A stretch of 32,676 nucleotides of DNA from an uncultured archaeon (lineage in GTDB: Archaea > Altiarchaeota > Altiarchaeia > IMC4 > QMZM01). Under the pieces are notes generated by a model that saw only the letters and a list, made by a program, of their open reading frames with translations, ran no database searches and was not told the DNA's origin. The translations under genes were made by a program, and so were the position numbers. Positions 1 to 32,676 of this stretch are shown piece by piece (within the stretch, counting starts at the first letter, position 1; every line of letters starts with the position of its first letter). Location of the stretch: positions 1 to 32,676 of the forward strand of contig CAZJVE010000011.1 in NCBI GenBank assembly GCA_964549685.1. Direction: 5' to 3'.

Positions 1-61
1 ATTCCTTCTCAGACAACTGAGGTCTGAGATACCCACCTTCCAGTTCAGCTTTTGCATTCAT
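1..61 (-). CDS. 5' end of an unknown protein running off the left edge (MNAKAELEGGYLRPQLSEKE...)
   Basis: Minus-strand ATG at 61 is preceded by a strong SD (GGAGGTAAAGAAG-ATG) and the frame is open to the window edge. Only 20 codons are visible. Confidence 0.6.
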   Translation of the reverse strand, partial: MNAKAELEGGYLRPQLSEKE

Positions 62-114
62 CTTCTTTACCTCCAGAGCAAAGACCACACTAGCCTACAC
101 AAAACAACCAATTA

Positions 115-294
115 GGGTTTTGCCCTATTTAATTTCAAAGCGGGCGTTCCTGCAAAAGAAAATAACAGGTTCTCGGCCTCTGACATTGAAGGCGAGACAC
201 TTATAGGGGCGGAAGCCACATAAGGTCTCGCCAGACCGAGAACAGAAACAACTTTTCCTGACATTGGAACGCCCGCAAAATACGGGCAAAACCC
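115..294. ncRNA. Candidate structured RNA (long rod-like hairpin, about 180 nt), family unknown
   Basis: Nested complementary segments: 115-125/284-294 (11 bp), 126-130/278-282, 140-150/266-276 (11 bp), 169-176/236-243, 191-198/225-232, 200-204/220-224, and 208-210/215-217 closing a GGAA loop at 211-214. Confidence 0.55.
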
Positions 295-345
295 GCGCGT
301 AAAATATTTTTTATAAAAGAAAAATTCAGCCTTCTGGATTTCACA

Positions 346-351
346 TTTATA
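346..351 (+). promoter_or_regulatory. Putative TATA box of a leaderless ileS transcript
   Basis: TTTATA about 28-33 nt upstream of ATG 379, with no SD before the ATG. Confidence 0.45.
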
Positions 352-378
352 TGAATTCCCGATTAAATTAATAGCCTA

Positions 379-3300
379 ATGGATAGGGACTTAGATTTGC
401 CGAGGCTGGAAAAGAATATCCAGAAGTACTGGAACAAGGAGAATATCTACAAGGAGCTTGTGGAGAGCAGAAAGGGAGGCTCCAAGTTCTACTTCTGCCA
501 GGGCCCGCCCTTCACCAGCGGGCATGCGCATATCGGCCACGCATGGAACCATGCGATAAAGGACTCCATAATTCGCTACAAGAGCATGCAGGGCTTCGAT
601 GTCTTCAGGAGGGGCGGCTGGGACATGCACGGTTTGCCCACTGAGGTAAAGGTGGAGGAGGAGGTTCTCGGCTCCAGGACGAAGAAGGACATCCAGGATT
701 ACGGGATAGAGAACTTCATCCAGGAGTGCAAAAAATTCTCGATAAAGAATATGGGTGTAATGACCGAGCAGCTGAAGAGGTTCGGCATATGGCTGGACTG
801 GGACGACCCCTACCAGACCATGGACGCGAGGTATATGGAGGGCGTCTGGTTCTGCATCAAGAAGGCCCACGAGAAGGATTTGCTGTATACCGATAACAGG
901 GTGATTCACTGGTGTCCGAGATGTGAGACGGCCATGTCTGGTTATGAAGTGAGAGATGAATACAGGGATGTCACCGACCACTCAATCTACGTCAAGGCAA
1001 GGGTGAGGGGGAAGGATGAGTCGATACTCATCTGGACCACGACGCCGTGGACCCTTCCGGCAAACACGGCGATTGCCGCCCATCCGGAGTTTGATTACAT
1101 GAGGGTGAAGGTTGGGGATGACATTATGATTCTTGCAAAGGAGAGAATTCATGTTATTGAGGATAAATATGAGATTATTGAGGAATTTAAAGGTAAGAAA
1201 TTAGAGGGAATCGGGTATGAACCCATGCTCGACATTCCCGCTCAAAAGGATATCAGGCACAGGGTCGTCATGGCCCCGGACCTCGTTACACTGGAGGACG
1301 GAAGCGGTTTGGTGCATATAGCTCCCGGGCATGGAGAAGAGGACTTCGAGGTGGGCAAGGAACACGGCCTAGATTCACTCTCCCCTGTCGATGATTGTGG
1401 GAGATTCACGATAGAGCCCTACAAGGGGGAGTATGTCAGGGATGCCAATGCAACCATAATAGAGGATTTAAAGGGGAGCGATAACCTCTACATGGACAAG
1501 AAGATAACGCACTCCTATCCGCACTGCTGGAGGTGCAAGAGTCCATTGATAATGAGAGCGACTCCGCAGTGGTTCCTTGCCGTCTCGAAGATAAGGGAGA
1601 AGCTCCTGAAGAAGAACAAGGAGATTGAGTGGATTCCCCAGTGGATTGGTTCAGGGAGATTCGAGAACTGGCTCCAGAACGTCAAGGACTGGTGCATCTC
1701 GAGGCAGAGATACTGGAATACCCCATTGCCCATATGGACTTGTGAATGCGGAAACATAGAGGTCATAGGCAGCATAGAGGAATTGTGCAAGAAGTCGGTA
1801 AAGAAGCTGAATCCCGAGAACATTGATTTGCACATGCCCTCGATGGATGCAGTCAAGCTGGATTGCTTCTGCGGCAAGGAGATGACCAGAGTGAGTGATG
1901 TCATGGACGTCTGGCTGGATTCCGGCTGCGCGTCGTGGGCGAATCTTGGCTATCCGCACAAGAAAGACAGACTCAAGGAGCTCTTCCCCGCGGACTTCAT
2001 AACGGAGGGCTCGGACCAGACGAGGGGCTGGTTCTACTCCATGCTTGTCTGCTCGGTGATTGCATTCGACGACATATCCTACAAGAGAGTGCTCTACCAC
2101 GGCTTCAGCCTCGACTCGGAGGGGAAGAAGATGTCGAAGTCGCTTGGCAATGTTGTGGAGCCGCTGAACGTCGCTGAGGAATATGGGGCAGACGTGCTGA
2201 GGTCCTACATGCTTTCGGCTACTGTCCCGTGGGAGGACTTGCGGTTCAACATGGAGTCTCTGGCTGCCGTTGACAGGACGCTGAGAATCCTCTGGAATGC
2301 ATATATCTTTGCCCAGACCTACATGGGACTGGACGGGTTCAAGCCGGAAAAGGAATTTACAGGAGAGTTCGAGACGGAGGACCTGTGGCTTCTTTCCAGA
2401 TACAATTCCCTGGTTCTTGGAGTCACTGAGGCGATGGAAAAGTACTACCTCCACGACGCCTGCCGGCTCGTGAACGAATTCGTCCTGGAGTTAAGCCGAT
2501 GGTACATAAAGCTCATAAGGGACAGGGTCTGGATTGAAGGCAATGATGAAAGAAAGATTTCCGTCTATGTCACGCTGCATAAGGTTCTGTCAGGACTTGC
2601 GGTTCTTATGGCGCCGATAACCCCGCACCTCTCGGAGGATATCTACAGGAACCTTACGGGAGAGAGAAGCGTCCACCTGGTGAAGTGGCCTCTTGCACAG
2701 GATGGGAAGATAGACAGGAAACTGGAGGACGAGATGCTCATTGCACAGGAGATTGCCGAGGGTGTCAAGGCAGCAAGGCAGAAGTCCAACATCAAGCTAA
2801 GGTGGCCAATCCCAAGAGTCATAATCGCGCCGAAGGGGGAGATTGGCCTCAAAAGAGTGGAGAGTATAATACTGAAGGCATGCAATGCAAAGGAGCTCAA
2901 GATTGAGAAGCTCGAGGCCGAGGTCATTGTGAAGCCGAACCTTGCTGTCCTGGGCCCCAGGCTGAAGGGCGACATGGGCAAGTTCATGAAGGAGCTGAAG
3001 AATGTCAAGGCGGAGGAGATTCAGGACAAGGCAGAGGTTACAGTAGGTAAATTCAAAGTAAAAAATGATGAACTAATCTTCGGGACCAGAATCTCCCAGG
3101 ATTTAGTAGCTGAGGAATTCAGCCAGGGTGTTGTGTACATAGATGCGAAGCTCGACGAAAAGCTCCTCTCTGAGGCCATGGCAAGAGAGGTCATCCGGAG
3201 AATCCAGCAGATGAGAAAGGACCTGAATCTGGAGGAAATGAAGCAGATAGAGATTGCCATGGAATGCAGCGATAAATTCAAGCCCCATGTCCTCGACAAC

Positions 3301-3411
3301 AAGGAATTCATAGAGAAAGAGACAAGAAGTTCGGTCTCGATTGCAAAGAAAAAGGGTTTCTCAAAGGAGTGGGAGATAGAGGGTGAGAAGGTGAAAATCA
3401 GTATTATTTAA
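379..3411 (+). CDS. ileS: Isoleucine--tRNA ligase
   Basis: GPP...HIGH, GWDMHGLP, WTTTPWTLPAN editing domain, DWCISRQRYW, EGSDQTRGWF and KMSKS motifs; 1010 aa. Confidence 0.97.
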   Translation: MDRDLDLPRLEKNIQKYWNKENIYKELVESRKGGSKFYFCQGPPFTSGHAHIGHAWNHAIKDSIIRYKSMQGFDVFRRGGWDMHGLPTEVKVEEEVLGSRTKKDIQDYGIENFIQECKKFSIKNMGVMTEQLKRFGIWLDWDDPYQTMDARYMEGVWFCIKKAHEKDLLYTDNRVIHWCPRCETAMSGYEVRDEYRDVTDHSIYVKARVRGKDESILIWTTTPWTLPANTAIAAHPEFDYMRVKVGDDIMILAKERIHVIEDKYEIIEEFKGKKLEGIGYEPMLDIPAQKDIRHRVVMAPDLVTLEDGSGLVHIAPGHGEEDFEVGKEHGLDSLSPVDDCGRFTIEPYKGEYVRDANATIIEDLKGSDNLYMDKKITHSYPHCWRCKSPLIMRATPQWFLAVSKIREKLLKKNKEIEWIPQWIGSGRFENWLQNVKDWCISRQRYWNTPLPIWTCECGNIEVIGSIEELCKKSVKKLNPENIDLHMPSMDAVKLDCFCGKEMTRVSDVMDVWLDSGCASWANLGYPHKKDRLKELFPADFITEGSDQTRGWFYSMLVCSVIAFDDISYKRVLYHGFSLDSEGKKMSKSLGNVVEPLNVAEEYGADVLRSYMLSATVPWEDLRFNMESLAAVDRTLRILWNAYIFAQTYMGLDGFKPEKEFTGEFETEDLWLLSRYNSLVLGVTEAMEKYYLHDACRLVNEFVLELSRWYIKLIRDRVWIEGNDERKISVYVTLHKVLSGLAVLMAPITPHLSEDIYRNLTGERSVHLVKWPLAQDGKIDRKLEDEMLIAQEIAEGVKAARQKSNIKLRWPIPRVIIAPKGEIGLKRVESIILKACNAKELKIEKLEAEVIVKPNLAVLGPRLKGDMGKFMKELKNVKAEEIQDKAEVTVGKFKVKNDELIFGTRISQDLVAEEFSQGVVYIDAKLDEKLLSEAMAREVIRRIQQMRKDLNLEEMKQIEIAMECSDKFKPHVLDNKEFIEKETRSSVSIAKKKGFSKEWEIEGEKVKISII

Positions 3412-3438
3412 GCTACCCTCCCTATCTATTAATTCACG

Positions 3439-3735
3439 ATGAAAGGTTCTCATGGCTTTAGAAGGAAGAGCAGAACCCTCAGGGTAAAACCAAGGGACAG
3501 GGGGAAGGTAAAGATAAAGAGATACCTCCAGAAATTCGAGGAAGGGGAGACGGTATCGATAAACATGGATGCGAGCTACAGGAACATCCCGCATCCAAGG
3601 TTCCAGGGCAAGTCAGGGAAGGTCGTTGCAACCCAGGGGAGAGCGTACTATGTAAAGATAAGGGACGGGGGAAAGACGAAGGACCTTCTCGTTAACCCGG
3701 AGCATCTCATAAAAATAAAGCAGGGGGGAAAATGA
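3439..3735 (+). CDS. rpl21e: 50S ribosomal protein L21e
   Basis: SHGFRRKSR N-terminus, PHPRFQGKSGKVV and K.LLVNPEHL motifs; upstream of rpoF. Confidence 0.96.
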   Translation: MKGSHGFRRKSRTLRVKPRDRGKVKIKRYLQKFEEGETVSINMDASYRNIPHPRFQGKSGKVVATQGRAYYVKIRDGGKTKDLLVNPEHLIKIKQGGK

Positions 3736-4076
3736 ACGTAATGGAAAAGAAGTATGTCACGATTGCAGAGGCAAAGAACGTGCTCGACAAGACGAAGAAG
3801 AGATACAAGGATGCTGATATGGAGATGCTCTACGAGCAGAAGAGGGCCCTTGACCATGCAAACAAGGCAGATAACCTGAACTTCAGGGACAGCGCGTCAA
3901 TGTTGAAGAAGCTGTCCGAGCTGGAACTCGAGCTGAACGAGGGCCAGATAGTCAAGATAGTCGACCTTCTGCCCGAGACTGTGGATGACGTGAGGGCAGT
4001 ATTCGCAAAGGAGCGCTTCAAGTACGGGGAAGAGGAGATAAAGAAAATCCTCGAGGTTGTTGCGCAATACAAATAA
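3732..4076 (+). CDS. rpoF: DNA-directed RNA polymerase subunit F (Rpo4)
   Basis: YVTIAEAK, YEQKRALDH and KIVDLLPETVDDVRAVF motifs; ATGA overlap with rpl21e; conserved synteny. Confidence 0.93.
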   Translation: MNVMEKKYVTIAEAKNVLDKTKKRYKDADMEMLYEQKRALDHANKADNLNFRDSASMLKKLSELELELNEGQIVKIVDLLPETVDDVRAVFAKERFKYGEEEIKKILEVVAQYK

Positions 4077-4081
4077 TAGGG

Positions 4082-4678
4082 GTGGTTACTGAGATGAACA
4101 AAGACGAAAACGTGAGAGTCTTAGATTTCCTGCCCACGGGGAAGTCCGAGGTGCCTCCCCATAAGAGGAAGCCGATAGCACAGGCGGTCGGCGAAAAATA
4201 CTTCTCACTTCTTGAGGTCGTTCCCAGAAAGGACATCACCTTCAATACAGGCGATACAATCTATATTGGGGAGGGCGTCAGGGACAAGGTCGACCATATA
4301 GAGAGGAGGATAAGATATGACTGGCTGACTCCTACCGCAAAGACCGAGCTCAAGATAATTCTCGAGGAGATAATAACTGGTGATGAAAAGAGGTTCGTTG
4401 ATTTTTACAACAATGCCGGCACGATAAGCACGCGGCTGCATAAACTGGAGTGTCTTCCGAGGATAGGCAGGAAGCACAGGCAGGACATACTGGAGGAGAG
4501 GAGAGTGAAGCCGTTTGACAGCTTCGACGACATGCACGACAGGGTGAGCAACCTCCCGGACCCTGTGAAAGTCATAGCGGAAAAGATAATTCACGAGCTC
4601 CAGGGGGAGGACAAATACAACCTTTTCGTGCCACTGATTGCAGAGAAAAAGACGCACGAGAGAAGACCGAGGTTCTGA
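4082..4678 (+). CDS. DUF655 family putative RNA-binding protein
   Basis: VLDFLPTG, AQAVGEKYFSLLE, RLHKLECLPRIG and PFDSFDD motifs; canonical position after rpoF. The start could be GTG 4082 or ATG 4094. Confidence 0.9.
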   Translation: MVTEMNKDENVRVLDFLPTGKSEVPPHKRKPIAQAVGEKYFSLLEVVPRKDITFNTGDTIYIGEGVRDKVDHIERRIRYDWLTPTAKTELKIILEEIITGDEKRFVDFYNNAGTISTRLHKLECLPRIGRKHRQDILEERRVKPFDSFDDMHDRVSNLPDPVKVIAEKIIHELQGEDKYNLFVPLIAEKKTHERRPRF

Positions 4679-4725
4679 ATAGATTATTTATATGAACGAA
4701 AAACTATGTATAAATACTTTCCAAA

Positions 4726-4911
4726 ATGGTGAAGATAGAGATAGACCTTGAGAAGTGCATTGGATGTGGTGCCTGCGTCAATGCATGTCCGGTATCGCTT
4801 TATGAGATTGTCGATGAGAAGTCGAAGGTTACAGGCAACGTCGATGACTGCGTCCTCTGCAGGGCGTGTGAGACAACGTGTCCGGTTGGGGCGATAACTA
4901 TAACCGAGTGA
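4726..4911 (+). CDS. 2x[4Fe-4S] ferredoxin
   Basis: Two CxxCxxCxxxCP motifs (CIGCGACVNACP, CVLCRACETTCP). Confidence 0.95.
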   Translation: MVKIEIDLEKCIGCGACVNACPVSLYEIVDEKSKVTGNVDDCVLCRACETTCPVGAITITE

Positions 4912-4916
4912 GAAGA

Positions 4917-4946
4917 GAATTCACAGGGGAATTCACCAGTGAATTC
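4917..4946. repeat. GAATTC x3 at exact 12-nt spacing, including the inverted repeat GAATTCAC-CA-GTGAATTC
   Basis: GAATTC at 4917, 4929 and 4941, in the ferredoxin-alba spacer. Confidence 0.7.
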
Positions 4947-4969
4947 AATGTGCATTTGAGGTAAACAAG

Positions 4970-5263
4970 ATGGATGACGACATAGAAACAAGAACTGGGA
5001 ACGACAATACAGTGTTTGTTGGAAAGAAAGGGGTTATGGCCTACGTCCTTGCGGTTGTTACACAATTCAACAACGGCGAGAGTTCCGTTATTGTGAAGGC
5101 AAGGGGCAGGGCAATTTCTAGAGCTGTTGATGTTGCTGAGATTGTCAGGCAGCGGTTTGTCCAGGGAGTCAATGCGTCTGACATATTGATAGCGACAGAG
5201 GAGATTCAGGGCGACGAGGGCCCTATAAAGGTCTCGGCCATCGAGATAACCTTAACCAGGTGA
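4970..5263 (+). CDS. albA: DNA/RNA-binding chromatin protein Alba
   Basis: [30 protein letters not shown] and VSAIEITL motifs; SD GAGGT. Confidence 0.96.
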
Positions 5264-5276
5264 GATTAGCTCTCAC

Positions 5277-5300
5277 CTTCCTTTTTTAATTTTCATTTTA
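5277..5300 (+). terminator. Putative oligo-T terminator after alba
   Basis: CTTCCTTTTTTAATTTTCATTTTA just after the stop codon. Confidence 0.45.
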
Positions 5301-5336
5301 TTATTATCTGTAGTAGCACATACTTCTTGAGTAAAT

Positions 5337-5822
5337 ATGGCTCTACCAATATGCGAGATTTGCGCAAAGAGCGGGGTGCTATGCAGTGCCTGTGAATCGA
5401 AACTGCAAAAGGGGAAGATATCCGAGGTTGACGTAGAACTGTCCAAGATTCTGCACGAGCTGGGACAGGACATAGGTTTCGACCATGCCATAGACACCGA
5501 GAACGTCATACTGGTTGTAACGGCAAAAGACCAGATAGGAAAGTTCATAGGGAAGAGCGGGGACAACCTAAAGATTCTCTCAGGCAAGCTGGGGAAGCAG
5601 CTGAGAGTGATTGGAAGGGGCAGCCTTGAGGAGACGATACACGATTTTGTTGCCCCGGCAAAGGTCCTTGGGATAAACACCGTCTTCAAGCCGGACGGCT
5701 CGACCACCAGGAGGGTCAGAGTCAGGGGCAAGGACAAGAAGAGGCTGAGGGTGAGCCCCGGGGAGATGGAGAAGCTGATAAAGTCACTGGCCGATGATGA
5801 GATTGAGATTCTTTTCGAATAA
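5337..5822 (+). CDS. Archaeal NusA-like KH-domain protein with an N-terminal Cys4 zinc-binding motif
   Basis: PICEICAKSGVLCSAC motif and KH GxxG loop (IGKFIGKSG); directly upstream of aspS. Confidence 0.8.
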   Translation: MALPICEICAKSGVLCSACESKLQKGKISEVDVELSKILHELGQDIGFDHAIDTENVILVVTAKDQIGKFIGKSGDNLKILSGKLGKQLRVIGRGSLEETIHDFVAPAKVLGINTVFKPDGSTTRRVRVRGKDKKRLRVSPGEMEKLIKSLADDEIEILFE

Positions 5823-5824
5823 AA

Positions 5825-7123
5825 ATGAGAACACACTACTCCGTTGAGATAAACCAGGGGATGGACGGCAAGGATGTTTGCCTTGCAGGCTGGGTCCACG
5901 AGTTCAGGGACCTGGGCAAGCTGAAGTTCCTGGTTCTCAGGGACAGGGAGGGCTTTATCCAGGTTACTGCGAAGAAGGGCGATACGGATGAAAAGGTTCT
6001 AAAGCTTGTGGACTCGCTGAGCAGGGAGTCTGTCATAGAGGTCAACGGCAGGGTAAAGAAGAACGACAAGGCGCCGGGGGGCATTGAGATATCCCCTTCC
6101 GGGATTGAGGTCCTTGGCAAGGCCGATTCTCCATTGCCGCTGGACGTCACGCAGAAGGTCGACGCCGACATGGACACGCGGCTCAATAACAGGTTCATGG
6201 ACCTCAGGAAGCCGGAGGTCTCGGCAATATTCCGGCTCAGGAGCAGGATAATGAAGGCGGGGAGGGAATTCCTGTTGGGGGAGAAGTTCATCGAGATTAC
6301 CTCGCCGAAGATAATCGCGTCGGCATCGGAGGGAGGTACTGACCTCTTCCCGATATCGTACTTCGACAGGGAGGCGTTCCTGGCTCAGAGCCCGCAGCTC
6401 TACAAGCAGATGATGATGGGCACGGGCTTTGACAAGGTATTTGAGATAACGACCTATTTTAGAGCTGAAGAACACGACACGAGGAGGCATCTCAACGAGA
6501 TTTCGGCCTTCGACCTGGAGATGGCGTTCATCAAGGACGAGGAGGATGTCATGAACGCGCTGGAGGGGCTTGTGATTGCGATGATTAAGGAGGCCTCGCT
6601 CTGCGAGAAGGAACTGTCGATTCTGAAAAAGGAGGTTACGGTTCCCGAGAGCCCGGTCAGGAGGCTAAGCTATGACGAGTCGCTGGAGCTCCTTGCGAAG
6701 GAGGGCAAGGAGATTCCATGGGGCGAGGACCTTGACACGGCATCAGAGAAGCTGCTCGGCGAGATAATGAAGAAAGAGGGAATAGAACTGTATTTCATAA
6801 AGGGCTATCCCCTCGACATGAAGCCGTTCTACACGATGCCGGAGGATGAAAAGTATTCGAGGGGGTTCGACCTTGGCTACAGGGGGGTGGAGATATCCTC
6901 CGGAGGCCAGAGGGTTCACGACCCTGAACTGCTCAAGGAAAGGCTGGAATTCCACAAGCTCAGCCCGGAGAATTTTACCTTTTATCTGAATGCGTTCAGG
7001 TATGGCATGCCGCCGCACGGCGGTTTCGGGCTGGGGATAGACAGGCTGATGATGCAGCTTCTTGATTTACCGATAAGGGAGGTCGTTCTCTTTCCAAGGG
7101 ACAGGCACAGGCTCACTCCCTAG
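5825..7123 (+). CDS. aspS: Aspartate--tRNA ligase, probably non-discriminating (Asp/Asn)
   Basis: OB domain GWVHEFRDLG, FLAQSPQLYKQ, FRAE, YGMPPHGGFGLG and LFPRD motifs. His in GWVHE and Pro in KAPGG match the non-discriminating determinants. Confidence 0.95.
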   Translation: MRTHYSVEINQGMDGKDVCLAGWVHEFRDLGKLKFLVLRDREGFIQVTAKKGDTDEKVLKLVDSLSRESVIEVNGRVKKNDKAPGGIEISPSGIEVLGKADSPLPLDVTQKVDADMDTRLNNRFMDLRKPEVSAIFRLRSRIMKAGREFLLGEKFIEITSPKIIASASEGGTDLFPISYFDREAFLAQSPQLYKQMMMGTGFDKVFEITTYFRAEEHDTRRHLNEISAFDLEMAFIKDEEDVMNALEGLVIAMIKEASLCEKELSILKKEVTVPESPVRRLSYDESLELLAKEGKEIPWGEDLDTASEKLLGEIMKKEGIELYFIKGYPLDMKPFYTMPEDEKYSRGFDLGYRGVEISSGGQRVHDPELLKERLEFHKLSPENFTFYLNAFRYGMPPHGGFGLGIDRLMMQLLDLPIREVVLFPRDRHRLTP

Positions 7124-7158
7124 TTTTTATATTGCTAATCGATATTAGTATCTCTATC

Positions 7159-7665
7159 ATGTACGCAAGAACCAAGAAAGTAGGAAGCCTGGGCCGTTAT
7201 GGTCCAAGAATAGGCGGCAAGATAAGAAGAGAGGTCAGGAAGATAGAGGACAAGGCCAAGCAGAACAGGTGCACCTCCTGTGGGAAAAATGTCAGGAGAA
7301 TTGCATCAGGAATATGGGAGTGCAGGTTCTGCGGGATGAAGTTCACTGGTGGAGCGTACTATACCATAACGAAAAAGAGAACCACGTCCATCAGCAAGCC
7401 TGAGCTGGAGAAGGTTGAGATAGAGCCAAAGGAGGAGAAGGTGAAAAAGGCCGCCAAGGAAAAGCCCAAGAAGGAAGAGAAGGCTCCTGTTGAGGATAAC
7501 AAGACAGCTCCGGTCAAGGATGTGGATGATGCTCCCGATGAGGAAGCAGCACCGCCTGAGGAAGAAGATGCTGTCCCTGCGGAGGATGAGACAGTTCCTG
7601 AGCAGGAGATAGAGAATTCGCAGCCCGAAGAATCAGAATCAAAAACCAAGGATAAATCAAAATGA
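7159..7665 (+). CDS. rpl37ae: 50S ribosomal protein L37Ae with a long acidic C-terminal extension
   Basis: RTKKVGSLGRYGPRIG and CTSC...GIWECRFC...FTGGAY zinc ribbon. ATG 7159 is preferred over TTG 7132; 168 aa. Confidence 0.92.
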   Translation: MYARTKKVGSLGRYGPRIGGKIRREVRKIEDKAKQNRCTSCGKNVRRIASGIWECRFCGMKFTGGAYYTITKKRTTSISKPELEKVEIEPKEEKVKKAAKEKPKKEEKAPVEDNKTAPVKDVDDAPDEEAAPPEEEDAVPAEDETVPEQEIENSQPEESESKTKDKSK

Positions 7666-7811
7666 CCTACGTATGTATAAACTGCGGTTCCGAGGTTGAC
7701 TACGATTACATAGTGAAGCACAAGCTGAAGTGCACAAAGTGCAGGGAGAAGAGGTCCAACATCTGGGTGAAGAGGAGACCCCCCACCTCGAAGATAGTTA
7801 TTGCAAAATAA
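7662..7811 (+). CDS. rpoP: DNA-directed RNA polymerase subunit P (Rpo12), not in the ORF track
   Basis: My translation: MTYVCINCGSEVDYDYIVKHKLKCTKCREKRSNIWVKRRPPTSKIVIAK (49 aa). CxxC...CxxC and K.RPP motifs; ATGA overlap with rpl37ae; canonical synteny. Confidence 0.9.
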   Translation: MTYVCINCGSEVDYDYIVKHKLKCTKCREKRSNIWVKRRPPTSKIVIAK

Positions 7812-8042
7812 ATGAACGAGCTCCGGATAGAGCTGCGGCTGCCCAGAGAGAAGGTGGCTGTCTGCCAGAGGGCCCTTGCAATGGAAACGGAGAACGAATC
7901 CATGCACAGGTCCGAGATAGAGCTGGAGGAATTTTCCCATGGCTTGAGAATTCTCGTCAGGGCAAAGGACCTCTCGGCAATGCGAGCGGCGATAAACACC
8001 TACCTCCGGTGGGTTATTATGTGCTGTAATTTAATAGAATAA
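7812..8042 (+). CDS. pcc1: KEOPS complex subunit Pcc1
   Basis: RS.IELE...LRILVRAKDLSAMRAAINTYLRWV signature; lies between rpoP and pfdB. Confidence 0.9.
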   Translation: MNELRIELRLPREKVAVCQRALAMETENESMHRSEIELEEFSHGLRILVRAKDLSAMRAAINTYLRWVIMCCNLIE

Positions 8043-8043
8043 A

Positions 8044-8412
8044 ATGACTCAGGAAATTCCAACACAAGTGCAGGACAAGGTCATGCAGTTCCAGTCATTG
8101 CAGCAGCAGCTGCAAGTTATAGTTGCACAGAAGCAGCAGTTCATCATGAGGGCGAAGGACATTGACAACGCCATCGAGGACCTTGGTGGAATGAAAGAGG
8201 GAAAGGTCTACAAGGTCTCGGGGCCGCTGATGATGGAAACCTCCATCGAGAAGAGCAAAAAGGACCTTGCCGAGGAAAAGGAGACTGCGGAGGCAAGGAT
8301 AAAGATTCTCGAGAGCCAGGAGAAGAAGCTGACGGAGAAGCTGAAGGGTCTGGGGGAAGAGCTTCAGTCGATTATGAGTTCACAGGGCACTGGGGTTGTT
8401 GCAGGCGGTTAG
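8044..8412 (+). CDS. pfdB: Prefoldin beta subunit
   Basis: QFQSLQQQLQ coiled coil and VYKVSGPLMME hairpin; conserved synteny. Confidence 0.93.
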   Translation: MTQEIPTQVQDKVMQFQSLQQQLQVIVAQKQQFIMRAKDIDNAIEDLGGMKEGKVYKVSGPLMMETSIEKSKKDLAEEKETAEARIKILESQEKKLTEKLKGLGEELQSIMSSQGTGVVAGG

Positions 8413-8465
8413 ACCCTTTTTAAAGGCTTAATTTAATAATATATCGAAACTTTGAGGCGATTTCT

Positions 8466-9092
8466 TTGGAATCAAAAATACTTAAAGGAACCACTACGAT
8501 AGGGTTGACATGCTCTGATGGAGTTGTATTAGTCGCAGACAAGAGAGCGTCCTGGGGAACCTTTGTTGCCAGTAAGGAGGCCAGGAAGATATTCAACATA
8601 AACGATGTCGTAGGGGCGACCGTTGCAGGCTCCGTTGGGGATGCCGAGGCGCTGATGAGAGTAATACGGGCAGAGGCCTCCCTTTACGAGATGAACAACA
8701 AAGGGAAGATGTCCGCCAACGCCGTTGCAAGCTTGCTGGCAAATATTCTCCAGGGGAACAAGATATTTCCATACCTCGTGCAGCTCGTCATTGCAGGGAT
8801 GGACGGGGAGGCGAGGCTATTCACTCTCGACCCTATAGGGGGGCTTATCGAGGAGAAGATGGCCTCTTCCGGCTCAGGTTCGCCCGTGGCTTACGGAGTC
8901 CTTGAGCAGCAGTACTCTCATGAGAAGAGCGTGGGTGAGAACATTCCCATAGCCTTGAGGGCCCTGAAGTCCGCGATGGCCCGCGACACCGCAACGGGAG
9001 ACGGCATAAACCTGGTGAGCATAACAAAGGACGGCTTCAAGGAATACACCAAAGAGGAGATAGACTCCATATTGGAAGGCAACAACTCCTAA
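8466..9092 (+). CDS. psmB: Proteasome beta subunit
   Basis: Short propeptide MESKILKG followed by catalytic TTTIG; DGVVLVADKRAS, GSGSPVAYGVLE and RDTATGDG motifs; TTG start with GAGG SD. Confidence 0.96.
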   Translation: MESKILKGTTTIGLTCSDGVVLVADKRASWGTFVASKEARKIFNINDVVGATVAGSVGDAEALMRVIRAEASLYEMNNKGKMSANAVASLLANILQGNKIFPYLVQLVIAGMDGEARLFTLDPIGGLIEEKMASSGSGSPVAYGVLEQQYSHEKSVGENIPIALRALKSAMARDTATGDGINLVSITKDGFKEYTKEEIDSILEGNNS

Positions 9093-9215
9093 AAATCACG
9101 CTTCTGGTGAATTAAGCACCTAGAATTTTGCTGACATTACAATATGAAAACTAATTGAATCGCTGTCGTAGATTCTATCTGTCAGAATTAATCAGTTTCA
9201 GAAAGAGGAGATACT

Positions 9216-11102
9216 TTGGAATTAAAGAACATAAAGCAACTGGTGGAGGAGAACGCTCCCGAGGGGAAGGTAACTAAAGTAGATGTAGAAGGGCCGAAGA
9301 TAATCCTCTACACGGACGACCTTAACTTTTTCATCGACAATAATAACGAGGTCAGGAAGCTTGCCACCATCCTGAAGAAGAGAATCATCATAAGGCCGAA
9401 TGCCGGGGAGATGACAGAGCCCGAAAAGGCAAGAGAGATAGTCAGGGAAATAATCCCGGAGGAGGCGGACATTACAGGAATCGAGTTCGACGAGGACTTC
9501 AGGGAGATTTACATAGAGGCCGAGAAACTAGGGCTCGTCATAGGCAAGAGGGGTTCCACACTGGACGAGATTACGAAGAGGACAGGCTGGATTCCCAAGC
9601 TGCTGAGGAAGCCTCCAATCGTTTCGGAGACAATCAGGGGGACTAGAAAGATTCTGTTCGAGAGCGGCGCCGAGAGGCAGAAGATTCTTCGCTCCGTTGG
9701 CAAGAAAATCTACAGGAAGCCCGATGCGGAGTGCGACTGGATAAGAGTGATGCCACTTGGAGGTGCACGGGAGGTCGGCCGTTCATGCGTCCTGCTGCAG
9801 ACACCAGAGAGCAATGTCCTTATCGACTGCGGAATAAACGTCGCTGCCTCGGACAGCGACAGATTCCCGGATTTCAGGGCATCCAAGATAGCCATAGACC
9901 AGCTGGATGCAGTCATTGTTTCGCATGCGCATCTCGATCATTGCGGCTTCATTCCTTATCTTTATAAATATGGTTACGATGGACCGGTCTACTGCACCGA
10001 GCCAACCAGAGATTTGATGACACTCCTTCAGCTGGATGCTGTCGAAATCGGGGAGAGGGAGAACAGAGAGCTACCATACTCCTCGAAGGAGGTGAGGAAG
10101 ACCATAAAGCACACCATAACCCTGGACTACGAGGAGGTTGCCGACATCACTCCGGACATGCGTCTCACTCTATACAACGCGGGGCACATCCTGGGCTCAT
10201 CAGTTGTTCATCTGCATATCGGCGAAGGATTGCACAATCTGGTCTATACCGGCGACCTGAAGTTCGGGGATACCAGGCTGCTGGAGGCCGCGAACTTCGA
10301 ATTCCCCAGGGTTGAGACGCTCATGATGGAGAGCACCTATGGGGGGCGGTATGACATCCAGCCAAGGAGGAGGGACTCGGAGAGCGAGATGATTCAGACC
10401 ATAGAGAACACAATCAAGAAAAAAGGCAAGGTCCTGGTTCCGGTATTTTCGGTAGGAAGGTCGCAGGAGGTCATGATGGTCCTTGAGAACTACTCGCGCT
10501 ATGAAGGACTTGATATTCCAATCTATATCGACGGCATGATATGGGAGGCAACGGCCATACACACGTCCTACCCGGAGCATCTAAAAGGCAATATAAAGAA
10601 GAGGATATTCAACGGGCAGAACCCCTTCCTGATGGACAATTTCGAGAGGGTCAAACCGAAGGAGAGACAGTCGATAATCGAGAGTGAGGATTCCTGCGTG
10701 ATTCTTGCAACCTCCGGAATGATGACAGGGGGTCCTTCTGTAGAATACTTCAAGAACCTTGCGCACGACCCGAACAACGTCCTGGCCTTTGTCGGATACC
10801 AGGCCGAGGGCTCCCTCGGAAGGAGGCTCCAGAACGGCCTCCCTGAAATTGCAATAGAAAAGAACGGCAAGATGACCAACCTTAAGATTAATATGGAGGT
10901 CAAGACCATAGACGGTTTCTCTGGCCACGCGGACAGGAGGCAGCTCCTCGGCTATTCGAAGAAGATTGCACCGAAGCCGAAGAGAGCGCTGATTATGCAC
11001 GGCGAGAGCAAGAAGTGCATGAACCTGGCTATGACCCTGTACGAGATGTTTGGTTTTGAAGCATCTGCGCCGCAGAATTTGGATGCTGTGAGGCTGGTTT
11101 AG
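9216..11102 (+). CDS. fttA: aCPSF1/FttA beta-CASP ribonuclease with KH domains (transcription termination factor)
   Basis: KH (GLVIGKRG), LGGAREVGRS, HAHLDH, AGHILGS, MESTYG and FSGHADR motifs; follows psmB; TTG start with GAGGAG SD. Confidence 0.95.
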   Translation: MELKNIKQLVEENAPEGKVTKVDVEGPKIILYTDDLNFFIDNNNEVRKLATILKKRIIIRPNAGEMTEPEKAREIVREIIPEEADITGIEFDEDFREIYIEAEKLGLVIGKRGSTLDEITKRTGWIPKLLRKPPIVSETIRGTRKILFESGAERQKILRSVGKKIYRKPDAECDWIRVMPLGGAREVGRSCVLLQTPESNVLIDCGINVAASDSDRFPDFRASKIAIDQLDAVIVSHAHLDHCGFIPYLYKYGYDGPVYCTEPTRDLMTLLQLDAVEIGERENRELPYSSKEVRKTIKHTITLDYEEVADITPDMRLTLYNAGHILGSSVVHLHIGEGLHNLVYTGDLKFGDTRLLEAANFEFPRVETLMMESTYGGRYDIQPRRRDSESEMIQTIENTIKKKGKVLVPVFSVGRSQEVMMVLENYSRYEGLDIPIYIDGMIWEATAIHTSYPEHLKGNIKKRIFNGQNPFLMDNFERVKPKERQSIIESEDSCVILATSGMMTGGPSVEYFKNLAHDPNNVLAFVGYQAEGSLGRRLQNGLPEIAIEKNGKMTNLKINMEVKTIDGFSGHADRRQLLGYSKKIAPKPKRALIMHGESKKCMNLAMTLYEMFGFEASAPQNLDAVRLV

Positions 11103-11434
11103 GAATCTTTGATCTTACTTATGTTGTCTTTCAGCTCAGTAACCTTGTTCTCAACGATATCCCAGACGATTTTAAGGTCGATTCCGAAGTAGCCGTGCGT
11201 GATTATGTCCCTCAGGCCGGCTATCTTCTTCCACTCCACCTCAGGGTGTTTTTTCTTTACTTCCTCAGGAATATTCTTGACGGCCTCGCCTATAATCTCA
11301 AGATTTCTGGTAACGGCATCCGCGACAAGGCTGTTGCCCTCAAAATCCCCGAAGGACATGCCCTTTGTATACTCTTCTATCTTACGGATTGCATCGATTA
11401 TGTCATCGACATAAAGTCGGTAATCACGTTGCAT
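11099..11434 (-). CDS. HEPN (DUF86/HepT-like) RNase toxin
   Basis: DAVTRNLEIIGEA and the RX4HXY motif RDIITHGY; downstream of and overlapping an MNT gene. Confidence 0.92.
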   Translation of the reverse strand: MQRDYRLYVDDIIDAIRKIEEYTKGMSFGDFEGNSLVADAVTRNLEIIGEAVKNIPEEVKKKHPEVEWKKIAGLRDIITHGYFGIDLKIVWDIVENKVTELKDNISKIKDS

Positions 11435-11720
11435 ATTCTACCTCGTCCATTATGTGGTGCTTAATCCTGCTCTTCAGGGCGTCACTTATAACGAGGTCTG
11501 TTTTCTGGCCCAGTAAGTCCTCAAGAAAAAATTTGAGTTCCATGTAGTTGTCGAACGTTTTCTTGTCTTCCTCAAACTCCACCAGAAGGTCTACGTCGCT
11601 CCCTTCCTTTTGCTCGTTTTTCACGTAGGAGCCGAAAAGCCCTATCCTCCCAGCACCATACTTCTCGGTGCGCTCTCTGTTTTCCCTGAGTCTCCTCAGT
11701 ATTTCGTCCTTGTTAAGCAT
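11424..11720 (-). CDS. Minimal nucleotidyltransferase (MNT/MntA-like) antitoxin
   Basis: GLFGSY...SDVDLLVEF (GS-x10-DxD) motif; 98 aa; paired with the HEPN gene. Confidence 0.92.
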   Translation of the reverse strand: MLNKDEILRRLRENRERTEKYGAGRIGLFGSYVKNEQKEGSDVDLLVEFEEDKKTFDNYMELKFFLEDLLGQKTDLVISDALKSRIKHHIMDEVEYAT

Positions 11721-11776
11721 CTTCCGTTTAATTATGGGGCCTCAATTAAAATAATTCCCTTTGTGGTGTTTTTTTA

Positions 11777-11820
11777 TGTAGTGCCCAACTTTTTTGTAGT
11801 TCTGTAGTGCCTAACTCTTT
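11777..11820. repeat. Imperfect direct repeat TGTAGTGCC(C/T)AACT x2, 26 nt apart
   Basis: tgtagtgcccaactttttt at 11777 and tgtagtgcctaactcttt at 11803. Confidence 0.6.
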
Positions 11821-11861
11821 AAAGCCGGTTTATTTTTTATTTTTGCATCAAATATATTCTC

Positions 11862-12377
11862 ATGAAAGCTCTGTTTATCCTTATGCCCGAGGGCTTCAGG
11901 GACGAGGAGTTCGCAGTCCCGAAGGAGAAGCTGGAAAGCGCCGGGGTCGAGGTTACCGTGGCTGGTCTGCGGCCTGGCGAGTGTAAGGGGATGCTGGGGA
12001 TGACCTATACTCCCGAGACCACTATAGATAACGTTTCTGTCGATGATTTCGATGCCATCGTCATCCCGGGAGGTTCTGGTTCTCCGGCACATCTCTGGGA
12101 CAATCCGAAGGTGCATCAGATGGCTAGGGATGCATACGACAAGGGAAAGATTGTGGCGAGCATATGCCTTGCTCCTACAGCACTGGCGAATGCAGGACTT
12201 CTCAAGGGGAAGAATGCTACCGTTTCCGGCAGCAGCAACGCACCGGATATTCTGAAGGAGAAGGGCGCGAATTATCTTGCTGATGATGTTGTTGTAGACG
12301 GAAATATAATCACGGCTGTAGGGCCTGCGGCAGCTGGGAAATTCGCAGAGAAAATTCTCGAGAAACTATTGGCGTAA
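11862..12377 (+). CDS. DJ-1/PfpI family protein
   Basis: EGFRDEEF, FDAIVIPGG, nucleophile elbow ASICLAP and VVVDGNIITA motifs. Confidence 0.93.
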   Translation: MKALFILMPEGFRDEEFAVPKEKLESAGVEVTVAGLRPGECKGMLGMTYTPETTIDNVSVDDFDAIVIPGGSGSPAHLWDNPKVHQMARDAYDKGKIVASICLAPTALANAGLLKGKNATVSGSSNAPDILKEKGANYLADDVVVDGNIITAVGPAAAGKFAEKILEKLLA

Positions 12378-12503
12378 GCAGTTCGGAAGCTCCTCCCTGG
12401 CTCCGTGGAACCTGATGCACTCGCAGCATATTCCGTGCCTCTCGCAGTCGTCGTAGGGGCACGAGCAGTCGGCTTCGTTCCTCTCTTTATTCGCGCAGTC
12501 CAT
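12366..12503 (-). CDS. Small Cys-rich protein (DUF6485-like), not in the ORF track
   Basis: My translation: MDCANKERNEADCSCPYDDCERHGICCECIRFHGAREELPNCLRQ (45 aa, 8 Cys, 2 His). The CxC-x4-C-x2-HG-x-CCEC-x3-H-x5-LPxC pattern is recalled from DUF6485. Confidence 0.75.
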   Translation of the reverse strand: MDCANKERNEADCSCPYDDCERHGICCECIRFHGAREELPNCLRQ

Positions 12504-12515
12504 ATCCTATTTATT

Positions 12516-13160
12516 ATGAAGAAGGATTTATTAAACATCCACGACAGGCTGCTGGAGAGGTTCGGCAGGCAGGAATGGTGGCCAGCAGACACGAAATTCG
12601 AGGTCATCGTAGGGGCGATTCTCACGCAGAACGCGAACTGGAAGAACGTGGGGAGGGCGATTGGAAATCTGAGGGAGAACAATCTGCTGGAGCCGGTGGG
12701 AATCCACCGCGTTGATGAGGAGAGATTGAAAGAGCCGATAAGGCCGGCAGGTTATTATAATTCAAAGGCGAAAAAGCTGAAAGAATTCACGAATTTTCTT
12801 TTTAAAAATTATAAAAATTTGGATGAATTCCTGACCCTACCCAAGGAGGAGTTGAGAGAACATCTCCTCTCCATCTGGGGCATAGGACCAGAGACGGCAG
12901 ATTCGATAGTCCTGTATGCCGCCAATAAACCGAGCTTCGTCGTGGATGCATACACGAGAAGAATCTTTTCGAGGATGGGTCTTGTGGATGAGAAGATAGG
13001 TTATGACGAACTGAAGAAGTTCTTTGAGGATAATCTTCCTGAAGACGCTGCCCTCTACCAGGAGTTCCACGCGCTGATTGTCGAGCTGGGAAAGAATTAC
13101 TGCAGGACAAAGCCGCTGTGCGATGAATGCCCGCTCGTCAGTCTTTGCCCGGCACCGTAG
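12516..13160 (+). CDS. HhH-GPD endonuclease III-related DNA glycosylase (COG2231/MJ1434-like) with a [4Fe-4S] cluster
   Basis: WWPADTKFEVIVGAILTQN, HhH GIGPETADSI (E at the lyase Lys position), VVDAYTRR and C-x6-C-x2-C-x5-C. The start is reassigned to ATG 12516. Confidence 0.88.
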   Translation: MKKDLLNIHDRLLERFGRQEWWPADTKFEVIVGAILTQNANWKNVGRAIGNLRENNLLEPVGIHRVDEERLKEPIRPAGYYNSKAKKLKEFTNFLFKNYKNLDEFLTLPKEELREHLLSIWGIGPETADSIVLYAANKPSFVVDAYTRRIFSRMGLVDEKIGYDELKKFFEDNLPEDAALYQEFHALIVELGKNYCRTKPLCDECPLVSLCPAP

Positions 13161-14016
13161 TTATCGTGAGTCTTTCCAGCTCCGGAATCCTGTCCATCGC
13201 CAGCCGTCTTATGTCCGATGCAATCCTGTCTGCCTGCTCCACCGTCATCTTTGCATCCACCTCAATCTCCATTTCTCCCAGCAGGACGGAACCGGAGCGC
13301 CGGAGCCTTACGTCCCCTGCCTTCCTGACGCCCTTGAATTCCCCGGCTATTTCCTTGATGGAATTCTGCTCCAGCGAGCAGGAGGTGCACGCGTCGACAA
13401 GGAGATTGGTGGACTCCTTAATCTCAGTAAAGCCCAGGTGCAGGATTATCACAGCCACGATGAAACCCACCACGGCATCAGCAACCGGGAAACCGAGGGC
13501 TGAGAAAAGTATCGCAATAACTACAAGGAAGGATGTGGCTGCGTCCTTCAGGGTGTTCTTTGCGTCGAGCTTTACTGAAAGGAGGCCCGTCCTCTTTCCC
13601 TCTCTCAGCTTGTAGAAGCCGAGGGCAGCGGTTATGATAGAGACCGACAGCGCGACCCCCGCCCCAAGAAGGGGCAGCTGCAGGGCATGGGGATTGACGA
13701 ACTGCTCATAGGAGCGGTAGCCGATGTACAGCGCAAGGAAGAGCATGACTATTGCCGCCATTACCGAACCGATTGTCTCAACCCGGTAGTAGCCAAAGTG
13801 GAACTTTTCATCCGCCGGGCGCTTCGAGTAGCGAAGGCCAAACCAGATGATGAGGGAGACAAAACCGTCGCCGGCACAATCTATGCCGTTAGCTGTCAAG
13901 GCGACGCTTCGCGAGACGAATTCCCCAAGGAATATCTGGAGAATTCCCGCTGAAATCAGGAATGCTGCGGTGACCGCCGCAAGCCTCTCGGCAACCTCGC
14001 CCTTCGCTCTTGCCAT
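13138..14016 (-). CDS. Cation diffusion facilitator (CDF) family transporter
   Basis: Six predicted TM helices, RPADEKFHFGYYRVE motif and C-terminal DVRLRRSG...MTVEQAD domain. Confidence 0.92.
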   Translation of the reverse strand: MARAKGEVAERLAAVTAAFLISAGILQIFLGEFVSRSVALTANGIDCAGDGFVSLIIWFGLRYSKRPADEKFHFGYYRVETIGSVMAAIVMLFLALYIGYRSYEQFVNPHALQLPLLGAGVALSVSIITAALGFYKLREGKRTGLLSVKLDAKNTLKDAATSFLVVIAILFSALGFPVADAVVGFIVAVIILHLGFTEIKESTNLLVDACTSCSLEQNSIKEIAGEFKGVRKAGDVRLRRSGSVLLGEMEIEVDAKMTVEQADRIASDIRRLAMDRIPELERLTITTVPGKD

Positions 14017-14067
14017 AACTTCTAATTAGAAGGAAAAGTATTTATTCCAGAAAAACTAATCTATAAC

Positions 14068-14208
14068 ATGGAGCTCTACTTCGACCCCGAGAGGAAGGAG
14101 TACATCATAGAGGACAAAGGCCACTCCCTCAACCTGAAGGAAGAGGAGCTCAAGATAGTCCTGAAGAACCCGACAGGGATTTCGTTCAGGCTGCACTTTA
14201 ATAAGTAG
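14068..14208 (+). CDS. Small hypothetical protein (46 aa), not in the ORF track
   Basis: MELYFDPERKEYIIEDKGHSLNLKEEELKIVLKNPTGISFRLHFNK. It fills the CDF-argG gap exactly, uses the same GAG/AAG/CTG/ATA codons as neighbouring genes, and has an A-rich plus TATTTAT element about 25-35 nt upstream. Confidence 0.7.
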   Translation: MELYFDPERKEYIIEDKGHSLNLKEEELKIVLKNPTGISFRLHFNK

Positions 14209-15396
14209 TTACTTTTTTCTCCTGGAGGCAATCTCTGACGGCAGTCCCCAGAGCCTTACGAATCCCTCCGCGAGCTTGTGGTCGAATTTATCAGCCTTGT
14301 CGTATGTTGCAAGGCCGAGGTCGTAGAGGGAGTTGTCTGATTCCCTTCCCACGACGGTTGCAGTGCCTTTAAAGAGCTTCATCCTGACAGTGCCTGAAAC
14401 GGACTCCTGCGTCTTGGCTATGAATGAGTTGAGGTCGTGCATCAGGGGCTCGTACCACTGGCCGAAGTATGCGAGCTGGGCCCATCTTGAATCGACAATC
14501 TCCTTGAAGATGACCTCCTCCCTTGTGAGGGTGAGTCTTTCCAGGTCCCTGTGGGCCTCCAGCATTATCGTAGCGGCAGGGCATTCGTATATTTCCCTTG
14601 ATTTTATACCGACAAGGCGGTCCTCAATCATGTCAATCCTGCCGATGCCGTGCCTTCCTCCAAGGCCGTTGAGCTTCTGGATTAGTTTGACTCCGTCCAT
14701 CTCCCTGCCGTCCAGGGAAACAGGGACTCCGTGCCCGAATCCTATCTTCACATACTCCGGTTTGTCGGGGGCCTTCTCGGGAGGGACAGTCCATTTGTAG
14801 ACGTCCTCGCTCGGCTGGTGCATCGGGTCCTCCAGTGGCCCTGCCTCGATGCTCCTGCCCCAGAGATTCTCGTCGGTGCTGTACGGGGAGTTGACATCGA
14901 CGGGGATGGGAATTTTCTCCTTCTTTGCAAACTCTATGGCCTTGTCCCTCGTCAAATCCCACTCCCTTGCGGGGGCGATGATTTCCAGCCCGGGATTAAT
15001 GGCTCTTACAGCAAGCTCGAACCTTACCTGGTCGTTGCCTTTCCCGGTTGAACCATGAGAGACTGCGTCCGCCTTTTCCTTCTCTGCCGTCCTTGCAAGG
15101 TGCTTCCCTATCAGGGGCCTTGCTATCGCAGTGGCAACCGGGTATTTACTCTCATAGAGGGCGTTGGCCCTTATTGCAGGATTGATGTAGTGCTGGACAA
15201 ATTCCTCCCTGCAGTCGATGCTGTAGGTCTTCCTGGCTCCCAGCGACTTGGCCTTCTGCTCAATCTCCTTGAGGTCCTTTTCGCCCTGGCCGAGCTCCAG
15301 TGTCAGGGTAACCACATCGGCCTGATAATGTTCCTGCAGCCACTTGATGCAGATGGAGGTGTCGAGTCCGCCTGAATATGCAAGTACAACTTTCAT
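14209..15396 (-). CDS. argG: Argininosuccinate synthase
   Basis: KVVLAYSGGLDTS, HGSTGKGNDQVRFE, YSTDENLWGRS and GIKSREIYECP motifs. Confidence 0.98.
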   Translation of the reverse strand: MKVVLAYSGGLDTSICIKWLQEHYQADVVTLTLELGQGEKDLKEIEQKAKSLGARKTYSIDCREEFVQHYINPAIRANALYESKYPVATAIARPLIGKHLARTAEKEKADAVSHGSTGKGNDQVRFELAVRAINPGLEIIAPAREWDLTRDKAIEFAKKEKIPIPVDVNSPYSTDENLWGRSIEAGPLEDPMHQPSEDVYKWTVPPEKAPDKPEYVKIGFGHGVPVSLDGREMDGVKLIQKLNGLGGRHGIGRIDMIEDRLVGIKSREIYECPAATIMLEAHRDLERLTLTREEVIFKEIVDSRWAQLAYFGQWYEPLMHDLNSFIAKTQESVSGTVRMKLFKGTATVVGRESDNSLYDLGLATYDKADKFDHKLAEGFVRLWGLPSEIASRRKK

Positions 15397-15496
15397 GCTA
15401 TTATTGTATTATATTTGAGGTATTATATTACTGCCTCCTCACTGCAGGATTCGCTGGGATGAAATAAACGAAATAAACGACGAGTCCGTATAAAAC

Positions 15497-16450
15497 TCAC
15501 CACCTAAGATAGCCCATGAGCGTGGAGAACACGAGAATCTCCAGGTAAAAGAGCCATACCTGATAGCTACCGAGGATTGCAATGCTGTCCATGACAAGCA
15601 AGAACACGACGTCTGCGAACAGCGTGAAAAGCATCATGTAGAGGCCGAATACAAAGCCCTCCTTTCTCCTGAACTTCGGCTCGATGGAAAGAAGGTAGCG
15701 CCATGCAAGGAGCATGATAACCGGGGAGTTGAACATAAGAATCACCTCAAGGGATTCGGCCAGCTCGTTCTTCTGGAATATCACGGGGAGGAGGCAGATG
15801 CCAAGTATAATCCAGTAGCTGAGGAGAACCTCCAGAAATTCATTCATGTAGGAGGGCACGAACCCGCTCGTGGATTCCTTCACACCGGACAGTTCCTCCA
15901 GGACCTCTATCCTCCAGGGCTGTGTGTCCCCGGAATGAAAATAGAAAATCCTGTTCTCGAGATGGATTCCCCGCCTTACCATGCGCTGCTTTATGTCATT
16001 CAGGAATGCCTGAGGGTTTTTTATCGCAAACCTTGTCCTCTGGTTGTCGTATCTCAGGCCTATGAATTTCCCGAGGCCTATGTTCCTAGCAACAGCATAA
16101 TGCGATTCGACCAGCTTGATTCTCTTGAGGTCTATCGCCTCGCCGTTTATCACGACTGCGTCTGGCCCAAGGCTTACGCGGGTTTTGGAGATAACCCTTA
16201 CCTCGATGACAGAGAGCGTAACGAAGAATATCGCTATCATCGACCAGGGCAAAATATGAATCAGCCCCAGGGTTATGTGGCTCCGTCCCAGGAGGCCCTG
16301 CAGGCCTTCCTGCACAGGAAACGTAATGCCTTCAAGGCTGAGGAATGTTATAAGGAGCACCAGTGACACTATCAAAAGGTTCAGCAGATACGCTAAGCGT
16401 ATGTCCCTGCTTTCGTATTGAATCTCCGGAAGGTCCAACACCATGTCCAT
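15497..16450 (-). CDS. Hypothetical integral membrane protein (2 TM + PH-like soluble segment + about 4 TM)
   Basis: Long ORF with hydrophobic segments. The start is moved to ATG 16450 (or 16444) to avoid overlap with pyrB. Confidence 0.7.
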   Translation of the reverse strand: MDMVLDLPEIQYESRDIRLAYLLNLLIVSLVLLITFLSLEGITFPVQEGLQGLLGRSHITLGLIHILPWSMIAIFFVTLSVIEVRVISKTRVSLGPDAVVINGEAIDLKRIKLVESHYAVARNIGLGKFIGLRYDNQRTRFAIKNPQAFLNDIKQRMVRRGIHLENRIFYFHSGDTQPWRIEVLEELSGVKESTSGFVPSYMNEFLEVLLSYWIILGICLLPVIFQKNELAESLEVILMFNSPVIMLLAWRYLLSIEPKFRRKEGFVFGLYMMLFTLFADVVFLLVMDSIAILGSYQVWLFYLEILVFSTLMGYLRW

Positions 16451-16495
16451 CGCAGTTTCCCTTATTATTAATTCCTCATTCGTATATTTATTCAA

Positions 16496-17419
16496 ATGAG
16501 ATGGGCTAAAAAGCACATCATCTCAATCAAAGACCTCTCCCGCGAGGAGATTGACTTTGTTCTGAGAAAGTCTGCCGAGATGGAGAAGAAACTGAATTCA
16601 GGCAGAACCTCTTCTTTGATGCGCGGCAGGATTCTCGCAACCCTCTTCTTCGAGCCATCCACCAGAACCAGAATGTCCTTTGAGACAGCGATGAAGCGGC
16701 TCGGGGGAAAGACCGTCGGCTTCCCTTTCTCCGAGATAAGCTCGGAGGCAAAGGGCGAGACGATTGCGGACACCATAAGGGTGGTGGAGGGTTATGCTGA
16801 TCTGATGGTGATAAGGCACCCGGTGGAGGGTTCTGCGCGGCTTGCCTCTGAATACTTGGATATTCCCCTCATCAATGGCGGGGACGGAGCGAACCAGCAC
16901 CCGACCCAGACTCTTCTGGACCTGTATACGATAAAGAAGAAGTTCGGGAAGATTGACGGGCTTGACATTGCAATTGTCGGCGACCTGAAGTACGGAAGGA
17001 CTGTTCACTCCCTGACAAACGCCCTGGCAAGCTACAACGTGAAGCTGAGATTCATCTCACCCAAGGAATTGAAGATGCCAAGGCAGATGGTAAAGGAGCT
17101 TGAGGACAATAATATTCCGGTCAAGGAGACCAGCAAGCTGAACCTGAAGGACTCTGATGTAGTCTATGCGACGAGAATCCAGAAGGAGAGGTTCCCGGAC
17201 CCGCAGGAATATGAGAGGGTCAAGGGCGCCTATGTGATAGACTTGGAGACTACAGAGGGCCTTAAAAAGTCAGCCATAATCATGCACCCCCTCCCGAGGG
17301 TGGGGGAGATTTCCCCTGAGGTTGATGGTACGAAATTCGCCCACTACTTCGAGCAGTCGAGAAACGCGATTCCGGTCAGGATGGCTTTGCTTTGCCTGGT
17401 GTGTGGGGTGAAGTTTTAA
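16496..17419 (+). CDS. pyrB: Aspartate carbamoyltransferase catalytic subunit
   Basis: FFEPSTRTRMSF, KGETIADT, HPTQTLLD, GDLKYGRTVHSL, RIQKERF and HPLPR motifs. Confidence 0.98.
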   Translation: MRWAKKHIISIKDLSREEIDFVLRKSAEMEKKLNSGRTSSLMRGRILATLFFEPSTRTRMSFETAMKRLGGKTVGFPFSEISSEAKGETIADTIRVVEGYADLMVIRHPVEGSARLASEYLDIPLINGGDGANQHPTQTLLDLYTIKKKFGKIDGLDIAIVGDLKYGRTVHSLTNALASYNVKLRFISPKELKMPRQMVKELEDNNIPVKETSKLNLKDSDVVYATRIQKERFPDPQEYERVKGAYVIDLETTEGLKKSAIIMHPLPRVGEISPEVDGTKFAHYFEQSRNAIPVRMALLCLVCGVKF

Positions 17420-17420
17420 G

Positions 17421-17882
17421 ATGGATAAAGAGAAGAAAACTCTCAAAATAAAGCTGATAAAGAAGGGGATATCCATAGACCACATAAAGCATGGCAAGGC
17501 CCCTGAAGTTCTGAAGATTCTAGGGATAAGCAACGGCTTCCCGGATTCCGTCACTCTTGCTATGAACATCCCCAGCAAGGCGAGGGGTAGGAAGGACATC
17601 GTCAAGGTGGAGAATAGGGACCTCGACCCCAAGGAGATGAACAAGATTGCCATCATAGCTCCCCATGCGACGATAAACTGGATAAAGAACTACAAGGTCG
17701 TGAAGAAGATGTCCGTTTCGTTGCCCGAGGACATTGTCGGCATAGTCAGGTGCCCGAACCCCATCTGCATCACGAACAAGGAAAGGGAGCCGGTAAAGTC
17801 GGTCTTTCACGTGAGGCAGAATGAGCCGCTGGTTTTGAGATGTAAATACTGCGAGCGGGAATTTTCAGAGGGTGGGAGTTAG
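17421..17882 (+). CDS. pyrI: Aspartate carbamoyltransferase regulatory subunit
   Basis: IDHI, GRKDIVKVEN and the CPNPICIT...CKYCE zinc site. Confidence 0.96.
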   Translation: MDKEKKTLKIKLIKKGISIDHIKHGKAPEVLKILGISNGFPDSVTLAMNIPSKARGRKDIVKVENRDLDPKEMNKIAIIAPHATINWIKNYKVVKKMSVSLPEDIVGIVRCPNPICITNKEREPVKSVFHVRQNEPLVLRCKYCEREFSEGGS

Positions 17883-17916
17883 AGTGTAGGGATAATTCCT
17901 TATTTTTCAGAGGTGG

Positions 17917-19380
17917 CTAAACAATCTCCCCGACGAGTTTCTCCGTCTCCTTTCTTGCAGAGTCTATCTTCTCTCGCTTCTCCTTCAGGGATTTCTCCTT
18001 CACGAGCAATTCCTTCTTCAGGGATTTCGCGGCCCTTGCGACCTCGGCCGGGGATGTGCCGCCGGTGCTCCTTGTGGCGCTGACCGCCTTCTTTGGGTCA
18101 AGGAGGTTTTTCAGTTCGGTATCGGGGATTTCTATGCCGTTCTTCTTCAGCATCTTTTTTACATCAGAGATATCATTGAAGTTCTTGCCCTTCTTTACGA
18201 GGGACTTCACCAGCTTCCCTGTAACGGAGTGGGCCTTCCTGAAGGGCATCCCCTTATTCATAACAAGGGAGTTGGCAAGTTCAGTAGCACAGGAGAAGCC
18301 GTCCTCAACCAGTGCGAGCATCCTCTTGTCGTTCCATTTAACGCCATTGAGGATTCCGTTCATAATCTCTACCGAGGAGTTAACCACTCTGAAGGAGTCC
18401 CAGAGCAGGGCCCTGTCCTCCTGTAAATCCCTGTTGTAGCCGGAGGTTATTCCTTTGACCGCTGTAAGAGCCTGGACCAGGTTGCCGTAGGTCCTGCCGG
18501 CCGAACCCCTTATCAGCTCGGCAAGGTCCGGGTTCTTCTTCTGCGGCATTATGGAGCTTCCGGCGGAGAATTCATCCGGCATCTCAAGGAGCGAGAACTC
18601 CTCGGTGCTCCAGAGCACCAGCTCCTCCGAGAGCTTGGACAGGTTCGAGGTAAGGATTGCCAAGGCTGATAGAGACTCGAGGATGAAATCCCTGGAGCTT
18701 ACTGCGTCGAGGGCGTTTTGTTGCATGGAATCGAAGCCCAGCAGCCTTGCAGTAAGTTTCCTGTCTATCGGAAAGGAGGTTCCTGCAAGGGCGCATGCGC
18801 CGAGGGGTGAGGAATTGGCCCGGGAATACGAGCTGAGCATCCTCTCTATGTCCCTGAGGAACATCTCTGCGTATGAGGAGGCCCAGAATCCGAGAGTGAT
18901 TGGCTGCGCGTGTTGAAGGTGAGTGTAGCCGGGCATGACCTTTGACTTCGATTTTTCAGCCAGCTTCAGGAGTGTCCTGTCAAGGGTTATCAAAAGCCCC
19001 ACGGTCTCGAGAATCTCCTCCCTCAGTTTCATCCTGACGTCTGTAACGACCTGGTCGTTCCTGGAGCGGGCGGTATGCATTTTACCTCCTGCCTTCCCCA
19101 CCCTTTCCGTCACATAGCTCTCGACGTTCATGTGGACGTCCTCCAGTTCTTCCTTCAACTGGAAGCCGCCCCTCATGGCCTCTTTCTTCAGGCTATCGAG
19201 CGTGGATAGAATCTTGGCTGCGTCTTCCCTTGAAATAATTCCCTGGCGCTCCAGCATGATAACGTGCGCCTGGTTCAGCCATATGTCCTCCATAATCATC
19301 TCCCGGTCAACTCTCAGGGAGTTCAGGAACTCCATCGCCCCTGCAGAAATCTTGCCCTTGAACCTGTCGCGCAGAACCAT
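17917..19380 (-). CDS. argH: Argininosuccinate lyase
   Basis: EDVHMNVE, HTARSRNDQV, MPGYTHLQHAQP, GSSIMPQKKNPD and YNRDLQED motifs. Confidence 0.98.
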   Translation of the reverse strand: MVLRDRFKGKISAGAMEFLNSLRVDREMIMEDIWLNQAHVIMLERQGIISREDAAKILSTLDSLKKEAMRGGFQLKEELEDVHMNVESYVTERVGKAGGKMHTARSRNDQVVTDVRMKLREEILETVGLLITLDRTLLKLAEKSKSKVMPGYTHLQHAQPITLGFWASSYAEMFLRDIERMLSSYSRANSSPLGACALAGTSFPIDRKLTARLLGFDSMQQNALDAVSSRDFILESLSALAILTSNLSKLSEELVLWSTEEFSLLEMPDEFSAGSSIMPQKKNPDLAELIRGSAGRTYGNLVQALTAVKGITSGYNRDLQEDRALLWDSFRVVNSSVEIMNGILNGVKWNDKRMLALVEDGFSCATELANSLVMNKGMPFRKAHSVTGKLVKSLVKKGKNFNDISDVKKMLKKNGIEIPDTELKNLLDPKKAVSATRSTGGTSPAEVARAAKSLKKELLVKEKSLKEKREKIDSARKETEKLVGEIV

Positions 19381-19422
19381 TCTGATTAATTATTTAGTTT
19401 GTTTTAATAGATAAGATAAAGG

Positions 19423-19908
19423 ATGAAACATTCACTGAAGACAGGGCTGTGCTTCGGCATGACCTCCGGGATAATCACGACGCTCGGCCTGATGGTGGGG
19501 CTGAATTCCGGGACCCATTCAAGGCTCGTTGTTCTTGGAGGAATTCTGACCATAGCGATAGCCGATGCATTCTCCGATGCGCTGGGAATCCATATCTCAG
19601 AGGAAGCAGAGGGGACGCATACTGAACGGGAGATATGGGCCTCGACTCTATCGACATTTTTCTCGAAGTTTTGCTTTGCCCTAACCTTTGTCGTTCCCGT
19701 GGTGCTGTTCAAGCTCCCGGATGCAATTCTTGTCAGCGTGGTGTGGGGCCTGCTGGTCCTGTCACTGCTCAGCCTCCAGATTGCCAGGGACCAGAAAACG
19801 AGTCCCCTGATGGTCGTCGGGGAGCACCTTCTCATAGCGCTTGTGGTTATAGGCATAACCCACTATGTCGGGGGGTGGATAGCGACGACGTGCGGGCAGT
19901 TGCTATAA
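19423..19908 (+). CDS. VIT1/CCC1-like membrane protein (short form)
   Basis: FGMTSGIITTLG and IAIADAFSDALGIHISEEAE motifs; five hydrophobic helices. Confidence 0.75.
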   Translation: MKHSLKTGLCFGMTSGIITTLGLMVGLNSGTHSRLVVLGGILTIAIADAFSDALGIHISEEAEGTHTEREIWASTLSTFFSKFCFALTFVVPVVLFKLPDAILVSVVWGLLVLSLLSLQIARDQKTSPLMVVGEHLLIALVVIGITHYVGGWIATTCGQLL

Positions 19909-19967
19909 ATTTCACTTTTCCGATGGACTGACTCCCGGTTTATCGCTGCTCTATCGAAAATCAATTC

Positions 19968-21815
19968 ATGTCGCTGTTTCCGTTCAAGGAGATTAGGGAG
20001 GGGCAAAGGGAGTTCATGCAGGACGTCGAGTCCTCTCTCGGAGAGGGGAAGCACCTCATGGCCCATGCGCCAACAGGATTGGGAAAGACTGCGGCGGTGA
20101 TTTCCCCTGCGCTGGAATTCTCATTGAAGAATAACAAGACTGTCTTCTTCCTGACTCCGAAGCATACGCAGCATACGATTGTTGTAGATACCCTGAAAAG
20201 GATTCATAAGAAGTTCAAAACGAATTTCGTTGCCGTTGACATAATCGGGAAGCAGTGGACCTGCCCGCACAAGCTCAGGGACCTCGACTCCAGAGAATTT
20301 AACGAGTTCTGCAGGGCCATCAAGAGGGAGGAGAGGTGCAAGTTTTATAATCAGGTGAGGAGGGGAAAGCTGTCGGAGAAGGCGAAGCAGATGATTGCGA
20401 GGATAAAGAGGGAGCCGATGCACGCGGAAAAGGTGGCTGAAATCTGCTCCGATAACGGCCTCTGCCCCTACGAAATCTGCACCGAGATAGGGAAGGACGC
20501 CAACGTCATCGTCTGCGACTACTTTCACATATTTTCCCCCAGAGTCAGGAAGGCGTTCCTCAGCAAGCTGAGCAAGGAGCTGGATAACCTGATACTAATA
20601 ATTGATGAGGCGCACAACCTTCCCGGCAGGGTGAGAAAGCTGCTCAGCAACAACCTGACGGAGTTCAGCCTGAAGAGGGCCGTCGGTGAGGCGAATTTCC
20701 TAGGCTTTGAAACGCTGGCAGATGATTTCCGGGACATCGCGAGAATTCTCAAGGAGCTCGGCGAAGGCATGGCGAAATTCGACGAGAGACTGGTAAAGAA
20801 GGAGGACTTCAGCAGCACCCTCGTCGAAAAGGTGGGGATGAAGTACAATGATTTTGTTGAGAGTGTCAACGACCTGGGTGAAGAAGTCCTTAACATTCCG
20901 AACAGGCACCGCTCCTATTCGAAGGCGATAGGAAGGTTCCTGGACAGCTGGGCGAAAGAGGACCGGGGCTATGCGAGAATCCTCAGGAAGGGAAAGGATA
21001 CCGTCCTGTCAAGGACGTGCCTCGACCCGTCCCTGTCCAGCATGACGGTCTTCGACGACTCCCACTCCTCCGTCTTCATGAGCGGGACTCTCATTCCCGT
21101 CGGGATGTACATGGACGTTCTCGGGCTGAAGCCGGAGAGAACAGAACTGAGGGAATATATGTCCCCGTTCCCTGAGGAGAACCGGCTCCTTCTCCTCGTG
21201 CCCGGAGTAACGACAAAATTCTCCGAGAGGTCGGACTATATGTATCGAAGGTATGCCAGAATCATCTCCGAGATAGCAGCAGAGGTTCCGGGCAACCTGG
21301 CGGTGTTCTTTCCTTCATACCAGGTCATGGGTTCTGTTGCGGGAAACATGAGGGAAATTAAAAAATCAATTCTGGTAGAAAGACAGGGGATGAAGAAAGA
21401 GGATAGAGTTCAGCTTTGCAATCAGCTTGTGAATTCAACCGCAAGCGGCGGGGGAATTCTTCTTGGGGTGCAGGCCGGCTCACTCTCAGAAGGGGTGGAC
21501 TATGCCAATAATCTGCTGGATGCGGTCATTGTTGTGGGTTTGCCGCTGGAGACCCCCACCCTCGAGATAAAGTCGCTGATAGAGTACTACGACTTCAAGT
21601 TCGAGAGGGGGTGGGACTACGGCTACATATACCCGGCCATGAATCGGGCCCTGCAGGCGGCCGGCAGATGCATAAGGTCGGAGACGGATAGGGGGGCGAT
21701 AGTCCTGATGGACGAGAGGTTCAAGTGGCAGAATTATCGCAAGTGCTTTCCCAAGGACTTCGAGTTCGTTACAACGGAGATTCCGACCAAGTACGTGAGA
21801 AGATTCTTCGGTTGA
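19968..21815 (+). CDS. xpd: XPD/Rad3/DinG family Fe-S DNA helicase
   Basis: Q motif R.GQ, APTGLGKT, four Fe-S Cys (WTCP, EFCR, RCKF, LCPY), DEAHNL, SGTL, SEGVDY and QAAGRCIR. Confidence 0.92.
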   Translation: MSLFPFKEIREGQREFMQDVESSLGEGKHLMAHAPTGLGKTAAVISPALEFSLKNNKTVFFLTPKHTQHTIVVDTLKRIHKKFKTNFVAVDIIGKQWTCPHKLRDLDSREFNEFCRAIKREERCKFYNQVRRGKLSEKAKQMIARIKREPMHAEKVAEICSDNGLCPYEICTEIGKDANVIVCDYFHIFSPRVRKAFLSKLSKELDNLILIIDEAHNLPGRVRKLLSNNLTEFSLKRAVGEANFLGFETLADDFRDIARILKELGEGMAKFDERLVKKEDFSSTLVEKVGMKYNDFVESVNDLGEEVLNIPNRHRSYSKAIGRFLDSWAKEDRGYARILRKGKDTVLSRTCLDPSLSSMTVFDDSHSSVFMSGTLIPVGMYMDVLGLKPERTELREYMSPFPEENRLLLLVPGVTTKFSERSDYMYRRYARIISEIAAEVPGNLAVFFPSYQVMGSVAGNMREIKKSILVERQGMKKEDRVQLCNQLVNSTASGGGILLGVQAGSLSEGVDYANNLLDAVIVVGLPLETPTLEIKSLIEYYDFKFERGWDYGYIYPAMNRALQAAGRCIRSETDRGAIVLMDERFKWQNYRKCFPKDFEFVTTEIPTKYVRRFFG

Positions 21816-21816
21816 T

Positions 21817-21923
21817 AATTTACCAGGAATATAATCGAGAATTTACCAGGAATAGGGCTGGGAATTTAACGGGAATAGGATTGAAAATTCATCAGAAACA
21901 GAATCGAAATCTATCAGAAATAA
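21817..21923. repeat. Degenerate tandem repeat of five 22-23-nt units (core AATTTACCAGGAATA)
   Basis: Units start at 21817, 21840, 21863, 21886 and 21908, and diverge progressively left to right. Confidence 0.75.
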
Positions 21924-22171
21924 ACCTTTGAGTCTCTCGAGACCTCCATCCTCCTGACGGATATCAGGTCGGTCAGCCTCTTCATCAGGGTCTTGGGGTC
22001 TGATTCGCCGGAGCTGATGTGCTTCAGGATTGAATCGAATACCTCAAGGAGCTCATCATCCTCTGTGTATCTGTCCCGGTATATTGTGCATACCTCCTCC
22101 AAACGCCCGTGTTTCTCCCTCTCCAGGAGATTGAGCACGTCCTTGAGGACGTAATGACTCGCTAAAACCAT
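21914..22171 (-). CDS. Small hypothetical helical protein (85 aa)
   Basis: ATG with SD-like GGTGGTGGA; typical codon usage; no recognised motif. Confidence 0.7.
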   Translation of the reverse strand: MVLASHYVLKDVLNLLEREKHGRLEEVCTIYRDRYTEDDELLEVFDSILKHISSGESDPKTLMKRLTDLISVRRMEVSRDSKVYF

Positions 22172-22180
22172 TCCACCACC

Positions 22181-22214
22181 TATTTGTCATTATTTGTCAT
22201 GATTTATCATGACA
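22181..22214. promoter_or_regulatory. Operator-like element: 10-nt direct repeats plus the perfect inverted repeat TGTCATGAT-TT-ATCATGACA
   Basis: TATTTGTCAT at 22181 and 22191, variant GATTTATCAT at 22201; inverted repeat 22195-22214 in the divergent promoter region before lhr. Confidence 0.55.
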
Positions 22215-22263
22215 TAATACTTTCAATAAGTTTTATATTAGAGTCTAGTATATAAATAGCCCA

Positions 22264-24849
22264 ATGATAAAACTACAGAAAAAGGCCTATGGAGAGGAAG
22301 AGATATACAGGGAGCTGTGCCCCCTGGTTGGAAAGTGGTTCAAATCCAGGTTCGGGAAGTTTGCATTACCTCAGAAATATGCGATAATAAATATTCACAG
22401 AAGAGAGAACACGCTGGTTTCTGCGCCCACCGGCTCCGGCAAGACCCTGACTGCCTTTCTCTCCATAATAAACGAACTGATTCAGCTGTCGGATAAGGAT
22501 TCCCTGGAGGACAAGGTCTACTGCATCTATGTCTCGCCACTGAAGGCCCTGAACAATGACATCGAGAAGAACCTCAGAGAGCCGCTGGAGGAGCTGAAAA
22601 AGATGGCAGGGAAAGACCTCGGCATAAGGGTTGCCGTAAGAACGGGAGATACCCCGACCAGCGAAAGGACAAAGATGCTGAGAAAGCCGCCACACATTCT
22701 GATAACCACGCCGGAAACCTTTTCCATAGTCCTTAATGCCCCAAAATTCAGGCAGCGCCTCAAGGACGTCAAGTGGGTCATTATCGATGAGATTCACTCC
22801 ATGGCCGAGAATAAGAGGGGAACGCACCTCAGCCTGAGCCTGGAGAGACTGCAGAATCTGGCCGGGAGATTTACGAGGATTGCTTTGTCGGCCACAATCT
22901 CTCCCCTGGAAGAGGTTGCCGAATTCCTCGTCGGATATGAGAACGGGAAGGTCAGGGACTGTAAGGTCGTTAACGTGCAGTTCCTGAAGAAGCTGGACCT
23001 CAAGGTTTTGACCCCTGTTCAGAATCTGATGGAAACAACCGAGAAGGAGCTCCATGAATCGCTCTACAGCCTCCTCAATGACCTGATCCAGTCGCACAGG
23101 ACTACGCTGGTTTTCACGAACACGAGAAGCGGCACTGAAAGAGTCGTCCATAATCTCAAGGAGAGGTTTCCGGACAGATACGATGAGAACATCGGGGCGC
23201 ATCACTCCTCGCTCTCGAAGGAGCACAGGCTTGACATAGAGAACAGACTGAAGAACGGAGAGCTGAAGGCCGTCGTTTCTTCAACCTCCCTTGAGCTGGG
23301 CATCGACATAGGTTACATAGACCTGGTCGTCCTGCTCACCTCCCCACGTTCCGTTGCAAGGGCCTTACAGAGAGTTGGGAGGTCCGGGCATAAACTGCAT
23401 GACACTGCCAAAGGAAGGTTGGTCATCATGGACAGGGATGATTTGGTGGAGTGCTCCGTTCTGCTGAAAAATGCGCTGGAGGGGAAGATAGACAGGATTC
23501 ACGTCCCTGAGAATTCCCTCGACGTTCTGGCGCAGCAGATTTACGGAATCTGTATTGAAGAGGAGCAGTATATCGAGAACGTTTTCTCCCTGGTTAAGAG
23601 GAGCTATCCCTTCAGGAATCTCGACAGGGGGGAATTCGAGTCCGTCCTGAGATACCTGGCTGGAGAGTATGTCGAGCTGGAGCAGAGGAACGTCTATGCA
23701 AAAATCTGGGTCAACTGGGAGAAGGGCGTCATGGGCAAGAGGAGCAAGATGGCCAGGATGATTTATTCCACGAACATCGGGACAATCCCGGACGAGTCCT
23801 TTGTCAGGGTCAAGATAGGCACGGAGAGAGTGGGAAAGATAGACGAGGGCTTTCTGGAGAGGCTGAAAAAAGGCGATGTCTTCGTCCTTGGAGGACGAAC
23901 CTATCAGTTCCTCTACGTCAGAGGGCAGACTATGCAGGTTAGGGCTGTGCCTGGTAGATTGCCTACTGTCCCTTCCTGGTTTTCCGAACAATTACCATTG
24001 AGCTTCGACCTGGCCATGGAGATAGGGAGGTTCAGGCGCTTGATGGAAGAAAGACTGAAAAAAGAAGAGCCGAAGAAGACAACGATGAAGTTCATTCACG
24101 ACTACCTCTATGTAGATAAGAATTCCACGAATTCCATTTATGAGTATATGAGAGAGCAGTTCCTGTATGCGAAGATTCCCACCGATGAGAGGATTATCAT
24201 CGAGTTCTACAAGGGCTTCGGGAAGGAGCGCTACGTCATATTCCACGCGCTCTTCGGGAGGAGGACGAACGATGCGCTGTCAAGGGCTATCGCCTATCTT
24301 CTCTCAAAAAGGGAGAGGAAGGACGTCTTGATTTCCCTGACGGACAACGGTTTCTACCTGTCGTCGAGCAGGGTGAAATTTAATATAGAGCAGGCGATGA
24401 AGGACCTCAGGAATTCTGAGCTGCGGGAAATTCTTGTCAGGGCAATAGACAGGACCGAGGTCCTTGCAAGGAGGTTCAGGCACTGTGCCGCGCGCTCCCT
24501 GATGATTCTTAGGAACTACAAGGGCAGGCGGAAGTCCGTGGGCAGGCAGCAGGTCGGCTCAAGAATACTGTTGAGGTTCGTGAAAAAGGTTGACGAGCAT
24601 TTTCCAATCCTGGAGGAGGCCCGAAGAGAAGTAATGGAGGATTTAATGGACATCGAGCACGCGAAACTCATCGTGGAAAGAATAAAGAGCGGCGAGATGA
24701 AGGTCGAGATTATTCACACCGAAATTCCGTCGCCGTTCGCCTTCAACCTTATAGCCCAGGGCTACATGGATATCATGAAGATGGAGGACAGGCTTGAGTT
24801 TATAAGGAGGATGCATGAAGCGGTTTTGCTTAGGATTAAGGATGGATGA
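22264..24849 (+). CDS. lhr: Lhr-like (Lhr-core) ATP-dependent SF2 helicase
   Basis: [57 protein letters not shown] and PSPFAF motifs; 861 aa. Confidence 0.95.
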
Positions 24850-24850
24850 G

Positions 24851-24955
24851 TCCATTAGCGCTGGATACCAGTCAGTTGAACCTGCCGAAGGCGGGTTCCG
24901 GGGGTTGATAAGGGGGCGCCAGCCCCCTTATTGCACGAAGCGGTGTTGCTAAGGA
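24851..24955. other. Multi-hairpin intergenic element (candidate small structured RNA or mobile-element remnant)
   Basis: Hairpins 24861-24871, 24878-24898 (one G-U pair) and 24908-24931 (perfect 10 bp), enclosed by TCC-A-TTAGC (24851-24859) / GCTAAGGA (24948-24955). Confidence 0.5.
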
Positions 24956-24960
24956 TTGGT

Positions 24961-24968
24961 AAAAAAAA
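24961..24968 (-). terminator. Oligo-T terminator of the RHH-RelE operon
   Basis: A8 on the plus strand (T8 on minus), 3 nt after the toxin stop codon. Confidence 0.55.
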
Positions 24969-24971
24969 TAG

Positions 24972-25232
24972 TTAGTATGCCTTGTCGTGATGTTTTATGT
25001 AGTGGAATATTATCGGGTCTCCTTTTGTCTCGAAGATTACCACAAACGGACCCATATGTGCCCTTCTCATGCCTGCAAGTACGCCACTAAGATGTTTGTA
25101 GTGCCCGGGTTTATCTGATATCTGAGCAATCCTCTTTATCAGTTTACTGAAGAGTTTGCTGTCCTTCTCCTTTATCTCCTTTAGCTGCTTTTCGAAGGAC
25201 GGGGTAAAGCGAATCCTGTAAATCATCTTCAC
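24972..25232 (-). CDS. RelE/ParE superfamily type II toxin
   Basis: YRIRFTPSFEKQLK, YKHLSGVLAGMRRAHMGPFVVIF and HHDKAY motifs; basic, 86 aa; GTGA overlap with the antitoxin stop. Confidence 0.88.
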   Translation of the reverse strand: MKMIYRIRFTPSFEKQLKEIKEKDSKLFSKLIKRIAQISDKPGHYKHLSGVLAGMRRAHMGPFVVIFETKGDPIIFHYIKHHDKAY

Positions 25233-25528
25233 GGGGAATTCAGATAGTTCTCCATCCTGCGGGAGTCCTTGAACGTTTTGCCCTTTCCTTTCCTGGCTTC
25301 CAGCCTGCTCGTTTTTACTCCCTTGATGAGTTCTTTGTCGGCGTATATGAGGTCCCTGTCCATCAGCTCGTCCATCTCATTCATGATGGGCTGCATCTCC
25401 TTGAATTCGTGCCTTATGCCGCTCCTTATCAAATCGCTTATGTTCGCGAAAACGCCCTTTTCAACGAGTGCCTGCGCCTCATTGTACATCCTCTCGGGGA
25501 GGGATATCGTTATCTTTTTATATTCCAT
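25229..25528 (-). CDS. Ribbon-helix-helix (CopG/Arc/MetJ) antitoxin
   Basis: KITISLPERMYNEAQALVEKGVFANISDLIRSGIR RHH domain; C-terminal EARKGK..F antitoxin-like tail. Confidence 0.88.
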   Translation of the reverse strand: MEYKKITISLPERMYNEAQALVEKGVFANISDLIRSGIRHEFKEMQPIMNEMDELMDRDLIYADKELIKGVKTSRLEARKGKGKTFKDSRRMENYLNSP

Positions 25529-25530
25529 TT

Positions 25531-25570
25531 ATACCACCTTGATAAGTATTAAGGTAGTATTATTTAAATA
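25531..25570 (-). promoter_or_regulatory. Putative TA operator palindrome and TATA box
   Basis: ATACCACCTTGAT...ATTAAGGTAGTAT (25531-25560, 11 of 13 positions complementary) abuts the antitoxin ATG; TATTTAAATA at 25561-25570. Confidence 0.6.
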
Positions 25571-25609
25571 TGGTGGTTTTAGTGCCCTGAGTAAATAATA
25601 ATAGATGAG

Positions 25610-26338
25610 ATGGTAAGGACAGCCAGAGAGATAATCCCCGGGGTTGAGATTCGCGGTCTGGCACTGTATCTCAGGGATGAAAAGACCCTCGTCCTGGGGG
25701 ATTTGCACCTGGGCTATGAAGAGGAGATGCGGGAGCACGGCTACCTCGTTCCAAGGTTTCAATACAAAGAGATTCTGGATTATTTGGAGGGAATTTTCTC
25801 CGAGGTCGATGTCGAGAGGGTCATCATCAACGGCGATTTAAAGCACGAATTCGGCAGAATCTCAGAACAGGAGTGGAGCGAAGTCATGGGGTTCCTGCGG
25901 TTCCTGGAGGAGAAATGCAGTGAGATAGTCCTGGTTAAGGGCAATCATGACAACATCCTCGGGCCCATTGCCGAGAAGAAGGAGGTGAAGATTCAGGATT
26001 ACTATTTTTCCAAGAGGAAGGGTATCTATATCTGTCATGGCCATAGAATTCCCCAGGATGATGACTTCGGGAATTCCGAGACGGTCATCATCGGCCACGA
26101 CCACCCCGCCATCTCGCTGAGGGACGAGATAAGGACGGAAAGGGTCAAATGCTTCCTCCTTGGCAAATGGAACGGAAAGGTCCTGATACAGATTCCATCA
26201 CTGAACTTTGTGACGGAGGGAACTGACGTTACCGCAGGGAAGATGCTGTCGCCGTTCATGCAGGATATCAGGAATTTCGAGGCCTATGGCGTTGAAGGAG
26301 AAGAGGTCTTTGAATTCGGCAGGGTCGGGCGGCTTTAG
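25610..26338 (+). CDS. Metallophosphoesterase (COG1407-like, Lhr-associated MPE)
   Basis: DLHLGYE, NGDLKH, KGNHD, HGH and GHDHPA motifs; one TA module away from lhr. Confidence 0.9.
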   Translation: MVRTAREIIPGVEIRGLALYLRDEKTLVLGDLHLGYEEEMREHGYLVPRFQYKEILDYLEGIFSEVDVERVIINGDLKHEFGRISEQEWSEVMGFLRFLEEKCSEIVLVKGNHDNILGPIAEKKEVKIQDYYFSKRKGIYICHGHRIPQDDDFGNSETVIIGHDHPAISLRDEIRTERVKCFLLGKWNGKVLIQIPSLNFVTEGTDVTAGKMLSPFMQDIRNFEAYGVEGEEVFEFGRVGRL

Positions 26339-27639
26339 CCCATTATTTTTCTGTCCTTCTTGGTCTGTCGCTCTATCATGAGCATGGACAGTATTGTTGT
26401 TACTACTGCCATGACGACTATCGAGGAGAATACATCGGCAGGTATTAGAGGCCTTGCAACGAATGCTATTACCAATTCTACCGCTCCTCTTGAGTTCATG
26501 CCCCAACCCACTACATAGAGCTGCCTCCAACTGAGGTCGGTGAAGGGTTTCATCAGCATGGAGCCCATAATCTTGCCTGCTGTGGCTACGAGGAGGATTG
26601 AGAGAAGAAGGACCGGGTTCGTAAAGAGCGATGCAACGCTGAAGTTCAGCCCAATGGATATGAAGAAGAACGGGACTATGAGGCCCATGGTAATTATTCT
26701 CAAGTCATTAACAAGTATCTGCTCCTCCTCCCGGTCCCTTATCGAGACCTGCAGGATGATTCCCGCGATAAGGGCGCCTATTATGGTCCCGAGCCCCAGG
26801 AATCCGGATAAGGTTGCGATAAGCAGCCCGACGAGGATTATTATCATGAATTCGCTCACCTCGGACTTCTCCCTCTGGATGTACCTCATCACCATGGGAA
26901 AAAACTTCAGGAGGCAGTATGCAAGGATGATGAAGACGAAGAGCTCAACCGGGAACAGTAGCAGGGGAAACAGGCCCCCGGTGCCCTGCTGAATTGCCGC
27001 AACCTGGGGAACTCCCGCAAGGGTTTCGGCGAACGGGGAGGATGAGGTCCCCACAGTCATCAGGAGAACCAGGCTCAGGAAGAGAACCCCCAGAATCTCG
27101 TCCAGTATCCCTGCGCCGAGCATTATCTCGCCCAACTTTGTGTTGAGCTCCTTGAGCTCCATCAGAATCATGACCTTTGTCCCCCCCGCTGTGAGGGAGA
27201 GACATGCCCCGACGACAAGTGCTATTAGATGCAAATCATAGTAGCCCTGGAGGTCGATGAACCCAAGGCTGCCAAGGATTTCTATGGATGCGAACCCCAG
27301 GATGAACGGAATTAAGGCGGACGATACGCCTATGAAGGCCATGTCTCTCGAGGCATTCCTGAACTTCTCCAGGTTTATCTCCAGCCCCGTGAGCAGGAGA
27401 AGGAATATTATGCCGAGGCCGGAGAGGGTCTCGATTGCGATTGCTGGGAGCTCTCCGGCTGCAAGGGCTGCGGCATAATCGCCCTCTACGAATATCAAGC
27501 CGACCAAGAACGGCAGGCCGAGGATGATTCCCGCGATTATCTGCCCTATGACCTTGGGGTACCTGAGCCTGTAGAATATCTCCGAAATGATGAAGGAGAA
27601 TAGCAGGAAGAAGCCAAGAACAACGATTATCGACTCCAT
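26335..27639 (-). CDS. Cation:proton antiporter (CPA2/KefB/NapA-like)
   Basis: PKVIGQIIAGIILG, LLTGLE, AGILDE, PFFFISIG, GK..G and MNSRGAVEL motifs; about 12-13 TM. Confidence 0.9.
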   Translation of the reverse strand: MESIIVVLGFFLLFSFIISEIFYRLRYPKVIGQIIAGIILGLPFLVGLIFVEGDYAAALAAGELPAIAIETLSGLGIIFLLLLTGLEINLEKFRNASRDMAFIGVSSALIPFILGFASIEILGSLGFIDLQGYYDLHLIALVVGACLSLTAGGTKVMILMELKELNTKLGEIMLGAGILDEILGVLFLSLVLLMTVGTSSSPFAETLAGVPQVAAIQQGTGGLFPLLLFPVELFVFIILAYCLLKFFPMVMRYIQREKSEVSEFMIIILVGLLIATLSGFLGLGTIIGALIAGIILQVSIRDREEEQILVNDLRIITMGLIVPFFFISIGLNFSVASLFTNPVLLLSILLVATAGKIMGSMLMKPFTDLSWRQLYVVGWGMNSRGAVELVIAFVARPLIPADVFSSIVVMAVVTTILSMLMIERQTKKDRKIMG

Positions 27640-27694
27640 AGTAGGTTATTGGAAGCGGCGAATTAAATAGAAGTGTTACCTATAGATACAGGAA

Positions 27695-28108
27695 ATGAAA
27701 GTAAAGGACTGCTGCAACGAGGTGACGCACGACGCGGACCTCGTCAGGGAGAGCGACTCGATAGAGAAGGTGATGAACGTCATGGCAGATGACCCCTTAA
27801 GCAGGTCTGTCTATGTCGTCGATGACGAAAAGAGGTTGCAGGGCATCATAATAGTGAAGGACGTGCTGCAGTTCCTGGGGCCGCAGTTCGTTGATGGCTC
27901 CAGGTCAGTAAGTGAGATATTCGCGCAAACGGCAAGGGACATGATGAGGGCTCCTGTGTCAGTCTCGATGGAGGACTCCATAGAGAAGGCGTTGGAAATT
28001 GCCATTCAGGAATGGCTGGATGACATCCCTGTCTGCGACAAGGACGGAAAAGTCATAGGCGACCTGAACTGCTTTGAGATGATAGACAGCATGAGGAAAG
28101 AGAAATAA
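27695..28108 (+). CDS. Stand-alone CBS-domain pair protein
   Basis: VYVVDDEKRLQGII and IPVCDKDGKVIG CBS motifs. Confidence 0.9.
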   Translation: MKVKDCCNEVTHDADLVRESDSIEKVMNVMADDPLSRSVYVVDDEKRLQGIIIVKDVLQFLGPQFVDGSRSVSEIFAQTARDMMRAPVSVSMEDSIEKALEIAIQEWLDDIPVCDKDGKVIGDLNCFEMIDSMRKEK

Positions 28109-28109
28109 A

Positions 28110-28781
28110 ATGCGTGACAGCTTCAGAATCCTGTTCGAGAGCAAGAAGGACTGGGACATATACGAGGAGTCCCTCGACTACGTAAGGAAGATTATAATGG
28201 GGACGGACCTCGTGAAGGAGGGGTTGACCAGCTTATGCGAAGGCAACTGCGATAAGGCCAAGGAACTTTTGGTCGATATAACGGCCTTTGATGAAAAAGC
28301 AACTCAGATTGCGATGAATATCAAGATAAATATTGTTGAGTCCATACGCGACCCCTATAACAGAGAGGATTTGCTGAAATTAACCCAGAGTATCAGGGAG
28401 ATAATGAGGGCCGTCAAAGCAGTCGGTCACAGGCTCGCAATGTGCGAAAACGTTGAGATTCCTGAGGTAATGAAGGAGGATTTACTTAAGATGGTCGATT
28501 TGGTTGTATTGACCGTAAAGTCCCTGGAGATGAGCCTGGTTGGGATGCCCCACAACCCGAGAGATGCAGTCAAGCACGCGGCGAATATCAGCGAGCACGA
28601 GGAGAAAGTGGATGATTTGAGAAGGGGGCTCATGAGGGACCTCATACGGACTGGAGATGATATGACGCTCACCCAGTTCTATATCATGAAGGAGCTACTG
28701 GACAACCTCGAAAGAATAGCCGACGGCTGTGAAGAAACTGGTTATCTCATAGAATTGATTGTAATGACAAGCGAGCAATAA
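28110..28781 (+). CDS. DUF47/PhoU-like helical bundle protein
   Basis: REDLLKL, EHEEKVDDLRR and LERIADGCEE motifs. Confidence 0.85.
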   Translation: MRDSFRILFESKKDWDIYEESLDYVRKIIMGTDLVKEGLTSLCEGNCDKAKELLVDITAFDEKATQIAMNIKINIVESIRDPYNREDLLKLTQSIREIMRAVKAVGHRLAMCENVEIPEVMKEDLLKMVDLVVLTVKSLEMSLVGMPHNPRDAVKHAANISEHEEKVDDLRRGLMRDLIRTGDDMTLTQFYIMKELLDNLERIADGCEETGYLIELIVMTSEQ

Positions 28782-28816
28782 ATAGATAGCATCTATAATT
28801 AATGATATTCTCTAAG

Positions 28817-29368
28817 ATGATTACCCTAAGACTAAAGGGCCTTGATGAACTGAAGGCCAAGGGCGGGAAGAAGAACCTCCTAATCCAGTGTTCCTTCTGC
28901 CCCGGATGGAATCTCAAGCCAGAAGAGATTGACTCCCTTGCCAACGGACTCGGGGCAGAGGTGAAGAAGATAGGCACCCTCTGCAACAGGCCGAAGATAG
29001 ACGTAAAACCGGCAGACTATGATGCAATATTCGTCCTGGGCTGCGGGGCGGGGGTGCAGGTAGTCTCAGAGGAGCTTAACTGCTCTGTCATTCCGGTTGC
29101 TGACACGACGGGGGTAGGAGTAAAAGACAACGACAAGATTACAATCTACTGCAAGGCCTGTGGGAACTGCATTCTGGACCTTACCGGGGGAATCTGCCCC
29201 ATAGCCAGGTGCCCTAAATCACTCCTAAACGGCCCCTGCGGAGGGGTCCATGACGGCCTCTGCGAGGTGGATGACAGGCCCTGCGCATGGAACCTCATAG
29301 TCAACAGGATGAAGGAACTGAACAAGCTGGATGAACTCATGCAGCCAAGAATGCCAAAACTAAAATGA
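28817..29368 (+). CDS. metV: Methylenetetrahydrofolate reductase small subunit (MetV-like, MTHFR_C domain)
   Basis: GCGAGVQ, CKACGNCILDLTGGICPIARCPKSLLNGPCGG and CEVDDRPCAW motifs; ATGA overlap with metF. The start is ATG 28817 or 28802. Confidence 0.88.
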   Translation: MITLRLKGLDELKAKGGKKNLLIQCSFCPGWNLKPEEIDSLANGLGAEVKKIGTLCNRPKIDVKPADYDAIFVLGCGAGVQVVSEELNCSVIPVADTTGVGVKDNDKITIYCKACGNCILDLTGGICPIARCPKSLLNGPCGGVHDGLCEVDDRPCAWNLIVNRMKELNKLDELMQPRMPKLK

Positions 29369-30255
29369 GCAAATTATCTGATAACTTCGGGAAGACGTTC
29401 ATAGTCACGGGGGAGATAGCCCCGCCGAGAGGTCCGAAACTGGACGAGTTCAACCACGAGCTCGAGGAGATTAAGAAGCTGATGCCAAAGCTTCATGGAG
29501 TTAACGTGGTCGACATCCCGGGCAGCCTGCTGCTGATGAGCTCCCTTGCCGCTTCAATAATGCTGAAGCAGAACGGCGTCGAGCCAATCTATCAGTTGGT
29601 TTGTAGAGACAGGAACATGCTCGCCCTCCAGGCGGATTTGATAGGGGCTGCTGCCTTCGGAATCGAGAACGTTCTCGCTCTTGCAGGAGACCACCCAGCA
29701 TGCAAGAGCAGCGACCACCCGACGGCGAAGCCGGTCTTTGATTTAGACTCAACAACCCTGACAATGGCCATGAAGGCCATGAACCAGGGGAAGGACATAA
29801 CCGGGAGGGAGTTGAATGAGCCGACCAATTTCTTTGTCGGCGTTGCACTGGCTCCCGGCGCTACTCCGCTTGACGGGGAAATCTACAAGGCGAAGAGGAA
29901 GCTGAATGCAGGGGCAGACTTCTTCCAGACCCAGGCCGTCTTTGAGCCCTCGCTCATGGAGAATTTCCTGGAAAGGTATGAGAAGCTCATCGGCGAGGAT
30001 TTAAGAGATAAGGTTCTTGTGGGCCTCGTGCCTTTGTATGACTACGGAATGGTCCAGTTCCTGAGAACCATCCCAGGCATAATAATATCTAACGAAACAG
30101 CGAACAAGATAAAGAACGCCTCGGACCCCGTCGAGGTGGGGGTCAATCTGGTCGCGGAATACATAGACATGGCAAGGGAAATCGGGCTTGCCGGCGTTCA
30201 TCTGATGCCAGCCGGCAAGGTGGAGGCCCTGGTAAGGCTGGTCGAGGGGCTGTAG
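29365..30255 (+). CDS. metF: Methylenetetrahydrofolate reductase
   Basis: VTGEIAPPRG, CRDRNMLALQADL, NVLALAGD, AGADFFQTQ and GVHLM motifs. Confidence 0.92.
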   Translation: MSKLSDNFGKTFIVTGEIAPPRGPKLDEFNHELEEIKKLMPKLHGVNVVDIPGSLLLMSSLAASIMLKQNGVEPIYQLVCRDRNMLALQADLIGAAAFGIENVLALAGDHPACKSSDHPTAKPVFDLDSTTLTMAMKAMNQGKDITGRELNEPTNFFVGVALAPGATPLDGEIYKAKRKLNAGADFFQTQAVFEPSLMENFLERYEKLIGEDLRDKVLVGLVPLYDYGMVQFLRTIPGIIISNETANKIKNASDPVEVGVNLVAEYIDMAREIGLAGVHLMPAGKVEALVRLVEGL

Positions 30256-30306
30256 GGTTTTCTAACATTTGCTGGGGATAAATTCAATTACATATCCCCT
30301 TGAGAC

Positions 30307-32676
30307 CTAGGGATATGTCGCTTCTTTCATATCAATACCGCTTCCGGTAACAGAGTCGCTAATAGTAAGTATACACTTATCTCCACTACTCAATCCTGAG
30401 TGGCTGAATGAACCAGAGTAGTCAGAGATGGCACCTATAGATACTGTCCCAGGGGAGGGAGAGGAAGATACGGGTGGTGAGCAACCAACACTTATCTGAA
30501 CATCTCCGGCAGCGCCAGAATTGGATACCACATAGTTAAAGGTTGCAGAACCGGGCGATGTGACTGATGCCGTAAATGATGAGATTGCGAAGCTGGGTGA
30601 GGTGGGTATTGAGGTTGTGGTAGTGCTAGTAGTTGTGGTGGTGGTTGTGGTAGTAGGACACGTAACCTCAAGCACTTCGGTTCCTGAAAATATCAGTGTA
30701 TTCGCCAGCTGCAGGCCTATCAGGACTATAAGGACGCCGATTATTGCTGCTATTACTATGGCCTTTGCCTGGGTCCTCTTGACTATGTCATCACCGGAGC
30801 CGACCCATATCAGTCCGCCGACTATTATCACAAGGGTGCCCAGAAGCCCTGCCACGAACTGGAGTATCCTTATCAGGTTGCAGCCAATCGTCCAGATTGC
30901 ATCCTTGATGTCCGTGGGGACGGAACAGCCCGGGGTGAAATCGGTTATACCCGTACCGCTCACGAGGGTATTCACCAGCTGCAGGGCTATTATCACTATG
31001 GCCAGCCCGACCAGTGCATGAACCACAAAGTTCTTTGCACTGCTCTTGTCTTCTGGTGTATCTGTGCTCATCCATCTGACGCCCGCTAACGCTATAACCA
31101 GTCCCGATATAAGCGCGGCAGACGCCTGGAGTATCCTAACAAAGATGCATCCGAGGTATCTGGACTTGGTGTCTATATCTGCTCCAGTGGTTGCGCTCTG
31201 GCACTCGCTGAGAGGCGACAGGTCCTGGAGGTCGACGTCGCCGCCCATCAAAACATGCACGAGGTCAAGCGCGAGTATTATGACAACCAGGCCCAAGAGT
31301 GCGTATATTATCCGGGTCTTTGCCTCCACCCTGGATTCCACGTCATCGGCCGAGGCCCACTTAATGCCGGACAGCATTATCACAAGGCCGGCAACAATCA
31401 CGGCAATGAGCTGGATTATCCTGATTAGGATGCAGAATATGTACTGGAGCTGGTTGACAAAATATTCACCACCCAAATCGAAGAACGAGGGGCATGTGAG
31501 CTCCGAGAAGGGGAGGTAGAAATCACTGGGGAGGATGCTCCCTATCAGTGGAATGCCTGAAATAAGACCGGATACCCAGTTGACGAACCAGTTGATTACG
31601 GATATCATGTCAACGATGGAGAGAGCAAGCAGCGTAATCATAAAGCCGACAAGAACGTGGTATATCTTCCTCTTCGCCTCCGTCCTGGTCTCCGGGTCAT
31701 CTGTGCCTACCAGCCTCAGGCCGGTAATGGTAAGGTATAGTGCAGCCACTACCGCCGCCACTGCCTGCATTGACCTCACGAAGATGCAGAATATCACGTG
31801 GAGCTGCGCTATCAGGAGCCAAACAGAGCCGTGGAGTATTGTCTTTGCAACGCACGTCACGAGATAGGGCGTTCCGAATATGCCCGTGAGAAGGCTTCCG
31901 AGGCCTCCGAAGATATCCCCGCCGAAGATGCTGCCTATGCTTCCGAAGATGCTGCTAAAGTCAAAACCAAAGGCAACGGACGTCATCGCCCAGATAAGCT
32001 GCGATGAGACCATGACTATGACCAGCCCGACAAGGGCTTGAATGAACCACCTCTTCGCAATGTTCCTGTCCTCCGGGCTCTCGGAGGACATCCATTTGAT
32101 GCCGGCAAGGACTATCACCAGGGCCACCAGGGTTCCTGCCGGGAAGAGTATCGCAAGGAACAACACGCAGCCGAAGTCCTCTACCTGCGTCTTGATTGCA
32201 TCCGCTTTATTCTGGTCGATGCTGCAGCTGAAATCGCCCATCAGGGCATTGTCATCACCAAAGAAGATGGCCTTGACGAAATTCGTTGCAACGAAGACTA
32301 TTATGAGGCCCACTATCGCACCGTAAATCATGCTCTTGGCCTGCGCCCTCCCCTCCGGCGCATCCGAGGTCGACCACCTTACGCCCGCCAGTGCTATTAC
32401 CACGAGCGCTATTATCGCGGCAATCATTTGGATGATGGTGAATAGGATACATGCGACGTCTACTATATTGGCCATTATCTCATTGCCGCCACTGTAGGCC
32501 GCGCAGTCGAACTGGTTCCACGCAACTGTCTCAGAAATCATAAAATTCGCAAACTGAAGAGCAATTACTATTATGACCGCGGCAACCACCACGGATACAA
32601 TCATCTTCCTCGCCTTGTCCCTCTGCTCGGGGTTGTCTGTGCTCAGGTATCTCAGCCCGGCTATTGCCACCACCAG
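30307..32676 (-). CDS. 5'-truncated membrane protein with at least 7 tandem VirB2/TrbC-like (T4SS pilin-like) repeats, a poly-Thr linker and a C-terminal beta-rich domain
   Basis: The repeated unit C-I..IIQ.IA....LVI.LAG.RW.S.D.PE.R..AK..I..A.VGL.IV..A..LV...C is seen 7 times. The frame stays open at the window edge (CTG at 32676-32674). Confidence 0.8.
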   Translation of the reverse strand: MVVAIAGLRYLSTDNPEQRDKARKMIVSVVVAAVIIVIALQFANFMISETVAWNQFDCAAYSGGNEIMANIVDVACILFTIIQMIAAIIALVVIALAGVRWSTSDAPEGRAQAKSMIYGAIVGLIIVFVATNFVKAIFFGDDNALMGDFSCSIDQNKADAIKTQVEDFGCVLFLAILFPAGTLVALVIVLAGIKWMSSESPEDRNIAKRWFIQALVGLVIVMVSSQLIWAMTSVAFGFDFSSIFGSIGSIFGGDIFGGLGSLLTGIFGTPYLVTCVAKTILHGSVWLLIAQLHVIFCIFVRSMQAVAAVVAALYLTITGLRLVGTDDPETRTEAKRKIYHVLVGFMITLLALSIVDMISVINWFVNWVSGLISGIPLIGSILPSDFYLPFSELTCPSFFDLGGEYFVNQLQYIFCILIRIIQLIAVIVAGLVIMLSGIKWASADDVESRVEAKTRIIYALLGLVVIILALDLVHVLMGGDVDLQDLSPLSECQSATTGADIDTKSRYLGCIFVRILQASAALISGLVIALAGVRWMSTDTPEDKSSAKNFVVHALVGLAIVIIALQLVNTLVSGTGITDFTPGCSVPTDIKDAIWTIGCNLIRILQFVAGLLGTLVIIVGGLIWVGSGDDIVKRTQAKAIVIAAIIGVLIVLIGLQLANTLIFSGTEVLEVTCPTTTTTTTTTSTTTTSIPTSPSFAISSFTASVTSPGSATFNYVVSNSGAAGDVQISVGCSPPVSSSPSPGTVSIGAISDYSGSFSHSGLSSGDKCILTISDSVTGSGIDMKEATYP
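30611..30654 (-). repeat. ACN codon run encoding a poly-Thr/Ser linker (TTTTTTTTTSTTTTS)
   Basis: Low-complexity gtg/gta/gtt repeats on the plus strand. Confidence 0.85.

Follow-up and report, generated by a model that had tools for sequence, protein, structure and literature searches.

VirB2-type pilins are small, single-unit subunits. Those of the VirB2/TrbC/TraA family (PF04956) are single small proteins of mobile elements, in contrast to the chains of 7-11 units beside a conserved gene row that are described here, with which they share a hidden Markov model match, two hydrophobic helices joined by a short polar turn, a signal peptide at the start of the chain and the co-occurrence of a VirB4-family ATPase. 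The Mycoplasma ICE family NF045849 (Mbov_0395), whose model matches the units of both of our genes, likewise differs from the fused chains in that its members are single-unit ICE proteins of wall-less bacteria. The archaeal Ced/Ted DNA-import systems have pilins with a VirB2-like fold, which are encoded on the chromosome (‘domesticated’) and act alongside a VirB4-like ATPase (PMC9905601). Patescibacteria are reported to have between 2 and 11 separate pilin genes per array, diverged to an average identity of 25% (PMC12102498), and one cultured species cannot do without its six-gene array (PMC12857230). As in the locus described here, those arrays consist of PF18895 pilins encoded as diverged, side-by-side paralogs (25% identity there, 31-36% here), and their VirB4/PrgI machinery is of the monoderm type with, as far as the published account goes, no relaxase or coupling protein found. 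Unlike the Patescibacteria arrays, the altiarchaeal units are joined (7 and 11 per gene, and 17 in a relative), signal peptides are found only at the chain starts, and the host is an archaeon.

The two genes, termed A and B, are adjacent in the genome of an uncultured marine altiarchaeon and encode at least 18 distinct units altogether. The window (the whole 32,676-nucleotide stretch of contig C11 that was analysed) contains the 3' part of gene B, which is a single open reading frame of 789 codons plus stop with an open 5' end. Seven diverged helix-loop-helix units are found within these 789 residues, with loop cores spaced 89-127 residues apart (two loops missed by the pattern were positioned separately). 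The preliminary description of the window had reported seven diverged hairpin units, and these were recovered: all seven quoted loop cores are present in the translation, and PF18895 matches seven stretches. Its view that several pilin units in one polypeptide are unusual also holds, and literature searches yielded no account of fused VirB2-like pilins (the supplementary pilin lists of PMC12102498, which lay outside the search, might contain multi-domain entries) and none of an altiarchaeal T4SS. The polypilins are thus a fused variety, so far without a published description, of an established pilin family, and we infer a mechanism for them below. The features are as follows:

30307..32676, minus strand: polypilin gene B, 3' part (open reading frame; PF18895 seven times, PF04956 six times, NF045849 four times)
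32497..32676, minus strand: unit B1, residues 1-60, helix 1 cut short at the gap, with RYLSTDNPEQRDKAR as loop core
32218..32469, minus strand: unit B2, residues 70-153, Cys76 and Cys151; reciprocal best match is ortholog unit 2 (67%)
31846..32187, minus strand: unit B3, residues 164-277, Cys170 and Cys275, Gly/Phe-rich insertion after helix 2
31486..31806, minus strand: unit B4, residues 291-397, Cys297 and Cys395, long hydrophobic insertion after helix 2
31195..31452, minus strand: unit B5, residues 409-494, Cys415 and Cys492
30919..31167, minus strand: unit B6, residues 504-586, Cys510 and Cys584
30652..30900, minus strand: unit B7, residues 593-675, Cys599 and Cys673
30310..30651, minus strand: gene B tail, with a Thr-rich stalk and then ~95 residues of Ser/Gly-rich C-terminal domain
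32813-36319 of contig C11, minus strand: polypilin gene A, 1168 aa, 11 units, just upstream of the gap and on the same strand as gene B

Three pilin models match both genes, and the agreement in gene B goes far beyond chance. PF18895 (T4SS_pilin; gathering cut-off 26.6 bits) matches gene B with an E-value of 1.1e-42 and 144.4 bits over seven stretches and gene A with 255.1 bits over 11; PF04956 (TrbC/VirB2; gathering cut-off 27.9 bits) matches gene B with an E-value of 3.6e-17 and 62.8 bits over six stretches and gene A with 133.8 bits; and NF045849 (‘pilin-like conjugal transfer protein’; cut-off 40) matches gene B with an E-value of 2.5e-26 and 91.2 bits over four stretches and gene A with an E-value of 4e-43 and 144.9 bits over eight. 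When PF18895 was scored unit by unit on the six-frame translation, all 18 units were detected and 15 exceeded the cut-off alone. For gene B this per-repeat scoring, which the preliminary description had recommended, placed four of the seven units above the cut-off and three slightly below it (21.9-25.9 bits, one of them cut by the window end). Each unit gives two peaks of hydrophobicity, and AF2 prediction of one unit from a 36-sequence alignment returned a two-helix hairpin (pLDDT 86.1; helices 2-33 and 37-67). For the whole of gene A, predicted from a 6-sequence alignment, the secondary structure consists of 11 helix-turn-helix hairpins; tertiary confidence is low (pLDDT 49.7, pTM 0.32), and only the secondary structure was used, since the packing of the hairpins cannot be read from such a model. 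A Foldseek comparison against the PDB, also recommended as a route to the known pilins, returned nothing at E <= 0.001; the hits listed were headed by generic helical hairpins and included no pilin. The sole match of a PDB sequence-profile search was a designed coiled coil. The proposed kinship is upheld for VirB2, TrbC and T4SS_pilin, through the models and the AF2 hairpin, and could not be shown directly for CedA1 and TedC, as no pilin was reached by either PDB search. Membership of the VirB2/TrbC/T4SS_pilin-type hairpins is confirmed at the level of sequence models; the departure from the usual small pilin, which has one unit and a signal peptide of its own, lies in the 7 and 11 units per polypeptide. 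The many hydrophobic helices, and the generic hairpins at the head of the Foldseek hits, could also be produced by an ordinary multi-pass transporter or another polytopic fold that resembles pilins, an explanation that deserves almost no credence: no transporter family is significant in Pfam or NCBIfam, the three pilin models match once per unit, and what repeats is a pair of helices joined by a charged turn of pilin type. The earlier account had itself named a transporter fold with no co-occurring ATPase as the outcome that would speak against pilins; instead pilin models match, and a VirB4-like ATPase shares their distribution.

Each unit is composed of two hydrophobic helices of ~30 residues with a short charged turn between them, preceded by one invariant cysteine (before helix 1) and followed by another (after helix 2). 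In an alignment of 36 units and single pilins, these two cysteines are the sole columns that never vary (36/36), whilst units within the genome are otherwise ~31-36% identical to each other. All 18 units retain the charged turn motif that they have in common with bona fide T4SS pilin families. Fused forms occur in the CPR too (e.g. a 641-aa Peregrinibacteria protein with seven stretches), and the cysteine pair found in every altiarchaeal unit is absent from the CPR polypilins examined. The linkers, of 13-22 residues between cysteines, vary in length and sequence and share no motif. Of 309 loop residues 60 are lysine or arginine, as against 16 of 471 linker residues, and from this difference the turns should face the cytoplasm, with the linkers, the Thr-rich stalks and the end domains directed outwards. 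A signal peptide was read by eye at the N-terminus of gene A, with no other along the chain. Ectodomains are found at the chain ends: A and B each have one at the C-terminus, and a gene B ortholog has a Cys-rich N-domain; the stalk and C-terminal domain of gene B, which match no family in Pfam or NCBIfam, are presumed to be extracellular.

The window ends at a scaffold gap of 100 N (contig positions 32677-32776), by which gene B is cut. When gene B is aligned with an ortholog of 1057 aa (64% identity), its residues 1-674 fall on ortholog residues 185-839, which implies that ~184 N-terminal residues are missing, that these would hold the signal peptide, the Cys-rich domain and the first part of unit 1, and that no additional gene B unit would lie within them. 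The expectation that the reading frame runs on beyond the window with more copies was thus correct in one respect, the 11 units being those of a separate gene (A), and not in the other, as the frame is interrupted by the gap and orthology predicts no further unit. The gap is not bridged by any contig from four DNA sequencing runs; run contigs enter it by 212 bases on the gene B side and by up to 724 bases on the gene A side, and a loose contig end prolongs helix 1 of unit B1 into it. A gap inside gene B that no run contig spans might be the trace of a repeated pilin gene array that was mis-assembled or collapsed, and decaying pseudogenes could be suspected as well. Either artefact is very improbable: units that are ~31-36% identical are too diverged for assembly collapse, orthologs from independent assemblies and sources have the same unit order at 53-89% identity, internal stops number zero in gene A and zero in gene B, and the flanks are matched at >=99% by contigs of other runs.

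The relatives carry the same ordered units divided differently among genes. In the congener, 18 units are distributed over three genes (7, 4 and 7) as against 11 and 7 here, and 17 of the 18 pair with a unit here as reciprocal best matches, without change of order and at 60-82% identity, compared with a mean of 36% and a maximum of 52% for paralogous units. Units 8-11 of gene A, together with its C-terminal domain, correspond to a separate 543-aa gene of the congener with its own signal peptide. Matches in order were also found for 11/11 units in P0004, 10/10 in P0005 and 7/7 in P0012, and P0008, in which 17 units form a single 1775-aa open reading frame, gives nine reciprocal best matches, all ascending through A and then B. 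These comparisons show that the 18 units are conserved individually and in order in their sequences, whatever the cuts between polypeptides, and conserved order is equally expected from plain descent. P0004 also has a β-strand domain of three repeats, which separates its units 4 and 5 as an insertion.

In a sister family of the same order, the pilins are encoded by consecutive single-unit genes, 11 in G042 and 14 in G045, whose products carry the same cysteine pair. One-to-one orthology between the G042 array and our units could not be resolved (26-36% identity, the second-best score being close to the best), and an origin of the polypilins by fusion of a single-gene pilin array is plausible. 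The G042 single pilins end 1-10 residues past the second cysteine and start ~15-25 residues before the first, so that the extent of a unit is that of a mature single pilin. This correspondence, and the interchange of fused and split forms among close relatives, would suit a polyprotein in which the linkers are cut to release single pilins and end domains that behave as gene-array products. To the right of the window, where the preliminary description had placed a T4SS-like apparatus, there are instead gene A and the genes for a membrane protein of 269 aa and a secreted protein of 871 aa; the polypilin gene row is conserved in the congener, and the HExxH motif of the 871-aa protein might be taken for the mark of the processing enzyme. 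Cleavage, which had been offered as one reading of gene B, is nevertheless improbable. The 13-22-residue linkers have no common motif, independent fused forms in the Patescibacteria have very different linkers, and the 871-aa protein is missing from the congener's locus and has no detected family, peptidase or other, in Pfam or NCBIfam (ESM Atlas gave no usable hit).

The genome also encodes two further single-unit PF18895 members, and the pilin on contig C1 has a Cys-rich N-domain. A candidate partner machinery is found on contig C8, where the genes for PrgI, which is VirB3-like, and for a VirB4-like ATPase form a pair. The ATPase matches P-loop_TraG (1e-26) and conju_CD1110 (2.8e-94; 316.9 bits against a cut-off of 325), and the PrgI-like and VirB4-like proteins match the ICE models VirB4_plasma and TrsD; by these sequence matches the partner genes are assigned to the monoderm (MPF-FATA-like) conjugation type. 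The system resembles Ced/Ted in being archaeal and in combining pilins with a VirB4-like ATPase, and differs in the lack of a PDB pilin match, in the score of the ATPase against the CedB model (49.9 bits, cut-off 700) and in the absence from this 85%-complete genome of a match to VirB6/TrbL (PF04610), the model with which a CedA-like protein was sought. The search for VirB4 and VirB6 genes that had been called for was therefore successful for the former. The best match to the coupling protein VirD4 (PF02534) in the same 85%-complete genome, at 18.3 bits and below the cut-off, was rejected because the protein is a HerA helicase.

Across the phylum (61 genomes), PF18895 was found in 48 and a VirB4-like protein in 45, which amounts to ~45-48 of the 48 Altiarchaeales; outside families f1-f6, both were found in 0/13. 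The shared distribution of pilin and VirB4 might go back to just one gain, in a single clade. Two genus g6 genomes (one 92% complete) and G044 have pilin matches and no VirB4 match with the query used. Gene orders confirmed by Pfam are pilin-PrgI-VirB4 in G016 and PrgI-VirB4-pilin-pilin in G007, and G007 also encodes a 1159-aa protein with one hairpin at its extreme end. The pilins adjacent to VirB4 are single-unit, and polypilin genes do not adjoin VirB4 here or in the relatives examined; the polypilins may thus serve the machine as accessories or have no connection with it. The latter would be the case if two-helix pilin modules had been co-opted as membrane anchors or scaffolds, giving static polytopic envelope proteins that carry Cys-rich, Thr-rich or β-strand ectodomains, or give order to the membrane, and that build no pilus and need no VirB4-like ATPase. 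This is a possibility to be taken seriously, although we consider it unlikely. It would agree with the distance from VirB4 and with the genus g6 genomes, and with the association of hairpins with other domains: the ectodomains at the ends of chains A and B and the Cys-rich N-domain of the B ortholog, that of the contig C1 pilin, the β-strand domain within P0004 and the terminal hairpin of the 1159-aa protein. One hairpin, however, suffices for an anchor, whereas 7-11 distinct hairpins are conserved one-to-one; the pilin-type charged turn is retained in every unit; and pilins are co-distributed with the VirB3/VirB4 pair, which single pilins adjoin.

The reading that we prefer, with a probability of about one half, is that ordered polypilin blocks are built together with single pilins, by a VirB3/VirB4-type machine, into a mixed surface assembly. 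Genes A and B would be head-to-tail fusions of mature VirB2/TrbC-type pilin hairpins, the fused counterpart of the sister family's 11-14-gene arrays and of the Patescibacteria pilin arrays. Sec would insert each chain as a 14- or 22-helix membrane protein, and disulfides on the outside would either staple each hairpin or tie neighbouring hairpins together. The chains would stay uncut and act as blocks of non-interchangeable subunits, which the machine would assemble with the genome's single-unit pilins into one pilus-like or stalk-like surface structure that carries the terminal ectodomains. In the T-pilus, the termini of VirB2 lie ~34 Å apart by cryo-EM (PMC9905601). At such a distance, an intra-unit N-to-C disulfide may misfit the canonical pilus lattice.

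A more specific proposal, which we regard as doubtful, is that the ~18 hairpins are fixed, ordered parts of a hetero-oligomeric, lipid-bearing tube or stalk, a ‘pre-threaded’ pilus segment served by a minimal VirB3/VirB4 machine, in which peptide linkage, rather than assembly kinetics, would set the neighbours of each subunit. Altiarchaeota are reported to possess two membranes, and a pre-threaded structure could bridge both. If true, the pre-threaded proposal would also explain what is built from the puzzling diverged pilin arrays of the Patescibacteria. Independently of it, covalent chains argue against the view of pilin arrays as ‘spare antigenic variants’, and units that are conserved singly and in order whilst the cut points move fit better with a defined mixed assembly. 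The chains offer an experimental handle, as one tagged gene would report on 7-11 subunits together, and a minimal VirB3/VirB4-type system is near-universal in one order of free-living archaea. A minor observation concerns the end of gene B, where the last residues of the C-terminal domain are KEATYP; the only other protein with this terminal motif is the 871-aa one from the same row.

The scaffold that carries the window (contig C11, 40,021 bases) belongs to a 1.17-Mb genome in 27 contigs that is 85% complete, and whose closest named kin are Candidatus Altiarchaeota/Altiarchaeales MAGs. A scaffold gap begins exactly at the window end, and past it three further genes lie on the strand of gene B, the polypilin gene of the window (a polypilin being several VirB2/TrbC-type pilin hairpins, or units, fused head-to-tail in one polypeptide).

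C11 30307-32676, minus strand: gene B, ORF of 789 residues with an open 5' end
C11 32677-32776: scaffold gap, a run of 100 N
C11 32813-36319, minus strand: gene A, second polypilin gene, 1168 aa, stop codon 33 bases before the gap
C11 36436-39857 (L004:6437-9858), minus strand: 269-aa membrane protein and 871-aa secreted protein, in the same gene row upstream of gene A

Since the run of N starts where the window stops, the gene B ORF is interrupted by a scaffold gap, and known sequence resumes beyond it. Public-run contigs leave this gap unclosed, reaching into it by 212 bases on the gene B side and by up to 724 bases on the gene A side; a 30-base loose end of one contig, translated by hand in the frame of gene B, extends helix 1, with 9 of its 10 residues the same as in the ortholog. 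This ortholog, a 1057-aa protein of a relative of the same genus (the congener), has a signal peptide followed by a Cys-rich domain of ~130 residues and then seven units, and its residues 185-839 align to residues 1-674 of gene B with 64% identity. Because of this alignment and layout, it is most probable that the full gene B contains seven units and that ~184 residues are missing at its N-terminus. All seven loop cores quoted in the preliminary description were found in its translation, and the suggestion that the ORF runs on with more copies holds only in so far as 11 more units lie past the gap, in the separate gene A.

Both pilin families proposed for the repeats were recovered by profile searches. 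Gene B matched T4SS_pilin (PF18895) at E = 1.1e-42 over seven stretches and TrbC/VirB2 (PF04956) at 3.6e-17 over six, and gene A matched them at 3.1e-77 over 11 stretches and 2.6e-39 over 9, respectively. The NCBIfam model NF045849 (pilin-like conjugal transfer protein of Mycoplasma ICEs) is independent of these two and also matched, gene A at 4e-43 and gene B at 2.5e-26. An ordinary transporter fold had been named as the outcome that would speak against pilins, and no transporter family in Pfam or NCBIfam was significant for either gene. Scanned in all six frames, the whole genome gave 20 PF18895 matches, 18 of them within genes A and B (15 of these units exceed the cut-off individually); of the remaining two, one is a single-unit pilin gene on contig C8 and the other a single-unit pilin gene on contig C1. 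Genes A and B are real, conserved genes that fuse 11 and 7 VirB2-type pilin hairpins.

Each unit runs from a cysteine through a ~30-residue hydrophobic helix with G-x-(K/R)-W at its end, a charged turn and a second hydrophobic helix to a short tail that ends in a second cysteine. The 18 units share a mean identity of 31% (range 18-48%) in a multiple alignment and 36% (maximum 52%) in pairwise local alignments; they are old paralogs rather than recent repeats. An alignment of 36 sequences (17 units, the C8 pilin, 11 pilins encoded singly in another Altiarchaeales genome and 7 single-unit representatives from the database) has no invariant columns but the two cysteines. Using this alignment, AF2 predicted one unit with a pLDDT of 86.1, with helices at 2-33 and 37-67 and a disordered tail, whilst the model of entire gene A has low confidence (pLDDT 49.7) but shows 11 helix-turn-helix hairpins and, at the C-terminus, a beta-strand domain. 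The turns are predicted to be cytoplasmic, and the linkers and cysteines, like the stalks and end domains, to lie outside the cell, because Lys and Arg account for 60 of 309 loop residues versus 16 of 471 linker residues, because a typical signal peptide (judged by eye) opens gene A, and because the stretches beyond the last units are rich in Thr. The cysteines could pair within one unit or, alternatively, across the linker that they flank; in single-unit pilins the sole intramolecular partner is the cysteine at the hairpin's other end.

When gene A was compared with proteins of 642-2044 residues in a word-indexed search, six proteins were recovered, gene A included; a unit profile matched 22,994 of 1.84 billion representatives at E <= 0.001. 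Of the 150 with the highest scores, 139 carry 2-17 matched stretches, in a ranking that favours multi-unit proteins and is not a frequency. Units in relatives were counted with an HMM built from the genome's own units and then paired unit by unit. Three adjacent genes of the congener hold 7, 4 and 7 units, 17 of 18 being reciprocal best matches, collinear and 60-82% identical, and its fifth unit is a duplicate of its fourth. Units 8-11 of gene A, with the C-terminal domain of that gene, have their counterpart in a separate 543-aa gene of the congener that starts with a signal peptide of its own (56% identity). The ORFs beside these three genes (296, 184 and 223 aa) recur beside gene B in the same order (296, 188 and 223 aa), compared by size alone. 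Among other polypilins, P0004 is collinear for 11 of 11 units, P0005 for 10 of 10 (unit 5 absent) and P0012 for 7 of 7 units of gene B, and the 17-unit P0008, a single 1775-aa ORF, gives nine reciprocal best matches, all ascending (A1, A4, A5, A8, A10, B2, B3, B4, B6). Ten units were counted in an ex4484_96 MAG protein, and remoter family members have 5+10 and 5+11; with 7 and 11 units, genes B and A are so far the largest pair of polypilin genes in this family. Among 61 genomes of the phylum, polypilin-like ORFs (query gene A, E <= 1e-30) occur in at least 9, each of them a member of family f1, that of the source genome; at most 11 candidates were scored per genome, which makes this a lower bound. 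Since P0004 carries a large beta-strand domain between units 4 and 5 (residues ~590-905, ~95 residues three times), the outside linkers evidently accommodate large insertions. In P0031 (583 aa), a polypilin lacking the Cys pair, adjacent units are almost identical by eye; if this likeness holds, some chains would have grown by duplicating their own units recently, in contrast to the long-diverged units of genes A and B.

The conserved unit order supports non-redundant units more than any particular architecture, and descent alone would predict order too. We infer, with a probability of about 0.5, that the chains stay uncut and that each supplies a block of subunits, none interchangeable with another, to a single mixed assembly, pilus- or stalk-like, on which the terminal domains are displayed. 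That the chain is instead a polyprotein cut into single pilins is improbable, as the linkers are without any conserved motif.

Family f6, which belongs to the same order, encodes its pilins in arrays of separate small genes: genome G042 has 11 consecutive single-unit genes of 95-137 aa, in each of which a signal peptide and the Cys pair are present, and G045 has 14. No one-to-one orthology could be resolved between the G042 genes and the units of the source genome, and fusion of such an array is the obvious candidate for the origin of polypilins. Fusion probably arose more than once, because fused chains without the cysteines exist in Patescibacteria (e.g. a 641-aa Peregrinibacteria protein with seven stretches). 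Patescibacteria arrays of 2-11 separate VirB2-like genes are described (PMC12102498), whereas here the units are fused in one polypeptide; an essential six-gene array is reported for one Patescibacteria species (PMC12857230), and the archaeal Ced/Ted pilins are described too (PMC9905601). No description of fused VirB2-type pilin chains was found in the literature searched, supplementary tables aside, nor any paper combining 'Altiarchae' and 'VirB4'.

A T4SS-like apparatus had been suggested as possible to the right of the window; what lies there is gene A with the 269-aa and 871-aa proteins, and a PrgI/VirB4-like pair was found on another contig.

C8: PrgI-family (VirB3-like) protein, 326 aa
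C8, directly after the PrgI gene: VirB4-like ATPase, 764 aa

The ATPase matches P-loop_TraG (1e-26), conju_CD1110 (2.8e-94; 316.9 bits versus a cut-off of 325), VirB4_plasma, TraC, VirB4_CagE and, weakly, CedB (2e-13), and the PrgI-like protein also resembles TrsD (NCBIfam) and the N-terminal part of the Mycoplasma VirB4 model. The source genome encodes the VirB3/VirB4 core of a T4SS-like machine, in the monoderm (MPF-FATA-like) arrangement that PMC12102498 describes for Patescibacteria. The VirB6 sought alongside it gave no match in this 85% complete genome (VirB6/TrbL, PF04610), and the best match there to the coupling protein (PF02534) is a HerA helicase. Across the phylum, PF18895 is found in 48/61 genomes (47/47 in families f1-f6, own genome excluded; 0/13 in f7-f9) and a VirB4-like protein in 45/61 (44/47 and 0/13), the three f1-f6 genomes without one being both genomes of genus g6 and G044. 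This common pattern may reflect a single gain, which is conceivable because the genomes are kin. The Pfam gene order is pilin-PrgI-VirB4-Band7 in G016 and PrgI-VirB4-pilin-pilin in G007, and match coordinates suggest such neighbourhoods in many more genomes. The VirB4-adjacent pilins are single-unit, and the polypilins are located elsewhere; the main rival to a pilus- or stalk-like assembly, that the hairpins are mere ATPase-independent membrane anchors or scaffolds, is possible though less probable.

An SPFH/Band-7 gene follows the C8 ATPase gene, and this trio is kept in both the source genome (C8 13195-20121, L018) and G016 (L030); in the source genome the next gene encodes a protein in which an Mrr-type nuclease domain is joined to a permease-like C-terminus. 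Several f6 genomes (G051, G039, G042, G045, G032, G034, G046 and others) have a single in-frame TAG/TAA within the VirB4-like match. A PMT_2-type glycosyltransferase gene (Pfam; L030:2360-4689) directly precedes the G016 pilin gene, and large membrane proteins with N-termini similar by eye precede the C8 pilin (C8 48473-50744) and the G042 array (L026:4297-6241), which hints at pilin glycosylation.

On C11, the 269-aa protein is a single-pass membrane protein and the secreted 871-aa protein combines an HExxH motif with N-terminal repeats rich in Cys; Pfam, NCBIfam and Atlas gave no match for either protein. A C-terminal [KT]EAT[YG]P is found only in the 871-aa protein and polypilin B in the whole genome. 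A similar cluster on C1 (25678-35556, L020) encodes secreted proteins of 304 and 2569 aa, the latter a giant with no Pfam match, together with a 201-aa pilin whose N-domain is rich in Cys and a 215-aa protein, and a 'GEDPELLR...' stretch is common to the N-terminus of the 215-aa protein and the C-terminus of the 269-aa C11 protein.
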